Shown: positions 1 through 64,000, counted from the first letter of the stretch. The stretch is 64,000 nucleotides of DNA from Candidatus Heimdallarchaeota archaeon (GCA_020353515.1 CP070695.1:4721414-4785413); one strand, 5' to 3'. Notes: generated by a model not told the origin, from the letters alone. A program made the numbers and translations.

Positions 1-50
1 GAGACACTTTTTTCAAATATTATTGAATTCAAATAACTTGGTGAAAGAGA

Positions 51-1223
51 ATGAAGAAAACTATTGGTGTTCTAACAGGAGGGGGAGATTGTCCAGGACT
101 GAATAGTGTCTTATATGGCATCCTCCTCAAAGCAATGGATAATAAACATACTGTTATTGGAATTGAGAAGGGATGGAAAGGCTATCTTCAAAACTTAACT
201 AGAGAGCTTGAGATAACGAAATTAGATGATTTACACACCATTGGGGGCACCATACTCTATACTTCACGAACTAATCCTTATAAAGAGGCTAAAAGGATAA
301 AGGATCCAACTGAAAGGCAGAGACAGATCGAAATAACAGCAAAAAAAATGGCTTCTCAATTTAAAACATTAGGAATTGATGCACTAATAGCAATTGGAGG
401 TGATGACACTCTAGGAGTGGCAGCAGCAATGCATCAATATGCTGGAGCTAAAATAGTAGGTGTTCCAAAAACAATTGATAATGATCTTTCGAGTACTGAT
501 TATACTTTTGGATTTTGGTCAGCCATACAACTTGCTTCTAACACAATGGACAATATCACAACAACTTCTCGCTCTCACCAACGTATCTTTGTTGTGGAGG
601 TGATGGGCCGAGATGCTGGATGGTTGACTCTAGTAAGTGGGATTTCAACAGGAGCCGATATAATTCTAATACCTGAAAGACCATTTGATTTTGAAACAGA
701 TATTGTAAATGTATTAAAAGAACGTGTACAAGCAGAACGAAAACACCATATCATTGCCTGCAGTGAAGGGGCTGTACCAACAAAAGAATCATTAAAACGA
801 GATTTCAAGACGATTACTGCAGAAACAATTGAGAAACTCCCTAAGGATGATTTTGGAAATCCTTTACTCTCGAAATTAAATATGTCAAAAATTATCGTAC
901 GAGAATTAAGTCTCAGAGATGATTTGAAAACATTTTTTCGAAAGTACCAGGCGGAATTTGAAGTTCGTGATGTTGTTCTTGGTCACACCATGAGAGCAGG
1001 AACACCGAGCTCTTTTGATCGCATTCTTGGTTTAAGATTAGGTGCTAAGGCAGCACAATTAGTACAAGAAGATCGTTACGGTTTAATGGTATGTCTTCAT
1101 GGAGAAAATATCGAAACAGTAACTTTGACAGCAGGAGCAAAAAAGAAACTTGTACCACTTGACTCTGATTTACTCGAGCTACGTGATTTAATAACAAGAG
1201 TTAAATGTGAGAGCAGATTATAA
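51..1223 (+). CDS. 6-phosphofructokinase (PfkA family), probably PPi-dependent
   Basis: TGGGDCPGLN, GGTILYTSR, IGGDDT, PKTIDND and EVMGR motifs; GGDD plus PK is the PPi-type signature. Confidence 0.93.
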   Translation: MKKTIGVLTGGGDCPGLNSVLYGILLKAMDNKHTVIGIEKGWKGYLQNLTRELEITKLDDLHTIGGTILYTSRTNPYKEAKRIKDPTERQRQIEITAKKMASQFKTLGIDALIAIGGDDTLGVAAAMHQYAGAKIVGVPKTIDNDLSSTDYTFGFWSAIQLASNTMDNITTTSRSHQRIFVVEVMGRDAGWLTLVSGISTGADIILIPERPFDFETDIVNVLKERVQAERKHHIIACSEGAVPTKESLKRDFKTITAETIEKLPKDDFGNPLLSKLNMSKIIVRELSLRDDLKTFFRKYQAEFEVRDVVLGHTMRAGTPSSFDRILGLRLGAKAAQLVQEDRYGLMVCLHGENIETVTLTAGAKKKLVPLDSDLLELRDLITRVKCESRL

Positions 1224-1243
1224 TCGCGGTCTTAAGTTATTCA

Positions 1244-3094
1244 GTGGTGAACAACCACTACCTAAAGGAAGAAGACTCTTTGCAGGAGAAAGTTAGAATA
1301 AAGTCTTTAGGGCAATACTTCACTCCTGTTAATATCGTTCAACTTATGATCGATCTAATCTCGACAAACTCAAAAGCAAAAATTCTTGAACCAAGTGCTG
1401 GTAAAGGTATTTTTCTTTCACAATTAGTTAGTAAGGGATATGAGAATCTCACTGGGATAGAAATTGATCCCAATCTTGCAAAACAATCATCAATTCCGAT
1501 AAATATTGGAAATTTTTTTGATTTTCCTATTTCAAGAAAGTTTGACGTCGTTATCGGAAACCCACCATACATTCGGTGGAAGAACCTCTCACTTGACCAA
1601 CGAAAATATTTCAATTCTACATTATTCTGGCAGAAACGCATGAATGGTTTAACAGACATTCTACAACCATTTATTTTTAAAAGCGTAGATCACTTAAAAC
1701 CAGGGGGAGAATTAATTTTTATTACACCACTCTTTTGGATGCAAACTCTTCATGCTGAGCCATTAAGAAGGTTCTTATTAGAAAATGGCTCTCTAGAGGT
1801 AATTATTAATTTTCATGAAACCCGAATTTTTCCGAAAGCAAACCTTAATCTTGTGATTTTCAAATATCGAAAAGAAAAGCAAAAACAACTTCTAAAAATT
1901 ATTAACTATTGGCAAAAAGGAAAACTAAATCCTGATATTCTTGAAAATATCCGTTGGCTCCTTCATGATCCATCATCTTGGAAATCAACCGCGACAAACG
2001 ATGGCAATCTAGAATTTTTTCAGACTCATCAACCTTACAACTCATCACCTTGGCGATTTCTTCCACTTGAGACTGAAGAAAAATTATCATTGTTTGAAAA
2101 AGCATGTCAATTTTCACCAGAAATTGATGTAAATGGGCATAAAATACGTCTTTCACACCTATATTCAAAGAATGACCTCATATTAATGGAGTATCCTAAA
2201 AAAATGTGCAAAAAAATGTATTTGGATCAAAAAACTTATTTTATACCACTTTCTAAAGCTCTATTGACAGAGTATTTCACGAATAATGAAGATTTTTCAC
2301 AATCGCTCCCTCCACGCTATATACAAATTGGGGATATCGTTGAGATCGGTAATGGTATGGTGAGCGGTCTAGACAAAGCATTCCAGTTAAAATTTGACAC
2401 ACATTTGAATAAAGAAGAAAAGGAATTAATTATCCCTGTGGTAAAAGCAAAATCCATACGTCGTTTTTACGCAGAATCTTTAACCCAATATTTTCTGGTT
2501 AAACCTGACATTATTTCCACTGAAAATGATCTAAAAAGAAACTTCCCTTCCCTATATGAACAACTTCTACCGTTCCAAGACGCTTTAAGGAAAAGATATC
2601 AATATAACAGGGAAATTCCATATTGGGAATGGGTTTTCATCAGAAACTACAAACTAATGAAAGATGCAGAAGCTTTAATCTGTGTTCCTTGTAAGGATCG
2701 ATTTGACAAAAGAAAACACTTTCGATTCGCTCTGTGTGAAAAGGGTATATTTACGACACAAGATGTCACCGTTTTGGTGAAATTCAACTGGGTCAAAGAA
2801 TCCCTTGAATATATAACTGCTTTCTTAAATAGCAAGGAAGTTTTTGATTGGGTCATAAATAAAGGTCTTATAAGGGGGGGAGTCGCAGAATTTTCAGAAG
2901 AACCCTTGAAACGTATTCCATTTCGTCTAATTGATTGGAATTCTCCAACTGAATGCCAGATTCACGATAGGATTGTAGAATTAGTACAAGATATCTTTTC
3001 AACTAAAAAAGAAAATGTTTCAAAGATTTCTGAGATTAATCTGTTGGTTTCTCAGCTGATTGATCTTGGAAAAAAAAATTCTCAACAATTATAA
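1244..3094 (+). CDS. N6-adenine DNA methyltransferase, gamma class (TaqI/Eco57I-like) with C-terminal TRD
   Basis: GQYFTP, ILEPSAGKG (motif I), GNPPY (motif IV), C-terminal TaqI_C-like AFLNS segment. Confidence 0.9.
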   Translation: MVNNHYLKEEDSLQEKVRIKSLGQYFTPVNIVQLMIDLISTNSKAKILEPSAGKGIFLSQLVSKGYENLTGIEIDPNLAKQSSIPINIGNFFDFPISRKFDVVIGNPPYIRWKNLSLDQRKYFNSTLFWQKRMNGLTDILQPFIFKSVDHLKPGGELIFITPLFWMQTLHAEPLRRFLLENGSLEVIINFHETRIFPKANLNLVIFKYRKEKQKQLLKIINYWQKGKLNPDILENIRWLLHDPSSWKSTATNDGNLEFFQTHQPYNSSPWRFLPLETEEKLSLFEKACQFSPEIDVNGHKIRLSHLYSKNDLILMEYPKKMCKKMYLDQKTYFIPLSKALLTEYFTNNEDFSQSLPPRYIQIGDIVEIGNGMVSGLDKAFQLKFDTHLNKEEKELIIPVVKAKSIRRFYAESLTQYFLVKPDIISTENDLKRNFPSLYEQLLPFQDALRKRYQYNREIPYWEWVFIRNYKLMKDAEALICVPCKDRFDKRKHFRFALCEKGIFTTQDVTVLVKFNWVKESLEYITAFLNSKEVFDWVINKGLIRGGVAEFSEEPLKRIPFRLIDWNSPTECQIHDRIVELVQDIFSTKKENVSKISEINLLVSQLIDLGKKNSQQL

Positions 3095-3117
3095 GCGGAT
3101 TAACTAAGGGATAGTTT

Positions 3118-5259
3118 GTGACAAATATTACTATAAATCGCAGATTAAAGTCACAGAATGAGAATGTATCTAGAATTAATGAATGGATGAATAATTTTAA
3201 AGTCAATTTTAGTTTTAATACCCTACCTGCGGATTTTCATAATTTAGATGAATTCTTGTTGTCATATTTAGCAAGCTCATGGTTAATACACTTTTTTAAT
3301 AATAAAATCAGGATAAAATCATCTACAGCGATTTTTAACAAATTAAAGGATTTAACAGAAAGATATCCACAATCTTGCGATCTCTGGGAATTTATAGATA
3401 CTATTTTTAGCTTCCTTAATGAAAAAATGATATTAGATTCGCTTCTTGGTATGAAAATTCCAGAATTACGTAATTCATTGATCAATGACACTCTTGGAAC
3501 ATTATTACAAAACTGTTTAACTCAGAGTGATCGAAAAAGATTAGCTGCAAATTATACAACTCACAATTCAGCCAAGCTCCTTGTAAATACACTCGACATA
3601 CAAGAAAGTTATTCCTCAATCATTGACCCTTTTTGTGGTTCAGGAAGATTAATCTCAGCCTATTTAATGAGTCGAAATTCTAGAGGTAAATTTCCGCATA
3701 TTAGAATCCATGATTTAATGCCATCAGCAGTTCTAATCGCTTACTGTCGTCTTATTCTCATACTATCAGAGTATGATCAGGATCTTTCTTTCCTACAAGC
3801 ATCAATAGGTGATGCATTTGCTGCATTTTCAAATGAAAGGTATTCTAAAGAGTTTGGAAAATTCGATTTAGTTTTGATTAATCCCCCTTTCACGCGTACA
3901 CATCGGATAAATAAGAATCAAAGAAAAAATTTATTGGCAATTGAAGAACAGTATAGTCAATATTTAAGTGGACAGGTTGGCCTTCACATTTATGCAGTTT
4001 TGTTGGCTGATCTGTTGATGAAAGAAGATGGGGTACTAGGAGCAATTTTGCCTGCTGCTACTATTTCTTCTCAATATTCTAACGGAGTACATGAATTTTT
4101 TCTAAATAATTTTCAACTGAAGACTATAGCTTCCTCTGAGGATGAAAAAGCTTATTCTGAAGACAGTAACCTTCGAGAAATAATCCTTATCGCAAAAAGG
4201 GATAGAAGTAAAAAAGAGGAGGAAATTCAATTTTTACGAATAGACTCGCATGAAAAATCTAGATCGCAGATTTTTTCTACTCAGATAATTTCAAAAGATG
4301 TGCTAGCTAAGGAATGGAATTGGACTATATTTTTGAGGGATCCAGAGCTTCTGAAAATTCGTAATCTTCTTCTCCAATCAGGATTCATTAAAAATGGTAA
4401 GGATCTAGGCTTTGATATTGTACGGGGAGTTGAAATGTATGGTCCAGATTTTTTTTTCATACCAAATCGTAAATGGAAAATTTCTTCTGAAGAAAAGAAT
4501 AAGCTCATCCTAAAGAACAATGGTAACACCATTGAGGTTCCGAAGGAGTTCCTAGTGCGATCATTAAGAAAACCAGGAAAATATAATCAATTTATATCTC
4601 CTAAAGTGTCAGATTTTGCGTTATCCATTCCAACATCAAATATATCTCAAAAATGGATAAAAGACTACTTAGAAGTCTCAGAACAGTTTGCCTCTCCAGC
4701 TAAACGAAAATTTAGACAAGATTGGATTTCTCACATTCACAATCAAATAGAAACAAAAAAGCCTTCAGGACATATATTTTTCATTGATAAATTTGGGATC
4801 TCTTCAACAAGTATAATGAGCCATTTCTTTGAAAAAAAAATAAATTGTTCAAAGAACTTCTATGTTCTCCGAAATTGCACAGCAACGCAAGCAAAACTAC
4901 ATGCAGCTTGGCTAAATTCCACACTTTTCATTATTTTATATCTGTTATCTCGGCGTGAAATTGGAGGATCTTATGGAAGACTTCAAATAATTGATTACTT
5001 GAAGGAACCTCTATTTCTTGATTTCTCTAAATACACAGCAGAGATTAAAGCCCAGATAAACCAACAATTTGATAGAATACGCAGATTTAAACTTCCTCCA
5101 ATTCCTGAACAACTACAATTACCACAAAGAAGAGCTCTTGATAGTACAATCATACAAGGACTAAAGTTACCTAGAATAACAGAAGATTACATACAAACAA
5201 GTATATATCCTCTTTTGAAGAGAATTTTTACAAATTTAGAACGAAGAGACAACACATAA
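3118..5259 (+). CDS. N6-adenine DNA methyltransferase, gamma class
   Basis: ANYTT, IDPFCGSG, LINPPF, AWLNS; 23 nt downstream of the previous MTase. Confidence 0.85.
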   Translation: MTNITINRRLKSQNENVSRINEWMNNFKVNFSFNTLPADFHNLDEFLLSYLASSWLIHFFNNKIRIKSSTAIFNKLKDLTERYPQSCDLWEFIDTIFSFLNEKMILDSLLGMKIPELRNSLINDTLGTLLQNCLTQSDRKRLAANYTTHNSAKLLVNTLDIQESYSSIIDPFCGSGRLISAYLMSRNSRGKFPHIRIHDLMPSAVLIAYCRLILILSEYDQDLSFLQASIGDAFAAFSNERYSKEFGKFDLVLINPPFTRTHRINKNQRKNLLAIEEQYSQYLSGQVGLHIYAVLLADLLMKEDGVLGAILPAATISSQYSNGVHEFFLNNFQLKTIASSEDEKAYSEDSNLREIILIAKRDRSKKEEEIQFLRIDSHEKSRSQIFSTQIISKDVLAKEWNWTIFLRDPELLKIRNLLLQSGFIKNGKDLGFDIVRGVEMYGPDFFFIPNRKWKISSEEKNKLILKNNGNTIEVPKEFLVRSLRKPGKYNQFISPKVSDFALSIPTSNISQKWIKDYLEVSEQFASPAKRKFRQDWISHIHNQIETKKPSGHIFFIDKFGISSTSIMSHFFEKKINCSKNFYVLRNCTATQAKLHAAWLNSTLFIILYLLSRREIGGSYGRLQIIDYLKEPLFLDFSKYTAEIKAQINQQFDRIRRFKLPPIPEQLQLPQRRALDSTIIQGLKLPRITEDYIQTSIYPLLKRIFTNLERRDNT

Positions 5260-5311
5260 AGACCATTGAAAAAGTAATAGAAAAATGTAGGTCTTTAGTT
5301 TTAAAAAACTA

Positions 5312-6463
5312 TTATTTAGACGATTTCCTCCATTTCCTCTTATAGAAAAGTAGAATTAGAACCCAAAATCCAGAAAAGACATCAAAGACTACTGTATCAT
5401 TTGAAGAAGTAGTTGTAGTTGTTTCAAAGGGGATATTAGTTGTCCCATTATTATGTTCCATCACTACTTTTTGAAGGGCAGCAGACACATTTAGTAAACC
5501 ATAACCAAAAATTGGATCCTTTCCAGTTGTACCTAGGTCGATACTCGTTTCATGAAGTATTGATCTAATTGTTTCAACTGATAGAGTATTATTTAATGAC
5601 AACATTAAAGCTACCGCTCCACACACTAAGGGGGCCGCAAAAGATGTTCCTGATCCAGTCTGAGGTGTCCACTTGTTTGGGTAAATCGAAGAAACATTAA
5701 ACCCAGGTGCACAAATTTCATTTTCTTCTCCAGGAGAGGAAAAAGTTGCTATTTCACGATCTTTAGTTGTTGCGGAAACTGCAATGACTTCTGAATATCT
5801 ACCAGGATAAGTAACATCATCCTGATTATTTCCAGTAACGCTAATTATTGCAATACTTTTGTTATATGCCCGTTTTACAGCTGTGTGAAATGACTCTGGA
5901 GGAACCCCATCAGCCTGAATTGACAACTGAATAATATCAGCCCCATTATTCATTGCATAATCCATTGCTTCAATAAACATATCCCAATCACCTCCACCAA
6001 ATCGATTTTGATTATCAAGAAATCTAAGAGCCATTAATCGGATGTTTGGGGCAATACCCACACTTATATGATTGTCATCATCTGCAGCTATCAATCCAGC
6101 AACAAATGTCCCATGTCTATGACCTGGAGATGGATCATTGTCATCATCACGAAAATCCCAACCAGTAATATCATCCACGTAACCATTCCCATCATCATCT
6201 TTCCCATTTTCAGCGACCTCATCAGAATTTTTCCATGATTGATTTACTAAATCAGGATGTGTGAAGTCAATTCCACTATCAATTACTGCTACAACGATAC
6301 TTGTTCTACCTTGTGTATAATTCCAAGCTTCATCTGTTCCTACATCCACAAGATTCCATTGGATATCAGGATCAAGTGAAGAAAATGTCAATTTAGGGGC
6401 TATTGGGGCTAATATTAACCCATAAATTATAATTAAGACAGGAAATAGATTATGTGTTTTCAG
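5312..6463 (-). CDS. Secreted S8 subtilisin-like serine protease with C-terminal membrane anchor
   Basis: Catalytic triad VIDSG / HGTFVAG / GTSFAAP; Thr-rich linker, TM helix and basic tail; frame extends from 6391 to a CTG at 6463, adding a signal peptide. Confidence 0.92.
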   Translation of the reverse strand: MKTHNLFPVLIIIYGLILAPIAPKLTFSSLDPDIQWNLVDVGTDEAWNYTQGRTSIVVAVIDSGIDFTHPDLVNQSWKNSDEVAENGKDDDGNGYVDDITGWDFRDDDNDPSPGHRHGTFVAGLIAADDDNHISVGIAPNIRLMALRFLDNQNRFGGGDWDMFIEAMDYAMNNGADIIQLSIQADGVPPESFHTAVKRAYNKSIAIISVTGNNQDDVTYPGRYSEVIAVSATTKDREIATFSSPGEENEICAPGFNVSSIYPNKWTPQTGSGTSFAAPLVCGAVALMLSLNNTLSVETIRSILHETSIDLGTTGKDPIFGYGLLNVSAALQKVVMEHNNGTTNIPFETTTTTSSNDTVVFDVFSGFWVLILLFYKRKWRKSSK

Positions 6464-6464
6464 G

Positions 6465-7817
6465 TTAAATTATCTCCATTTTAATCTCAATACCCAAAAG
6501 TTCAGCTCTATGTTTCAAGATTTCGACTCCATATTTGGGTTTTCGCAAGCTAATTACCATTTCCCAGTCATCATTTTCAAATGTTTCATGCTCAACACTA
6601 GTGAAGTCATAACAAAAAGATCTAAATTGATGGCTAGGAGAGTAAGAGCATTTAAATCGCTTTTTTGGTCGAAATTCATCGATTTCATCTATTAAAGGCT
6701 GTACATCATTGATTGCAGCAATGGGAATTATTGGAAACTCTGGAAAATGATTTTTTAAGAGCGTGAGTCGTTCATCTAAGGCTCGATCATCTAATAAGTC
6801 GATTTTATTCAGTATTATAATTCGATAGTTCTGAGGATTTATCTCATTTATTGTTTGAATCGAAATTTGAGCTTTTCGAAGCATAAATTCAGGGGCTTCG
6901 CTCCCATCTACAACGATAAAGAGGATCTCAGCGGCTAAACTTTCTTCTAATGTAGACTTAAATGAATCGATTAGAAAAGTAGGAAGATTTTCGATAAAAC
7001 CTACTGTATCAGTAATGAAGATTTTAAGATCTTCAAGTTGGAAGCTCCTAATTCGTGTATCAAGGGTTTCGAATAAGCGAGAACTCACACTCGATGAATA
7101 AGAATTTGTTATTGAATTCAGGATAGTAGATTTCCCAGCAGAAGTGTATCCAACTATACTTACATACAAACTATCATGATGATGTCGTTTGCGCGAATGA
7201 CGACGTTTTTCGCGTTGCTTACTCAGGATTTGAAGTTTCTTCCTAAGTTGTGACTCTTTTTTTGTCATTCGTGCTTCAAATTCGTTCAGAGGATTTTCTC
7301 CAGTCCCAAAAAAACCCTCACGCTCGGAATGCCACGCGCCCCCTAATCCTAAACTGTGCATCAATCGTAAGCGTTCCCTTGGATGCTCATACTTCAACTG
7401 TGCGAGTTCTATTTGGAGTTTTGATTCCTCAGTCATCGCTCGTTCTGCGAATATCTCCAAAACAAGTTCAAATTTATCTATAACTGAACATTCAAAGAAG
7501 TTCTCCAAGTTTATATGAATTTTCGGGGTAAGATGTGAACCAACTACGATTAGCTCTGTAAAATATTCCGAATCAATGCCTGCTTTAATTTCATTAAGAT
7601 GATGAGGGGAAAAGAAATATTTAGCGTTATTAGGAATTAATTCAAACTCTGTGATAACGCGATAACGAGCGGATAATAATAGATGTCTCATCTCCTCATT
7701 TAGGAATTTTTGACGCTCATCTAGAGAAAGAGGAAGTAATAGTACACACTCTTGTGATACTTGTATTGCACTTTCTGCGTCAGACTGCATAAAACCGTCA
7801 AAAACCATCTGAATCAC
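6465..7817 (-). CDS. hflX: GTPase HflX
   Basis: LVLEIFAERA..ESKLQIELAQLKY, G1 GYTSAGKS, FETLD, DTVGF, NKID. Confidence 0.93.
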   Translation of the reverse strand: MIQMVFDGFMQSDAESAIQVSQECVLLLPLSLDERQKFLNEEMRHLLLSARYRVITEFELIPNNAKYFFSPHHLNEIKAGIDSEYFTELIVVGSHLTPKIHINLENFFECSVIDKFELVLEIFAERAMTEESKLQIELAQLKYEHPRERLRLMHSLGLGGAWHSEREGFFGTGENPLNEFEARMTKKESQLRKKLQILSKQREKRRHSRKRHHHDSLYVSIVGYTSAGKSTILNSITNSYSSSVSSRLFETLDTRIRSFQLEDLKIFITDTVGFIENLPTFLIDSFKSTLEESLAAEILFIVVDGSEAPEFMLRKAQISIQTINEINPQNYRIIILNKIDLLDDRALDERLTLLKNHFPEFPIIPIAAINDVQPLIDEIDEFRPKKRFKCSYSPSHQFRSFCYDFTSVEHETFENDDWEMVISLRKPKYGVEILKHRAELLGIEIKMEII

Positions 7818-7950
7818 AATTAGTTTTAGAGAATATCGGTTTTTTTCATTAATGAATTAATTTTATCGATGAAATATGTTTTTAAATCTCCTATACAATT
7901 GTTAATTGTAGAAAAGAAGTCTGCTTAACAATTGAAAAAATCTGATAATT

Positions 7951-8340
7951 ATGAGTATTCAGAAAAAGAAGCGATTTAAGAAACTTGTTCAGCCTCAAGA
8001 AGTGATTGTCTGGTATATTCTTCCTGCTATTCGTCGTGAGATAACTAACTCTCTTATCGAGGATTATAACTTACCACAGAAAGAAATTGCGAAACGTTTT
8101 GGTCTCACAGAACCAGCAATTAGCCAGTATAAAAAGGGAGCACGTGGAGACATTGAACTTAGTCAAGATATTAAAAATAAAGTGAAACTGGCAGCCCGAA
8201 ACATCGCAGAGGAAGATAGCAGAGCCCCTCGCGAGGTTCAACGAGTATTAAAATATATTCAGGAAGAGGGTTTCCTTTGTGAGTTTCATAAAAAATTTGG
8301 GCTTGTTCATGAGGGCTGTGACATGTGTAAACTCGAATAA
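7951..8340 (+). CDS. Archaeal HTH transcriptional regulator with C-terminal Cys/His motif
   Basis: PQEVIVWYILPAIRREI, HTH QKEIAKRFGLTEPAISQY, C-terminal CEFH...CDMC. Confidence 0.8.
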   Translation: MSIQKKKRFKKLVQPQEVIVWYILPAIRREITNSLIEDYNLPQKEIAKRFGLTEPAISQYKKGARGDIELSQDIKNKVKLAARNIAEEDSRAPREVQRVLKYIQEEGFLCEFHKKFGLVHEGCDMCKLE

Positions 8341-8595
8341 CGGATTTTCTTAAAAGCTATCTGCTAAGTATTTTTCAATTTACCGTTTTTTCTTTTTAAA
8401 ACATAATATATCCTCAATAAATGTCTATGGATAATATTTCTTTTTTTTTCCTCATTAATTTTTTGTCTTTGAAGCGGGATTGGGAGTTTAGGCTTAAAGT
8501 TACACATTTTTATATTTTTTACATATTATGTATTTTCTCTTTTAAATACATTCATACTATAGATAGGGTAATAATGTGTTTTTGATATATGATTG

Positions 8596-8612
8596 TCTAA
8601 ACATTTATAAAG
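8596..8612 (+). promoter_or_regulatory. Probable TATA box of tfb
   Basis: TTTATAAA at 8604-8611, about 55 nt upstream of the start codon. Confidence 0.4.
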
Positions 8613-8665
8613 GTGAATTTATCTATGATAGGTGTAATAGCTAATGTGCTCTGGAGAGTTAAATT

Positions 8666-9640
8666 GTGCTTTGTAACAAATGTAGTGAATGTAGCAGTAG
8701 TTCAATGGTTTATGATGAACCGCGTGGTGAGATCATTTGTGGTGATTGTGGTTTAGTTGCCAATAGTGTGTTTTTTAGCCATGAACCAGAGTGGCGCGCA
8801 TATAACTCTGAGGAAGAAAAAGCAAAAGTTCGTGTTGGTCTTCCCACTTCTGTTTTAAACAATCGCGAAATGAGGACTGTCATTGGAGGGAAAAGGAAGG
8901 ATTCTTATGGTAAAACTCTTGATACCGCTACTCAGGCTAAATTTTCGCGATTATCACAAATGGATGAACGAATCCAAGATAAAACCACTCGTAACCTTAA
9001 AAGTGCATTAATGGAATTAAAAAGGATTAAATCTCATCTAAACCTTTCAGATGATATTTCTGAAACAGCGGTACTTTTGTATAAACTAGCTTTGGAAAAG
9101 GATTTAATAAAAGGTCGTTCAGTCATTGGTATGATTAGTGCAGCTATATACCTCGCCTGTCGAAAGAAAAATTCTGCAATCACCTTAAAAGATACAGCTG
9201 AAAAAGCAAACATTTCTACTAAAGAACTTGGCCGTTGTATCCGCATTTTCCTTCAAAATATTAACATTAACAGTTCAACACCTGATCCTGTGGCCCTAGT
9301 TAATCGATTAGGTGAAAATTTAGGACTTACTATGTATACTCGGAAAGTTGCCATCGATATTCTTATCGAAGCACGAGAAAAACGATTAACTATGGGAAAA
9401 ATACCAATGTCGTTAGCAGCTGCAGCAATTTACATTGCTTCTATTCAAACTGGCGAGAGACGAACTCAACAACAAATTGCTACTCCAGCACGTACAACGC
9501 CTGTAACAATACGAAATCGTTTTAAAGAACTTGCAAAAGGATTAGGATTAAACGAATTTAAAGTTAAACGAGGAGCTGCTGCTAAACCAGTGATTATTCA
9601 AAACCCGACAACTTGGGTTCGTAACAAAAGACAGGACTAA
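8666..9640 (+). CDS. tfb: Transcription initiation factor IIB (TFB)
   Basis: Zn ribbon CSEC...CGDCG, PEWRAY B-reader, two cyclin repeats (KGRS, AAAIYIAS, RTQQQIA, VTIRNRFKEL). Confidence 0.96.
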   Translation: MLCNKCSECSSSSMVYDEPRGEIICGDCGLVANSVFFSHEPEWRAYNSEEEKAKVRVGLPTSVLNNREMRTVIGGKRKDSYGKTLDTATQAKFSRLSQMDERIQDKTTRNLKSALMELKRIKSHLNLSDDISETAVLLYKLALEKDLIKGRSVIGMISAAIYLACRKKNSAITLKDTAEKANISTKELGRCIRIFLQNININSSTPDPVALVNRLGENLGLTMYTRKVAIDILIEAREKRLTMGKIPMSLAAAAIYIASIQTGERRTQQQIATPARTTPVTIRNRFKELAKGLGLNEFKVKRGAAAKPVIIQNPTTWVRNKRQD

Positions 9641-9721
9641 AACCGCTTTCCACAGCTATACCCAAAGCTACTGATATTGATATAGAATGGAGGAAGGAAG
9701 CTTTTCTTCTTTTTAAAAGAG

Positions 9722-10159
9722 TTATTTCTTTTCTAACAAAGTTTGAATGTCAATTATAAAGAATTGAGATTCGTTGATGAATTCTTTAATGTTAATTGCT
9801 AGGAGAGAGCGTAAACTATATTGGCCATGAATTATCTTTAAAGTATCCAATGCTGTTCGTAAGCGGCGAGAAAATTCGAACTGAGATGGTATTAAACCCC
9901 TCTCTTCTAATGAATATATATCGGTAATTCTTTGTTCATAAGCTGCCATTGGTAGGAAAAGACTAGATTCCTCCATGTGGCTTTGAAATGATGTATCACT
10001 TAATCTACCCAGTTTTTCAATTAATGCGTCTGCTGCTACTATCATACTTAGGACAATCAACTTTATTGCAAAGAGCTTATCCAATGTTGACTTCGCATTT
10101 ACGTATGTTCGGATAGAACTATTCAGATACGTATATGAATCATCAAAAACTGATGCCAA
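9722..10159 (-). CDS. Hypothetical all-helical protein, possibly HEPN/PaREP1-like
   Basis: 145-aa ORF with amphipathic helices; AADALIEKLG and IIHGQY only weakly recall HEPN. Confidence 0.5.
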   Translation of the reverse strand: MASVFDDSYTYLNSSIRTYVNAKSTLDKLFAIKLIVLSMIVAADALIEKLGRLSDTSFQSHMEESSLFLPMAAYEQRITDIYSLEERGLIPSQFEFSRRLRTALDTLKIIHGQYSLRSLLAINIKEFINESQFFIIDIQTLLEKK

Positions 10160-10323
10160 AAGACTATTCCAAACCTTTTTGCTTTTTCTAATTCCTAGGA
10201 AGACAAACTAGCTAAATTCACAAACATCTGAAAGTAATCTTGACGATAAATTTCGAGTATAGGAAAAACATCATTTAACTTTTAAGGCTGTTCAAAAGCA
10301 GATTAAAAATTAACTTCTACAAT

Positions 10324-10743
10324 TTATTCCCCAATAATAGTGACATATAATTGTCGTTTTCGTGATTTCACATCCAACTCCATGAAGGCGATTTGTTGCC
10401 AAGTCCCGTGAATGAGACGTCCTTGATTAATCGGAATTGTCAGAGAAGGTCCTAATAAAGATGCTCTAACATGTGAATGACCATTGCCATCATGCCATGT
10501 CTGTTCATGGAAATAGGCTAGAGATTTAGGTGCGATACGCTCTAAGAAGTCTGGTATATCACGAATAAGACCCGGTTCAAACTCGAGAGTTATAATAGCT
10601 CCTGTTGATCCCCCAACAAAAACTGTTACAATCCCTTTGGTTATTTTAGATTGACGAACCAGACGTTCCAACTCAGATGTTATGTCCACAATTTCGGTTT
10701 CATGCGTTTCTTTTAATAGTATCTCGGATTGATAGACCGTCAT
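10324..10743 (-). CDS. yjbQ: YjbQ/UPF0047 family protein
   Basis: EIVDIT, EFEPGL, DGNGHSHVRASLLGPS, GTWQQI. Confidence 0.93.
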   Translation of the reverse strand: MTVYQSEILLKETHETEIVDITSELERLVRQSKITKGIVTVFVGGSTGAIITLEFEPGLIRDIPDFLERIAPKSLAYFHEQTWHDGNGHSHVRASLLGPSLTIPINQGRLIHGTWQQIAFMELDVKSRKRQLYVTIIGE

Positions 10744-10860
10744 ACATTTTACCTCATTTCTGTTTGATTATTGATAATAATTTATAAATATAAGTCAAAA
10801 TATTTGGAAGAATCTAAATTAATACTCTCTTTTTTTATTTAGGGTCAATTTCTTGAATTT

Positions 10861-13299
10861 TTACTCTTCGTTGATTATTGTGACTGTGAATGATTGCCTC
10901 GTACTATACCCAAGTACATCATAAACGGTAACAACAACAAGATATTTCCCAGGATTAGAGTATTCATGAGTTATAGACGCTTGAACATTTCTCAAAACCT
11001 TCTTTCCCCTCATTTCACGATAGGAATACCACTTTGCTTCAAATTGTCCGTTCTGATGATCCCAATCTATTGCCCAAAAATCAATGAAGTTAATAAAATC
11101 ATGAGTTATTCTTATATCTATGGGTTTGCTCAGACTAAAGGCTACAATGGTTATCTTTAGCTTTCTTCCTACAACTTTTGTTTCTAATCTAACCATTGGA
11201 TTTGTCATTTCACCTTTCGGTGTATGAGAAGGAGAAAGGGAATCTGATGAATCTATCGTATTTAAAATTTCGAAGGGCATATTATTGGGGATCTTCAGAA
11301 GTCTCTTCCTTACTTCATGTATTGAATATTTACCAATGTCAACCCCTACCCACATTCTTCCCAACTTCTCTGCAACTGCAAGTGCAGTTCCAGATCCACA
11401 GAAGAAATCAGCAATTATATCCCCTTTTTCAGTAGAAATTTCTATAATTCGTGTTAAAAGAGCTTCAGAATTTTCAGTTGGATATAAAGTCTTCTTTAGT
11501 TTTTCATAACCTGCGATGTCAATCCAGAGATTGTCACTGGAATACTGTATTTCTGCTGTATCCTGGTTCTTTCTTCTCTTTTTTTTAATTGTTGATGACT
11601 TTAATTGCGCTGATTCACTGTTTTGATAAGCAAAAACTGAATCTGAATGTACTATCAAATGTGTCTGATTATAGGCTTGTTTTAATGATAAATTTTTCTT
11701 CATTCTTCGCACTAAAAACTCATTGACAAAGTTTTGAGAGCCAAAAACTTCGTCTAAAACCATTCTAGCATAATGACCAAAATGGTAATCAAAGCGCACA
11801 AAAATAAGCCCATCATCCTGAAGAAGGGATCTCATCGGTTGAATACGCTTCTTAAACCATTGTTTAAAGAATTCAATAGGATCTGGAACCTCAATGACAT
11901 TTTTATAAGCCAAGTCCTCAATCGGAAAGACAATATTCTCTCCAGCGTTAAATTCCTGCCCTTCTGATAAACCAATGGGAATTATAATTTTTTCATTTGC
12001 TCCAGTGAAAAAGGGAGGATCGATATATATTATTTTCAGTTTTTTTTGTATTTTCTGATTCAAGCACGGTAATACTTCAAAAACATCCCCTAAAATCAAC
12101 ATATTCGCCCATTCATCAGATTTTTCTTTATTAGAGCTTGAAATTTGACCTAGATACCTTTCAATTAACTTCAGTGAAAATCTATTCGTAGAAGAAAAAT
12201 CGTTTACTGTGTCAATGGCATCATTTTTGGGATAAAGAGAGAGTGGAAAATCAGGTAAAGATTCACAATTATACGCAGAAAAGAATGTTCCTTTATCCTT
12301 AAGTAATTCCATTATAAGTTTAAAGGCGTATTGATCTTCCTCTAATCCTATCCATTTCAATCTCAATTGCTCTGCAATTATTAAAGACATTCCTAGATTA
12401 GTAGATAGATCTAAAAAGAGTTCCTGCTCATTTAAACACATTCTAAGCAGTCTTGTGTAAAAATCTGAAGAACTTGTAAAATATTTATTCACCCATTGAT
12501 AGCTGCAAATATCTAGCCAGTTAGAGTCAATAATCTGTCCCTTTTTTTGGGGAACCCAGTATTCAGGATTCCCCTTCCTATTCAATCGGATCTGACCTTT
12601 TGTACATAAATCAAGAATAGCCTCCTGTTTCAATTTCCAATGAGTTCCTGGGGGAGGCGTTAAAATAATCTCCCCAATGTCTTCAAAAATAAATTTTTTA
12701 GGATTACCCTGTCCTTTAGAGACAAAAGAATGCCAATACCCACCACTTTCTTTTTCATTTAACACAGGATTAATTCGCGGATTAAGATTTTGAGAATAAA
12801 GGAGAATAAAATTGGTTCTTTCAAACACTGTAGAATTGGGGGTGTACCAAACTTTATAGGGAGAATCAATTATTATTTCATTAACAAACCGATCAGAACC
12901 AAAGATGACATCCATTCTAGATTTCAAACCTGACTTTATTGTCCCATTTACCTTGATTGCGATGAATCCCTCCTCATGTAACACTAGTTTGCACCTATCT
13001 AGCAACTGTTGAGTTTTTCTCCAGAATTCGTTATTAATTTCCTTTTTTTCAGGTAATTTGGAATATTCTTCTCTTCTTTCCATTACAATTTCTTTGATAT
13101 CTTCGACCAGCTCTATTTTTGTTGGCTGATAATACATTGATAGATCCAAAAAGATTAACCGAGGATTTAAGCTCTTAAAAAATGATTTAAGATTCTCAAG
13201 GATATTGATTTTCGATCCTAATAGAATTAACTTATTGGTATCTTCAGGATGATTATCTTCTAAATGTTTAATCTCTGTCATTGATGAAGCGTGGATCAT
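10861..13299 (-). CDS. Beta-class (Mod-like) DNA methyltransferase: degenerate N-terminal MTase copy, intact MTase copy, C-terminal Ig/PKD-like domain
   Basis: Intact IYIDPPFF, YPTENSEALL and DFFCGSGT in the second half; degenerate equivalents (IFLDLSM, FLDLSTNLG) in the first half. Confidence 0.88.
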   Translation of the reverse strand: MIHASSMTEIKHLEDNHPEDTNKLILLGSKINILENLKSFFKSLNPRLIFLDLSMYYQPTKIELVEDIKEIVMERREEYSKLPEKKEINNEFWRKTQQLLDRCKLVLHEEGFIAIKVNGTIKSGLKSRMDVIFGSDRFVNEIIIDSPYKVWYTPNSTVFERTNFILLYSQNLNPRINPVLNEKESGGYWHSFVSKGQGNPKKFIFEDIGEIILTPPPGTHWKLKQEAILDLCTKGQIRLNRKGNPEYWVPQKKGQIIDSNWLDICSYQWVNKYFTSSSDFYTRLLRMCLNEQELFLDLSTNLGMSLIIAEQLRLKWIGLEEDQYAFKLIMELLKDKGTFFSAYNCESLPDFPLSLYPKNDAIDTVNDFSSTNRFSLKLIERYLGQISSSNKEKSDEWANMLILGDVFEVLPCLNQKIQKKLKIIYIDPPFFTGANEKIIIPIGLSEGQEFNAGENIVFPIEDLAYKNVIEVPDPIEFFKQWFKKRIQPMRSLLQDDGLIFVRFDYHFGHYARMVLDEVFGSQNFVNEFLVRRMKKNLSLKQAYNQTHLIVHSDSVFAYQNSESAQLKSSTIKKKRRKNQDTAEIQYSSDNLWIDIAGYEKLKKTLYPTENSEALLTRIIEISTEKGDIIADFFCGSGTALAVAEKLGRMWVGVDIGKYSIHEVRKRLLKIPNNMPFEILNTIDSSDSLSPSHTPKGEMTNPMVRLETKVVGRKLKITIVAFSLSKPIDIRITHDFINFIDFWAIDWDHQNGQFEAKWYSYREMRGKKVLRNVQASITHEYSNPGKYLVVVTVYDVLGYSTRQSFTVTIINEE

Positions 13300-13318
13300 T
13301 GGTTAATCCAATACCAAT

Positions 13319-14599
13319 TTAATTTATTTCATCATTTATTGCCATCAAAATCCTTTTACTGCTTTTTAAATATAATGTTAAAGCTAGTGTTCCTAATAAA
13401 ATCACTAAACTGGATACTAAAAAAGCAATACGATACGCAACGACTGTTGGCTCCCCTAAGAATATCAATAGATCTGCTACAGGCCCTCCTACAATGAATC
13501 CAGCTAATCCCCACCCTGTAGCCAATGTAATGTTAAAAACAGCAAATCCTGTACCCCTTAATTCGTCAGGTAACAAATCTGCTGTATAAGCAAAAGAAAC
13601 GCTCTGTAATAAAGAAGAACATCCACCTAAAAGCGAGTAGATGATTGCGATAATGAGGAATGGCTGGTTTCCTAATAAAAAGAAAAGGAAATAACATATT
13701 CCTGCCCCAAATCCAGTAAGTACAACTATGGGGATTCTACCAATTTTATCCGAAATTCTTCCCCCAATAGGAGCAATGAGTCCTCCTGTTAAAGAAAAGA
13801 GAATAAGTAAATAACTAATAAAAGTGTTATCAAAGCTTAAGCCAGTTGGATCATTAGAATAATAGAGAAATATTTGGGTACTAGATGAAATTCCAATTAC
13901 TAATAATCCAATACATAGAATAAAAATTAAATACGAGCGGTTGGTTAATAACTCACGAATAGCCTTAGAAACTATTGTAGTTCGATCAAAATCGATCTTC
14001 TCGACTTGAGGTGAAAATTGAATAACCGTTGCACACAAGATCATCAAGATTACAACTACATAAAAGATCGTTCCTTCACTAAATCCTAGTCCATCACGAT
14101 AAAGAAGTCCGCTTAATAAGAAACCCACAATTTGTCCAATTAACCCAAATCCGTCTATAAAACCAACGAGTTGTCCACGTTGGTTTCCTTCTGTAGCCTG
14201 TGCAACAAGAAATCTTACTCCTAAATCGCTCATAGACCAAAATATTTCGAGAATTGATAAGAGAATTATCATAAGAAAAGCAGCACCAATTTTAGATCCC
14301 AATTCTAGGAGAAAATAATGTCCAATGAATGCAAGAAGGTATGTAAACGCTGCAATCAATTCTCCACGAACAACATATGGTCTAGCTAAAGAAGGACGAT
14401 CATTAAGTCGTGGACCCCAAAGCTTGAGTTGCCCAAATGTCGATCCAATTAGATTGGCAGTCCCTAGTAAGGCAGCAAGAGTGTTTGGTAACCCTAGGAA
14501 TGTTCTAAGATAGAGATAAAAGAAGGCGTAAAAGACAGCTCGTCTTAAGAATGAAATGAATTGAAAAATGCCAATTGGAAAAATAGTTCGAATACTCAA
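13319..14599 (-). CDS. MFS transporter
   Basis: About 12 TM helices, motif A GRISDKIGR, RGQLVG and LRGTGFA. Confidence 0.9.
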   Translation of the reverse strand: MSIRTIFPIGIFQFISFLRRAVFYAFFYLYLRTFLGLPNTLAALLGTANLIGSTFGQLKLWGPRLNDRPSLARPYVVRGELIAAFTYLLAFIGHYFLLELGSKIGAAFLMIILLSILEIFWSMSDLGVRFLVAQATEGNQRGQLVGFIDGFGLIGQIVGFLLSGLLYRDGLGFSEGTIFYVVVILMILCATVIQFSPQVEKIDFDRTTIVSKAIRELLTNRSYLIFILCIGLLVIGISSSTQIFLYYSNDPTGLSFDNTFISYLLILFSLTGGLIAPIGGRISDKIGRIPIVVLTGFGAGICYFLFFLLGNQPFLIIAIIYSLLGGCSSLLQSVSFAYTADLLPDELRGTGFAVFNITLATGWGLAGFIVGGPVADLLIFLGEPTVVAYRIAFLVSSLVILLGTLALTLYLKSSKRILMAINDEIN

Positions 14600-14726
14600 T
14601 ATGACCCCTACTATTCCAAAATAATCTAGAGGTCGTTTTTTGTATTTTTCGCTCTTTATGTAATTATCATGTTTAAATTCGCCAATAGGACTCTTTTTTG
14701 ATCTGAGGGATGTTAAAAATTAGGTT

Positions 14727-16328
14727 TTACAATATTAATGACTTCTTCTTTATCCATAATTTATAATAGATGAGTAGAATTAGTCCAATCTGAAATCCAA
14801 TAAGTGAAATTTCAGTTGTTGAAGAAGAAGTTAATGTTGGTTCTCTTGGTATACCAGATAGTATCTCTTCTATTTGTTCAACTTGAATAATTGAGTTCCA
14901 ATCTGAACTGAATGTTATTCTATAGAGTCCACCTTCAGCAAAATAATGAATTGGGTATTCAGAACCATACAAAAACTTTAAAGTAGTTTTAGCACCTATA
15001 GGGATAATTATTTGTCGGTTATGATAATAAAATCTAAAAACATCAGCAGGAAAAGGTTCTCCACTAAAAGCGTTACATCGTTTCGGAATTAATAATCCCC
15101 CACCATCTTGAGGAGAGATTCCCATGAGAAATAAAGTCATACAACCTTCAGTAGTAGCATAATCAGTGTACACAGGTTTTTCTGCGGCCAATGTAAACCT
15201 AAATGTTTCAGAATCGTACAATCCTGCCTCGGGTCTTAATAGAGCTTGCCATGCCTGGATGACTTTTTCTCCTTCAAGCATCCTTTGCATGTGAAGTTTA
15301 TTTGTTTTATTAAAATGAGCGAAATACGTATGCAATAACATCCAAGCATCAAGGGTTCCAAATAATTCCCTTCGATTTGACCCCTTACTATGAACGACAA
15401 CATTAGCTCTCCATTGATGAGAATCCCATGAATTAACTAAATATCGATTTTGCAGATCTATATAGACCCTATCCCAATTTTGAAGGGTTCCGTTTAACCT
15501 ACGGAGTTTATCAAAATTAAAAAATACTTCAATTGCATCCCATTCCCAGGTTTTCCAACTTCTTGCATAATCGTAACCATTTTTGTGTTCATTCCAATAA
15601 TAAGTATTTAGATCCAACCATTCCTGGAACGCATATTCTAAGGCTTCTTCTAGGCTTGTTTCGTTGAACAATATTGTAAAACAATTAGCAAGATTTGCTG
15701 TACTCATCCATCTTGTATTAAACAAGTCTTTAGTTGAATTAGTATCAGGATTACACTCATAAAAAGCTCTAGAATTGGTAATCCTACAGTTTCTTAATCC
15801 CTCAAAAGCTGATGTAGCATTCCATTTTTCAGTTAAATAATTCAATTCTTTGGCATATCGATAACCATATAGAGTATATTGCCTCCACATATTAAAATAA
15901 TGGTCACTTTGCGTCACTGGTAACGAATAATTCTCAAACATTGGTGTCTGGTTCAATGCCCATTTAACAACTTCATCAATCATGAGTGGAGAATAGTTCA
16001 ACAATTCTGAATATCTCTTTGTATAAATTATTCCCTGCCAATCGTTATTTGACTGGTATTTGGTTAAGATTTTTGTGAGATCTGAAACGTTTACTTTTCC
16101 AAGCACTATTCCTCTAGCAAAGACATTCATATCGGAAGTCCAATCTGTTATTGTATTCGTTGATAAAAAAATCTTATCTGCTAAAATATCTGATTTTAGC
16201 TTATATTGAGGATTAATATCCGTTTCACAATTGATCTGGGATTTTGAAATTTCAACAATGAAGGCAAATCCAACAATAAGGGTTACTGAATACAAAAAAA
16301 GGTATTGTTTTAACTTCAGTAGTTTCAT
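14727..16328 (-). CDS. Secreted/surface protein of unknown function with C-terminal anchor
   Basis: N-terminal signal peptide, Trp/Tyr/Asn-rich body with N-x-S/T sequons, Ser/Thr linker, TM helix and KKK tail. Confidence 0.75.
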   Translation of the reverse strand: MKLLKLKQYLFLYSVTLIVGFAFIVEISKSQINCETDINPQYKLKSDILADKIFLSTNTITDWTSDMNVFARGIVLGKVNVSDLTKILTKYQSNNDWQGIIYTKRYSELLNYSPLMIDEVVKWALNQTPMFENYSLPVTQSDHYFNMWRQYTLYGYRYAKELNYLTEKWNATSAFEGLRNCRITNSRAFYECNPDTNSTKDLFNTRWMSTANLANCFTILFNETSLEEALEYAFQEWLDLNTYYWNEHKNGYDYARSWKTWEWDAIEVFFNFDKLRRLNGTLQNWDRVYIDLQNRYLVNSWDSHQWRANVVVHSKGSNRRELFGTLDAWMLLHTYFAHFNKTNKLHMQRMLEGEKVIQAWQALLRPEAGLYDSETFRFTLAAEKPVYTDYATTEGCMTLFLMGISPQDGGGLLIPKRCNAFSGEPFPADVFRFYYHNRQIIIPIGAKTTLKFLYGSEYPIHYFAEGGLYRITFSSDWNSIIQVEQIEEILSGIPREPTLTSSSTTEISLIGFQIGLILLIYYKLWIKKKSLIL

Positions 16329-16402
16329 TTGTTAACTGACCTTAATACAGAAAGAATCTTTTTCTATCTCTTGTTATTACGTGTGTAGGGAAAATATCTG
16401 TT

Positions 16403-17476
16403 TCAAGATAAAATTGAATTAAGAGACAAATTTTTAGATTCTTTTGATTTAACGACGTTATTTAGAGATGTTTTAAAAGATAAAGCAGCCCAATAGTTAA
16501 AAATCAGTCTAAGATTTCCTGAAGTTCGTAATAGGAGCTCCAAATCATAAACTGAAGGTTGAGTTTTTTTATCCCTTAATTTCTCTAGTAGTTTTCCAAT
16601 TGTAGGCAAATCTTTCTCCATTTTATTTTTTAGCCGTTTCGGTTGATTATCGGGGAGGAGTAAAGCATCAAGGTTCTCCAATCCTCCTGATTTATTATCG
16701 ATTTCTTGAAGGATTTTGATAACTATATCTTTTTCAAATCCTTCACTAATTCTATGATGTGTTCCCCGCCATTTTGTCAAATTTCCCACTCCACGTTCAC
16801 CGCCTTTCGGTAAAAGCACCATATTTGACCCTGTGATACGCCAACGAGCAGAATCACTTCCATCGACTTTTTCTGCAAGTTTGTTGATAAGACTAGGTGC
16901 TCCTACTCCCAAAGCCCAAATTTTAACTTTTTCTAAAGCATCATACTGTCTTAGGATTGTCTTCAATTCATCGAGGACTGGAAATAATCGATTTGCGTGT
17001 CCTCCTCCTTTCCTCATCAAAGGAACAAGACGGCCAATGAAAAACCATTCAGGAAAACCCTCATTCAAGATAATTTCTCTCAATATTTCAACTCTGTCAT
17101 AAGGAACAACAGGTTGCACTTCTAAGGAGTATAGTTCTCTATAGTTTACTAAAATCTTGTCATCAGGAAAATCCAAAGTTATTTTTAGAATAGATGGATC
17201 CTGTTTAGTTATTTCTTGATATATCCTCTTCAATTCGTCTATGTCTAGATCTATCTTTTTTTTTCTATTTAATGCCGAGAAAGCACCAGAATCAAGTAAG
17301 ATTTTACCATCCCATCCAAGAGTATCATGAATCCCCTTTTTTACTACCTTTTGAAACAATCTAGGAGAACTAAAGAAGTCTATTGCGGATATCATCAATG
17401 CATCTGGTTTCAATGCCCAATCGTAAGTCCAAGGGCGAAATATCGCATTGATAGGAGTGCCAATAGCAAAGATCAT
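16403..17476 (-). CDS. TGT/DpdA-like transglycosylase family protein
   Basis: LLDSGAFS, ITLD, IGRLVP, WALGVG and DGSDS motifs of the TGT barrel; no PUA domain or Zn site. Confidence 0.75.
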   Translation of the reverse strand: MIFAIGTPINAIFRPWTYDWALKPDALMISAIDFFSSPRLFQKVVKKGIHDTLGWDGKILLDSGAFSALNRKKKIDLDIDELKRIYQEITKQDPSILKITLDFPDDKILVNYRELYSLEVQPVVPYDRVEILREIILNEGFPEWFFIGRLVPLMRKGGGHANRLFPVLDELKTILRQYDALEKVKIWALGVGAPSLINKLAEKVDGSDSARWRITGSNMVLLPKGGERGVGNLTKWRGTHHRISEGFEKDIVIKILQEIDNKSGGLENLDALLLPDNQPKRLKNKMEKDLPTIGKLLEKLRDKKTQPSVYDLELLLRTSGNLRLIFNYWAALSFKTSLNNVVKSKESKNLSLNSILS

Positions 17477-17485
17477 TATTGTACC

Positions 17486-18010
17486 TCAAAATAGGAAATC
17501 TTCAAGGGATTTGGTTCTTGACAAATTCTCCAAGAATCGCACTAATTTTTGTTGTCCAACCCCAAGTCCACCCATATTTTCCACTATAATTTTTGTATCT
17601 ATATGAGTTTTTAAACCTTCAATAGCCTTTAAGTAGGTTTTTCCCATTAATATATAGATGTAGTCAAATTCCTCCTCTTTATTCCATCTGATTACCTCTT
17701 GGATTACCTGTGAATTATGTTTTCTAGCAAGATTTTCAGTCATTTTCAGATCATAATCTTTAATTAAATCAGTACTCCTAAGGAAGCCATATTTCGCAGA
17801 TACTATCCCTAAAAATAGGTGGGAACTCCATCTCCCCTCACGCTTAGCTTTCCTAATTACCTGAAACATTGGGCCTTTATAGGCCTCTGATGCACGTATT
17901 TCACGATTCTGTAACTCCAAGGCTTTTTTCTTACCACATGATATGATAAGTAAGACTTTTGGCTTTTTCAACAGAAGTACTCTCAAAAATAAAATATCTC
18001 TAAAGGTCAA
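17486..18010 (-). CDS. DUF6884-like (YaaA-related) protein
   Basis: IISCGKKK, A..AYKGPMF, VSAKYG, YDLKM, MGKTY, GGLGVGQQ; true start may be slightly downstream. Confidence 0.7.
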   Translation of the reverse strand: MTFRDILFLRVLLLKKPKVLLIISCGKKKALELQNREIRASEAYKGPMFQVIRKAKREGRWSSHLFLGIVSAKYGFLRSTDLIKDYDLKMTENLARKHNSQVIQEVIRWNKEEEFDYIYILMGKTYLKAIEGLKTHIDTKIIVENMGGLGVGQQKLVRFLENLSRTKSLEDFLF

Positions 18011-18909
18011 GATAACATTTTTTGGAGTCGTTCAGCATATTGATTACTTTTCTCATCGGCACCTGTAATTTTAATGCCTGATGGCTCTTGAACTCCTAAT
18101 TTTAGCTCTACAGCTCTTGCTATCTGTTCTTGTTCAAATACAGGGCCATTTGCTACTTCAGGTGTTGTACCAAGATCACGAAGGATTGTTACACCCACAG
18201 CATCAATAGCTATTCGATCTGTCCCTGCTAACATCACATGAGGATGTTCAAGTTTTCCTCTTGCTGGTCCTCCTTCAACAAAAGCGTCTATACCATCCAA
18301 AATCACTAATGTAGGAGTGTAAATCTGATTAATTTCAGCGATAAGTTTTCGCTGATGTGGAGAGGAATGAAGTTCACGCATGAATTCATAACCTTGTCGG
18401 GGGACAAAACCGACCGCTAATTTCAGTGAGAAAGTAAAATGTCCTCCAAATTGATGTGTTTTAAGACAGGGTAACGCAATAATAGCGTCTACACTTTGAA
18501 TGAATTTAGGAAAGAGAAAACCATTTTTCCAATTAGAATCACTCTGTTGGACTGGCTGAAACTGAATCCACTCTGAGTGAGGTAAGGAGGATAAATCTAG
18601 AATATCAAAACCTCCAATCTCTTTCTGTAGGGCAAATAATCCTTTGGTTTCCATAGTATCATGCGTATCTGCTGGGCCAGCTCGCTCTACAACAGTAATT
18701 TTCTTTACTCCACAAATCTTAAGGTGAGTGATTAATACTCGAATAATCTCAATATCTGTCGAAGCAGGGGGAGGGTCTGCTGTATTAAAATTGGGCTTAA
18801 TAGCGACTCTTTTACCTTTTAAAGCCTCAAAAAGAGACTTATAATAAGAGAAAATTATTTTCATCCCTTTGATTCTGTCATCAGTTTTAACAAGGAAGAC
18901 TTCAGTCAT
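18007..18909 (-). CDS. DUF362 family protein
   Basis: VAIKPNF, LPCLKTH, TFSLKLAVG, ILDG, DRIAIDAVG. Confidence 0.85.
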   Translation of the reverse strand: MTEVFLVKTDDRIKGMKIIFSYYKSLFEALKGKRVAIKPNFNTADPPPASTDIEIIRVLITHLKICGVKKITVVERAGPADTHDTMETKGLFALQKEIGGFDILDLSSLPHSEWIQFQPVQQSDSNWKNGFLFPKFIQSVDAIIALPCLKTHQFGGHFTFSLKLAVGFVPRQGYEFMRELHSSPHQRKLIAEINQIYTPTLVILDGIDAFVEGGPARGKLEHPHVMLAGTDRIAIDAVGVTILRDLGTTPEVANGPVFEQEQIARAVELKLGVQEPSGIKITGADEKSNQYAERLQKMLS

Positions 18910-19036
18910 CTTAGAACCACCTGGTCTGTAAAATCTGTTATGAACACTTATCCCCTTAAATTAATAAGTTGCTAGAATTCCCTTATGAGAACTAATCATC
19001 AATATCTAGATTATTAGGTGTATCGAGGTAGTACCT

Positions 19037-19972
19037 TTGCGCTTATATTTAGGCGTTGTTCCAGGAATTTTTCCATGGTTGAAGGAGGACATTATTCACA
19101 AAAATATGACACGTATTTATGCAGGAGTTATTTTTTCATACTGGTCATTTCGAAAAAAAATCCAAAATATAATCTCGAAAGGACTTCATGATTATTTTTC
19201 TTTTGATGGACCTATTATGGTAGATTCTGGGGCTTATAGTGCCTTTAATTCTGGTGTAAATATTGACATTGACGATTATTTGTCTTTTATATCGAAAATT
19301 GATATGAAAGACGATGATACTATTGTTAATCTTGATGTGATTCAAAATCCAAGAAAGTCAAAACAGAATTGGAGATACTTAACGAATAAGTTGGATATCA
19401 ACGTTTTGCCAGTGATTCATCTACCTGAAGCAGGAAATTCATATTTCTCTGAAGATTATATAGGACTGGGTGGGATGGTGCCAGCATTCAAAATAAATCA
19501 AACTGGGAGTGTGAAAAATGTAGCTGCTTGGTTGGTTTCATTAGATCAGACCGTAAACAAAAAGTATCATGGATTTGGTGTTGGAAGTCCATATCATCAA
19601 ATTGCATTTCTTGACTTCCTTTATTCGGTAGATTGGATTGGTTGGCGAAGGAATGCAGCAGTCTGTTCATGTTACACCCCTGAAGGATCAATTTATATTC
19701 ATGAGGCTCGTAAAAAGAAAAAGAAGGGAAGAAGAATTACAGAGGAGATATTTAATCTTTATGCTCCCCCATTCATCGATTCATACGAGATGTTATATCG
19801 AGAGGGCACAGAGGGGTGGGTAAATCGTGCATTGTGGAATGTATGGTGGTTTCTACTTGCAAAAGACTATAAAGGTCAAATTGAAGTCTCTAGCTATGTT
19901 CTTTCTTTGAAAAAAACAATTCGTCAAACAGAACTGGAATATAGGACAATGGATCTTGGTCAATTCTTATGA
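19037..19972 (+). CDS. Second TGT/DpdA-like transglycosylase family protein
   Basis: MVDSGAYS, VNLD, LPVIH, IGLGGMVP, YHGFGVG, SVD. Confidence 0.78.
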   Translation: MRLYLGVVPGIFPWLKEDIIHKNMTRIYAGVIFSYWSFRKKIQNIISKGLHDYFSFDGPIMVDSGAYSAFNSGVNIDIDDYLSFISKIDMKDDDTIVNLDVIQNPRKSKQNWRYLTNKLDINVLPVIHLPEAGNSYFSEDYIGLGGMVPAFKINQTGSVKNVAAWLVSLDQTVNKKYHGFGVGSPYHQIAFLDFLYSVDWIGWRRNAAVCSCYTPEGSIYIHEARKKKKKGRRITEEIFNLYAPPFIDSYEMLYREGTEGWVNRALWNVWWFLLAKDYKGQIEVSSYVLSLKKTIRQTELEYRTMDLGQFL

Positions 19973-20068
19973 GAGATTAAAATGAATGACAACCTTGAAA
20001 TATATTCCCAAGTATCAAGTAGTATATTTCACTTGAAACCGTCAATTAGTCTTTATCATACATCGTTA

Positions 20069-21409
20069 TTAGAAAGGACGACAATCTTCCTTGATTCTTG
20101 ATATAGCTTCTTCAACCCTTTGAATGGCTAGTTCTTGTCTTTCTTTTGATAGTGCTGGTTTCTTTCTTAAGCAGGTTCCCTCACTTTTTTTCACGTGATC
20201 TAGATAGCCAATCATCGTTTCTTCAATATATTCATAGATCAATGCATCTGCTTGACGTTCAAACTCTTTATCCTTTGTAAAAAAGATTAAATGCTCAGAA
20301 AATATATTTCCAATGTCTTTACTAGTAGATTTACTTGTTAGATCAATGTTTCGTGAAAGCGATAATTGATGGGTTAATCCTACGAGTTCCCCTAGTTTTT
20401 TAAAGTGGAGATGAGATTTTATCCTCTCATATTCTAAACAACTATCACCAATTACTATACAAATAACGCTTCCGAGTTTAACTATCCTTACCATCTCAGA
20501 TATTGTATGGAACATATCAAAAAAGTATTCAGTTAAGAGTCTCCATCTATTACTAATATGATGACCATGAGCTCCAATTTCAACTTTAGCGAAACGACGA
20601 TAATCATATCCAAGAACACTCATATTATATTGATGAATACGATTATAATCTAGTGCATTAACATAGGGGGGGGATGTAACAATACAATCAATAGTTGCAC
20701 TAGGAATAAACGATAAATCTCGCGCATCTCCTAATTTGATATCATCTTGCATCCCATTATTAAAATCTGCAATCGTAAGATTGAATTCTTTCATAATTTT
20801 TATCATAGACTTAATTTTGGCTCGAAATGTATTCCAAATGCTCATTTTCTTCCAATTTCTGGATTCTGTTAAGGTAGAAATCGTAGATGATAAACCCACC
20901 TTAAAAAAGTCCTGAAATTCGTCATATATGATTTCATTCTCAATATAATCAAGAATTAGTGAAATTAATCTAGTATTGTCTTCAGTGAATCGCTTGGACA
21001 AATTTCTTTTAGGAAAAATGAATTTTCTTGAAGTGTATTGTTCCTTGTTAAATAGAAATGACTTTATTTCAGATTGAAATTGAGCATGAAATTCTTTCCA
21101 AAGTTTCGTGAGTATTTCACAATCTAGTGGTTTTGTTTTTACTCGTGATAACAAAATGGCTAGAGGATTCTGATCGACGCCACCTGAATGATTTTGAGAT
21201 AATACTCCTTCGACTACTGATGTACCACATCCTACAAAAGGATCAAAGATTCTAGATCCACCTGAATTGAGAAACATGTTATAAATTGTATAAGGTATTT
21301 GTGGGATAAAGCGTGCGGGGTAAGAGTGATATTTATGAGTAAGTGTCTGTGTGGAAGCTCCTGGAAAATCCCAATCGACTCCAATGATTTTTTCCTTTGG
21401 AAAATCCAT
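20069..21409 (-). CDS. DNA methyltransferase, probably N4-cytosine (alpha class)
   Basis: THKYHSYPARFIPQI, DPFVGCGT, GDAR, VTSPPY, VIGDS. Confidence 0.9.
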   Translation of the reverse strand: MDFPKEKIIGVDWDFPGASTQTLTHKYHSYPARFIPQIPYTIYNMFLNSGGSRIFDPFVGCGTSVVEGVLSQNHSGGVDQNPLAILLSRVKTKPLDCEILTKLWKEFHAQFQSEIKSFLFNKEQYTSRKFIFPKRNLSKRFTEDNTRLISLILDYIENEIIYDEFQDFFKVGLSSTISTLTESRNWKKMSIWNTFRAKIKSMIKIMKEFNLTIADFNNGMQDDIKLGDARDLSFIPSATIDCIVTSPPYVNALDYNRIHQYNMSVLGYDYRRFAKVEIGAHGHHISNRWRLLTEYFFDMFHTISEMVRIVKLGSVICIVIGDSCLEYERIKSHLHFKKLGELVGLTHQLSLSRNIDLTSKSTSKDIGNIFSEHLIFFTKDKEFERQADALIYEYIEETMIGYLDHVKKSEGTCLRKKPALSKERQELAIQRVEEAISRIKEDCRPF

Positions 21410-21519
21410 TCTAACACCGTAATTTTATTGTGAGAACATTTATTATAATTCAAATATGTATTTTTCAGGATGTATCGAGCTTTATTAAGCAATATATGAT
21501 ATGAATTTTAAGCTTAAAA

Positions 21520-21849
21520 CTGTTCGATTTAGGTAATAAAAAGACTGGATTAGAACAAGCTCGATGTGTCTTCCATATTAATCGTGCTGCTGTCGATAAA
21601 TGTGAAAGATGTGGCAGAATGATCTGTTTGGAATGTAAAAGAACCCGTAGATTTGGCGTTTATTCGAGTGGAAGTACAGCATATATTTACTGTCCCGAAT
21701 GCTATCGGTTTGACGGGAAAAGAAACAAATGGGTGTTTCTTTTGGTTTCAGTTTTTGCCATAGTTGCATTCATAATTATTGCCATATTTATGATAACTAT
21801 GTTCAATGAATTCACGGCAAACATGCCCACAATGCTAGGAGCCCCATAG
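21520..21849 (+). CDS. B-box-type zinc-finger protein with C-terminal TM helix
   Basis: Frame is open upstream of the annotated ATG at 21619, giving CVFH..AVDKCERCGRMICLEC...YCPEC then a hydrophobic helix; start uncertain (CTG 21520 proposed). Confidence 0.7.
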   Translation: MFDLGNKKTGLEQARCVFHINRAAVDKCERCGRMICLECKRTRRFGVYSSGSTAYIYCPECYRFDGKRNKWVFLLVSVFAIVAFIIIAIFMITMFNEFTANMPTMLGAP

Positions 21850-21900
21850 ATCCATCCAATTCCGTGACAACAGGCATAGAGATTTCTCTGTTAATTATAT

Positions 21901-21932
21901 GGGAGAAAGAAACACAATCTCCCTTTGTTTTT
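21901..21932 (+). terminator. Hairpin plus T-tract
   Basis: GGGAGA-N11-TCTCCC followed by TTTGTTTTT downstream of the zinc-finger gene. Confidence 0.4.
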
Positions 21933-22114
21933 AGTAAAAAAACCCTTTTTTCTCTGTTATTAGCTGATTAATTCACCATTACAGATAATAAGCTGTAACC
22001 ATCAAATATTTAGAATCATATAGTCATAATAAAAAACCTGAAATACTGATCTGTAAAAATATATATCAGCCAATTAAGTTTGTAGACTCCTAATAATTAC
22101 AGAAGGAGAAAGTT

Positions 22115-22894
22115 ATGGAAAAAAGTCAAGATCTTCTTTCATTAAATGGAAAAACTGCAATCATTACTGGAGCAGCATCGGGTATTGGACTAGCAACAGC
22201 TTCACTCCTTGCTACCATGGAAGCAAAAGTCGCTCTGATAGATGTTAATGAATCAGCAGGGAAAAAAGCTGCAACAGAAATCAGGAACTTTGGAGGAAAA
22301 GTAAAATTCTTTCATTGCGATATCTCTTCTAATAACGAGTGTAAAAATACAGTTAATGCTATTCATGAGGAATTTGGAAGAATTAACATTTTATTCAATA
22401 ATGCAGGAGTCATCAAACGGAAAAACATCATTGATCTTGAAGAACAAGACTGGGATCAAGTGTTAGATGTTAATCTAAAAGGAATCTATTTACTATCTCG
22501 TTATGTAATTCCAATTATGATTAAAGGAAAAGGAGGAAGTATAATTAATACGGGGTCAGGATGGGGACTTAGAGGGGGACCCGACGCATTAGCTTACTGT
22601 GCTTCAAAAGGTGGAGTGGTAAACATGACTCGAGCAATGGCAATTGATCTGGGTAAGTATGGGATCCGTGTAAATTGTGTATGTCCTGGAGATATTGATA
22701 CTCCAATGTTACGGGGTGAGGCTCATCAATTAGGTGTGGATGAAGAAGAATTCATGAAGGAAGCTGCAAACAGACCCATCAATCGTATTGGTACACCTCA
22801 AGATGTTGCTTATGCTGTTCTTTATCTTGCGAGTGATATTTCAACCTGGGTAACAGGTTCCATTCTAGTTGTTGATGGTGGAGGTATTGCTTAA
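22115..22894 (+). CDS. Short-chain dehydrogenase/reductase (NAD-dependent)
   Basis: TGAASGIG, NNAG, YCASK, VNCVCPG, VDGG. Confidence 0.95.
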   Translation: MEKSQDLLSLNGKTAIITGAASGIGLATASLLATMEAKVALIDVNESAGKKAATEIRNFGGKVKFFHCDISSNNECKNTVNAIHEEFGRINILFNNAGVIKRKNIIDLEEQDWDQVLDVNLKGIYLLSRYVIPIMIKGKGGSIINTGSGWGLRGGPDALAYCASKGGVVNMTRAMAIDLGKYGIRVNCVCPGDIDTPMLRGEAHQLGVDEEEFMKEAANRPINRIGTPQDVAYAVLYLASDISTWVTGSILVVDGGGIA

Positions 22895-22951
22895 ACTGAT
22901 TTCTTTTTTAACATGAATCTAAGATTGATTTTAATAGGAAATGGATTTAAC

Positions 22952-24361
22952 ATGAGTAGAAAGAATGAGATAGTTTATCCTTACATTCCAAATTCCGTAC
23001 CTGAAATTAAAGCCAAGATGCTTGAAGAAATTGGCGTAAATGACATCGAAACCTTGTACGAAGATATTCCTGAGCATTTAAGGTTTAAGAGAGAACTAGA
23101 CCTACCAAAACCTTTTCTTTCAGAATATACATTAAAACGACATGTAGATCATATTCTATCGAAAAATCGAACCTGTCAAGAAAATATTAACTTTCTTGGT
23201 GGAGGTTGCTGGCAGCATTATGTGCCTGCGATATGTGATGAGATAAATCAACGATCAGAGTTTTTAACTGCATATGCAGGAGAACCCTATGAGGATCATG
23301 GTAGATTTCACGCCTTATTTGAGTATGAAAGTATGATGGGAGAATTACTTGATATGGACGTTGTCAACGTCCCAACGTACGATTGGGGGCAAGCTGCAAG
23401 CACATCAATAAGAATGGCTGAAAGAATAACGAATCGTTCTGAAATATTAATTTCAAAACTCATTGCTCCTGATAGACTGGCAATAATTCGGAATTATTGT
23501 CAGCCTGGAATTCGAATTGAGCTAATAGATTATAATCCGAGAACTGGACTTGTAGATCTTAATGATTTAGAAACAAAATTATCTTCAAAAAGTATTGGAT
23601 TTTACTTTGAAAATCCCTCTTATTTGGGCACTATCGAGGATCAAGGACAGAAGATTTCTGATCTTGTGCATAATCATGGAGCTTTAAGTCTTGTTGGGGT
23701 AGATCCAATTTCTTTGGGAGTGATTATCCCTCCTAGTAATTATGGTGCTGATATTGTCTGTGGTGATATTCAACCCCTTGGTGTTCATATGCAATATGGT
23801 GGGGGACTTGCTGGTTTTATTGCTACTCGGGATGAAGAGAAATTTGTGATGGAATATCCATCCCGACTCTTTGGTATAACTCATACCACTGTAGAAGGGG
23901 AGTGGGGTTTTGGAGATGTTACGTATGAGCGGACGTCTTTCGATAAAAGAGAACAGGGAAAAGAATTCGTTGGTACAATGGCTGCATTATGGGGAATTAC
24001 CGCAGGGGTTTACTTGGCTCTGATGGGACCTCAAGGAATGTATGACCTTGGGAAATTAATTTTACAAAAATCACAATATGCAATGAAGCGAATCTCAGAG
24101 ATTAAAGGGATAGATGTTCTTTTATTTCAATCATCACACTTTAAAGAATTTGTTGTGGATTTCAATAACAGTGGAAGGACAATTGAAGAAGTAAGTAAAT
24201 TTCTGCTTGAGAAAGAAATTTTTGGAGGAAAAGATCTTACCAAAGATTTTCCTGAACTAGGAGAAAGCGCACTATATTGTATCACGGAAATTCATACGAA
24301 AGAGGATATCGATCGATTAGTTCAAGCGTTGAATGAATGTCTACAAAGAGAGGAGGAATAA
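22952..24361 (+). CDS. gcvPA: Glycine dehydrogenase subunit 1-like (divergent GcvPA)
   Basis: FLGGG.WQHYVP, RSEFLTAY, ENPSYLG, GADIVCG, QPLG..MQYGG; ATG 22952 preferred over 22913. Confidence 0.88.
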   Translation: MSRKNEIVYPYIPNSVPEIKAKMLEEIGVNDIETLYEDIPEHLRFKRELDLPKPFLSEYTLKRHVDHILSKNRTCQENINFLGGGCWQHYVPAICDEINQRSEFLTAYAGEPYEDHGRFHALFEYESMMGELLDMDVVNVPTYDWGQAASTSIRMAERITNRSEILISKLIAPDRLAIIRNYCQPGIRIELIDYNPRTGLVDLNDLETKLSSKSIGFYFENPSYLGTIEDQGQKISDLVHNHGALSLVGVDPISLGVIIPPSNYGADIVCGDIQPLGVHMQYGGGLAGFIATRDEEKFVMEYPSRLFGITHTTVEGEWGFGDVTYERTSFDKREQGKEFVGTMAALWGITAGVYLALMGPQGMYDLGKLILQKSQYAMKRISEIKGIDVLLFQSSHFKEFVVDFNNSGRTIEEVSKFLLEKEIFGGKDLTKDFPELGESALYCITEIHTKEDIDRLVQALNECLQREEE

Positions 24362-24363
24362 TA

Positions 24364-25905
24364 ATGAAGCCAAGAATGAATTTTCATCAAGCAAAATGGG
24401 ATGAACCTATCATCTTCGAATTAAGCACACAAGGAGAACGGGGAATACTAGTACCAGAAATTGAAGAAGAAATCAAAATGATGGTCGGCGATGGAATCTC
24501 ATCCTTACCTAAAAATGTAATAAGGACACAGGTTCCTCAACTTCCAGAATTGTCTCAAATGCGTGTTTTAAAACACTATTTACGCTTATCACAGGAAAAT
24601 CTAGGTGCAGATTTAAATGTTGATATTGGTCAAGGTACCTGTACCATGAAGTACAGTCCTAAGATTAACGAACAGTTTACTACTTCACCAAAGTTAACAG
24701 AACTTCATCCAAATCAAGATGAAAGCACAGTTCAAGGTATTTTAGAAATAATTTACAAAACCGATGTTTTTCTCAGAGAAATATCAGGACTTGATAAGTT
24801 CTCCTTTCAACCTGGGGGTGGTAGTCAAGCAATACTCGCAATGGCTTCGATAATTCAGGCATACCATGATTCTAATGGAGAGTCTGAAAAACGAGACGAA
24901 ATGATCACAACAATATTTTCCCATCCTTCTGATGCAGCTGCGGCAGCTGTAAAGGGATATAAGATAATCACTATTTATCCAAATGAAGATGGACTACCTG
25001 ATATTGAAGCTCTAAAAACAGCTGTATCAGATCGTACTGCAGGATTATTAATTACAAATCCTGAAGATACAGGAATCTTTAATCCAGATATAGAGGAATT
25101 CACACAGACTATCCATGATTACGGGGGTCTGTGTGGTTATGACCAGGCCAATGCAAATGGAGTACTTGGCATTGCTAGAGCAAAAGAAGCAGAATTCGAC
25201 ATGTGTTTCTTTAATCTTCATAAGACATTCTCTTCTCCTCACGGATGTGGGGGACCAGGTGCAGGCGCTCTTGGTGTATCAGAGAAGCTCAAAGAGTACC
25301 TTCCAGTTCCCTTAGTAGATTTTAATGGTAAGACTTATTCTTTGAATTATAGCTTAACAAAAAGTATAGGCAAAGTAAGAGGCTATTATGGGGTTGTACC
25401 CGCAATACTGAGAACTTATGCGTGGATTATGAGTTTAGGCAGTGAGGGATTAAAAGAAGCATCCCGTATAGCTGTTCTCAACAATAACTATCTGTTAAAA
25501 AAGGTTTTAGAACTACAAGGAGCTAGTGCTCCCTATGCTAAAGACCGACATCGTATTGAACAGGTTCGCTACAGCTGGGAAGACCTTACAAATGATACAG
25601 GAGTTACTACAGAAGATATCACCAATAGAATGATTGATTTTGGTTTCCATATGTGGTCCTCGCACCATCCCTTCATTGTTCCTCAACCAATGACACTTGA
25701 ACCTACTGAATCTTATTCAAAAGCTGAAATTGATGAATACATCGCAGGATTATCACAAATAGTTAAAGAAGCCTATCAAAATACTGATATCGTGAAGAAT
25801 GCTCCTCACAACAGTGTTGTCCACAAAATTAAAACAGAACCACTTGATGATCCTAACAAATGGGCAATTACTTGGAGGGCATATCTAAAAAAATGGAAAA
25901 AATAA
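24364..25905 (+). CDS. gcvPB: Glycine dehydrogenase subunit 2-like (divergent GcvPB)
   Basis: HYLRLSQ, GTCTMKYSPKINE, PLP-lysine motif NLHKTFSSPHGCGGPG, LEPTES; RBS GAGGAGG before ATG 24364. Confidence 0.9.
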   Translation: MKPRMNFHQAKWDEPIIFELSTQGERGILVPEIEEEIKMMVGDGISSLPKNVIRTQVPQLPELSQMRVLKHYLRLSQENLGADLNVDIGQGTCTMKYSPKINEQFTTSPKLTELHPNQDESTVQGILEIIYKTDVFLREISGLDKFSFQPGGGSQAILAMASIIQAYHDSNGESEKRDEMITTIFSHPSDAAAAAVKGYKIITIYPNEDGLPDIEALKTAVSDRTAGLLITNPEDTGIFNPDIEEFTQTIHDYGGLCGYDQANANGVLGIARAKEAEFDMCFFNLHKTFSSPHGCGGPGAGALGVSEKLKEYLPVPLVDFNGKTYSLNYSLTKSIGKVRGYYGVVPAILRTYAWIMSLGSEGLKEASRIAVLNNNYLLKKVLELQGASAPYAKDRHRIEQVRYSWEDLTNDTGVTTEDITNRMIDFGFHMWSSHHPFIVPQPMTLEPTESYSKAEIDEYIAGLSQIVKEAYQNTDIVKNAPHNSVVHKIKTEPLDDPNKWAITWRAYLKKWKK

Positions 25906-25914
25906 TGATTTCAA

Positions 25915-27030
25915 ATGAAGAAACTAGGTCTTATCATCAATCCTATTGCGGGAATGGGGGGAAAAGTTGGATTAAAAGGAACTGATGGGATCGATATTCT
26001 AGAGAAGGCTAAAAGTTTAGGAGCAAAACCAGAATCTCCCAAGCGTGCAGCAGAAGCATTAAACAGACTTAAATTTCTTGAAGACAAGATCGAATTATTT
26101 TCATATCCTAATGAGATGGGTGCAGATGTCATTCAATCATGTGGATTTAAGCTTAAAGTTATTGGGTCGATACTAAAGGGAAAAACAACGTCTGAAGACA
26201 CACAAAAAGCATCACAAGATTTATTAGATCTTAATATTGATCTTTTACTCTTCGCGGGAGGAGACGGAACAGCCAGGGATATTTATAATGTTGTTAAAGA
26301 CAAATTAGTTGTTTTAGGCATACCTACAGGAGTAAAAATGCATTCAGCAGTTTATGCTTGGAATCCGATGAGAGCGGGAGATTTAACAGCGTTATATCTT
26401 CAACAGAGAGTTCACGAAGTTAGAGAAGCAGAAGTGATGGATATTGATGAAGAGAGTTTCAGAAATGGTATTTTATCAGCTAAACTATATGGATACATGA
26501 AGATTCCATATGAGAGAAGATTTGTTCAAGGAATGAAAGCTGGAACGCCACCTAATGAAAAATATGATCAAGAAGCGATCGCAGAAGATATTATTGAGAA
26601 TATGAAAGATGATTATTACTACATCGTCGGCCCTGGTACAACAACACGTCCTATTATGGAGAAACTGAATTTAGAGAATTCATTATTAGGTGTCGATCTT
26701 ATCTATAAACAAGCTCTTGTGGGAAAGGATCTAAATGAAAGTGAACTACTAAATCATATTAAGGGAAAGAAAGTAAAACTGATAGTAACACCAATTGGGG
26801 GGCAAGGGTACTTATTTGGAAGAGGAAATCAACAGATCAGTCCTGATATTCTTAAACAAGTAGGGAAAAAAAATCTATTAGTTATAGCAACAAGAGAAAA
26901 AATAAATTCTCTTAATGGAAGACCATTTTTGGTTGATACAGGAGACACTGAGATTAATAAGCTTTTGAGTGGTTACATTAAGGTTATAACAGGTTATCGT
27001 GAAAAAGCAGTCTATAAAGTGGCATTTTAA
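25915..27030 (+). CDS. ATP-NAD kinase-like (AcoX-related) protein
   Basis: [46 protein letters not shown]. Confidence 0.88.
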
Positions 27031-27193
27031 CAACCACTAAGTTCTTAAAATGAATAAATTTCAAACCTTACGAAAAATAGATATTAAAATGGTAACCATA
27101 CCAATATGAAAAATTATAAAAATCTGCAGTATTTCTTGAAAAATGATAATATTGACCACACAGATTTCTGGCATAAAATATTGTTGTTGTTGT

Positions 27194-27284
27194 TAATTCT
27201 TTCATCCAGCCAGGAGTCTATAGTGGGCACCGAATTGATCAAATTCCACTGTTCTTTTGAATACTCCTGGGGATTAAAGAATTA
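27194..27284. other. Long imperfect inverted repeat (about 90-nt hairpin) upstream of cysS
   Basis: TAATTCTTT-C-ATCC-AG-CCAGGAGT pairs with ACTCCTGG-GGAT-T-AAAGAATTA; inner stem ATAGTGG/CCACTGT. Confidence 0.65.
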
Positions 27285-27312
27285 TAACTTTATTCAAGAG
27301 AGGTAGAAAAGG

Positions 27313-28734
27313 TTGAAATTATTTAACTCCTTAACTAGACAAAAAGAAGAATTTATCCCTATTGAGAATAAAAAAGTTCGCTTTTATTCTTGTGGCCAGA
27401 CGATTTATCTCGATGTCCACTTGGGGAACGTGAGAACTTATTCCTATTGGGATGTTTTAGTGAGATATTTACGATGGCGTGGTTTCGATGTCTTTTGGGT
27501 TCAAAATATTACAGATGTAGGACATTTAACTGATGATGCAGATTCTGGAGAAGATAGGATTGTAAAAACAGCAAGAGATAAGAATTTAGAACCGATGGTT
27601 TTAGTTGAAACACAAATCAAACGCTTTTTCGAAGATATTGACGCACTTAATATCCAAAGAGCTGATGTTTATCCTCGAGCGACTGGCCACATTCCAGAAA
27701 TGATTGATTTCATTTCAGAATTATTAAAAAAAGGTTATGCATATGTGGTCAACGGCTCAGTTTATTTTGATGTCCACAAATTTCCATCTTATGGGGAACT
27801 CAGTCCATCAAGTTATTCTGAAGAATCTGCAGGAGTCCGTGTGGCAGTAAATCCAGAAAAACGGAACCCCCGCGATTTTGCATTGTGGATCAAAGCTCCA
27901 CCAAATTACCTCATGAAGTGGCCATCTCCATGGGGCTTAGGTTATCCTGGTTGGCATTTAGAATGCTCTGTAATGTCGCAAAAATATCTAGGTGATACTT
28001 TAGACATTCACTCTGGAGGAATCGAGCACTTAATGCTGCATCATCCTAATGAGATTGCTCAATCAGAAGCACGAACAGGGAAGAAATTTGTTAACTATTG
28101 GATTCACGCGAATCACCTCATTGTTAATGGCAGAAAAATGAGTAAATCTCTAGGAAATTACATTCTAATTCGAGATCTGCTGAAAAAATATGATCCCACA
28201 GCTATACGCTTCTTTTTAATTAATAGTCACTATCGAAAAAACCTTGATTTTAACGAGGATGCCTTTAAAGAGGCCCAAAACCTCCTAACTCGAATTAAAA
28301 ATACATTAACACTGATTGGTCAGATTCCTGGAGGAGAAGAAACAACTTTAACTGCTGATCTAGAAATATTAGAGACAGAATTCATCCAAGCAATGGATGA
28401 TGACCTGAACACAGTCGCCGCGATTCAAAGTATTATGAAATTCATTAGAAAATTGAATTTTGCCTTAGAAAACCAAAGAAAAACAGTTTTAGATGTATCA
28501 AAAGGGAAAATTATTGAATTACTAGAGATTCTTGGTATAACATTAGAAACAGCTAATATGGAACAAAATAAGGGAGAATTAGTAGAATCATTAGTAGATT
28601 TGCTTATAAATGTAAGAGAAGATCTACGGAAGGCAAAGATGTTTGGAATCTCCGATAAAATTCGATCTAACCTTTCTAAACTAGGAATTATTCTTGAGGA
28701 TAAAGGCACAGGTACTATTTGGAAAAAACAATGA
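27313..28734 (+). CDS. cysS: Cysteinyl-tRNA synthetase
   Basis: CGQTIY..HLGN, NITDVGH, DFALW, PGWHLECS, HPNE, KMSKS. Confidence 0.97.
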   Translation: MKLFNSLTRQKEEFIPIENKKVRFYSCGQTIYLDVHLGNVRTYSYWDVLVRYLRWRGFDVFWVQNITDVGHLTDDADSGEDRIVKTARDKNLEPMVLVETQIKRFFEDIDALNIQRADVYPRATGHIPEMIDFISELLKKGYAYVVNGSVYFDVHKFPSYGELSPSSYSEESAGVRVAVNPEKRNPRDFALWIKAPPNYLMKWPSPWGLGYPGWHLECSVMSQKYLGDTLDIHSGGIEHLMLHHPNEIAQSEARTGKKFVNYWIHANHLIVNGRKMSKSLGNYILIRDLLKKYDPTAIRFFLINSHYRKNLDFNEDAFKEAQNLLTRIKNTLTLIGQIPGGEETTLTADLEILETEFIQAMDDDLNTVAAIQSIMKFIRKLNFALENQRKTVLDVSKGKIIELLEILGITLETANMEQNKGELVESLVDLLINVREDLRKAKMFGISDKIRSNLSKLGIILEDKGTGTIWKKQ

Positions 28735-28936
28735 ATACTATCTTTATTTACATGAAATTGGTGAAGATAGGTTATTTTCATTATTTTCCTTAAGAAATCT
28801 TCTCTTATATCGAATTTTACTAGTTCTAATAAAGAAAGCTATATATAACTTAATTTTGCTTAATTTAAAACAAGTTTTTACTACTTACTAAATTCTCAAG
28901 GAAAATTTGACCAGAAATAAGGGAGCCTAATTTAAT

Positions 28937-31546
28937 ATGAAAAGAAAAACAATCTTTGTTTTATTAGTTATATTAAGTCTTCTAGGAAGTCTTTTTTTAA
29001 TGGATGGTGTTGGAACTAATCCAACGCTTGAATTACAATCTATGAATGAACAAATATATCAAGTAAACACCATTCCTTTCAGTTGGATAGATATAGTTAG
29101 CACAGGTACTCATTTAATCTTGTCCGATGATTCTTACTCAACTGTTGTTATACCCTTCGATTTTCCTTTCTATGATGAAGCATTTACTACAGTATTAGTC
29201 AGTAGTAACGGATTTCTAACATTTAATACTAGTACTAATCCTTCGAAAACTTATGGCGATATCCCACAGAGTGAGTTCACATATCTAATTGCCTTATATT
29301 GGACTGATCTGTATCCTGACGATCTTTATGGTGGTGGGGGTGTGTATTATCAGTCCTTTGAAGATTATCTAGTCATTCAATATCATAACATCTCAACCTG
29401 TTGCAGTGGGTATTTGGCAGGTGACTTTGAAGTTGTTCTTCACTCTTCAGGAATAATTCAAATGTTTTATGCCAACATATCCACTACATTAGGTACTATT
29501 GGTGTTGATAGAGGAAATTCAGAGCAATACACAACGTATTCGATTTTTCCTCCTGTAATTGAAGCAGGTATTGAATTTTCTTCCTCTAGTGGTGTAACCA
29601 TAACTTCAGACACCTATTATGATGATACTGCTTCAAATTACAGATTAACATGGATAGCACATGGAGATATCACTGTTGATTATTATGAAGTCTTCGTGAA
29701 TGATACATCGCAAGGAACTACAACAGATCTAAACATGACCATACCAGTCTCTTCTCCAAGTAACTATAATCTCACAGTAGTACTTCATGCAACTGATCTA
29801 TCAACCTATGAAGATACTATATTTATTATTATGAAAAAACAACCAAGACAATACATGATGAATGAGATCCCGTTCAGCTGGATTAATATCAATACTACCG
29901 GTACTCATCTCGTTTTAGGTGATGACTCTTATCAAAATATCTCATTACCTTTCACCTTTCCTTTCTATAATGAGACATTTGATTCAGTCTTGGTGAGCAG
30001 CAATGGATTTCTTACTTTTTTCAAAACTGATTTGTACCCCTCTACTTTCGGAACTATCCCTCAGACTCAATACAAGTTCTTAATTGCATTATTTTGGACA
30101 GATTTAAACCCCGACGACTCGTATGGCGGTGGGGGTGTCTACTACCAATCCTTTGGTACTTACTGTGTCATCCAATATGAATACATGTCAACATGCTGCA
30201 ATGGGGATTTGGCAGGGGATTTTGAAGTCATTCTTCACTCTTCGGGATTAATTCAGATGTTTTATACCAATATGGCTATTGCTAGCGGCACTATCGGAGT
30301 TGATAAAGGAGATAACGAAAATTATACTGCTTATTCCCTTATTTCTCCTGTAGATGCGGTTGGTATCGAGTTTTTCCTACCTGGAGTAGTAATTACATCA
30401 CCGCATTTTTACCTGGAAGAAGATATTGAGTACACTATAAAATGGTCGCCAATGGGAGTATTAGATGTAATACATTACGAAATTTTAGTGAATGATATCT
30501 CGCAAGGGACTACAACAGATCTAAACATGACCATACCAGTCTCTTCTCCAAGTAACTATAATATCACAGTAGTCCTTTATACTGATTTATCATATTATTC
30601 CGATCAAATACATCTAGCAATGGTTCAACCAATAGTCACAGGATTGTATGTTGGCGCTTTTTTAAGTTATGAATTTATCAATGAGGATCCTGTAGAAGAA
30701 TATTCTTATATAATCAATACTGCGACGATCATCGAGGAACTTTCGTCATATCGTTGGTTAGTTAATCTGACAACTTTTAATTATGAAGATAAGGAATCAA
30801 AAACCCTCATTACTACATATTCTTCTCTTCGAGAACTAGATAGCGCTTTATTGAGTTCAAACGCGGAATTTTGGAGTAACGCTCATCAATTATCGATTGG
30901 TGACACATTCTTCGCAATAGGTACCATGGGAACAATTGAGGGGGAAAAAGTAATAGATCTGCCTGGAATAGGTAGTATTCCTTGTTGGAAAACTGAAGTA
31001 ATGGTTGGTGAAGGATTCGAGATAAGGGAAGCTTTTGCTTATTACTGCAAAAAAACTGGTGTTTTTATTGCGTTAGAAGCCCCAGAATTCATCAGTGGAA
31101 GACTGATTGATTTCAATTATCCTTTTGGAGATATTAATGAACGTCCGACTATTACAATAGATGAACCTAAGAGTGGAGATACCTTCGATATTAGTACTGA
31201 TACTATTGAGGTCCAAGTTACCGCATCCGATGATAAAGCTGGTTTAAAAGTTAAAATCAAATTAGATGGTGGTGATTGGCAAGATATGACTCATACTGAA
31301 GGTGACCAGTATTCTTATACCTTTACAGATCTCAGTGCGGGCAGACACACCGTCAGGGTGGTCGCGATTGACAATGAGAACCTTGAAGCTACCGATTCCA
31401 TTAGATTTACCATTGAAACAGAAGAAACATCGACATCAGAGGAAACTGAAGGAGAACTCCCTTCAATATCTCCAGGCTTTGAAGTTATTTTACCACTCAT
31501 TTGTCTATTTCCAATATTCTTCTATCGAAAGCACAGAAAAAGCTAA
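28937..31546 (+). CDS. Surface glycoprotein with two nidogen/NIDO-like + Ig repeats, an Ig-like domain and a PGF-CTERM-like anchor
   Basis: Signal peptide; twice DD....PF.FPFY...VSSNGFLTF...IAL.WTDL; C-terminal Ig fold; ISPGFEVILPLICLFPIFFYRKHRKS. Confidence 0.85.
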   Translation: MKRKTIFVLLVILSLLGSLFLMDGVGTNPTLELQSMNEQIYQVNTIPFSWIDIVSTGTHLILSDDSYSTVVIPFDFPFYDEAFTTVLVSSNGFLTFNTSTNPSKTYGDIPQSEFTYLIALYWTDLYPDDLYGGGGVYYQSFEDYLVIQYHNISTCCSGYLAGDFEVVLHSSGIIQMFYANISTTLGTIGVDRGNSEQYTTYSIFPPVIEAGIEFSSSSGVTITSDTYYDDTASNYRLTWIAHGDITVDYYEVFVNDTSQGTTTDLNMTIPVSSPSNYNLTVVLHATDLSTYEDTIFIIMKKQPRQYMMNEIPFSWININTTGTHLVLGDDSYQNISLPFTFPFYNETFDSVLVSSNGFLTFFKTDLYPSTFGTIPQTQYKFLIALFWTDLNPDDSYGGGGVYYQSFGTYCVIQYEYMSTCCNGDLAGDFEVILHSSGLIQMFYTNMAIASGTIGVDKGDNENYTAYSLISPVDAVGIEFFLPGVVITSPHFYLEEDIEYTIKWSPMGVLDVIHYEILVNDISQGTTTDLNMTIPVSSPSNYNITVVLYTDLSYYSDQIHLAMVQPIVTGLYVGAFLSYEFINEDPVEEYSYIINTATIIEELSSYRWLVNLTTFNYEDKESKTLITTYSSLRELDSALLSSNAEFWSNAHQLSIGDTFFAIGTMGTIEGEKVIDLPGIGSIPCWKTEVMVGEGFEIREAFAYYCKKTGVFIALEAPEFISGRLIDFNYPFGDINERPTITIDEPKSGDTFDISTDTIEVQVTASDDKAGLKVKIKLDGGDWQDMTHTEGDQYSYTFTDLSAGRHTVRVVAIDNENLEATDSIRFTIETEETSTSEETEGELPSISPGFEVILPLICLFPIFFYRKHRKS
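29717..30562 (+). repeat. 54-nt exact direct repeat (29717-29770 and 30509-30562) within a 792-nt internal gene duplication
   Basis: actacaacagatctaaacatgaccataccagtctcttctccaagtaactataat occurs twice. Confidence 0.85.
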
Positions 31547-31641
31547 AAATATAGGGATTCAGGTTCTGCTAACCTGAGACAAATCTCCTCCCTTTTTCTT
31601 CAAAAATTAAAATTAAATGTTTACACTAAGGTTGATTTAAT

Positions 31642-32394
31642 ATGGCGTTTTCTGAGGAAGATGTTGAAAAAATAGCTAATATTATTACAGATTCCAAGTA
31701 TTTTATTGTTTTTACTGGTGCAGGAATTTCTACAGAATCAGGATTACCAGACTATCGGGGACCTGAAGGGGTATGGACGCTCCGAGAAAAGGGTTTAAAA
31801 CCAAAGTTACCCAGGAAACCAATGCACCTCATTGTGCCAAATCCTAGTCATTTTGCGATTTTCGATCTCTACAAGCTCGGATTTTTGAAGTATTTAATTT
31901 CCCAGAATGTTGATAATCTTCATATAAAATCTGGAATCCCTATAGAGATCCTTGCCGAGCTCCACGGTAATTCAAATAGAATGAAATGTCTTACTTGCGA
32001 TACTCGTTTTCTAAAAAGTGAGATTGAGTGGGATGATTATATTCATGGGAAAGGATATCGTACAGAGATGCCACACTCAAATCAACCGAGGTGTCCTCAT
32101 TGTAATGGGAGAATAATTTCTTCTGTAGTTAATTTTAATGACCCGATGCCCGAGAAAGAGATGGAAGACTCTGAGAAGCACTCTAGAATGTGCGATGTTA
32201 TGTTAGTGGTTGGTTCTACTTTAAGTGTATTTCCAGCTGCTAATTTTCCTATTATTGCGAAAAATTCTGGTGCTATTTTAATAATAATTAACATGGGGGA
32301 TACGGAACTTGATAGATTAGCTGATATTCGTATAGAAGCCAAATCTGGAGAAATCTTACCACAGATAATTAATAAAGTAAAATTAATTAGCTAA
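31642..32394 (+). CDS. Sir2-family NAD-dependent protein deacylase (class IV/SIRT6-like motifs)
   Basis: GAGISTESGLPDYRGPEGVWT, SQNVDNLH, ELHGN, two CxxC motifs, VGSTLSVFPAA. Confidence 0.95.
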   Translation: MAFSEEDVEKIANIITDSKYFIVFTGAGISTESGLPDYRGPEGVWTLREKGLKPKLPRKPMHLIVPNPSHFAIFDLYKLGFLKYLISQNVDNLHIKSGIPIEILAELHGNSNRMKCLTCDTRFLKSEIEWDDYIHGKGYRTEMPHSNQPRCPHCNGRIISSVVNFNDPMPEKEMEDSEKHSRMCDVMLVVGSTLSVFPAANFPIIAKNSGAILIIINMGDTELDRLADIRIEAKSGEILPQIINKVKLIS

Positions 32395-35300
32395 AACCCT
32401 TTTCGATAATGTTAACATAACTAAAGGCCTTTATTTGGGTTATCAGATCCTTTACCAGTTTATCTTCCTTTAATAAAGCATAAAGTTTCTCGATAATCTC
32501 TAGGTTGTGTATTTCAAGAGTTTTCAGTTGATCTTTCTCCTCATTACTCAATTCCTCTCCAGAATTTTCTTTATAATGGAGCTTTTCCCACCTAGTAAAT
32601 TCTATGGAACTTATCATTCTCGATAGAAATTCTAGCAAAGAAACCCTTGATTGATGAATTGTATTTTCCCGAAATGATTCTTTGAGATAGAGTTCATATA
32701 CTAGTGAATCAACGATATGTGTCTCGAAATACGTAGTTATGTGCTGAAAACGTTTCTCTTTGGGTTTGATCGAGTGGAGGAAGAGAAGATACTCACATAA
32801 CTCAATAAATAAAGGTATAGCTTTGAAATCAGTAGGAATTGGAAAATAGCTTAATGGTTCTCCAAATAATTCAAGATGTTTCCCCTTCCTCTTTCCCATC
32901 CAAAAAAACCAAAAATATGCCAGTTTTGAGTTTAGGATTAACAGGAGGCTCTTTAACTTCCCTTTGTCGTTTTTATCATTTAAGATATAGTACACATCTT
33001 GAGCAGCGTACCAGTCAAACGAATTGTATGCAAATGTGTTCCTTAAGCTTCTTTGGGGAGTTATTATCTTTGGGGATGTGAAAATATCTTGAGTACGTGG
33101 CCTATTAATATATGGTGGATTATCCAATGATTCTTGTAATATTTCCCGAAATTTCTGTAGATGTCTCTTTATTTTGGGTAACATATCTAAGTTAACAGTG
33201 TTTCTGTTCAAGTAAAGAATACTCTTCTTTGTTTGGATGGCTGTATGATATCGGGATATGTCAGAATTCTTATAAAAATTCTTTAAATGGATTTTTTCTT
33301 CTTGAGAAAACGATTCAATTATATTTAGGTCACTAGGATTTTCTGAATTCAATATGAATACCCCTAATCCCATCCATTCATCGGATAACCTGTATTTTTT
33401 GATTTGTCGTCCTGTTATATTGTTGAGGCCTGTTACAATACCTTCCTTAACATAAAAACCACTTGTTTTCAACATTGATGAATTCTTAATAATCTGTTTA
33501 ATGATTAATCTAATTTGTTTAGGAAAAAAATGAAAATACCCATCCCAATCCTCAAAAATAAGCTCTTCTTGCTTCGTCATAAAAGTCCTTTGTGCATCTA
33601 ATTTTTTGATTAAATTCGTTACTTGAGGGTAAGTATTTTCAAAAAGGACACATTCGATATCATCATTCGTCTTTCTCGCTTTTTTGAATGTTATTAAGTT
33701 AATATGCACACCCTGAGCCGTGTCGAACACTTTATTCTCTTGAAAATTAATATATTTCATAATAAAGGTATCTGATAATATTCGAGTTCGTAATTTAGCA
33801 GCTCCTGTTGCTGTCACCCAATAACTGGAGGTTATAAATGATGAAAATGCATTTGGAAGCATTAAATCTAGACATCTCTGAAGAAAAAGATACCATAGAT
33901 CCATCTTTCCTTCATAGTATTCTGGTAACGCTTTAGCATATATTCTAAATAGCTCCTTATTCCCACTTTCACCTAAATAAGGTGGATTTGCAATTACAAT
34001 ATTAAAACCTCCCGCATTCAAGAATATTTCAGGGAATTCGTTTATCCAGTGGAACGTTTTTACTTTTTTAAGCTGAAACAAGTCTATTGGGTGATCCTCG
34101 GAGAATTTTTGATCTAGGATAGAATTTACTTGAGCTGTTATCCTAATCAGAAAATCTTGTAAAGATGAACTAAAATCCCCTGAGGAATGTATTATTCGAT
34201 TTATCTTTTCTTTTGTTCTTAAAACCTGATTTATACTTAATTCATCAATTTTATCCTGAAAAAAAATTAGATTGAGATTTTCTAGCTCTTTTTCTACCTG
34301 GCCTTCGATTTTTAAGACCTTATATGATTCTTTTATGTATTCTAGCAAATTAGTATCTATAGTCAAACTTTCTAAATTGGCTTTTGTATTGTTTTTCATT
34401 AAATATGATTCAAGTTTCAATTGTTTGGTTGATCTGTCCCTTTTGAACTGTATATATCCTAAAAGGGTATTCCCCTCCTTCAGATTCAGTTTAACTAAAG
34501 GGAGATCTTGTAGGAGATTTGAATGTTTGTTTAAATTCTTAATTAATAAAAGATATAATCTTGCCTTCGCAATTTTCAAGACATCAGGGTCTGTATCAAC
34601 ACCAAAAATGTTATTTGAAAGAATTGAGTGCATTACTGATAATTTAAAATCATCTTCGCTGGAAATCTCGAAAAAACGGTGTAAAGATGCATCATTCTCA
34701 TCCTTTAAAGTTTCAATTAGGATTTCTTTTTTAGAATCCCTCCAAATTCGCTTGTAAATCTCCATAAGTCTTTGAAGAACACTTTCTAATAGATGAGCAG
34801 AGCCAGCAGCAGGATCCAAGATTTTTAAATCTTGTAATTGAAATAGAAGGTATTTTACAATCCTTACATCATGAAATCTAATGATAGAGTTTATAGTTTT
34901 AAAGTTGGTATTAAATTTAGCATTCACTCTATCAAAGAGATACGAATCTATCGTAGTTTTGCAGATATACGAAGTAATTTTCTCTGGTGTGTAATAAGAT
35001 CCAAAGTTCTTTTTTTCTACCTGAGTAAAGAAATTCTCATAGATCCCACTAAGAACGAAACCATCAAAATTAACCAAATAATTTTCAAAAACATTTAACA
35101 AGGGGAAATCCCTTATTTTTCCCTTTGATGATAAATAATCTACTAATTGAAGACTAAATTTTTCATCATAGAAACACTCATCTGGGATAAATATTTCATT
35201 TAGATTATTCATGTAATCAAAAATGATAACTGGTTCAGGAATCACAATCTTTCCTAATGTTTTATTCTTAAAATACCTGTTTTTTTTGTTGAGATTAAGT

Positions 35301-35566
35301 TTCTTAAGGAAATAAATGATAAAATCAAAGTAATTGACAAACGAGGAATTCCCTGTGTTAATTTCTTTGAATTTTGTTAAAAAATAATTGCTGTCTCTAT
35401 TGAAAAACTTTCTTCTTTGGACAAACCACAAAAGCAGCATTTGTAGAAGAAAAGAATGAACAAATTCTTTCTTTATTGCTTCATCAAGAAATCCACTTGT
35501 ATTTTGGTGTAAATACTTCCAAATATTTCTGTAGAGAAGATAAAACTCTTCCATTGTAGATTTCAT
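32387..35566 (-). CDS. Large Eco57I/Type IIG-like N6-adenine DNA methyltransferase, no nuclease domain evident
   Basis: GSYYTP, ILDPAAGSA, IFGVD, GNTL, FHWINEFPEIF..GGFNIVIANPPY, TaqI_C-like LILNS. Confidence 0.9.
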   Translation of the reverse strand: MKSTMEEFYLLYRNIWKYLHQNTSGFLDEAIKKEFVHSFLLQMLLLWFVQRRKFFNRDSNYFLTKFKEINTGNSSFVNYFDFIIYFLKKLNLNKKNRYFKNKTLGKIVIPEPVIIFDYMNNLNEIFIPDECFYDEKFSLQLVDYLSSKGKIRDFPLLNVFENYLVNFDGFVLSGIYENFFTQVEKKNFGSYYTPEKITSYICKTTIDSYLFDRVNAKFNTNFKTINSIIRFHDVRIVKYLLFQLQDLKILDPAAGSAHLLESVLQRLMEIYKRIWRDSKKEILIETLKDENDASLHRFFEISSEDDFKLSVMHSILSNNIFGVDTDPDVLKIAKARLYLLLIKNLNKHSNLLQDLPLVKLNLKEGNTLLGYIQFKRDRSTKQLKLESYLMKNNTKANLESLTIDTNLLEYIKESYKVLKIEGQVEKELENLNLIFFQDKIDELSINQVLRTKEKINRIIHSSGDFSSSLQDFLIRITAQVNSILDQKFSEDHPIDLFQLKKVKTFHWINEFPEIFLNAGGFNIVIANPPYLGESGNKELFRIYAKALPEYYEGKMDLWYLFLQRCLDLMLPNAFSSFITSSYWVTATGAAKLRTRILSDTFIMKYINFQENKVFDTAQGVHINLITFKKARKTNDDIECVLFENTYPQVTNLIKKLDAQRTFMTKQEELIFEDWDGYFHFFPKQIRLIIKQIIKNSSMLKTSGFYVKEGIVTGLNNITGRQIKKYRLSDEWMGLGVFILNSENPSDLNIIESFSQEEKIHLKNFYKNSDISRYHTAIQTKKSILYLNRNTVNLDMLPKIKRHLQKFREILQESLDNPPYINRPRTQDIFTSPKIITPQRSLRNTFAYNSFDWYAAQDVYYILNDKNDKGKLKSLLLILNSKLAYFWFFWMGKRKGKHLELFGEPLSYFPIPTDFKAIPLFIELCEYLLFLHSIKPKEKRFQHITTYFETHIVDSLVYELYLKESFRENTIHQSRVSLLEFLSRMISSIEFTRWEKLHYKENSGEELSNEEKDQLKTLEIHNLEIIEKLYALLKEDKLVKDLITQIKAFSYVNIIEKGFS

Positions 35567-35805
35567 TACTTTAAACTCTTAGAACACCCAGAGAGGGTTA
35601 TATATCAAAGAAAAAGAGTGATTCACCCTTGCATGAAGAAAAAATATACATGACTTATGAGAGTATTCTCTATTTCTAACTTATCAAGATAACTAGAATT
35701 CAATAAACAGAAAGCTCACTAGAAGAAGAATTAATATCAAGCAAAAGATAGAAGGGGTGCCTGAAAAACACCCTCAGTGGAAAGATATTCTGTTACTGTT
35801 ATTCC

Positions 35806-36174
35806 TTATTTGAATAGAGCTGCCATTCGAGAAACTTCAGCATGGATGTTCAAGGGAGGGATCTGTACATCTCCTGGGGTCCAAGTCAAGAAATAATACC
35901 CATTTGGAGCACGTGCTACTACTATAATACCTGCACCTCCAACATTTCGAGCTACTAAATATCCAGTATCCCATTCATTCATAATAGTAGAAAAACGGGT
36001 TCCTGCGATAGTAACTCCTGGTTCTTTATTTTTCCAAGCATTCAATACACTAGCACCATTTACTTGCCAATCAGGTTGATTGGTCCAGTACGTCCCGCCA
36101 TTAGCATCAAGAATCGTTACAATTGACACATAACCATTTTGAATTAAAGAATTCATAGTATCTTGGTATGACAT
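35806..36174 (-). CDS. Profilin (Asgard eukaryotic signature protein)
   Basis: 122 aa; MSYQ..MNSL...G.V....ILD.NG..YW, GVTIAGTRF, LVARNVGGAGIIVV match the profilin pattern. Confidence 0.8.
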   Translation of the reverse strand: MSYQDTMNSLIQNGYVSIVTILDANGGTYWTNQPDWQVNGASVLNAWKNKEPGVTIAGTRFSTIMNEWDTGYLVARNVGGAGIIVVARAPNGYYFLTWTPGDVQIPPLNIHAEVSRMAALFK

Positions 36175-36402
36175 AGTTCCAACCTCGAATTAAAACGTCC
36201 TTACATAGTAATATTAAATACGAAAGAAGTAATTATGACCTTTGATATATATGTTTGCATAATTAAAAGTAATGGAAAAACACTTTGATATTGTCACTCT
36301 ACTTTACAATAACATAATCTAAGATAATCAAACGAGAATAAGATGTTAATGACAAATGTTATTTATTCATGAGATTTAAATTAAAATAAATTACAAAATG
36401 TT

Positions 36403-37680
36403 ATGTTAAAGAGTAATAATTCTGAAGTATCTAGAGGAGAGATTCCAGTTATGACAGTAATTGAGAAATGTGAGCTTATTTGGAGAGGGAAAAAAGATAG
36501 AAAAGGAAAACCTATTGACAAACCGCGTACATTAAAAGTTATCCAATCAATCCACACACCAAGGTTTGCGAAGACCTGGAGAAACAAACTCGCAACTGGA
36601 GATAACATATTTGTCATTAAATCTCTTCTAAAAGACTTTACAGGTAAAATTAATCTTGTATATATTGACCCACCATTTGGGTCAGGAACAACATACAAAC
36701 TGAGTCTTAAAGTTGGAAAAACCCAAGAGAAAACTTACAAGAAATCTTCAAATACGATAAAAAATGGTTTTAACGATATTTGGGGGGAAACTAGTTTAGA
36801 TAGTTATTTAACTTTTATGTTTGAAAGATTGGTTTTAATACATGAACTATTAGCTACTACTGGATCGATATTCGTTCATTTAGACTGGCATACTGTACAT
36901 TATGTCAAAGTGATCATGGATGAAATTTTTGGGCGTAAAAACTTCAGAGGAGATATAATTTGGCAACGAACCCCTGGGCACCATTTATCATCAACGATGG
37001 ATGTAATGACTGATGTTATCCTCTGGTACAGTAAAACCGATAATCTGTTGTACCATCAACAATACCAATACTTGACTGATGAGGAATTAAATGAGAAGTT
37101 TCCTTACACTGAGGCTGAAACAGGACGTCGTTTTACGCATGAAAAACTCGAACAGAGTGCGAATGCATACAGCATTGGGGAAAAAAGGATAATTGATGGC
37201 AGGGTGGTTACAACAAAGCTGGGCTGGCGATGGACACAAGAAACATTTGATAGAAGAATAAAAGAAAATCCTTATTTGATTTTTTGGACAAGTAAAGGAA
37301 GACCACGGTACAAACGCTATGCTGACGAATACTTAGGGAGAAAAATCGGTAACCTCTGGACTGATATTCAGTCCCTTGCGTCAAATGATAAAGAAAGGAT
37401 AGGTTATCCAACCCAAAAACCTGAAGCTTTACTCAAAAGAATAATAAAAATGACTACCAATGAAGGAGATCTTGTTGTTGATTTCTTTTGTGGATCTGGA
37501 ACCACTTTAACAGTAGCAGAAAAATTAAATAGACGATGGATGGGTGTTGATTCCTCAGAATATGCCATAGAACTAACGAGAAAACGATTATTAACACTTA
37601 AAGGATCCAAAGACTTGCTTGTTGAAGGATTGTGTTATGAAAAAGAAACCAATCCTTTCGAAATATTGACTCTTGATTAA
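36403..37680 (+). CDS. Beta-class site-specific DNA methyltransferase (Mod-like)
   Basis: LVYIDPPF, GSIFVHLD, YPTQKPEALL, DFFCGSGTT. Confidence 0.93.
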   Translation: MLKSNNSEVSRGEIPVMTVIEKCELIWRGKKDRKGKPIDKPRTLKVIQSIHTPRFAKTWRNKLATGDNIFVIKSLLKDFTGKINLVYIDPPFGSGTTYKLSLKVGKTQEKTYKKSSNTIKNGFNDIWGETSLDSYLTFMFERLVLIHELLATTGSIFVHLDWHTVHYVKVIMDEIFGRKNFRGDIIWQRTPGHHLSSTMDVMTDVILWYSKTDNLLYHQQYQYLTDEELNEKFPYTEAETGRRFTHEKLEQSANAYSIGEKRIIDGRVVTTKLGWRWTQETFDRRIKENPYLIFWTSKGRPRYKRYADEYLGRKIGNLWTDIQSLASNDKERIGYPTQKPEALLKRIIKMTTNEGDLVVDFFCGSGTTLTVAEKLNRRWMGVDSSEYAIELTRKRLLTLKGSKDLLVEGLCYEKETNPFEILTLD

Positions 37681-37720
37681 TAGAGATAATAAAATGCTTT
37701 ACTACTAATATTAAGTATTT

Positions 37721-38242
37721 TTACGTAATTGAAAACGGAGCCTCCCATGTATCTTGTATTCGTCCAACAAGATGAACTGGGAGGGACAAAGGGCCAAGGT
37801 GAAAATCCAACCTAATGTCAAAATCAAGAACTAGATATGCATCTACGACTGCAAGTAGAGGAATCCAAGAAGAAACATTTACATTAAGCACAATCTGCAC
37901 AAAATCATTCGGATTTATCGTCTGAATTTCTTCTGACACATTCACTAAAGTTGTATCAGGAAATAAACCAAAATTTTCAATACTCACTACAGATAACGAG
38001 ACATCAATATTACCATTCTTTAACGAAGCTAGAGAATGGTTACTAATATTAAAGGGAATTGTGATATCAATGAAACCACTATAATTTGTCCCATTTCGAG
38101 AAAGATTAGGATGGATTTCAGGTTGAGGAGGGAGTTCCACACGAACTTGTTGAGCAGAGAAAAAAGTAAGAAGTGCAATGGAGGTGATGAGTATAGTCAT
38201 TAAGACAGGTACAATTAGGGGCTTTTTAGAGCGATTGGTCAC
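37721..38242 (-). CDS. Membrane-anchored beta-rich hypothetical protein (LEA_2-like)
   Basis: N-terminal TM helix, then a beta-strand-rich region (ITIPFNISNHS). Confidence 0.6.
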   Translation of the reverse strand: MTNRSKKPLIVPVLMTILITSIALLTFFSAQQVRVELPPQPEIHPNLSRNGTNYSGFIDITIPFNISNHSLASLKNGNIDVSLSVVSIENFGLFPDTTLVNVSEEIQTINPNDFVQIVLNVNVSSWIPLLAVVDAYLVLDFDIRLDFHLGPLSLPVHLVGRIQDTWEAPFSIT

Positions 38243-38448
38243 TGTTTTGACATCCAGAGGTATGCTACAGCCAAGCTGGAAGTTAGAACCATGAATACCA
38301 GTAGTACCATCATTAAATTGCTTCCTACCTCGAAAATATATGTCCCACCCGTTCTACTTCCAAGAAATATTCCCAAAATTGTAGATCCTGTCATTATTGC
38401 AGTAATTTTACCAACATCTAACAGATTTTGATTATCCATATAGTTCAC
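38239..38448 (-). CDS. Small two-TM membrane protein
   Basis: Two hydrophobic segments; 4-nt overlap with the next gene. Confidence 0.55.
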   Translation of the reverse strand: MNYMDNQNLLDVGKITAIMTGSTILGIFLGSRTGGTYIFEVGSNLMMVLLVFMVLTSSLAVAYLWMSKQ

Positions 38449-38547
38449 GCTAGAAATCTATCTGATTATCATTTGATAACAAAAGGTATATAAAGGTTGC
38501 TGAATAATTACTTCATGAAAACTCATCAAGAGATTAATTAGAAATCA

Positions 38548-38787
38548 ATGGTAATAATCATGTCTCGAACTCCAAACTCAGATAAATCTACTCTGGAAGA
38601 CGAAGCTTCCATTAAAAGGAAGGAAAAGGCTAAAACAATTCTATTACGTGTTTCAGACCCTCTTTATGATTCTATTAAAAAAGCTATTGACTTAGGAATA
38701 GCTGACAATGCTTCAGAATTCGTTCGAAGATGTGTTGTTAATCAACTCTTAGATTTAAGACTTCTAGGTATCGAAGAAAGAGATTAA
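38548..38787 (+). CDS. Ribbon-helix-helix (CopG-like) DNA-binding protein
   Basis: KTILLRVSDPLYDSIKKAIDLGIADNASEFVRRCV. Confidence 0.75.
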   Translation: MVIIMSRTPNSDKSTLEDEASIKRKEKAKTILLRVSDPLYDSIKKAIDLGIADNASEFVRRCVVNQLLDLRLLGIEERD

Positions 38788-38788
38788 T

Positions 38789-39574
38789 CTAAATTTTTCT
38801 GGCAATCCCAAAAAAGACTGGCATAAATGAAAATCGGTCAGCAGGGCTGTATGTTTCAAGAATATACTTTAGTTTTGCTAATTTAGCACTATTTTCTCCA
38901 AGAAAATGAGCCAATTTATCGAATTCGGCCTTGTATAAATCCATCACAATATCTGGAGAGAGTACAGATGATTGAAGACCCACTTCTACTTGGAGATCGG
39001 CTTTATGAAAAAGTGAACGCAATTTCCGCCCAATATAGGGATCATGAGCAGATAACGATTCTAACAGGAGCTCTTCCCATTGTTCACTAGCAGGATAATC
39101 AAGACGTCCTCCATAATCAGGCTCAGCTAAACACGCTATCCATCCCCCTATGCGAGTTACTCGTCTCATTTCCTTTAATACGGCAAGTGGCTCCTTTACC
39201 CACATTAGGAAATAATTACACAGAGTAATATCGAAATTATTATCTGAAAATGGTAATAATTCTCCATTTCCGCAGATACTATTAGGACTAAGGGATTCTA
39301 CTTGAGAAAATTTTAATGCAAACAAATTCCAATCAAGGCCCACAAGTCGTGCTCTCGGATTTATCGTCTGGATTTCCCTCAGTATTGCACCTGTTCCTGA
39401 ACCCACTTCAAGGATGGTTTTTGCATGGAATAATTCCATTTTGCGATATAATCGTTTTCTGGTTGATACGGTCCACTCCATTTGATCCTCATACATTTCA
39501 TTGAAATAATGAGCATCTTCTTCTGAATTTATCCGATCTTTCACGATTAATCGTTGGCCTGGCTCTCGGGACAT
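38789..39574 (-). CDS. Class I SAM-dependent methyltransferase
   Basis: ILEVGSGTG, GLD, LPFSDNNFD, EMRRVTRIGGWI, EPDYGG. Confidence 0.9.
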   Translation of the reverse strand: MSREPGQRLIVKDRINSEEDAHYFNEMYEDQMEWTVSTRKRLYRKMELFHAKTILEVGSGTGAILREIQTINPRARLVGLDWNLFALKFSQVESLSPNSICGNGELLPFSDNNFDITLCNYFLMWVKEPLAVLKEMRRVTRIGGWIACLAEPDYGGRLDYPASEQWEELLLESLSAHDPYIGRKLRSLFHKADLQVEVGLQSSVLSPDIVMDLYKAEFDKLAHFLGENSAKLAKLKYILETYSPADRFSFMPVFFGIARKI

Positions 39575-40872
39575 ATGTATTCCTCACGATAGAAACTTAG
39601 AGGACAGCCACCACCACAAATATCAAGTTGGTTACAATCCTTACACTCTTCGGGGACGTTCGTATGAGTTCGCAGTTCTTGTGATAATGGATTATTCCAT
39701 ATTTTCTCCCAGCTATCATTCAAAATATGCCCTAGTCCCTTGTAGTAACTCTGACAGGGAATCACAGTTCCATTGGGTTCAATGGCCATTGCTAATTGTG
39801 AGGCAGAACATCTCTTTACTCCAAGTCCTAGGTTATTCGGATCAAGTTCACAGTACCGAGTAGGAGTGTACCAAATAAAGTTCATGTTACATTCATCAGC
39901 TACATCCTGAATTGTTTCAAGAATGGGAATCAATTCACTCTCAGTGAAAGCTATCTGTGACATATTTTTTCCTTTTCCTGCATATATAATTGAATTACAG
40001 GCGAATTGTTCAACACCAAGGGTAGAAAGAAACTCAATTGTCTCTGCTATTTGAGGGCTATTCAATCGAGTTAACGTGGTGTTTGTAAGAGTATAAATTG
40101 GTGTATCAATTGCATTTTTTATTCCTTCAACTGTTTCAGCCCATGCTTGGTCATTTCCTACCATTTGATTATGAATCCTTTCATCTACACTTTCAAATGT
40201 AATCTGAATATGATCTAATCCGTTAATGACCAATTTATCAACATATTCTGCTTCCTTTAGATTTCTTCCATTTGTGATAAGTCCAGTAACTATACCAATA
40301 TTCTCTGCATGGTCTATTAAATCAGGTAGATCAGGACGTAATGTGGGTTCTCCTCCTGTAAAAGTCACATGAGGAATAGAAACCTCCCAAAGTCGATCTA
40401 AGATAGACTTCCAAGTGTTTGTATCCAATTCACTTGCATTAAGAGAGTCTGGTTGGTTATAACAATGTTCACATTTGTTGTTACAGCGGTAGGTGAGAGC
40501 TAGATCCATTCGTAACGGAGCACTTAGTTGTAAATCCGTTAAATTCGATTCTTCCACCTGTAAGGAATGTATTGGGCAAATATCGTCTGTTGTTGATAAT
40601 GTATGAATCATCTCTTTTAAAGACTGTAGATCAGTATTAGCTTGCTGTTCACTGACACGATACAGACTCCTTAGCTCTTTAACAATTTCTAAATCAGGTC
40701 TCCCTTTTAGGATTCTTTCTACAAAAAAGGTTGCAGTAGGATTGAGATTTAGTATTCTCGACGCGTTGATAATTAAGAGACCACTATCTCCCTGGCGTCG
40801 AAGGTGTAAGCGGATATCTCCATCTTCTCCTTCTCTTAAGTGTACTAATTCAGCATTTTCTGTCCGTTTCAT
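39547..40872 (-). CDS. Radical SAM/SPASM enzyme with N-terminal PqqD/RRE domain
   Basis: RRE-like LNPTATFF...EIVKELRSLYRVSEQQANTDL; CNNKCEHC; TGGEP; SPASM CSAS...G.VIPC...CKDC....ICGGGC; ATG 40872 overlaps the upstream stop (TAATG). Confidence 0.93.
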   Translation of the reverse strand: MKRTENAELVHLREGEDGDIRLHLRRQGDSGLLIINASRILNLNPTATFFVERILKGRPDLEIVKELRSLYRVSEQQANTDLQSLKEMIHTLSTTDDICPIHSLQVEESNLTDLQLSAPLRMDLALTYRCNNKCEHCYNQPDSLNASELDTNTWKSILDRLWEVSIPHVTFTGGEPTLRPDLPDLIDHAENIGIVTGLITNGRNLKEAEYVDKLVINGLDHIQITFESVDERIHNQMVGNDQAWAETVEGIKNAIDTPIYTLTNTTLTRLNSPQIAETIEFLSTLGVEQFACNSIIYAGKGKNMSQIAFTESELIPILETIQDVADECNMNFIWYTPTRYCELDPNNLGLGVKRCSASQLAMAIEPNGTVIPCQSYYKGLGHILNDSWEKIWNNPLSQELRTHTNVPEECKDCNQLDICGGGCPLSFYREEYICPESQAND

Positions 40873-42377
40873 TAACGTCCACCTCCAGCACAGGCACAGG
40901 CACATCCTGCACAAGCACAGGCACAACCTCCACCGCCTCGTGAACGTCCACTGCTTCCTCGAGGAATGGGATGGCTGATCTTTGTCACACGACTCGTGAA
41001 AGATCTACCACGAGGTACCCAATGCCAATGGTGATAACCATAGTGATAATACCAAGGATAGTAACCATAGTACTCGTCGTAATACTCCTGTTCTGTGATT
41101 TGCACTTCCAAATCGGGTAAAAACTCCTCATTGAGAATAGCCCAATGCCAAGCTTCTGCAGGTACATTTCGAGGATCTGATTCTGACTTGATTGTAGCTA
41201 TCGAGTCTTGGATTAATCTCTCATAATATTTTACAGTTTTTTCATAATTATATCCCCGAATCCGTCGTTGGGTAAATTTAACCAAGCTGCTTACAGCTTT
41301 CACTAGATCACTCTCATCAATACTAAGATCAGGACGTATTGATTCTAACACTTGCCGTTCATACGTTCGAAGACGCTTCTTTGATCCTTTTACAGGTTTT
41401 AAGGCGGGATTTTCAGCTGAAAGCTGTTGCAATAGCCCTTTTTGAATTAATGTGAGAATAATCATCGAAATTGTGACATTTGCAGGTTTCTCAAGGACAA
41501 TGGATACAACCTCCCTACGGAGATCGGTTCTTGGGCCAGCAGTGGGAACAGAGACAAATGGCGGGACGTAATCCATCAAGCGACGTCGTTTCCTTGTATA
41601 AGAAACAATTGCAATCACAATGACAATTAATATAACTCCAATAACCCCCATAATGATCAACATTTCTTCTTCGGTTAGGGGGATACTTGTATGCCAAGTT
41701 ACCCCCTCTTTGGGAAAAGAAACACCATATTTATATTGTTTTGAGGGTGAAGCTTTTGGTTCGTTCCATTCGAATACTTTTCGCCCATTATGTAAAAAAT
41801 ACTGTTGATCTGGTTCTATACGGTGCCACTTGGTATATGCATTTTCGTCAACTGTTGTGGGAAAAATAATTCGAGTGGTTAGGTTAGTGGTACCTGTAGT
41901 ATAAGCAGAACCCCACCAAGTGTTTCCAAACTCCGTAGAAGCCATGTGCTCTTCCTCAGTATCTTCAAATATCATATAAGGCTGATTTCCCCACACATGT
42001 AAAGTTCCTGTGTCCCTGATGGTATATCTACCCAAATGAATCTCCACACCAATGTCTATCGCCTCAGAAACACGAATATCAGAGATTGAATGACCATCCA
42101 TATCTGCCGAGACACTACCAAGTTTGTAATGCTTGTTAGGAAATCCAATATCAACAATATCGATAGGATCGCCACCAGTCTCAACCACGAACGTAATCCA
42201 ATATTCAATATCGGCTGATCCATCTACATTGATATTTATTTCTACAATTTCCTCTGGAACAGAAAAATAATAATCAGTAATTGCTTCAGAATTCCCTTTT
42301 ACTCCACTTAATGGAAAGAACGATAGTAAGAGAATAATAAAAATAATGTGATAATGAGATAAGTTTCTATTCTTCAT
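40872..42377 (-). CDS. DUF2207-like membrane protein with C-terminal CACACAGCACACAGGGR motif (candidate rSAM substrate)
   Basis: Signal peptide, beta-rich ectodomain (ININVDGSADIEYWITF), single TM, cytoplasmic domain, Tyr/His/Trp-rich patch, Gly/Ser linker, six-Cys tail. Confidence 0.85.
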   Translation of the reverse strand: MKNRNLSHYHIIFIILLLSFFPLSGVKGNSEAITDYYFSVPEEIVEININVDGSADIEYWITFVVETGGDPIDIVDIGFPNKHYKLGSVSADMDGHSISDIRVSEAIDIGVEIHLGRYTIRDTGTLHVWGNQPYMIFEDTEEEHMASTEFGNTWWGSAYTTGTTNLTTRIIFPTTVDENAYTKWHRIEPDQQYFLHNGRKVFEWNEPKASPSKQYKYGVSFPKEGVTWHTSIPLTEEEMLIIMGVIGVILIVIVIAIVSYTRKRRRLMDYVPPFVSVPTAGPRTDLRREVVSIVLEKPANVTISMIILTLIQKGLLQQLSAENPALKPVKGSKKRLRTYERQVLESIRPDLSIDESDLVKAVSSLVKFTQRRIRGYNYEKTVKYYERLIQDSIATIKSESDPRNVPAEAWHWAILNEEFLPDLEVQITEQEYYDEYYGYYPWYYHYGYHHWHWVPRGRSFTSRVTKISHPIPRGSSGRSRGGGGCACACAGCACACAGGGR

Positions 42378-42486
42378 TAGGCCAACCTCAGTTATTGTTT
42401 ATCTGTGTAAAATTTTTACTGATATTATGAATGTTTTCTTCCCAGACCTTTTTCAAGCACTATTATCGAAGTCCCATGTGATAGGA

Positions 42487-43365
42487 TCATATATCAATAT
42501 TGAAGAAAGATCTTACGAATAATCCAATAATAAAACTTAGTGCTGCTATTCCCAAACTGATTCCGACAATTTCAGTAAACCTTTTTTGGAATGAAAGATC
42601 TTTTGCAACTGAAATATAGAATGTAAAGACAAAAACAATCAAGATGGCATTTATAAGAGTGATGGTCAAGCAAACAAGTGGGGATTGATTACTGAGGATT
42701 AAATAAGGTAGAATCAGAAAAATTACTGTGAAGATGTACGCAAATCCTGTGTAAATCGCTGCTTTCAATGGATTTTTAGATGATTTTTCTTCAGATTTTG
42801 TTGCGAGATATTCTGAAGCTGCCATGGATAATGAGGCGGCAATTCCTGTAATAAGGCCCGCTAGAGCAATTAATTGAGTGTTCTGAAACGCTAATGTTAA
42901 TCCTGCTAAGGCACCTGTGAGCTCGACCAGAGCATCGTTCAAACCGAGGACAACTGATCCTATATAATCTAGTAATTCCTCATCTATGAGGCTTATAAGC
43001 TGTTTTTCATGAGTTTCTTCGTCATCAATAACAGTTTGAGCCTTAGGGATGACTTTTCTGATTGTGGAATAAAAGATTTGAGCCTGTCCTTCTCCAAGTT
43101 CCATTAGCCGAATTCCAAACGTTAGACCAAATATTCTAGAAATAAGATAATAAAACCACTTTTTTAATTTACTTGGTTTCACTTCACGTTGGGTATACTG
43201 TTTCCAAAATGTATAATGCTCCAGCTCATCCTCAGCAATTTGATTGAGGATGTTTTGATTGTGAGAATCTTTTGTTGACTTTGATAGCTTTTTATAAATG
43301 TAATATTCTGTAATTTCATTTTTTTGAGCATTTAATACAAGTTTTTTCATGTTTTGATCTAACAT
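42487..43365 (-). CDS. Rubrerythrin-like + VIT1/CCC1 iron transporter family protein
   Basis: E..E...Y, IAEDELEH, DEETHE di-iron motifs; VLGLNDALVE, SMAASEYL. Confidence 0.9.
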   Translation of the reverse strand: MLDQNMKKLVLNAQKNEITEYYIYKKLSKSTKDSHNQNILNQIAEDELEHYTFWKQYTQREVKPSKLKKWFYYLISRIFGLTFGIRLMELGEGQAQIFYSTIRKVIPKAQTVIDDEETHEKQLISLIDEELLDYIGSVVLGLNDALVELTGALAGLTLAFQNTQLIALAGLITGIAASLSMAASEYLATKSEEKSSKNPLKAAIYTGFAYIFTVIFLILPYLILSNQSPLVCLTITLINAILIVFVFTFYISVAKDLSFQKRFTEIVGISLGIAALSFIIGLFVRSFFNIDI

Positions 43366-43589
43366 TCATCGTTCCAACTCTTTTAATTGCTTTTAGAATA
43401 GCTGTTTTTGATCTTAATGTTGCTGTTCATTGAAAATAGCTTAGCTGGACTTAATAACCAAATGTCATCTATTTTAAACACTGATATATTTTATAATCTC
43501 TCAATGTTATATTACTTAATTACATTTTTAAGCGAGACTTAATCCGAAAAAAGTCACCGATTTCTCCATATTAATTGATGTGATCATAT

Positions 43590-44210
43590 ATGGCTACATA
43601 TACAGATCTAGGCCAGTTTATTATGAAATTGTTTGATGAACTTATTGTAGATTCTAAAAGTCAATTAAATGAAGCCCAACAATCCTTTTGTGAGGAAATG
43701 CCTCGCAGGGTTTCTGCACGATCCAGTATAACGGTCGCCCAAGCAGAAAGATTTGTTAGAGAAATGGCTGATCGATTATTACGAATCAATCAGGATTTAT
43801 TAAATCAATATGCCATCTCAATAGCAAAAAAAGCCCGTAGTGAGAGTAAAAAGACCTCCAAATCTCTATCAAGTGATTATGAAGAACTCAAACAACAATT
43901 AACAAAAAAAGAGCAAGAAATAGAAGGCCTCCAAGCGCAATCGAAATCCTTGGAACAACGAAATAAGGTTCTAGAACAGGAGAAAGAAGAGACCCTACGT
44001 CAGTGTTCTGAAATGAATACTACTCTTATTGAACTAGAACAAAGTCTTGCAAGCGCTAATGAAGAGTTTACACGTCAAATGAATGACCTAAACGCGGAGT
44101 GGGAAGCAAAATTTCAAAAAAACCAAGAAGAATGGGATAGTTACGTCAAATTAAAACTTGCTGAACGAGAAATTACAACAACGACAGATGATACTACCGA
44201 AAGTGAATAA
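43590..44210 (+). CDS. Coiled-coil hypothetical protein
   Basis: E/Q/K-rich heptad region of about 110 aa. Confidence 0.75.
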   Translation: MATYTDLGQFIMKLFDELIVDSKSQLNEAQQSFCEEMPRRVSARSSITVAQAERFVREMADRLLRINQDLLNQYAISIAKKARSESKKTSKSLSSDYEELKQQLTKKEQEIEGLQAQSKSLEQRNKVLEQEKEETLRQCSEMNTTLIELEQSLASANEEFTRQMNDLNAEWEAKFQKNQEEWDSYVKLKLAEREITTTTDDTTESE

Positions 44211-44216
44211 GCAGAA

Positions 44217-44603
44217 TTACTTTGTTTTTGCTGAATAAACTTTGGCTATGGCTTCCATTCCCTCACAAAAAATCTTTATAAAATCTCCTTCACGTATCTG
44301 CTTAGTAGCGGTTTTTGTTCCTAAGACAGCTGGAATCTGTACAATTCCAGAAACTTCCGATCCCCGAGAAACCCTGGTTCCATGGTCAGTCACTACTCCT
44401 GCAACATCATTAACTACGTCAGACCAAGACCAATCAATCCTTGGACATACTAAAATACGAGGTATTTCATCTTGAAATGACGAAATCAGAGCACGAGCAG
44501 CTTCTGGGGTTTGTGAAATAAATGCTTTACCTTCTGTTTGTGATATTTGGTTAGCTGCCCAACCTTTTAAAATCAATCTTTCTTTTAAGTCACTCTTTGA
44601 CAC
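44217..44603 (-). CDS. Stand-alone PEP-utilising swivel (phosphohistidine) domain lacking the catalytic His
   Basis: ILVC..ID..W, AGVVTDHGTRVSR, IPAVLGT..AT..IREGD. Confidence 0.75.
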   Translation of the reverse strand: MSKSDLKERLILKGWAANQISQTEGKAFISQTPEAARALISSFQDEIPRILVCPRIDWSWSDVVNDVAGVVTDHGTRVSRGSEVSGIVQIPAVLGTKTATKQIREGDFIKIFCEGMEAIAKVYSAKTK

Positions 44604-44737
44604 AATTCACACCAAGAATCTTACTTTAGGGCAATTAAGTGAATTGAGTTATACTTTTTGAATTCATGAAATTATTTCGTCTTCAACAAAAAATTTTAGA
44701 ATATCTACAAGTAACCATAAATATAGGATGAACCTTT

Positions 44738-45466
44738 ATGGCTCAAAAGAATTTTCCTAAGTCTCGAGGATTCACCGTATTTTTAATCATGAGTTTCTTT
44801 CTGGCTTCCTTTCCAGGTACTATTCATCCTTGTCAAACAATTGACGTTACTCCTAATACACGAATAGAAATACACGATGTAGTTCTTGTAAATTATACAT
44901 TATGGATTGAGGAGAATATTGTAGATGATCAGCAAGGACCGATTTATGTAGAAGATCCAGATGTGATAGAAAAAGTTGGTGTGCCTGAAAGTATAATTGA
45001 AGAATTCCCTAATGTGTTTGCACCACCTAATTTGGGCTTTGTTGAGGGAATTCTAGGAATGAGGGCAGGAGAGGAAACAAATCATAGAATAAACTGGATT
45101 ACTGGAAAGGCTTTTAATGATCCCAATGATACCTATTATGGTGAAAATCTCTTCTATCAGATCCGCATTAAAAAAATCTTACTTGACGCAAGCCAACCCA
45201 CTCCAACATTAATGGATATCCCTTTTTTTGTTCCCCTCGTTGTTTTACTAGGATTGCTTATTATCTTTCTTATAATCCTTCGAATCCAGCGCTATAGCCG
45301 CACCCATAACCTCTTTGGTCTAAAAAAGAAGTGTTATTATTGTGGAAAAATAGCTAATGTGATGTGTGGGAATCCTGGATGCACTACTCCTTATTGTAAA
45401 CCGTGTTTTCTTGAAAATAATGGATGTGATTTGTGTCACTCAAATACTATGATTCCCTTAAAGTGA
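44738..45466 (+). CDS. FKBP-like ectodomain + TM + cytoplasmic Cys8 zinc finger
   Basis: Signal peptide; DVVLVNYTL, GFVEGILGMRAGE, GENLFYQIRI (FKBP-like); TM; CYYC..C.NPGC..PYCKPC...GCDLC. Confidence 0.7.
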   Translation: MAQKNFPKSRGFTVFLIMSFFLASFPGTIHPCQTIDVTPNTRIEIHDVVLVNYTLWIEENIVDDQQGPIYVEDPDVIEKVGVPESIIEEFPNVFAPPNLGFVEGILGMRAGEETNHRINWITGKAFNDPNDTYYGENLFYQIRIKKILLDASQPTPTLMDIPFFVPLVVLLGLLIIFLIILRIQRYSRTHNLFGLKKKCYYCGKIANVMCGNPGCTTPYCKPCFLENNGCDLCHSNTMIPLK

Positions 45467-46168
45467 AAGGAATATTTCCAGTAATGCAATGATTATTGTC
45501 GCAAGCGGGGGATTAAATAGATTATCAGCAAGATACCAAGGTAAATCCTCAAAAAAGTCAAGTAATCCCCATACAATTGTAGGAATGAGTGGTAAAACGA
45601 GGATAATCCATGTCTGGTAAGACGAGGATAAATTCATCCATACAAAGAGGAGAAAACAAAATCCAATCACATAATTAGTCAGTAATCCAGCAATAAATCC
45701 TTCGACCGTCTTCTCTTTCGTAAGAGGGAGTCTAACACGACCTATTCCTTTCCCAACTAATGCTGCAGCAGAATCACCCATAACTGTGGCGATTAATACA
45801 AGCTCTACTACTTCCATTTCATAAAAAAAGTTCACCCCAAGTAACAAAACTAACCAAACTGCAGCTGTGAAAATATAATTTGCAGGTCGTTCTTTCTCAG
45901 TTGCACGCGTAAAATGATTGATCCAAGTGTTTGGATTGAATTTTATCCTATATACTTCCAATGGGACAAAAAAACACAAAAAACCAAGAAGAGATATCTG
46001 TATTATAAAAAGAGATATTTCTGGTGAAAAATTCATAGCAGGCATTATCAAGTGATAGGCTAAAGGAATGGCCCAAACTGATAAATGAATTGATTTACGA
46101 CCTAATTCATTTAAGAACTTGAATTCTTCAGTACTCTGGTTTAGTGTTTCATCCATAAATAACGCCAT
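45458..46168 (-). CDS. CTP-dependent dolichol/phytol/diacylglycerol kinase family membrane protein
   Basis: ELGRKSIH, GDSAAALVGK..G, KTVEGF, DNL. Confidence 0.85.
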   Translation of the reverse strand: MALFMDETLNQSTEEFKFLNELGRKSIHLSVWAIPLAYHLIMPAMNFSPEISLFIIQISLLGFLCFFVPLEVYRIKFNPNTWINHFTRATEKERPANYIFTAAVWLVLLLGVNFFYEMEVVELVLIATVMGDSAAALVGKGIGRVRLPLTKEKTVEGFIAGLLTNYVIGFCFLLFVWMNLSSSYQTWIILVLPLIPTIVWGLLDFFEDLPWYLADNLFNPPLATIIIALLEIFLSL

Positions 46169-46175
46169 ATGAAAG

Positions 46176-47555
46176 TTACTCTAGGACTGGTGGCCGACCA
46201 CGAAAAAACTGGAACTTATGATAATCCATTGGGTTGATTTCTTTTAATAGATATTGAAATAATTTTTCTGCTTTCTCACTTGCTTCACAGACGAAAATAT
46301 CAAGTGAAAGGTAATCCCATTCTGGCCATGTATGCAAATGGCAGTGACTCTCCACTAATATAGCAATTATTGACAAACCATGTGGAGAATACTCCTTGAC
46401 GAAGATCTCTTCCATGTGAAGCTGGCTTTTTTCAATACCTTGTTTAAGTACGTTAGTTAATGGTTCTGGTTCTTTCAGAAAGGTTGAATTTACTCCATAA
46501 AATTCAGCAATAATCTGATAACCTATAGTGGGCAGATCTTTTGTTTTCTTTTCATCAAAAGTATAGATAGCCGTCTTAGGATGTTTTGTTTCATATAGTC
46601 GTAATTTTTGAGGAACAGAACTTATAACATACAAATTAGAAGTGTTCCCTAAAATCGATGCTCCGTGGTAACGATTAAAACCATGAATAAACTCTTCAAT
46701 AGAAAAACCTGCCTCCAATAGATGTTGTTGGCATACCCAGGTATCATGAGGGGATTTAACTCCGAATGAAATATATCCACTCCCTCCTTTTATTGGATCT
46801 AGAAGATTTAGAGCCTGATTCACGAATAATTTGAATCCTGCAACGGTATATGGTGGATCCGTCTCAAATGTATCAAAACGGTGCCTCCATCTTTTAGGAA
46901 AAGTGTTTCTAATATCCCATAAATGTGTATTCAATACATTAGTGAGATTCTTTTCCCGAGCGAATGAATTTATAAACTCAAGAACACGAGAATCAATGTC
47001 TATAACAAATATATCTTTTGCACATTTAAGAAAGGCTAATGCTAACGAAACACCGTCATCGTCTCCTAAAATAGCAATTCTTTTTCCCTCTACATCTCCA
47101 TTTTTTAACATTAAAAGAGCTCTTTTTATCACACTTTCAGAAGTGCTACGAGACTGATCATACTTATATTCAGGATGAGGTCGAAGATTAAGATAATCTA
47201 TTACAGGCTTAAAGAAATCTATGTACCTCTTTGAGATCGAAAAGGTTGAATCAGAGATGAAATCTTGGAAAAATTCAGAAGAATATTTCAATCCTAGCTT
47301 TTTGTGAATCCACTCAATGGCAGCAGGTGATAAAATACTTTTAGTTTTTAAGAATCCGACCCCTAAAAGCTCCCCTCTAACAGCAGAAAGAACTGGAACT
47401 GGAATCCGGACATTTCGAGAAAGCTCCTTATTGGTCATTTTTTGATTTTGATATCTGTATATCTCTACAACAATTCGTTCAACTCCCTTTTCACCCTCTT
47501 TTAAATGGCTTTTCTCTGCAATAGTCCTAAAAAAGCTTTGAGGATCACCAAACAT
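46176..47555 (-). CDS. bpsA: Branched-chain polyamine synthase BpsA fused to S-adenosylmethionine decarboxylase (SpeD-type) domain
   Basis: RP.P...YDQ, ILGDDDGVS, DIDSR, FETDPPYT; C-terminal PHGLS..ILVESHCHLHTWPE..YLSLDIFVC. Confidence 0.85.
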   Translation of the reverse strand: MFGDPQSFFRTIAEKSHLKEGEKGVERIVVEIYRYQNQKMTNKELSRNVRIPVPVLSAVRGELLGVGFLKTKSILSPAAIEWIHKKLGLKYSSEFFQDFISDSTFSISKRYIDFFKPVIDYLNLRPHPEYKYDQSRSTSESVIKRALLMLKNGDVEGKRIAILGDDDGVSLALAFLKCAKDIFVIDIDSRVLEFINSFAREKNLTNVLNTHLWDIRNTFPKRWRHRFDTFETDPPYTVAGFKLFVNQALNLLDPIKGGSGYISFGVKSPHDTWVCQQHLLEAGFSIEEFIHGFNRYHGASILGNTSNLYVISSVPQKLRLYETKHPKTAIYTFDEKKTKDLPTIGYQIIAEFYGVNSTFLKEPEPLTNVLKQGIEKSQLHMEEIFVKEYSPHGLSIIAILVESHCHLHTWPEWDYLSLDIFVCEASEKAEKLFQYLLKEINPMDYHKFQFFRGRPPVLE

Positions 47556-47585
47556 ATTTAAAACCTAACAAAATTGAATGGTTTT

Positions 47586-48536
47586 TCAAGACATTGTTAA
47601 TGCACCCACTAAGAAAGATAAAACTCCAGACCACAGCGCTGTTCTAGTATAAGTACGTCCTTTTTTACCAGTAGCAACAGATTGATCACGTAATAGGATT
47701 AAAACGCTGTAAAAGAGCAATACAATGGCGATAAACATGAATATAGCGTAAAAAATATTATTTTGGAATGTTATGAATAATGGTAGTGGAGCAAGGATTA
47801 TCACTATCACGAAGAAAGCTGAAGCTAATTGTACAGCTCGTTTCGGGCCATATTTCACTGCAAAAGTGTGAGAGTCTGCAGCACGATCTCCTTCTATATC
47901 CATGATCCCTTTAATCAATTCACGGCCAACAATTCCGAAGAAAGTGATAAGGGCCATTATTAAAACTGTGATAGCGGTGTAAAAATCAGTTCCTCCTTCT
48001 TTTCCAGCCATAGCAATCAAAGCTAATATAAATGGAGCCATATCACAAGCAGCAACAGTCATATTACCTAATAATCCTCTTTCTTTTGTCCAAATGTTAT
48101 ATGAAATCGATAAAAGGCTGAATATCGTCACTCCAAAGACTACTAATAGATTATCCATGAAGAGAAGAAAGGAAAGAAGTATACCAGATAAAATCATTAA
48201 CAAAGACAATACTAAAACGTACTCTGGTTTTAAATCTGGATTACGAACTAATGGACGATCTGTCCTGTTGTTTATTCGATCTGCTTCGTAATCATGATAA
48301 TCATTGATAGCCATTGATGCTCCAACTATTAAGAAAGGGATCGCAAGCCCAAGGATTGCGAGTTCCCAGTATTGGGGGAGAAGCTCGAAAACAATTACAA
48401 GTGTATTTTTTGATGGATCTGGATGATGAACTAAAACAACAATCATTCCAGCGGTTAATCCTGCTACCGCTCCCATAATCCCAAGTGGTAATCGTGTTAA
48501 ATCATATATGTCATGAAGAATTCTTATTATCGACAA
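47586..48536 (-). CDS. UbiA-family prenyltransferase, probably digeranylgeranylglyceryl-phosphate synthase
   Basis: AINDYHDYEADRINNRTDRPL, GLLGN..VA, RELIKGIMDIEGD. Confidence 0.88.
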   Translation of the reverse strand: MSIIRILHDIYDLTRLPLGIMGAVAGLTAGMIVVLVHHPDPSKNTLVIVFELLPQYWELAILGLAIPFLIVGASMAINDYHDYEADRINNRTDRPLVRNPDLKPEYVLVLSLLMILSGILLSFLLFMDNLLVVFGVTIFSLLSISYNIWTKERGLLGNMTVAACDMAPFILALIAMAGKEGGTDFYTAITVLIMALITFFGIVGRELIKGIMDIEGDRAADSHTFAVKYGPKRAVQLASAFFVIVIILAPLPLFITFQNNIFYAIFMFIAIVLLFYSVLILLRDQSVATGKKGRTYTRTALWSGVLSFLVGALTMS

Positions 48537-48565
48537 ATAATCTCCTCATAATCACACAGGTAAGT

Positions 48566-49651
48566 CTACCTATCAATATCCCCACGAATGAACGCTTCCA
48601 CCCTATCCCGTGCTTTAAAATCTGGAACCTGTTCTGGAGGGTGTTTAAACGCGTAACTCGACATTGAAATCAATGGGCCTGCTATATTTCGGTCTTTAGC
48701 TGTTTTAAGGGCACGTATAACATCAATCATGACACCTGCGGAGTTCGGACTATCAATTACACTTAACTTGACTTCAATCGACAATGGTTGATCTCCGAAT
48801 TTTCTTCCTTCAAGTAACAAGTAACAAATTTTTCGATCCTCTAAAAAGGGGACATAATCAGATGGACCAATTCTTGTAGGAACATCGTGGGTTAATATGC
48901 TAGTTATAGCCTCAGTCTTACTAATTCGTTTAGTTTTTAATCTTGATTCAAATTTCATGTTTTCAAAGTCTGTATTACCTCCCACATTGAGCTGAAATGT
49001 TTTTTCGACTTCAATTCCACGATCTAGCATCAGTTGCGCCAATACACGATGTAGAATTGTAGCTCCCACTTGAGACTTAATATCATCACCCGCACATGGG
49101 ATTCCTTTTTCTTCAAACCTATTTGGCCATCTTTTAGTAGGATCTGAGACAATAAACGTGGGTATTCCATTAGCCAGTGCAACACCCGCTTCTAAACAAG
49201 CCTCAGCATAAATTTTAGTTGCATTTTCACTTCCTACAGGAAGAAAATTAACTAATACATCTGTTTTCGTATCTTGGAGTACCTCAGCAACATTAACAGG
49301 TTCTACTTGGTCTTTGTCATAACAATGAAAAGGCTTAATCATATGACTAGGAACGCCATCGGAGATAGGACCTGGATATACGATACCCTCGGTTTCAGGA
49401 ACCTCAGAAAATTTAGGGGTGCAATTAGGGTGAACCCATATTGCTTCGTTAATTTTTTTCCCAATTTTATCTTTATTAACTTCAAATGCAGCAACGAACT
49501 CTAAATCATGTACATGATAGTCGCCAAATTTCACATGCATCAATCCAGGAACAGTTGAGTCCTCTTTTTCATTACGATAATAATGAACACCTTGAACTAA
49601 AGCTGACGCACAGTTTCCTAAACCTGCAATCGCGACTCGAATCTTATTCAT
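48566..49651 (-). CDS. ino1: myo-Inositol-1-phosphate synthase
   Basis: GLGNCASALVQG, NFLPVGS, GDDIKSQVGAT, QLNVGGNTDF, DSPNSAG. Confidence 0.96.
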   Translation of the reverse strand: MNKIRVAIAGLGNCASALVQGVHYYRNEKEDSTVPGLMHVKFGDYHVHDLEFVAAFEVNKDKIGKKINEAIWVHPNCTPKFSEVPETEGIVYPGPISDGVPSHMIKPFHCYDKDQVEPVNVAEVLQDTKTDVLVNFLPVGSENATKIYAEACLEAGVALANGIPTFIVSDPTKRWPNRFEEKGIPCAGDDIKSQVGATILHRVLAQLMLDRGIEVEKTFQLNVGGNTDFENMKFESRLKTKRISKTEAITSILTHDVPTRIGPSDYVPFLEDRKICYLLLEGRKFGDQPLSIEVKLSVIDSPNSAGVMIDVIRALKTAKDRNIAGPLISMSSYAFKHPPEQVPDFKARDRVEAFIRGDIDR

Positions 49652-49895
49652 GGGATCAATCTTCCTTAGAAACTGAGAAATTAATATTGTAGCAAATATA
49701 AAACAATCCCACCCTCTATTATTAGAAATAAATTACTTTTTGGTTTATCAAAATTACAAGAGATCAGTTTTAAAACTACGCTACTTACTTTCTGTCAAGG
49801 ATTTGAACACATAATCCAGTAAAAATACCTGAAAGGTCAAGTTCTCACATAAATAACTTACCTTTGTCTTATATTTTTGATAAATGGTACGAAAT

Positions 49896-50285
49896 TTATC
49901 CTTGAGCCATAGCTTGCAACGCAAGCTCAATGGTTTTTGTAATACTTTTTAAATAAGGCAACACTTTATTCATCAATTTTGGTTTTGTTCTAATTACGAG
50001 ATATAATCCTGTACCCCCTGTTAGATCATCAACGTAATATACAGTTTCCCCTGTGTTAAGAACAATTGAATCAAGAATTTGATTTACGGATATGAGCTGC
50101 ATTAAAGTATTTTCGAAGGAAGTGATTAGGTGAGCATTCAGACTCTCAAGTATAGGTAAATCATCACACTCTCCCTCATTGTGGATGACCAAACCATCCG
50201 AATCCACAAGAGAAATACAAGTACCAGGTAAATCTATCCCACCGAAAGTTTCCTCCATAACACTGATTATTGTATGAGTCCCCAC
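49896..50285 (-). CDS. Roadblock/LC7 (LAMTOR-like) domain protein
   Basis: ISLVDSDGLVI, helix, SIVLNTGE..YYV, LYLVI, C-terminal helix; 129 aa. Confidence 0.65.
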   Translation of the reverse strand: MGTHTIISVMEETFGGIDLPGTCISLVDSDGLVIHNEGECDDLPILESLNAHLITSFENTLMQLISVNQILDSIVLNTGETVYYVDDLTGGTGLYLVIRTKPKLMNKVLPYLKSITKTIELALQAMAQG

Positions 50286-50409
50286 GGTTTACATCACCAT
50301 TATTCTCTCTTTCAAAAAAAGACATTAATAAATCAAGCCACTGGTTTTAAGAATCTTCCTAAATTTGTGAAAATAGTTAAGATAAATGTCACCTTAGTGA
50401 GAGTTTGAA

Positions 50410-51372
50410 ATGAATAATGTAATTTTTATTCTTCTTGCTGGTGGTGAAGCATCAAGGTATAGAAATTCGTTCAAATCACTCACCAATGGTCACCATGACA
50501 AGCTATTATCTAGGAAAGGTGATTTAAGCCTTCTTGAGTTTGTTTGTGCAGAGTTAAAACCCTTAGGAGATGTTATTGTTGTAACAAGAGGGGAAATGAG
50601 AAAACAAGGATATTTGAAATTATTAGAAAAGAATAATTTGATGGTCATTTCTGAAGATATTGAAAAATCTATTGGACCAATAGGAGGGATTCATTCAGCG
50701 TTAAAATTTTGTAAAAAGGATCAAATAAAATTTATTCTTCCAGCTGACCTTCCAAATATAAGAAGAGACATCATTGCAGAACTTATCACAAGATCATCTC
50801 AATCCAAACACTTTGACCTCATTTCATTGGTACATCCTAATGGCCAATTAGAAAATCTCGTTCTAATAAGCCATGGGGATGTTTTATCTAAAGGGTCTCA
50901 AGTTTTGATAGATCGGGGTATCTTCCGTGTTTCTTCATTGATTCGTCTGATCTTAAAAAAGCGGTTTTTAAATTCTGCATATCTTATCAAGGGGACTCAA
51001 TCTAGCACATTTGTGGATCTTGATTTTTACGAATCTAAATCTAAAATTAATACTTTTACCAATCCTGTTCTAATTTCTCCATTTATAGATTTTGGGTTGG
51101 ATACAGAGATAAAGCAAAAAGATCCAACTATATTATATCACCAATCTCTAGATTTAATCACAAATTCTAAGACAAAACACCAGAATAGAATTCAAGCTAA
51201 AATAATTCTCTTATTAGAAGAATCGAATATTTACAAGAAAAAGGGATTATTATCTCTCTCTCTCCATTGCCTACTTGATGTCTACAAGATAACAAAAGAT
51301 CTTGAAATTAAAAACCAGATTAATTCTTTGATGATGCAGCTTGAGGCTTCTGGAAGAGATATACAAAGTTGA
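50410..51372 (+). CDS. mobA: Molybdenum cofactor guanylyltransferase with C-terminal helical extension
   Basis: LLAGGEASRY, DKL, GPIGGIHSAL, PADLP; convergent with fdhF. Confidence 0.8.
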   Translation: MNNVIFILLAGGEASRYRNSFKSLTNGHHDKLLSRKGDLSLLEFVCAELKPLGDVIVVTRGEMRKQGYLKLLEKNNLMVISEDIEKSIGPIGGIHSALKFCKKDQIKFILPADLPNIRRDIIAELITRSSQSKHFDLISLVHPNGQLENLVLISHGDVLSKGSQVLIDRGIFRVSSLIRLILKKRFLNSAYLIKGTQSSTFVDLDFYESKSKINTFTNPVLISPFIDFGLDTEIKQKDPTILYHQSLDLITNSKTKHQNRIQAKIILLLEESNIYKKKGLLSLSLHCLLDVYKITKDLEIKNQINSLMMQLEASGRDIQS

Positions 51373-51375
51373 CGA

Positions 51376-53835
51376 TCATTCGTTGATCAGTTTATTAGTT
51401 ATTTTAGCACAAATTGAACCAATGGCCTTACGTAAATTTATAATTGTAACATCATCCTCAGTTATCTCGGAGAAAGGTAATGAATGAGTATAACTATTCT
51501 TCGGAGTTGAAAATTCCAGATCAAGAGTGCTATTCTTTGGTTCAACCCTAATTTCTAATTTATCCTTTTTATTAAGCTTGAACGTAATTCTTTGGGTTTT
51601 TGCACCAAAATAAGTTCCACTCCCAATTGGTGCATAACCCTGTTTCACCATTGATTCATAAATGTCCACAGCAAATAAGCGTGCTACCTTAATTGAGAAA
51701 GACTCATCCTCAATTTGATCTGGTTGATCTATGATACATAATTTTGGTGTTGATAATTTGAGCGTGACTGGAATGACCTTAAAACAAGGTGTTTGGCCTA
51801 GTGGATCCACTGCGGAGTCTGCGAGTTTATTAACAAGCGCATCGCTATAATGCCAGGGAACAAAAACATGTCCCTTGATTATATCATCTGTAACCTTCGC
51901 TTTGACCGTAATAGAGCCAAGAGGTGATTTGATTTCTACAGGGTCGTTTTCTTCAATCGCTAAGATTTCTGCATCTCCCTTATTGATTTGTGCAAAAGCA
52001 TGTGGAGCACGTTTTATCAACTTGGGAGAACGACCCGACATGGTCATTGTGTGAAATTGATCACTAATTCTTCCAGTAATCAAGGTGAATGGATAATCAA
52101 CATTCATTTTTTTGTGCATTGGAGGACATGGATAAAATTTCCCTTTACCATCATCAGTAAAGAACTCAGCCTCGTACATATATTGAACCCCATCGGGATA
52201 TTTTTCATTACAAGGCCACTGAACACCTCCTTCCTCAGATGTTTTCATGCGATCATAAGTAATTCCACTATATGTTGAGACAGTCTTTCGGATCTCGTTG
52301 AATATGTCCTCTGAACATGTATAATCAAAAAGTTTTTCATATCCCATCTCTTTCGCTAATTCCATTACAATTTCCCAATCAGCTTTGGCATCCTTAGGTG
52401 GCTCCAACTGTTTAACCGAGTATTGGACCCTCCTTTCAGTATTCGTGAATGTACCTTCTTTTTCAAAGCTACATGCTGCTGGAAGAATGACGGTAGCTAA
52501 CTCCGTCGTTTTATTTGGGAAAATATCTTGGACAACCATAAGTTCTAAATTCTTTAAATTTTGAATAGCATGTGCTAAATCGGGATGAGAATGAGCTGGG
52601 TTTTCTCCTATAATGTATAATGCTTTAATACGTTCTGGAATGGCCGAAATAGCCTCTACTGAAGTTAGGCCCGCACTAGAAGGTAGTTTATCAGGTGAAA
52701 TTCCCCAACCTTCCGCAAAAATCTGTGTATTCTCTTGGTTTACTACTTTATAGCCTGGAAAACAGTCAGGTAAACCCCCAAGATCACAAGCTCCTTGAAC
52801 ATTAACCTGTCCACGTAATGGATTGACTCCAGAACCAGGTTTTCCGTAATTTCCTGTCATCATTGCCAGATTAGCATACTGGCAAATATTCACAACACCA
52901 GTTAAATGCTGAGTTACCCCCATACCCCAAAGGATTGCTGCAGCCTTAGCTTTACCATAAATCAAAGCAACCTCTTTTATTTTATCCTTTGATACCCCAG
53001 TGACCCTCTCGACATCATCAAGATCTACAAGATTCAAGACTCTAATCAGTTCCACATAAGAAAGCATTTTTGTATTCTTTTGGATGAACTCCTCATCTTC
53101 TAAATTTTCATCATAAATCACCTTAAGTAGTCCGTTAACGAAAGCTTGATCTGTTCCAGGAATGATGGGAATGTGTAAATCTGCAAATTTTGCAGTATCA
53201 GATTTTCGTGGATCCACTACAATGATAAAAGGTCTGCCTGTCTTTTTCTTGTGTTTTTTTATGATACTCCAACAGAGTGGATGGCTAGAAGCAGAGTTAG
53301 TTCCTGTAATGAGTAAAACATCTGAATTGGAAGCTATATCATTTATTGAATTAGTCATCACCCCAGCACCAAGATTTTGAGCAAGTCCTACAGCAGTAGT
53401 AGCATGACACAAACGTGCACAGTGATCAACGTTATGTGTTCCTAGGACCACTCGTGCAAATTTCTGCGCAATATAAATCTCTTCGTTCGTAGTTTTAGCA
53501 CTGACAAAAACACCAATCGCTCTAGGCCCATATGTTTCTTTTATTCGTTGGAATTCGATAGCAACATGACCAAGAGCTTGATACCACTCAACTTCATCAA
53601 AACCTCCCTCTCTATTTTTAATTAATGGTTTAGTAAGTCTATCATCTGACTGAATCCAGTCCCCAGAAGTACTACCTTTGATACAGAGATATCTATTGTT
53701 TAAACTGTTTTTACCTGCTCCCCGAGCTTTCAATTTACCCTCCTTTTCTTCAAGTTTTATCTTACATCCACAACCACAATAAGGACATATACTGGATCCT
53801 TCGGAATCCAATGTATTAGATTTGATACTTGTCAT
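51376..53835 (-). CDS. fdhF: Formate dehydrogenase alpha subunit (Cys-type Mo/W-bisPGD) with extra C-terminal domain
   Basis: CPYCGCGC...LCIKG, NVDHCARLCHA, GMGVTQH, PLRGQVNVQGACD, EKEGTFTNTERR, molybdopterin-dinucleotide-binding domain. Confidence 0.94.
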   Translation of the reverse strand: MTSIKSNTLDSEGSSICPYCGCGCKIKLEEKEGKLKARGAGKNSLNNRYLCIKGSTSGDWIQSDDRLTKPLIKNREGGFDEVEWYQALGHVAIEFQRIKETYGPRAIGVFVSAKTTNEEIYIAQKFARVVLGTHNVDHCARLCHATTAVGLAQNLGAGVMTNSINDIASNSDVLLITGTNSASSHPLCWSIIKKHKKKTGRPFIIVVDPRKSDTAKFADLHIPIIPGTDQAFVNGLLKVIYDENLEDEEFIQKNTKMLSYVELIRVLNLVDLDDVERVTGVSKDKIKEVALIYGKAKAAAILWGMGVTQHLTGVVNICQYANLAMMTGNYGKPGSGVNPLRGQVNVQGACDLGGLPDCFPGYKVVNQENTQIFAEGWGISPDKLPSSAGLTSVEAISAIPERIKALYIIGENPAHSHPDLAHAIQNLKNLELMVVQDIFPNKTTELATVILPAACSFEKEGTFTNTERRVQYSVKQLEPPKDAKADWEIVMELAKEMGYEKLFDYTCSEDIFNEIRKTVSTYSGITYDRMKTSEEGGVQWPCNEKYPDGVQYMYEAEFFTDDGKGKFYPCPPMHKKMNVDYPFTLITGRISDQFHTMTMSGRSPKLIKRAPHAFAQINKGDAEILAIEENDPVEIKSPLGSITVKAKVTDDIIKGHVFVPWHYSDALVNKLADSAVDPLGQTPCFKVIPVTLKLSTPKLCIIDQPDQIEDESFSIKVARLFAVDIYESMVKQGYAPIGSGTYFGAKTQRITFKLNKKDKLEIRVEPKNSTLDLEFSTPKNSYTHSLPFSEITEDDVTIINLRKAIGSICAKITNKLINE

Positions 53836-54060
53836 GATTGACTATCATCTTTTATTTCTTTCATTCTCAATCAGAGGTTCTATTGTTCAAAAATCTATCT
53901 AAATCTAGCTTATTTCAAGAAAATTAAGTGTACCTCGGCTATCTTCCACGGCACATCTTTTGAAAATTCTTAAAATTTCTGATCTTCCTTTTTATTATCC
54001 TTTGAATGAAGATTGAAAAGACTTACTCAATATATAAACAATATTTACGATAATATTAAC

Positions 54061-54223
54061 ATGTATCTAGATACATTCAAAATGTCATTTAGGAGGTAGT
54101 ATTCATTTTGAATTCCCAAAGAAATATAAGATATGAAAATTTATTAGTTTAATCTAGACTAATTCCATAAAATACAAATCGAAAGTATTAATGGGAAACA
54201 GAGGGTAATTCATTTTGAATTAC
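54061..54223. promoter_or_regulatory. Palindromic operator-like sites in the divergent fdhF / beta-helix intergenic region
   Basis: ATGTATCTAGATACAT (54061-54076, perfect palindrome); ATTCA-TTT-TGAAT (54101-54113); GTAATTCA-TTT-TGAATTAC (54205-54223). Confidence 0.5.
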
Positions 54224-54325
54224 ACCTTTAATCGATCCTTAACACAATAAATCAGATCTTTAGAATGCATTTCCGAATGAATTCTCTAGAGAAATCATCC
54301 TATAAATCAAAATGAGAAGATTACT

Positions 54326-57300
54326 ATGAAAAGAAAAACAGTAATTGGAATTATGCTTCTTTGTATTATGTTGGGGATTACTCAAATCCTACTTGATGCA
54401 ACAAATCCTACAATAGCTGCTCGAAGGAGAAAATATAGTCCGATCGTAATCGATGGTGATGAAGACTTCGCTAGGAAGGCTAGGAAGAATGGTTGGCCAG
54501 GTAGCGGAACCAGCATAGATCCATATATAATCGAATATTATGATCTTGTTATTCCTTACAAGAAAGGAAAGAAGTCCACTATTCCATCTGTAGCTATCAG
54601 TATCAGTAATACAACTGTATTTTTTGAAATACGTTACAGTACAATAAGTAATTTCAATGGAGAAGTCGATGGAATTTTACTTTGGAATGTTAAACATGGG
54701 AAAATTTACAACAACACTATCTTCAACTTCGTAAATAGCATATTCCTTGTTGGATCAGACTATGTTAATATCACAAATAATAATATCCAGGCATATAGCG
54801 AAAGTACTGCCACCAGTCCCCCCTCGCAGAATATCCGATACAAAGTAAATAAAATTCAAGCCTTCATTAGCCGTGGTGTCTTTCTCGACCCCTCCAATCA
54901 CAACATCATCGTTAATAACAGCATTTCAGGTTTCACAGGAACAGGAGTAGAACTCCTTGACTCCACCAATAACACTATTGATGGAAATGAGATCGATAGC
55001 AGTGCAGGGGAGAACGGGATATTTCTCGCAGGTTCAGACTATAACAATATCACCAATAATGAGATTTATGGTTATTATGACAACAGTCTCCAAGGAAGCC
55101 CCGTCTCACAGAACATCCGATATAAAGTAGATGGAACTCAAGCTTTCATTAGCCGTGGTGTCTTTCTGGATCCCTCCAATCACAACCTTATCGCTAATAA
55201 CAGTATTTCGGGTTTCACAGGAACAGGAGTAGAACTCCTTGACTCTGCTAATAACACCATTGATGGGAATGAGATTGACAGCAGTGTAGGGGAGAATGGG
55301 GTATTTCTCGTAGGCTCAGACTATAACAATATCACTAATAATGAGATTTTTGGCCATGACAACGATCTCCCCGGGAGTCCCGTCTCACAGAACATCCGAT
55401 ACAGAGTAGATAAAACTCAAGCCTTCATTAGCCGTGGCGTCTTTCTGGATCCCTCCAATCACAACCTTATCGCTAATAACAGTATTTCGGGTTTCACAGG
55501 AACAGGAGTGGAACTCCTTGACTCTGCCAATAATACTATTGATGGAAATGAGATTAATAGCAGCGTGGGGGAGAACGGGGTATTTCTCGCAGGCTCAGAC
55601 TATAATAATATCACTAATAATGAGATTTTTGGCCATAACAACAGTCTCCCAAGGAGTCCCGTCTCACAGAACATCCGATACAGAGTAGATGGAACTCAAG
55701 CTTTCATTAGTCGTGGCGTCTTTCTGGATCCCTCCAATCACAACCTTATCGCTAATAACAGTATTTCGGGTTTCACAGGAACAGGAGTAGAACTTCTTGA
55801 CTCTGCCAATAATACTATTGATGGGAATGAGATCGATAGCAGCGTAGGGGAGAACGGGGTATTTCTCGCAGGCTCCGACTATAACAATATCACTAATAAT
55901 GAGATTTCTGGACATAACAACGATCTCCTAGGGAGTCCCGTCTCACAGAACATCCGATACAGAGTAGATGGAACTCAAGCTTTCATTAGTCGTGGCGTCT
56001 TTCTGGATCCCTCTAATCACAACCTTATCGCTAATAACAGTATTTCGGGTTTTACAGGAACAGGAGTAGAACTCCTTGACTCTGCCAATAACACCATCGA
56101 TGGGAATGAAATTGTCAACAGTTTTGGAGAGAATGAGAACGGGGTATTTCTCGTAGGCTCCGACTATAACAATATCACTAATAATGAGATTTACGGTTAT
56201 TATGACGACAGTTCCCCAGGGAGCCCCATCTCACAGAACATCCGATACAGAGTAGATAGAACTCAAGCCTTCATTAGCCGTGGCGTCTTTCTGGATCCCT
56301 CCAATCACAACCTTATCGCTAATAATACTATCTCTAATGTCACAGGAACAGGAGTGGAGCTCCTTAACTCCGCTAATAACACCCTTGATGGGAATGAGAT
56401 TAGTAACAACGCTGAGAATGGTATTCTCCTACAAGGTTCTAGTAATACAAGTGTTTCTCATAATGTAATATATAATGATGATATTTACGGAGTAACTATA
56501 TCTAGTTTCTCTAATAATAATATCATAAATTGGAACGACTTCATTGGGAATAATATTGGAGGAACCTCTCAAATCAACGATGATGGTTCAGAAAATCAAT
56601 TTACTAATAATTTCTTAGTTGATCACGACAACACAGATAGCGATAATGACAGTGTCTCAGATAATCCTTACAATATTGATGGAGATGCAAGTAGTATTGA
56701 CTATAGTCCAAATTCTCTCCCTGTTCAACCTTTAAAAGATTTAGACTTGGCTTTAGCAGATTTAGATGCTGATATAGATTGGGAATCGGAAACTCTGAAT
56801 TTAAAAAATCAAGGAAATTGGGAAACAGTCAAAATATCACTTCCAGAAGGTTATTCAGCAACAAACATTGATGTTAGTTCTATTTATACCCAAGTAGATG
56901 GTGCTGGTAGGCTTTATGCAAACGAAGAAGCCCAAGTTCAAAATCCAAGGACATTGATAGTTAAATTTGACAGACCCGCATTAGTAATCCTCCTGGAATC
57001 AGCATTAACAACTTATCCAGTTGACGTTAATATGAATATTACAGGCTTCTTAAATGGGGAATTTCTAATGTTCTATGGATTGGACATGGTCAAAATACTC
57101 AATGATGTTTCAGAAAGTCCTGTAATGATTATTGATCAGGATAAGGAGACCTCAGATGGTGATCCAACTCAGATATTTATAGATCAAGTTATTAAGCCAA
57201 CTGTAGCTATTCCAGCGAAAATACTTATTAATCAGATCACTTCTGTGTCTCAAATGCCATTTGGATTGACAATCGGTATTCTTTTTGCTCCCATGATTAC

Positions 57301-57337
57301 GACTGTAGTGATCCGCAGATTTCGTACAAAAAAATAA
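54326..57337 (+). CDS. Surface right-handed parallel beta-helix (NosD/pectin-lyase-like) protein with C-terminal TM anchor
   Basis: Signal peptide, PI.IDGD.DF...GWPGSGT..DPYIIE, many N-I-x-x-N-x-I repeats, C-terminal TM helix and basic tail. Confidence 0.9.
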   Translation: MKRKTVIGIMLLCIMLGITQILLDATNPTIAARRRKYSPIVIDGDEDFARKARKNGWPGSGTSIDPYIIEYYDLVIPYKKGKKSTIPSVAISISNTTVFFEIRYSTISNFNGEVDGILLWNVKHGKIYNNTIFNFVNSIFLVGSDYVNITNNNIQAYSESTATSPPSQNIRYKVNKIQAFISRGVFLDPSNHNIIVNNSISGFTGTGVELLDSTNNTIDGNEIDSSAGENGIFLAGSDYNNITNNEIYGYYDNSLQGSPVSQNIRYKVDGTQAFISRGVFLDPSNHNLIANNSISGFTGTGVELLDSANNTIDGNEIDSSVGENGVFLVGSDYNNITNNEIFGHDNDLPGSPVSQNIRYRVDKTQAFISRGVFLDPSNHNLIANNSISGFTGTGVELLDSANNTIDGNEINSSVGENGVFLAGSDYNNITNNEIFGHNNSLPRSPVSQNIRYRVDGTQAFISRGVFLDPSNHNLIANNSISGFTGTGVELLDSANNTIDGNEIDSSVGENGVFLAGSDYNNITNNEISGHNNDLLGSPVSQNIRYRVDGTQAFISRGVFLDPSNHNLIANNSISGFTGTGVELLDSANNTIDGNEIVNSFGENENGVFLVGSDYNNITNNEIYGYYDDSSPGSPISQNIRYRVDRTQAFISRGVFLDPSNHNLIANNTISNVTGTGVELLNSANNTLDGNEISNNAENGILLQGSSNTSVSHNVIYNDDIYGVTISSFSNNNIINWNDFIGNNIGGTSQINDDGSENQFTNNFLVDHDNTDSDNDSVSDNPYNIDGDASSIDYSPNSLPVQPLKDLDLALADLDADIDWESETLNLKNQGNWETVKISLPEGYSATNIDVSSIYTQVDGAGRLYANEEAQVQNPRTLIVKFDRPALVILLESALTTYPVDVNMNITGFLNGEFLMFYGLDMVKILNDVSESPVMIIDQDKETSDGDPTQIFIDQVIKPTVAIPAKILINQITSVSQMPFGLTIGILFAPMITTVVIRRFRTKK
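54827..56400 (+). repeat. Six near-identical tandem repeats of 279-288 nt
   Basis: The Gln codon of SQNIRY recurs at 54827, 55109, 55388, 55667, 55946 and 56234. Confidence 0.92.
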
Positions 57338-57338
57338 C

Positions 57339-57383
57339 TCTGAAGTAGCTTTATCTACTTCAGAATCCATATTTTTTCTTTTT
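57339..57383 (+). terminator. Hairpin terminator
   Basis: TCTGAAGTAG-CTTTAT-CTACTTCAGA directly after the stop codon, followed by T-tracts. Confidence 0.65.
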
Positions 57384-57464
57384 GATTAGGAAGTAGTCAA
57401 TATTCTCAATGAATGGGTAATAATTTAAAATCTGATATATTATTGTAATTCGAGGATAATATTA

Positions 57465-59696
57465 TTGCCAGGTCGTTTTACATCAAGATACTTTGGTCGA
57501 GATAAGTTATCTAATGCTGATTTAGAGAAATTAGAATATCTCAAAAGACAAATCTTGAAATGTTATGACTTTATTCAAAAGGGGAACTATGAAAAGGGGT
57601 TAAATCTGGCAGAACAGACATATAAAGAAAGCGAAGAAAATGAAAACTTCATGAAAAGACCAATAATCGTTGACACTACTATCTGTCAAGGATACGCTTT
57701 ATTAGGGCTTGGGAGGCTTGATGAATGCCTTAATATGGTTGAGAAAGGGGAAAACTTACTTGATTCGGTAGAAAATATCAAGAAAAATGAATTGGTTGAG
57801 AAACAAGCAATAATGAGCGAATTAAAAGCTATACTGTATAGACATAAAGGGAATAATATATTAGCATACGACTTTTTAAACAAATCCTCATCTATAATGG
57901 AAAAACTCAAAGAAAAGGGAAATCAGGCAGGATTACTCAATAATATTGCCATTGTTCATGCTTCTGACAACAAACTTGAATCTGCTCTTGAATTTCTACA
58001 ACAAAGTCTAGCAACATTTGAAGAACTTAATATTGTGCGTCCTAAACTAAAAGTGCTCAATAATATTGGACTTATTCATGCTTTAAAAGGGGAATTGGAT
58101 TCAGCTTTGGAATACTATCAAAAAAGTTTGGATGGAGTTGGAGATCTCAACGATAAACAATCTGAAGCAACTTTACTTATGAATATTGGACAAATTTACC
58201 ACAATAAGGGAGAGATAGAATCTGCAGTAAAATATGGTCAGAAAAGTAGAGAGATATTTGAAAAAATCCAGTCTGCTTATGGAAGGGCAATTTGCCTTAA
58301 CACGCTTGGAATAATACATGAACTTAGAGGAGAGTTGTACGACGCACATGATTTATACACAAAAGGATTCATTTTCTTTAAAGAAGTGGATAACAAACCT
58401 AAAATTGCATTGAGTTACAATAATATTGGTAATACGTATTTAGATGGCGGAGATGTTGACAGAGCGATATCACATTATAATGAAGCGTTAGCGATTTTCA
58501 AAAATGATGGGAGCGATCTTGAAATTTGTATGACACTGTATAATTTAATCTCTGTACATATCCAACGCGGTTTAAAAGAAATTTCACAGCAATATCTACA
58601 AGATCTTCAAAAAATCAATGAAAAAAGGAAAGATAAGATCATCGATCAAATCTATCAACTAGCACGGGCTCTTATCCTGAAAACAAGCGAGAGAGTTGTC
58701 AAACAGGCCGAAGCACAACAAATTTTTCAAAAAATAATAGAAGCAAATGTAAATCATGAATTCACAGTCATTGCTAAGAAAAATCTGTGTGAATTACTCA
58801 TTCAAGAACTTTCCACTTCAGGAGATGAAGAAATTCTTGGTGAAATTAAAGAGATTTCCCAAGAATTATTGTCCATTGCTGAAAAACAACAATCGTCTTC
58901 ATTACTCATTGAAACTTACATTTTACAGTCAAAAATGGCCTTGTTGGAGTTAGACCTAGACATAGCTCGTCAGCTCTTAAGTGATGCCCGACAAAAAGCC
59001 GAAGAAAAAGAATTGCAAAGGTTGGGCGTGATGGTGTCAAGAGAATATGACTCCTTGCTATCACAATTGAGTAAGTGGACGGATCTAGCTGATCGTGATG
59101 TTTCTTTAGCAGAAAGGTTAGAATTAGCAGAACTTGAAAGTATGGTCACCCGTTTAATCAGAAAAAAAGCAGAAATCGACGAACTTTCAGAAGAAGAACC
59201 AGTGTTATTTTTGATCCTAGCTAGGAGTGGAATGAGTATGTTTTCTAAACATTTTATGTCAGAAAGTCTTCTTGTGGATCAACTTATTGGTGGGTTCTTA
59301 ACAGCAATTAATGCTTTTACGCAACAAGCGTTTTCTGATTCAGGTACAATTGAAGGTATTAAACACAGGGAATATACAATCCTTATGAATCCTACAGATC
59401 AGTTACTCTGTTGTTATGTGTTTAAAGGTCCTTCATATTATGCACTCCAGAAATTAAAGAATTTTAGCGAAACAGTGAAAGTTTCAGACGCTATATGGGA
59501 AAAAATGCTAAAAGCCAGTATGATAGGCCAGGATATCTCAGGAGAAAAGGAAATTCAAGATTTAGTATCGAAAATTATTCTCTCGTCTTCCGAGGAAATG
59601 ATTGAAAGTACCTCTGAAGTTTTTTTTGGTCAGAAAATGAATGTACCAATCGAACACGGCATTTTCCTAGACATACCTTTTTTTGATGTCAATTAA
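57465..59696 (+). CDS. TPR-repeat protein with C-terminal longin/roadblock-like domain
   Basis: Repeated LNNIG...KGELD.ALEYYQKSL TPRs; C-terminal FLIL..SG...FS..F...LIGGFLTAINAF...CYVFKG. Confidence 0.88.
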   Translation: MPGRFTSRYFGRDKLSNADLEKLEYLKRQILKCYDFIQKGNYEKGLNLAEQTYKESEENENFMKRPIIVDTTICQGYALLGLGRLDECLNMVEKGENLLDSVENIKKNELVEKQAIMSELKAILYRHKGNNILAYDFLNKSSSIMEKLKEKGNQAGLLNNIAIVHASDNKLESALEFLQQSLATFEELNIVRPKLKVLNNIGLIHALKGELDSALEYYQKSLDGVGDLNDKQSEATLLMNIGQIYHNKGEIESAVKYGQKSREIFEKIQSAYGRAICLNTLGIIHELRGELYDAHDLYTKGFIFFKEVDNKPKIALSYNNIGNTYLDGGDVDRAISHYNEALAIFKNDGSDLEICMTLYNLISVHIQRGLKEISQQYLQDLQKINEKRKDKIIDQIYQLARALILKTSERVVKQAEAQQIFQKIIEANVNHEFTVIAKKNLCELLIQELSTSGDEEILGEIKEISQELLSIAEKQQSSSLLIETYILQSKMALLELDLDIARQLLSDARQKAEEKELQRLGVMVSREYDSLLSQLSKWTDLADRDVSLAERLELAELESMVTRLIRKKAEIDELSEEEPVLFLILARSGMSMFSKHFMSESLLVDQLIGGFLTAINAFTQQAFSDSGTIEGIKHREYTILMNPTDQLLCCYVFKGPSYYALQKLKNFSETVKVSDAIWEKMLKASMIGQDISGEKEIQDLVSKIILSSSEEMIESTSEVFFGQKMNVPIEHGIFLDIPFFDVN

Positions 59697-59824
59697 AATT
59701 TTTAAAGGTTTGATCATTGGTCACTTGCGATCGATCAAATCAAAAATAAAACTGTAAAATCAATCCTTGAAATATCCTTGACCCTTTTTTCGATTTTCAA
59801 GCATTAGCATAACTACAAATAAAA

Positions 59825-62092
59825 ATGGATGAATTAATCTTGGCAGTTTCTTTCATATCTGATCTTATCACGCGTCTAAAGGCGAAATTAAAACTTGAGG
59901 GCCCCACACAGAAATTAGAACAGGTGGAGCGACTCATTCAAGAAGGAAAACTTGACGAAGCTATGAGGGAGATTCAGCTCTATGAGGATATGAAAAACTT
60001 AACAGAAAATGATCGCCTTAGAGGCCAGATCTTGAAATGTGAAATCTTAAACGAAAAAAGAGATTATAAGAATGGATTGAAACTATCTAAACAGATATTG
60101 GAGGAGAGTGAAGGGCTAGGACAGTCCTTATTAATGATAGATGCAATGATTTGCCAAGGAAACGCTTTACTAGGAATGGGTGAACTTGACGATTCCTTCA
60201 AGATCACTGAAAAGGTAGAAGTTCTGTTAAAAAAGATTGAAGACATTAAAGAGAGAGAATATGATACAAGACATGCTGCAACAACCGAGCTCAAGGGGAA
60301 AATATGCCGTAGAAAGGGTGATATGAATCTTGCTTTAGATCTCCTCCAAGAATCACTTTCTATTAGAGAAAAACTCAAGGATTTTCATGCTAAAGCTGAT
60401 TTACTCAATAATATGGGCATAATTCATGCATCAAAAGGAGAATTTGACCCCGCTCTAGACTATCTTCAAAAAAGTCTAGAAATATATGAAGAACTAAAAA
60501 TGGAACAACCAATAATCAAGTTATTCAATAACATTGGACTGATTTACTCGTACAAGGGTGAACTGGATAAATCATTAGAATACTACCAAAAAAGCTTAGA
60601 TCTAAGTGAAAAATTCGAGAATAAACAAATTTCTGCAACATTATTACTGAATATTGGTCAGATATATCTTAGTAAGGGGGAGTTGGACTTTGCTTTGGAC
60701 TACAACCAGCGAAGCCTAGCATTATATGAAGAGTTAGATAGCACATATGAACTTGCCATTTGCCTCAATAATATTGGGAATATTTTCGAAAGTAAGGGAG
60801 AATTAGTACAAGCGCTTGAAGTATATACAAGAAGTTTAAACCTGTTTGAAAAAATTCAGGAGAAATCAGGTACCGCTTTGAGTATGAATAACATTGGTAA
60901 TGTCTATAGAAGCAGAGGGGAAGCAACTGAAGCAATATCTTATTATACAAAGAGTCTTGAATTACTCGAGGAGGCTGGAAACAACCTCGAAGCAAGCAGC
61001 GCTCTTCTCAATCTGGTTCTGATGACAATATATTGGGAAGATGTTGGGGAACCTCAACCATACTTACAAAAATTGCAAGAAATTGATAATAAAGAGGAAA
61101 ACAAAGCTATCAATCAAATTTATCGCCTTGCAAAAGCTATTGTCTTAAGAAAAAGCGCAAGAGTAGTTAAACAAGCTGAAGCGCAACAAATTTTCCAACA
61201 AATAGCAGAAGAAGAGATTATACAACATGAACGTACAGTTGATGCAATGCTGAACCTTTGTGAAATGCTTTTACTTGAATTAAGAACTTCTGGAAATGAG
61301 GAAGTCCTTAAAGAAATCACAGGAATTTTGGAGAAACTACAAACGATTGGTGAAAATCAACATTCCTACTCATTACTTGTAGATACATATATGCTGAAAT
61401 CGAAAATGGCACTGTTAGAGTTGGATCTTGATTCAGCACGACAATTATTAGGTGAAGCACAACAAATGGCTGAAGAAAAAGGTCTACGAAATTTAGCTAT
61501 GATGATTTCCGGAGAATACGACACTTTAATGGATCAATTAGGGAAGTGGACTGATTTAATTGATCAAAATGTTCCAATGATTGAGAAGTTGGAACTGACT
61601 GAATTGGAGGGGATGGTATCAAGGATAATTAGAAAAAAGGCAGAAACACCTGAGTTTGCAGGTGAAGAACCTGCATTATTCTTAATTCTTACAGAAACTG
61701 GAACGATGAGATTTTCCAAACAATTTGCCCCGGAGGGCACCCTAGACGATAAGGTTATCGGAGATCTCTTAACTGCTATCAATAATTTCATTCAGGAAAC
61801 ATTTGCTGCCACGGGGTCAATTGAACGTATAAAACATAAAGAGCATACACTATTGATGAAACCTATTGACCCATTGTTATGTTGTTATGTATTTAAAGGC
61901 CAATCTTATTCTGCTCTTCGAAAATTAGACACATTTATTGATACAGTCAAGGGTTCAAGATCTTTATGGAGATTATTAACTAGTACGACTAAATCAGATA
62001 AAACAATATCCGCAGAAAAAAAGATGGAAGATATAGTTTCTAATATTTTTCTTTCACAAGACAGTTCTGCTGTCCTCCAAGTTGAAAATTAA
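59825..62092 (+). CDS. TPR-repeat protein with C-terminal longin/roadblock-like domain (tandem paralog)
   Basis: Same architecture; shared blocks RVVKQAEAQQIFQ, SKMALLELDLD.ARQLL, LLCCYVFKG. Confidence 0.9.
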   Translation: MDELILAVSFISDLITRLKAKLKLEGPTQKLEQVERLIQEGKLDEAMREIQLYEDMKNLTENDRLRGQILKCEILNEKRDYKNGLKLSKQILEESEGLGQSLLMIDAMICQGNALLGMGELDDSFKITEKVEVLLKKIEDIKEREYDTRHAATTELKGKICRRKGDMNLALDLLQESLSIREKLKDFHAKADLLNNMGIIHASKGEFDPALDYLQKSLEIYEELKMEQPIIKLFNNIGLIYSYKGELDKSLEYYQKSLDLSEKFENKQISATLLLNIGQIYLSKGELDFALDYNQRSLALYEELDSTYELAICLNNIGNIFESKGELVQALEVYTRSLNLFEKIQEKSGTALSMNNIGNVYRSRGEATEAISYYTKSLELLEEAGNNLEASSALLNLVLMTIYWEDVGEPQPYLQKLQEIDNKEENKAINQIYRLAKAIVLRKSARVVKQAEAQQIFQQIAEEEIIQHERTVDAMLNLCEMLLLELRTSGNEEVLKEITGILEKLQTIGENQHSYSLLVDTYMLKSKMALLELDLDSARQLLGEAQQMAEEKGLRNLAMMISGEYDTLMDQLGKWTDLIDQNVPMIEKLELTELEGMVSRIIRKKAETPEFAGEEPALFLILTETGTMRFSKQFAPEGTLDDKVIGDLLTAINNFIQETFAATGSIERIKHKEHTLLMKPIDPLLCCYVFKGQSYSALRKLDTFIDTVKGSRSLWRLLTSTTKSDKTISAEKKMEDIVSNIFLSQDSSAVLQVEN

Positions 62093-62124
62093 AAAAAGAA
62101 GCCAAGAAGAGGGAGAATATCTTA

Positions 62125-62745
62125 TTAATTAGATTCAATCGAACTGATAATTCTTGAACATATAGAACCAATGGCTTTATGCAGGTTATTGACTGTAATG
62201 TCTTCTTTCGTCAAATCAGAAAGAGACAATGAATGAATATAGGTTCCATTAGGAGTAGTGAATTCTAATTTCAGGATTTTTTCTTCTGTTGTTACATTTA
62301 TTTCTAATTTGTATTTCTCATTAAGTCTGAAAGCCATTTTATGCTTTTTTTCCCGAAGTAAGTGCCACTAGTGATTGGAATATAACCTTGTTTTATCATA
62401 GACTCATAAATGTACACTGAGAATAATCTTGCTTCTCTGATTGAATAAGTATCTTCCTCAATAGGAATCTGTTCTAATTTGGCAAGCTTTGAAGTTGCTA
62501 ACTGAAGAACAATCGGGATTACTTTAAAACAAGGTGTTTTCCCAAGTGGATCCACTGCGGAATCTGTGAGTCTGTTTACAAGTGCATCATTATAATGAAA
62601 TGGAACAAAAACGTGACCACGGATAATATTTGTAGATATTCTTGCTTCAGCTGTTATTGCCCCTAGTGGTGATCTAACCTCAACAAGATCTCCATCTTCA
62701 ATAAGTAGGATTCGGGCATCCTCCCTATTGATGCTAACTAAAGCC
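62125..62745 (-). pseudogene. 3' remnant of a second fdhF copy, frameshifted
   Basis: GHVFVPFHYNDALVNRLTDSAVDPLGKTPCFKVIP and HSL...DIT.NNLHKAIGSICS match the C-terminus of the intact FdhF; frameshift at an A7 run (62345-62351). Confidence 0.88.
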
Positions 62746-62925
62746 TGTTCCAAAATACTGTGCAGTTTCAACTTTTACTGTTGTCATTAAAATTCCTCCA
62801 AATCCAATATAAACACCAGCTAGTATTCCAAGTGTCAACAATCGATCAACACTTTTATGTGCCTTTTCAACTGATGTATGGTTAGCTAAAACCTCAGCAA
62901 TTTCTTTTGGACTTTTAATAGGCAT
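62734..62925 (-). pseudogene. 5' remnant of a formate/nitrite transporter (FdhC/FNT family)
   Basis: KSPKEIAE......VEKA......LLTLGILAGVYIGFGG is the FNT N-terminus; it ends after 63 aa. Confidence 0.82.
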
Positions 62926-62983
62926 TATAAATCACTCACAAAATATAAGACTCAAGAGAAACAAAGTATTAAAAAATATTGGA

Positions 62984-63754
62984 GTGCTTAATGATTTGCA
63001 AAAGAAAGAGATCTTCAGATACATTCAAGGCAAGAAAGAAAAATACTTCGATTCTATTGTGAATGAACACCTGATCAAACTCTTCATAAATCAAAGAGAG
63101 TCATTCCTATTTCAGACCTTCCCCCTTGATAATGATGAGTTAGTAACTGGTTTCTTATACTCTAAAAAAATTATTTCGTCAATAAGGGATATTCAACGAT
63201 CTTTTTTTAATGAACTGACCAATGAATATCATATTTCTATTCAGAATGGTTTGAAAATCAATTACAGCTCATTGACGACTCCTATCTCAAGAAATATCAA
63301 TGATACTACTTTTAACAAAATCAACGATTCACACTCAATGGAAGAGCCCCTCATAGTAGAAAAAGATAAAATTTTTGCCTTTATGGAAGAATTCAATAGT
63401 TTATCCGATGTGTTTGACAAAACAGGAGCCGTTCATACCGCAGCTATATCAAACACTTCAGAAATAAAATATTATTATGATGATATTGGAAGACATAATG
63501 CTATTGATAAATGCTTAGGAAAAGGACTTATTGACAACGTTAAATTAGAGAATAAAATATTACTAGTAACTTGTCGTATTTCTTCAGGTATTATTTCAAA
63601 GATAATTAATAGTAGAATACCCATTATTATTTCACGCGCTCCTCCAACAGCTTATGCAATTGAACTTGGCGAAAAATTCGGAATTACTATTATTGGATTC
63701 TGTAGAGGATTTAGATTCAATGTTTACTCTCATGTAGGAAGAATTCAGGATTGA
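62984..63754 (+). CDS. fdhD: Formate dehydrogenase accessory sulfurtransferase FdhD
   Basis: ELVTGFLYS, FDKTGAVHTAA, DIGRHNAIDK, AIELG..FGITIIGF.R..RFNVYS. Confidence 0.93.
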   Translation: MLNDLQKKEIFRYIQGKKEKYFDSIVNEHLIKLFINQRESFLFQTFPLDNDELVTGFLYSKKIISSIRDIQRSFFNELTNEYHISIQNGLKINYSSLTTPISRNINDTTFNKINDSHSMEEPLIVEKDKIFAFMEEFNSLSDVFDKTGAVHTAAISNTSEIKYYYDDIGRHNAIDKCLGKGLIDNVKLENKILLVTCRISSGIISKIINSRIPIIISRAPPTAYAIELGEKFGITIIGFCRGFRFNVYSHVGRIQD

Positions 63755-63892
63755 TATTTGACCGAATTATTATTAGTTTCGATAAACGTACCCCTAAAAA
63801 ATAAAAAAACATGCATAGAAGCGCAACGTAATTACCACTGGAGTTATTACTGAAATAAACTTGATATCATAGAAAAATGGACGGTAAGGAGA

Positions 63893-64000
63893 ATGAAAGA
63901 TGTTGCAATTGTGATTTGTGGAGCAGCAGGTCAAGGAATCGCCACAGTAGAAGATTTAATTACTGGAATTCTCAAACAGGCTGGATATCATTGTTATAGT
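63893..64000 (+). CDS. 2-oxoacid:acceptor oxidoreductase alpha subunit, N-terminus (runs off the window)
   Basis: RBS AAGGAG then MKDVAIVICGAAGQGIATVEDLITGILKQAGYHCYS. Confidence 0.75.
   Translation, partial: MKDVAIVICGAAGQGIATVEDLITGILKQAGYHCYS

Follow-up and report, generated by a model that had tools for sequence, protein, structure and literature searches.

Two divergent DpdA-like transglycosylase homologues in a conserved chromosomal module with DUF6884 and DNA methyltransferase genes in Hodarchaeales-type archaea

DpdA of the phage CAjan is essential for putting a 7-deazaguanine base into phage DNA, and the viral DpdA proteins (CAjan, 9g, STSV1/2; family phrog_887) are small TGT barrels of ~290-310 aa that have no Zn site (PMC6884629). 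The bacterial Dpd system of Salmonella Montevideo combines a TGT-fold transglycosylase (7ui4), which has a structural Zn site (CxCx2Cx22H) and DpdA-specific insertions, with a partner of the YaaA/DpdC superfamily, and lies on a mobile island (PMC10164549). The archaeal enzyme ArcTGT (TgtA; 1iq8) has C1, C2 and PUA domains in addition to a Zn site.

The locus described here lies in a 64,000-nucleotide stretch of DNA (the window) from Candidatus Heimdallarchaeota archaeon (GCA_020353515.1 CP070695.1:4721414-4785413). All 5 ORFs that the initial annotation placed between 16403 and 21409 were found at those coordinates, and the clustering of a TGT-fold pair, here TGT-A and TGT-B, with its neighbours is confirmed (Table 1). 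The conserved core, in the order TGT-B, DUF6884, TGT-A and an 812-aa tandem methyltransferase, is syntenic in ~20 genomes of one order (Hodarchaeales-type) and near-universal within family f1. TGT-A orthologues (E<1e-120) were detected in 19 of 20 f1 genomes and in both genomes of family f2, and nowhere else among the 301 Asgard genomes searched. Genes for TFB and HflX flank the module, synteny being kept in the orthologous loci L012, L013 and L014, and no integrase or other viral genes were found around it in the window or in these three loci. The head-to-head arrangement around the intergenic region between TGT-B and the TGT-A operon is kept across the order, and this region is probably a shared promoter region. 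No paper describing the module was found in the literature.

Table 1. Features of the locus, with positions counted from the first nucleotide of the window.
Feature	Coordinates	Strand	Pfam match	Remarks
UPF0047/YjbQ gene	10324..10743	-	PF01894, E 6e-34	
Tandem (two-copy) beta-class N6/N4 DNA methyltransferase, 812 aa	10861..13299	-	PF01555, E 7e-42	Outside the interval initially annotated
MFS transporter	13319..14599	-	PF07690, E 8e-40	Between TGT-A and the 812-aa methyltransferase; subclade only
TGT-A, divergent Zn-less DpdA-like transglycosylase paralogue, 357 aa	16403..17476	-		
DUF6884 / YaaA-DpdC-superfamily protein	17486..17971	-		161 aa from the orthologues' start; ORF extends to 18010
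DUF362 protein	18007..18909	-	PF04015, E 3e-35	Insertion between TGT-B and DUF6884
Divergent intergenic region, 127 bp	18910..19036	.		Between the DUF362-DUF6884-TGT-A operon and TGT-B; from gene coordinates
TGT-B, viral-type (DpdA1-like) DNA-guanine transglycosylase homologue, 311 aa	19037..19972	+		TTG start
Amino-methyltransferase, 446 aa	20069..21409	-		Converges on TGT-B; subclade accessory

The fold assignment made initially holds for both proteins. The predicted models of TGT-A and TGT-B (pLDDT 87.7 and 90.5) are single-domain with a TGT-type TIM-barrel fold, and for both the best structural match is the catalytic domain of ArcTGT, with VIA-align Z scores of 19.3 (rmsd 3.0, 262 aligned) and 25.1 (rmsd 4.3, 285 aligned), respectively. 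Matches to bacterial DpdA (7ui4) give Z scores of 17.4 and 21.0. The two proteins share 34% identity over 94 aa by BLASTP (E 4e-11), and hhalign relates them over 190 columns (97.8% probability, E 7e-13). The three catalytic Asp residues, at the same positions as in ArcTGT, are D62, D102 and D208 in TGT-A and D63, D100 and D199 in TGT-B, and do not vary among 29 orthologues of each protein. TGT-A, TGT-B, CAjan DpdA and STSV2 DpdA form a colinear alignment in which DSG, LD and the nucleophile Asp are invariant and a C-terminal R...N helix is common to all four; the CxCxxC motif occurs in none of them. Aligned orthologues of the two families are 47-86% identical to the window's proteins and retain 46-54 invariant columns, so neither family is a product of chance.

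Unlike ArcTGT, TGT-A and TGT-B have no Zn site and none of the C1, C2 and PUA domains; unlike bacterial DpdA, they lack the structural Zn site and the DpdA-specific insertions. Pfam searches detected neither PUA nor C2/DUF5591 domains in them, and the CxCxxC...H site is absent from both, TGT-A having no Cys at all and TGT-B only those of a CSC motif that is not conserved. The initial description of both as DpdA-like rather than tRNA-type is supported by these absences.

TGT-B carries the motifs DSGAY, NLD, LGGMVP, HGFGVGSP and SVDWIGWRR, and shares with viral DpdA the DSG, LD, GG, HGFG and nucleophile-Asp motifs and a C-terminal R..N.W helix. It matches phrog_887 with E 2.7e-24 over residues 28-281, and tblastn searches gave 29% identity to DpdA of the Sulfolobus viruses STSV1/2 and 24% to CAjan DpdA over 86% of the query. 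Its scores on PF01702 (16.1 bits vs a cut-off of 26.3) and TIGR00432 (30.8 bits vs 350) are below the curated family cut-offs. In a quick tree, TGT-B falls in a clade of 44 rows (SH-aLRT 95) that includes CAjan DpdA and leaves out Pfam-type TGTs and ArcTGT; the HMM and tree placement proposed initially thus puts it with experimentally validated viral DpdA. The pocket motifs are LGGMVP and HGFG, with an invariant H178 that, by motif position and without aligning 9g DpdA, was equated with H196, the conserved His ahead of the nucleophile strand in 9g DpdA (PMC6884629). Judged by sequence, TGT-B is a member of the viral DpdA group. Its closest relatives outside the order are encoded on short contigs from metagenomes, among small genes of virus-like character; unlike viral DpdA, TGT-B lies on a cellular chromosome, is inherited vertically across the order, and is paired with the far more divergent TGT-A, a DUF6884 protein and a tandem methyltransferase.

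TGT-A (motifs DSGAF, LDFP, IGRLVP, LGVGAP and DGSDSARWR) has an insertion of ~45 aa ahead of its C-terminal R..FNYW helix. It has no Pfam match, scores 18.5 bits on TIGR00432 (cut-off 350), and matches phrog_887 only marginally (E 1.3e-3, 22 residues only). In the quick tree it forms its own long branch (1.72), sister to the CAjan DpdA clade with a support of only 80. The GR that had been noted in place of GG in one paralogue is real and is invariant in the TGT-A orthologues, the pocket motifs being IGRLVP and LGVGAP. The LGVG segment lacks the His of HGFG, and DpdA2 is likewise without this conserved residue (PMC6884629). Because TGT-A lacks this His and has an Arg in the pocket, its substrate may perhaps be no guanine analogue at all.

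Modification of tRNA or rRNA by one or both proteins, as lineage-specific additions to ArcTGT with coincidental DNA methyltransferase neighbours, appears unlikely. It would fit the best structural match of both, the vertical descent at one fixed chromosomal position beside TFB and HflX, as in a housekeeping gene, and the precursor salvage for ArcTGT already present in these genomes. However, neither protein has a PUA/C2 domain or Zn subdomain, scores are under the Pfam and NCBIfam TGT cut-offs, TGT-B is in a clade of DNA-acting viral DpdA, and the operon's other conserved products are a DNA-type methyltransferase and a DNA-binding protein of YaaA type.

TGT-A and TGT-B are head-to-head and 0.6-1.6 kb apart in 15 genomes. 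This co-occurrence, together with complementary pocket deviations (GG and HGFG in TGT-B vs GR and LGVG in TGT-A), would be compatible with a catalytic and auxiliary pair like eukaryotic QTRT1/QTRT2 instead of two independent enzymes. We doubt this arrangement, as the three catalytic Asp residues are invariant in TGT-A, unlike in a dead subunit, and bacterial DpdA is a monomer (PMC10164549). Furthermore, L013 has TGT-A without an adjoining TGT-B, and 3 f1 genomes, all in fragmented assemblies, have TGT-A but no strong TGT-B match.

The DUF6884 gene, which ends 9 nt ahead of TGT-A, passes the PF21818 cut-off (E 1e-13, 51.9 bits vs 30), and its SCxxxK and SAKYG motifs are invariant in 38 sequences, in keeping with the CxxxK and LSAxxG-type motifs reported for DUF6884 (PMC11701544). 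In the account of the Pfam curators, DUF6884 has a cleft like that of YaaA that binds DNA with a base flipped, and YfjM, a DUF6884 protein of B. subtilis, was among the proteins recovered as interacting with abasic and RNA-base lesions (PMC11701544). The gene differs from other DUF6884/YaaA (PF21818 / PF03883) genes in being operonic with a DpdA-like enzyme. We know of no member of the DUF6884 family with a demonstrated function. In PADLOC, the protein matches PDC-M57A (E 4e-11) and DpdC (E 5e-4), and 30 of 38 orthologues match DpdC models at E<=0.01 (best 1.8e-6), although the match, at E 1e-3 to 1e-6, is confined to ~60 of ~315 DpdC positions (about 44-107 of 312-319). A metagenomic sequence, P0258, is a natural fusion of a DpdA-like domain and DUF6884 located beside a GTP cyclohydrolase I gene. 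On sequence grounds, the gene belongs to the YaaA/DpdC superfamily and is no mere bystander. The locus was initially described as lacking dpdB and dpdC; the first part stands, but the absence of dpdC is doubtful given the matches above. Neither the ParB-like ATPase DpdB nor the restriction genes DpdD-K were detected, as the weak DpdC matches were the sole Dpd matches in a PADLOC scan of 7 locus proteins, and the module contains no nuclease. A TGT-fold transglycosylase with a YaaA/DpdC-superfamily partner thus recalls bacterial Dpd, but the Asgard DpdC-like protein is half-size and the module is no mobile island.

The 446-aa methyltransferase (N-terminal FxGxG, FDPFVGCGTS and TSPPY; PADLOC MTase_II, E 1e-41) had been taken as a module partner but is found, adjoining TGT-B, in only 7 of 21 f1 genomes. 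The conserved methyltransferase partner is instead the 812-aa gene, which is present in 19 of the 21, adjoins TGT-A wherever both share a contig, and in most orthologous loci follows TGT-A immediately; in L012, the gene next to TGT-A shares 42% identity with it. The UPF0047/YjbQ gene always follows the ~800-aa methyltransferase, including in L012, L013 and L014. The MFS gene is present in L014 and absent from L012 and L013, and gaps of ~1.4 kb between TGT-A and the 812-aa methyltransferase are consistent with its restriction to a subclade; that it serves base import is speculation. Spacing between TGT-B and TGT-A falls in two classes, ~1.5-1.6 kb in 6-7 genomes and ~0.6 kb in 9, which indicates that DUF362, absent from L012, is also subclade-specific. 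Hence, the adjacency initially reported is conserved across the order for the core, whereas DUF362, the MFS gene and the 446-aa SPPY methyltransferase are subclade-only and outside it.

A check of the genome for queC and queE, suggested initially, found neither QueC nor QueE, and true QueC occurs in 0 of 21 f1 genomes and 1 of 24 genomes of the order. Any 7-deazaguanine would therefore be salvaged. Besides TGT-A and TGT-B, the genome encodes a canonical ArcTGT (654-aa open frame), and it has a YhhQ/Vut_1 gene (119 bits), the latter found in 19 of 21 f1 genomes; with a YhhQ-type precursor transporter and ArcTGT present and QueC/QueE missing, the base would be imported, not made. To our knowledge, synthesis genes co-occur with characterised DpdA systems or are supplied by the host, unlike in these genomes, and here, in contrast to viral DpdA, preQ0 synthesis genes are in neither the element nor the host.

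The closest non-Hodarchaeales DUF6884 genes are paired with glycosylases, not transglycosylases: the genes upstream, which they overlap, are of HhH-GPD (26.1 bits) and AGOG-like (20.1 bits) type, both scores being at or below Pfam cut-offs. This pairing points to a more general role for DUF6884 at abasic or flipped sites. The module might then act in repair or immunity, with one or both TGT-fold proteins cleaving the glycosidic bond of a DNA base that is damaged or foreign (e.g. virus-modified) and DUF6884 handling the abasic or covalent intermediate. Such a function, which we consider improbable, would agree with the glycosylase overlap, the recovery of YfjM as a lesion interactor, the inability of the host to synthesize preQ0, and the diverse glycosylases that defend against 7-deazaguanine phages (bioRxiv 10.1101/2025.10.29.685425). 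However, the covalent Asp-ribosyl intermediate of TGT enzymes needs an incoming base for its resolution, TGT-B groups with inserting enzymes, the conserved operon methyltransferase suits modification better than repair, and the glycosylase matches are no stronger than stated above. Enzymes of the TGT fold release 7-deaza bases poorly, these being poor leaving groups. A functionless relic of an integrated virus is very improbable: the outside relatives of TGT-B have a virus-like setting and phages commonly carry genes for DUF6884 and DpdA (phrog_5935 and phrog_887), but the frames are intact, the invariant columns persist across ~20 genomes, the chromosomal position is fixed, and no viral genes flank the module.

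The reading we prefer, on which our confidence is evenly poised, is a vertically inherited, nuclease-less module for base exchange and methylation of self DNA in one Asgard order (Hodarchaeales-type). For the DNA substrate, the base, the DUF6884 chemistry and the biological role, we infer the following scheme. TGT-B would replace guanine in double-stranded DNA with an imported 7-deazaguanine base (preQ0 or a related one). Next, the small DUF6884 protein, a putative DNA binder with an invariant Cys-Lys motif, would act on the flipped or inserted base, possibly converting nitrile to amide as DpdC does when it turns preQ0-DNA into ADG-DNA. TGT-A, predicted to be co-transcribed with DUF6884 and the 812-aa methyltransferase, would be a second catalytically competent transglycosylase, its rebuilt pocket suggesting another base or another sequence context. 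The methyltransferase would add m6A or m4C, and the product could be a self mark guarding against nucleases or an epigenetic signal.

We know of no characterised Dpd or phage system with such fixed chromosomal inheritance in the absence of a nuclease. More tentatively, the module may place a lineage-wide, nuclease-independent 7-deazaguanine-type mark, made from a salvaged precursor, on the organism's own chromosome, with the different pockets of the two transglycosylases serving two bases or two sequence contexts and DUF6884 being a new minimal DpdC-type DNA-base-finishing enzyme. Hodarchaeales-type archaea are among the closest known relatives of eukaryotes. Two divergent DpdA-type copies, a DpdC-like helper and a methyltransferase, with no nuclease, suggest that a DNA mark not yet described, derived from a salvaged precursor, may be present on their own chromosomes.

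The core of the locus that encodes the two divergent TGT-fold (DpdA-like) proteins, TGT-A and TGT-B, was defined from the contexts of orthologues and from whole-genome searches. It is composed of TGT-B, transcribed divergently, followed by the DUF6884 gene, TGT-A, a tandem DNA methyltransferase gene of about 800 aa and a UPF0047/YjbQ gene. The initial annotation had grouped five genes, all of them intact, and expected their adjacency to be conserved. TGT-A, TGT-B and the DUF6884 gene do belong to the core, which is syntenic in about 20 genomes of a single Asgard order (families f1 and f2), but the DUF362 gene and the SPPY methyltransferase are accessory. The core lies in syntenic chromosomal surroundings that include TFB, HflX and S8 peptidase genes.

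Genes of the locus, with positions in the window or, for the last row, in two loci outside the order
Feature	Position	Strand	Details
Small gene	9722-10159	-	145 aa (109-149 aa across loci); between UPF0047/YjbQ and TFB
UPF0047/YjbQ gene	10324-10743	-	Next after the tandem methyltransferase in all loci examined
Tandem beta-class DNA methyltransferase	10861-13299	-	About 800 aa (812 aa in window); conserved core member
533-aa ORF	14727-16328	-	No family match
TGT-A	16403-17476	-	357 aa, intact
DUF6884 gene	17486-17971	-	ORF reaches 18010; orthologues begin at the 161-aa position; Pfam E 1e-13
DUF362 gene	18007-18909	-	Pfam E 3e-35
TGT-B	19037-19972	+	311 aa, intact
446-aa amino-methyltransferase	20069-21409	-	N-terminal FDPFVGCGTS and TSPPY motifs; PADLOC type II methyltransferases E 1e-41
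Overlapping glycosylase-like and DUF6884 genes	L033:4210-5441 and L034:2143-3499

Strong TGT-A orthologues were found in 19 of 20 f1 genomes and in both f2 genomes, and in no other genome of a 301-genome sample of the Asgard phylum; the names of the source organisms (Hodarchaeales, Heimdallarchaeota) identify the lineage. TGT-B is present in 16/20 f1 and 1/2 f2 genomes, on the opposite strand and 0.6-1.6 kb from TGT-A, or ∼13 kb in two genomes. The 812-aa methyltransferase, found in 19 of 21 f1 genomes, adjoins TGT-A wherever both share one contig. It consists of two collinear beta-class copies and is 42% identical to its counterpart in the orthologous locus L012, against which BLASTP aligned the N-terminal half also with the C-terminal half. 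The 446-aa SPPY methyltransferase occurs in only 7/21 f1 genomes and, with an MFS gene and the DUF362 gene, is an accessory of the subclade of the window genome, the DUF362 gene being assigned there from the TGT-B to TGT-A spacing. The small 145-aa gene has no Pfam match, and its counterparts carry no family annotation. The 533-aa ORF, which matched no family in Pfam, NCBIfam, PADLOC or PHROGs, is absent from L012, L013 and L014, the orthologous loci that were examined, of which L014 is a close relative; its Atlas model is poor (pLDDT 0.45) with weak alpha/alpha-toroid (GH76/AGE-like) look-alikes, and it was treated as an unrelated insertion. A PADLOC scan found no nuclease, helicase, DpdB or DpdD-K homologues in the locus. 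Just upstream of the module in one Heimdall-named genome are genes for SIR2 and for an MmeI/Eco57I-like type IIL enzyme (L012:3312-6937).

Standard family searches barely detect either transglycosylase. Pfam gave a sub-threshold TGT match for TGT-B and none for TGT-A, NCBIfam gave weak ArcTGT matches near the DSGA motif of both, and a PDB sequence search returned marginal TGT matches alone (E 0.1-0.9). The two proteins are homologous to each other, with a BLASTP match over the N-terminal 94 aa (E 4e-11) and a profile-profile alignment of 190 columns (97.8% probability, E 7e-13). The latter pairs the TGT-A/TGT-B motifs DSGAF/DSGAY, LDFP/NLDV, QPVVP/LPVIH, IGRLVP/LGGMVP, WALGVGAP/HGFGIGSP and DGCDSxRWR/SVDWIGWRR. 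AlphaFold models of TGT-A and TGT-B are confident (pLDDT 87.7 and 90.5, respectively), and the top Foldseek ranks for both are exclusively TGTs. VIA-align scores were Z 25.1 (TGT-B) and 19.3 (TGT-A) against ArcTGT, and Z 21.0 and 17.4 against the bacterial DpdA structure 7ui4. In alignments of 29 sequences for each protein, D62, D102 and D208 of TGT-A and D63, D100 and D199 of TGT-B are invariant, corresponding to the general acid/base, the base-recognition Asp and the nucleophile of TGTs. Both are TGT-fold enzymes with the catalytic residues. TGT-A has no cysteine and TGT-B only a non-conserved CSC, and both lack a Zn site and a PUA domain, in agreement with the initial annotation, and also a C2 domain. 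The Gly-Arg reported there for TGT-A, in place of the Gly-Gly of TGT-B, is invariant across the TGT-A alignment. In a genome of the same genus, a TGT-A match is contained in a 577-aa open frame (G244:C1:2081710-2082591), which could be a fusion or upstream read-through.

Bacterial DpdA retains the Zn site and has DpdA-specific insertions (PMC10164549), and therefore TGT-A and TGT-B are not of that type. A TGT-B family profile detected 3,624 relatives, mostly of 250-300 aa, among 1.8 billion representatives. All 48 sequences in an alignment of sampled relatives, TGT-B included (E 2.7e-24), match phrog_887, a phage family annotated as queuine tRNA-ribosyltransferase. In tblastn searches of phage records, TGT-B matched DpdA of Sulfolobus virus STSV1/2 (29% identity, E 1e-12) and of Seuratvirus phages including CAjan (24% identity, 86% of the query). 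Genetic evidence shows that the insertion of 7-deazaguanine into DNA requires CAjan DpdA (PMC6884629). The sequences of TGT-A, TGT-B, CAjan DpdA and STSV2 DpdA can be aligned colinearly; all four have a C-terminal R...N.W helix and lack a CxCxxC motif. In a quick maximum-likelihood tree, the TGT-B clade (support 99) falls with CAjan DpdA in a group (95) that leaves out the Pfam-type TGTs and the genome's own ArcTGT, bearing out the suggested DpdA placement. Together, the phrog_887, tblastn, alignment and tree results show that TGT-B belongs to the viral DpdA1-type group. TGT-A, in a clade of its own on a long stem (1.72) with weakly supported placement (80), is a much more divergent relative; it lacks the conserved His, as DpdA2 does, and has a changed pocket and a ∼45-residue insertion. 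Neither protein matched Pfam DUF6610 (DpdA4 of haloviruses) at E≤0.01.

The DUF6884 protein is predicted to be a DpdC/YaaA-superfamily partner. CxxxK and LSAxxG, the two motifs that Pfam curators describe for the family, are invariant in 38 sequences. The protein matches PADLOC PDC-M57A (E 4e-11) and, weakly, DpdC; a DpdC model is matched by 30 of the 38 orthologues at E≤0.01 (best 1.8e-6), with only ∼60 positions covered. BLASTP detected no similarity to the gene after STSV2 dpdA. A 415-aa metagenomic protein (P0258; L031:1647-2894) is a DpdA-like domain fused to DUF6884. Its gene is located downstream of a nucleoside deoxyribosyltransferase-like gene and of a neighbouring gene for GTP cyclohydrolase I, which catalyses the first step in the synthesis of 7-deazaguanine. 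Outside the order, the closest DUF6884 genes each overlap an HhH-GPD-like (26.1 bits) or AGOG-like (20.1 bits) gene upstream; these scores are at or below Pfam cut-offs. This suggests a recurrent pairing of DNA glycosylase and DUF6884 and counts against a strictly DpdC-like role. Common to these contexts is that the partner enzymes cleave N-glycosidic bonds in DNA.

Canonical ArcTGT is encoded once in the source genome, by an open frame of 654 aa (C1:243097-244077). A check for queC, queD, queE and folE had been proposed; queC and queE are absent, and QueF was likewise not found. The best QueC match was a ThiI-type PP-loop protein, and the PTPS (QueD-like) genes look pterin-related, as one of them adjoins MptE of the pterin pathway; neither match is therefore evidence of preQ0 synthesis. 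True QueC occurs in 1 of the 24 genomes of the order, an f2 member, and in none of 21 from f1, and ArcTGT in 23/24 and 20/21, respectively. A YhhQ/Vut_1 precursor transporter is encoded in the source genome (119 bits, C1:3762145-3762675) and in 19/21 f1 genomes. A search for Q_salvage (PF10343) gave no match, as in the control genomes. By gene content, this genome and f1, close relatives of eukaryotes, have a precursor-salvage genotype for archaeosine-type tRNA modification, which removes the objection that no 7-deazaguanine would be available. Phage and bacterial systems differ in that they bring or rely on a synthesis pathway.

The reading with the best support is a module for DNA base exchange and methylation that is inherited vertically and has no nuclease; we put its chances at about even because every functional step is drawn from homology and context. 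TGT-B would put a salvaged 7-deazaguanine into DNA, DUF6884 would work on the inserted or flipped base, TGT-A would be a second active transglycosylase of other specificity, and the tandem methyltransferase would add a methyl mark. One rival is a role in base excision or defence, to which the glycosylase-like DUF6884 partners are relevant, and another is an RNA substrate. A heteromer of TGT-A and TGT-B is a further alternative to two separate specificities; each has its own set of invariant Asp. A viral relic would suit the affinities of TGT-B and sits least easily with the syntenic distribution of the core.

The base-exchange module most resembles viral DpdA systems and the DpdA/DpdC part of bacterial Dpd, and differs from the bacterial type, which is defined by a Zn site, DpdB and restriction genes; defining features of tRNA TGTs are absent as well. 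Other Asgard families carry a different, PF01702-positive DpdA-type gene of 375-390 aa (L036, L037 and L038). Its neighbours in L036 (G074:C1:2742000-2753000) are genes for a methyltransferase, a UvrD helicase and a PD-(D/E)XK nuclease, and in L037 and L038 small DUF5591 (ArcS/ArcTGT C2-like) genes. They seem to be modules of a defence or ArcS type, separate from the Hodarchaeales-type one, which was undescribed in the papers found by literature searches (DUF6884, DpdC with YaaA, Asgard DpdA, Heimdallarchaeal deazaguanine, PDC-M57).

The locus provides a concrete and testable partner and context for the DUF6884 family and for a TGT paralogue that has a long branch and a rebuilt base pocket; both are expressible in E. 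coli, which makes preQ0. To our knowledge, all characterised 7-deazaguanine DNA modifications belong to phages or viruses, as anti-restriction, or to mobile bacterial Dpd restriction-modification islands. If the reading is true, this would be the first 7-deazaguanine-type base to serve as a resident chromosomal mark, fixed and vertically inherited without a nuclease across a whole archaeal order. The mark would then hang on precursor salvage, a dependence like that of eukaryotes on salvaged queuine.

Follow-up and report, generated by a model that had tools for sequence, protein, structure and literature searches.

Three adjacent genes in a 64,000-nucleotide stretch of DNA from Candidatus Heimdallarchaeota archaeon (the whole stretch is called the window here) raise the question of whether a RiPP-type radical SAM enzyme acts on the Cys-rich tail of a full-size membrane protein. 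The genes occupy positions 38789-42377 of the minus strand, in the order tail protein, radical SAM enzyme, methyltransferase:

40872..42377, minus strand: tail-protein gene (501-aa type I membrane protein, DUF2207-like by predicted fold); open reading frame, stop codon at 40872-40874
39547..40872, minus strand: RRE-radical SAM-SPASM gene, 441 aa counted from the ATG; open reading frame and domain matches
38789..39574, minus strand: class I SAM methyltransferase gene, 261 aa; open reading frame and domain matches

The tail gene and the radical SAM gene are translationally coupled, the TAA of the former and the ATG of the latter having one base in common (TAATG at 40874-40870), and the end of the radical SAM gene overlaps the beginning of the methyltransferase gene by 28 nt (39547-39574). 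The initial annotation had described three tightly coupled minus-strand genes of Asgard origin; the coupling is borne out, and the origin fits the nearest relatives, Promethearchaeota/Hodarchaeales MAGs (75-84% identity). A mechanical ORF listing puts the radical SAM start upstream, at TTG 40926, only because the Cys-Ala codons of the tail are open in the other frame. Beyond the cassette, flanking genes are syntenic among close relatives only, and in these a VIT1/ferritin-like iron transporter gene adjoins the cassette.

The AlphaFold model of the tail protein (pLDDT 86) begins with a hydrophobic, signal-peptide-like helix at residues 6-20, after which the following parts can be distinguished:

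41712..42266, minus strand: predicted extracytoplasmic beta-sandwich, residues 38-222 (AlphaFold model, pLDDT 96-98)
41577..41672, minus strand: predicted single transmembrane helix, residues 236-267 (AlphaFold helix), followed by RKRRR and the inferred cytoplasmic side
41007..41576, minus strand: predicted cytoplasmic winged-helix and helical domain, residues 268-457 (domain model, pLDDT 82)
40962..41003, minus strand: leader-like motif SFTSRVTKISHPIP, residues 459-472 (column counts in 135 sequences)
40926..40961, minus strand: Gly/Ser/Arg-rich flexible linker, residues 473-484 (family alignment, drop in pLDDT)
40875..40925, minus strand: 17-residue core CACACAGCACACAGGGR, residues 485-501, the proposed substrate (sequence; invariant)

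The model agrees with the plan first proposed for this protein, namely signal peptide, ectodomain and transmembrane segment with the tail on a flexible linker; the cytoplasmic location of the tail is an inference, drawn from the positive-inside orientation that the RKRRR segment suggests. In Foldseek the beta-sandwich matches ribophorin I chains as well as the N-terminal domains of M1 aminopeptidases. Among solved structures the cytoplasmic domain is matched best by GOLPH3 (3kn1_A, Z 7.1 over 155 aligned residues), followed by Vps74 (Z 5.4), after which the score falls to Z 3.3, and ESM Atlas clusters annotated as DUF2207 give TM 0.55-0.71 over 189-213 residues. As far as these models go, the tail protein is DUF2207-like by fold; it has more than 4,400 homologs.

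The C-terminal end of the protein, GSSGRSRGGGGCACACAGCACACAGGGR, carries the features that bear on its possible role as a substrate. The core contains only Cys, Ala, Gly and Arg, arranged as (Cys-Ala)3-Gly-(Cys-Ala)3-Gly-Gly-Gly-Arg, and the Ala, Gly and terminal Arg columns equal the Cys columns in invariance. It is encoded by a TGYGCN repeat, and the number of Cys-Ala repeats differs between subfamilies, with 6 to 9 closely spaced Cys. Across the family the linker varies in both length and composition; pLDDT is 59 for residues 471-480 and 41 for residues 481-490, and residues 480-501 are disordered in the model. The leader-like motif has the family consensus F-T-x-x-V-T-x-x-T-N-P-x-P, with T/S and N/H variants. 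Its conservation is moderate, 60-85% per column, the counts among the 135 sequences being F 88, T 80, V 79, T 84, T/S 117, N/H 100, P 110 and P 97. The motif is modelled as a helix and not as a strand; that it is the docking site of the RRE is our inference.

The second gene had been assigned an RRE, a radical SAM core and a SPASM domain, and profile matches confirm all three. The Radical_SAM domain covers residues 127-283 (PF04055, E 1e-23) and the SPASM domain residues 356-415 (PF13186, E 2e-11); the other features are:

40615..40767, minus strand: PqqD-like RiPP recognition element, residues 36-86 (PF05402, 25.5 bits, cut-off 23.4)
40462..40485, minus strand: CxxxCxxC for the radical SAM [4Fe-4S] cluster, C130, C134 and C137 (46/46 orthologs)
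39571..39852, minus strand: SPASM region with eight conserved Cys (conservation counts, PF13186)

The seven-Cys SPASM signature is met (C355-x12-G-x4-C373, C410-x2-C413-x5-C419-x3-C423 and C434), and together with C341 these eight conserved Cys imply two auxiliary Fe-S clusters. The best HMM score is that of PqqE (140.6 bits, cut-off 381.35), with NirJ2 and AhbD next; MftC scores 93 bits (cut-off 265), and the thioether synthases SkfB, AlbA and StsB score 88, 77.9 and 76.3 bits (cut-offs 300, 850 and 625). No NCBIfam cut-off is reached, every family among the 25 best of 84 matches being far below its own. Since the enzyme is nearest to PqqE, NirJ2 and AhbD and reaches no cut-off, the reaction type remains open. 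Among solved structures its best relative by sequence is PqqE (6c8v), and the radical SAM core also resembles NirJ, AhbD and the GDGT/MAS synthase 7tol.

The third protein was rightly called a class I methyltransferase, as the match to such models indicates (Methyltransf_11, E 2e-16). Its best solved sequence match, restricted to the Rossmann core, is LahSB (6uak, E 2.6e-9), which methylates the C-terminal carboxyl group of a RiPP. Of 50 loci, 36 have a methyltransferase within +/-7 kb, and we regard it as a frequent yet dispensable accessory whose target can only be inferred.

The RiPP-type reading would have been refuted, according to the initial annotation, if tail-bearing homologs usually occurred without the radical SAM gene or if a separate short precursor were conserved nearby; neither is the case. 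A radical SAM ortholog stands directly 3' of the tail gene at 58 of the 69 genome loci with enough flank. The remaining 11 comprise one partial downstream match, one upstream case and nine genomes in which the two genes are unlinked, each with one clear ortholog elsewhere (460-499 bits, against at most 110 for the next radical SAM protein). All 30 tail-bearing genomes in a 151-genome phylum sample have the enzyme, and it lies downstream at 44/45 metagenome loci recovered by the DNA pattern of the tail alone. The co-occurrence of tail and enzyme is thus near-obligate, and it holds over more than 10 phyla, both domains, two gene orders and unlinked cases. Within the genus of this archaeon, four of eight genomes have both tail and enzyme and four have neither. 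In one archaeal family, f16, 19 genomes have the enzyme, and in 9 of these no tail gene was seen (completeness 72-89%); in two relatives, G069 and G105, contigs end within or just past tail genes, which stand in tandem in G069. Assembly loss is therefore plausible, though not proven.

As for a short precursor, positions 35000-46000 hold no Cys-rich small ORF except shadow frames within genes, and the scan by tail DNA pattern returned 85 tail ORFs, every complete one a full-size family member and none a short stand-alone ORF. The family also shows a second operon form and a fourth, zinc-ribbon gene, the latter absent in this clade. In one Anaerolineales genome a 1,139-aa kinase/STAND/TPR protein beside the radical SAM gene carries only the last ~140 residues of the family, with the tail, and a canonical copy lies elsewhere, unlinked; the fusion is represented by one protein cluster on two contigs and may be a recent or non-functional rearrangement.

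A search of 1.84 billion representatives with a tail-less HMM found 1,110 matches, and the tail-bearing family comprises at least 1,110 representative clusters from both domains. Among the best 150 matches, 121 end in the canonical tail, 8 in a variant and 21 in none, the last being nearly all fragments. When genes were picked irrespective of the tail, by an ectodomain peptide pattern from the tail-less profile, every complete one ended in CACACAGGGR (78/78). The identical 17-residue tail at 75 loci from many phyla is written in 74 distinct DNA versions, with an identity of 0.44 at third codon positions and every synonymous codon in use; synonymous sites are therefore randomised under an invariant peptide, which indicates selection on the peptide. 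Judged from sequence, the tail is invariant far beyond chance.

The three-gene unit and the invariant tail together point to an enzymatic modification, so far undescribed, whose target is an entire protein and not a short peptide. We consider it likely, with a probability of roughly 70%, that the locus is a conserved maturation cassette in which the RRE-radical SAM-SPASM enzyme modifies the Cys-Ala tail of the membrane protein. The cytoplasmic C-terminus of the first gene product, with its motif, linker and core, would resemble a RiPP precursor fused to a protein. The enzyme, with three inferred Fe-S clusters, would dock on this C-terminal module, and 5'-deoxyadenosyl radical chemistry would act upon the Cys-Ala core. 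Sactionine- or ranthionine-type crosslinks formed from Cys would be the likeliest outcome; C-C crosslinking, epimerisation and oxidation of Cys also remain possible. The modified tail would stay attached to the membrane protein, and the methyltransferase would add a methyl group, for which the carboxylate of the invariant C-terminal Arg and a Cys sulfur are possible sites. The role of the tail as substrate of the enzyme is well supported but inferred; genomic linkage alone cannot separate a substrate from a partner, and no biochemical or MS evidence exists for any member. The protein-level RiPP reading of the initial annotation is supported; within it, the modification of the tail, its thioether type and the target of the methyltransferase remain inference.

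A partner role is the basis of the alternative that survives best, in which the Cys-Ala tail is an unmodified metal or Fe-S site, the membrane protein serves the enzyme as anchor, redox/electron relay or sensor, and the true substrate is elsewhere (a peptide, lipid or cofactor). A flexible cytoplasmic tail with six to nine Cys close together would bind metals; the radical SAM core is similar to tetrapyrrole- and lipid-modifying enzymes (NirJ, AhbD; 7tol), and the adjoining iron transporter gene would suit such a role, but that neighbour is conserved among near relatives only. The authors of the work on the Cys-rich protein CrpA also suspect a metal-related role for it (PMC13692751). Against this reading, the enzyme has a PqqD-type RRE, a peptide-binding module, and no gene for another substrate is conserved alongside the two. 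In simple metal-binding CxC motifs an Ala invariance such as that seen here is unusual, and simple metal sites rarely need Ala, Gly and a terminal Arg as constant as the Cys. We judge an unmodified metal or Fe-S binding tail, the third refuting case named in the initial annotation, unlikely, and computation cannot exclude it.

The tail could also be a precursor, first modified and later cleaved from the protein to yield a small sulfur-rich peptide or redox cofactor, with the membrane protein as carrier only. Such a fate has models in PqqA and MftA, in which C-terminal residues of a ribosomal peptide are transformed on the way to PQQ and mycofactocin; PqqE gives both the best HMM match and the best solved relative of the enzyme, MftC matches as well, and a Gly-rich linker stands before the core. 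The scores are nevertheless far below the PqqE and MftC cut-offs, no peptidase, transporter or other cofactor-pathway gene is conserved with the cassette, and a mere leader role would hardly account for a conserved, folded carrier of 480 residues that has an ectodomain, which makes this route quite improbable. Operon hitch-hiking of a low-complexity, repeat-derived tail, for which slippage of the TGYGCN repeat and the varying number of CA repeats might speak, is effectively refuted by the 78/78 tails, the unlinked orthologs, the 44/45 metagenome loci, the spread over more than 10 phyla, both domains and two gene orders, and the codon test.

If enzymatic modification of the tail is accepted, the mature form is a matter for tentative suggestion only. 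The tail may become a protein-tethered structure not seen before, perhaps a series of thioether bridges from Cys to Ala arranged as a ladder (lanthionine- or sactionine-like, but formed without dehydration) or a sulfur-rich motif with D/L alternation, and serve as a metal-binding or redox prosthetic group on the cytoplasmic face of a membrane receptor that resembles ribophorin or DUF2207; we hold this possible but rather doubtful. The unit is common to this Asgard archaeon and many anaerobic bacteria, and the modification, if true, would represent a new class of PTM on an integral membrane protein, kept unchanged across Asgard archaea and more than 10 bacterial phyla. A literature search found no paper on this cassette. 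New here are the genome-level co-occurrence counts, the codon test, the second operon form, the fourth, zinc-ribbon gene with its absence in this clade, and the fold assignments.

Among known systems, the tail protein shares with DUF2207 proteins (PF09972/PF20990) a signal peptide, ectodomain, transmembrane segment, cytoplasmic domain and Gly-rich C-terminal region. The window protein itself matches neither PF09972 nor PF20990 even at E <= 1, and 4/17 family members match PF20990 weakly (best E 5e-4); to our knowledge, a Cys-Ala tail with a radical SAM partner has not been described for DUF2207. Ribophorin I chains are the top Foldseek matches (E 4e-9, TM 0.29), a Pfam search gives no Ribophorin_I (PF04597) match to the window protein, and a separate, true Ribophorin_I gene is present in the genome at C1:2762707-2763429; on the modelled structure, the resemblance is one of plan only.

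The sactipeptide and ranthipeptide maturases (AlbA, SkfB 6efn, CteB/SCIFF, StsB) have in common with our enzyme an N-terminal RRE, a radical SAM core, SPASM and a Cys-rich core in the substrate, and thioether formation as they perform it is the natural first guess for the cassette. They differ in acting on short peptides, typically <100 aa, that carry an N-terminal leader and are secreted, whereas here the protein has 501 aa and no short precursor is present near the genes or among the 85 pattern matches; the window enzyme scores 76-88 bits against sactipeptide maturase cut-offs of 300-850, and the tail core lacks the residues that usually serve as acceptors (Asp, Asn, Thr, Phe and others). 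PqqE/PqqD/PqqA and MftC/MftB/MftA likewise use an RRE-guided SPASM enzyme that acts near the C-terminus of a ribosomal product. Their target residues (Glu/Tyr and Val-Tyr) are absent here, the substrate would be a membrane protein, and no PqqB/C/F or MftD/E/F companion genes occur in the window neighbourhood or at other loci. QhpD is a SPASM radical SAM enzyme that forms Cys thioether crosslinks in a subunit retained in the mature protein, the gamma subunit of quinohemoprotein amine dehydrogenase. This subunit, QhpC, is small and periplasmic, with Cys-Asp/Glu links and a quinone cofactor, and shows no membrane protein, Cys-Ala repeat or relation to DUF2207. The Crp paper cites QhpD/QhpC as a case of a protein with RiPP-like modification (PMC13692751).

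The only experimentally shown close analogue found is CrpC/CrpA of Methanococcus voltae (2026), in which CrpC, an RRE-radical SAM-SPASM enzyme, crosslinks the 28.8-kDa protein CrpA by thioethers in its Cys-rich C-terminal part (PMC13692751). Its publication gives RiPP chemistry at the protein level a precedent in archaea. That paper mentions no membrane proteins, Asgard archaea or DUF2207, and the three methyltransferase uses shown there concern the MTR complex of methanogenesis (PMC13692751). CrpC belongs to TIGR04463, which is absent from the 25 best of the 84 NCBIfam matches of our enzyme and thus scores <69 bits. CrpA is soluble and has ten repeats of 17 residues with the motif C-x-x-Q/D as well as a leader-like region of 47 residues at its N-terminus, whereas here an integral membrane protein bears a single invariant (Cys-Ala)n-GGGR tail with the leader-like motif just upstream of the core. 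In both systems, which are archaeal, the enzyme gene stands beside that of a full-size Cys-rich protein and the product stays (or, in the present case, would stay) a protein. With the substrate role inferred, the cassette meets the RiPP-type feature of a ribosomal substrate with recognition part and core, and it meets directly the CrpC-type feature of a full-size Cys-rich protein encoded beside the enzyme.

On the minus strand of the window, a gene for a membrane protein with a Cys-Ala tail is packed against genes for a radical SAM enzyme and a methyltransferase:

42377-40872, minus strand: tail gene, 501 residues, ending GSSGRSRGGGGCACACAGCACACAGGGR (ORF listing)
40872-39547, minus strand: radical SAM gene, 441 residues, ATG start
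39574-38789, minus strand: methyltransferase gene, 261 residues

The initial annotation had described three packed genes on this strand, with their overlaps and domains, and the description proved accurate when set against the ORFs, the sequence and Pfam. The TAA of the tail gene and the ATG of the radical SAM gene have one base in common (TAATG, 40874-40870), and the radical SAM gene overlaps the methyltransferase gene by 28 nt. The mechanically defined radical SAM ORF opens earlier, at a TTG, but its extra stretch (40873-40926, minus strand; reading MCLCLCRMCLCLCWRWTL) is only an alternative frame of the upstream Cys-Ala codons, the real start being the ATG at 40872. Pfam places PqqD at residues 36-86, Radical_SAM at 127-283 and SPASM at 356-415 of the radical SAM protein, and assigns class I methyltransferase models to the third protein. 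The tail protein has zero Pfam matches, and its sole match in NCBIfam, LPXTG, is sub-threshold and spurious. The radical SAM/tail cassette is a confirmed observation, and its interpretation as a core peptide fused to a membrane protein and modified by the enzyme is supported.

Among the genes flanking it in the window, synteny is found solely in close relatives; only the cassette is conserved. One of these neighbours, a VIT1-family transporter with an N-terminal ferritin/rubrerythrin-like region (42487-43365, minus strand), lies on the same strand 109 nt upstream of the tail gene and was ruled out as a cassette member, since its synteny extends only to close relatives (loci L006, L007, L009, L010 and L011). 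On the other side, 36403-37680 (plus strand) holds a 425-residue ORF with the IDPPFGSG motif typical of N4/N6 DNA methyltransferases, which is kept in L007, L009 and L010.

A word-indexed search returned more than 4,400 homologs of the tail protein, with the tail at the end in 117 of the 120 best and the other three truncated. Because the words of the tail itself bias such a search, it was repeated without the tail. The tail-less profile, run against 1.84 billion representatives, matched 1,110 proteins; 121 of the 150 best end canonically, 8 carry a close variant, and the 21 without a tail are almost all fragments that stop mid-domain. An ectodomain peptide pattern, scanned in one genome per species, found 416 relatives, of which 80 loci were kept; all 78 complete genes in them end in CACACAGGGR. 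Their hosts include Asgard archaea, Zixibacteria, Coatesbacteria, Chloroflexota, Acidobacteriota, Thermodesulfobacteriota, Planctomycetota, Actinomycetota, WOR-3 and Edwardsbacteria, and the family as a whole comprises over a thousand representative clusters from anaerobic bacteria and archaea. The last 17 residues are identical in 75 loci, encoded by 74 different DNA versions in which all synonymous codons are in use and third-position identity is 44%. An identical peptide in randomised codons argues that the constraint acts on the peptide and not on a DNA or RNA repeat. The Ala, Gly and terminal Arg are as strictly constrained as the Cys, and the 17-residue core is unchanged while the rest of the protein has drifted apart, to about 30% identity; a core so invariant implies that the chemical or structural requirement is very exact.

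The association of the tail protein with the enzyme was counted in the 69 genome loci that have at least 1.5 kb downstream of the tail gene, with an ortholog cut-off of at least 300 bits. The radical SAM ortholog lies directly downstream on the same strand in 58 of them, with a median distance of 85 nt between the stop codon and the first codon in the alignment. The remaining 11 consist of one partial downstream match, one ortholog upstream and nine loci with none. When the nine unlinked genomes were searched whole, each proved to contain a single clear ortholog at another site (460-499 bits, 48-52% identity), the next radical SAM protein reaching at most 110 bits, and six of these nine unlinked enzymes still stand beside the methyltransferase. 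A metagenome scan that used the tail DNA pattern alone gave 85 tail ORFs; for the main subfamily, the enzyme is downstream in 44 of the 45 tail loci with enough flank. Within the window's phylum, 30 of 151 sampled genomes have the tail protein and all 30 have the enzyme, at no less than 43% identity, and in the window's genus both genes are present in four of eight genomes and neither in the other four. The initial annotation would have taken it as refutation if tail-bearing homologs usually stood without the radical SAM enzyme, or if a separate short precursor were conserved nearby; the counts in the loci, the unlinked genomes and the phylum answer the former. As to the latter, no stand-alone short precursor was found near the window genes or among the 85 tail-pattern matches, all complete ones being full-size family members, which argues that none exists.

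The reverse case, an enzyme without a detected tail gene, was met in nine genomes, all of one family (f16) and 72-89% complete. In two relatives examined, one of them genome G069 with its tandem tail genes, the contig ends inside the tail genes or shortly beyond them; loss in assembly is a plausible but unproven explanation. A distant paralog of the enzyme (31-34% identity) occurs in 21 genomes without the tail protein. This paralogous RRE-type radical SAM protein, encoded at G084:C1:757477-758682 (locus L233) and in 20 other genomes (Asgard families f10 and f9), scores 230-260 bits, and no Cys-rich neighbour is evident in the one locus inspected, L233. The association between tail protein and enzyme is as firm as comparative genomics allows, and we consider it likely, with a probability of roughly 0.7, that the tail is the substrate of the radical SAM enzyme.

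Members of 586-724 residues form a second subfamily, whose tail is CACA(CA)G-CACACACAGGGR and whose genes often stand in tandem pairs (L081, L122, L137, L142, L162 and L173). There the operon opens with a radical SAM ortholog (~41% identity), followed by a second radical SAM/SPASM paralog (24-28% identity), continues with one or more tail genes and closes with the methyltransferase. A further gene, of about 130 residues, immediately precedes the tail gene in 63 of the 80 genome loci, and examples are:

L232:420-800: zinc-ribbon gene of ~130 residues
L234:6421-6804, minus strand: zinc-ribbon gene of ~130 residues
L001:5603-6007: zinc-ribbon gene of ~130 residues

Its product has two TM helices, a CxxC...CxxC zinc ribbon and an invariant Lys-Trp end (alignment A7), and is probably a membrane partner. 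Hodarchaeales-type loci and the window both lack the gene, and a 13-sequence profile did not find it in the window's genome. When tail gene and enzyme are unlinked, it accompanies the tail gene and not the enzyme, which leaves the tail as the best candidate for the substrate.

The C-terminal module itself consists of a moderately conserved motif, F-T-x-x-V-T-x-x-T/S-N/H-P-x-P (in the window, SFTSRVTKISHPIP), a Gly/Ser-rich linker of variable length and the core. As far as sequence can tell, a putative recognition motif, a flexible linker and an invariant core make up the layout of a RiPP precursor on the end of a folded protein; that the F-T-x-x-V-T motif is the docking site of the RRE is an inference. 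Complex prediction paired the enzyme (46-row alignment) with the C-terminal 72 residues of the tail protein; its score, 0.14 against a mark of 0.32, was counted neither way. In an Anaerolineales locus (L106:990-4409), the last ~140 residues of a 1,139-residue protein with protein kinase, AAA_16 (STAND) and TPR regions are the family's C-terminal module with its tail, and about 420 nt separate this gene from the radical SAM ortholog downstream; the same genome has a canonical tail-family member that is unlinked to the radical SAM gene. The fusion, known from one protein cluster on two contigs, fits a modular view and gives it weak support. The protein P0269 (STAND/TPR) was ruled out as a second case, as it matches the TPR part only and has no tail, and the search found no second fusion of the module to a foreign scaffold.

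An AlphaFold model of the tail protein, built from a 135-sequence alignment, is confident (mean pLDDT 86). It has a hydrophobic helix at the N-terminus, a beta-sandwich domain at 38-222 (pLDDT 96-98), a single TM helix at 236-267 followed by RKRRR, a cytoplasmic domain composed of a winged helix and a helical part, and disorder at residues 480-501. For this plan of ectodomain, TM helix and cytoplasmic domain (41007-42266), the top solved Foldseek matches are the ribophorin I chains of human oligosaccharyltransferase (E 4e-9, ~440 columns, TM 0.29), with N-terminal domains of M1 aminopeptidases also among the best. A separate true Ribophorin_I gene (PF04597) elsewhere in the same genome, at C1:2762707-2763429, rules the tail protein out as an Asgard ortholog of OST1/ribophorin I, so that the likeness is one of resemblance and not of orthology. 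Folded by itself (pLDDT 82), the cytoplasmic domain (41007-41576) has as best solved matches GOLPH3 (Z 7.1 over 155 residues) and Vps74 (Z 5.4), the next having Z 3.3. It superposes on DUF2207-labelled ESM Atlas clusters with TM 0.55-0.71, and PF20990 matches weakly in 4 of 17 relatives of the tail protein; we therefore call the protein DUF2207-like by fold, and not a Pfam member. A distant relationship between DUF2207 and ribophorin may be worth testing. Some family members, such as P0270 and P0284, are extended outside the cell at the N-terminus by PF06439 (DUF1080 / 3-keto-disaccharide hydrolase-like) and Laminin_G_3 domains, a domain content that hints at extracellular carbohydrate binding.

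In 46 orthologs of the enzyme, C130, C134 and C137 are conserved together with eight Cys of the SPASM region and with C99, in the linker after the RRE, and the presence of three Fe-S clusters is inferred from sequence alone. Among solved structures, its closest relatives by sequence are PqqE, SkfB and SuiB. The enzyme falls in no named NCBIfam family, its best score being 140.6 bits for PqqE against a cut-off of 381; PqqE, NirJ2 and AhbD rank above the thioether synthases, all far below their cut-offs. The type of reaction is thus not fixed at this level. Thioether formation is the leading candidate by analogy, because the substrates of CteB, AlbA and CrpC are Cys-rich; the reaction itself is not established. 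The possible acceptors in the core are only Ala, Gly and Arg, which would be unusual for a thioether, and epimerisation, C-C coupling and Cys oxidation are possible alternatives. Since the core consists only of Cys, Ala, Gly and Arg, without the usual thioether acceptors, the reaction may itself be new.

A methyltransferase gene lies within 7 kb on either side in 36 of 50 loci (directly after the enzyme in 24, upstream of the tail gene in 6 and further downstream in 6), which makes it a frequent accessory and not a core part. The solved structure that it matches best by sequence is LahSB, the C-terminal carboxylate methylator of lanthipeptides; with 40 bits, and confined to the Rossmann core, this match makes methylation of the invariant C-terminal Arg merely a lead.

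To our knowledge, RRE-guided radical SAM/SPASM enzymes are known almost solely for making small secreted peptides. We found no paper on the tail protein/radical SAM system, subscription journals being outside the search. The closest described case, likewise archaeal and at the protein level, is that of Methanococcus voltae, where the RRE-radical SAM-SPASM enzyme CrpC forms ranthionine-type crosslinks on CrpA, a soluble Cys-rich protein of 28.8 kDa (PMC13692751). With its publication, protein-level RiPP chemistry in archaea is no longer unprecedented. However, CrpC/CrpA differs in having its own substrate, motif and enzyme family (TIGR04463), and the paper makes no mention of membrane proteins, Asgard archaea or DUF2207 (PMC13692751). 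The cassette would give DUF2207-like membrane proteins a first functional handle, and the likeness of their fold to ribophorin I on the outer side of the membrane and to GOLPH3/Vps74 on the inner side makes them interesting in an Asgard archaeon. Compared with the one earlier protein-level case, from 2026, the cassette ties an enzyme of the peptide-maturase type to an integral membrane protein of 500 residues.
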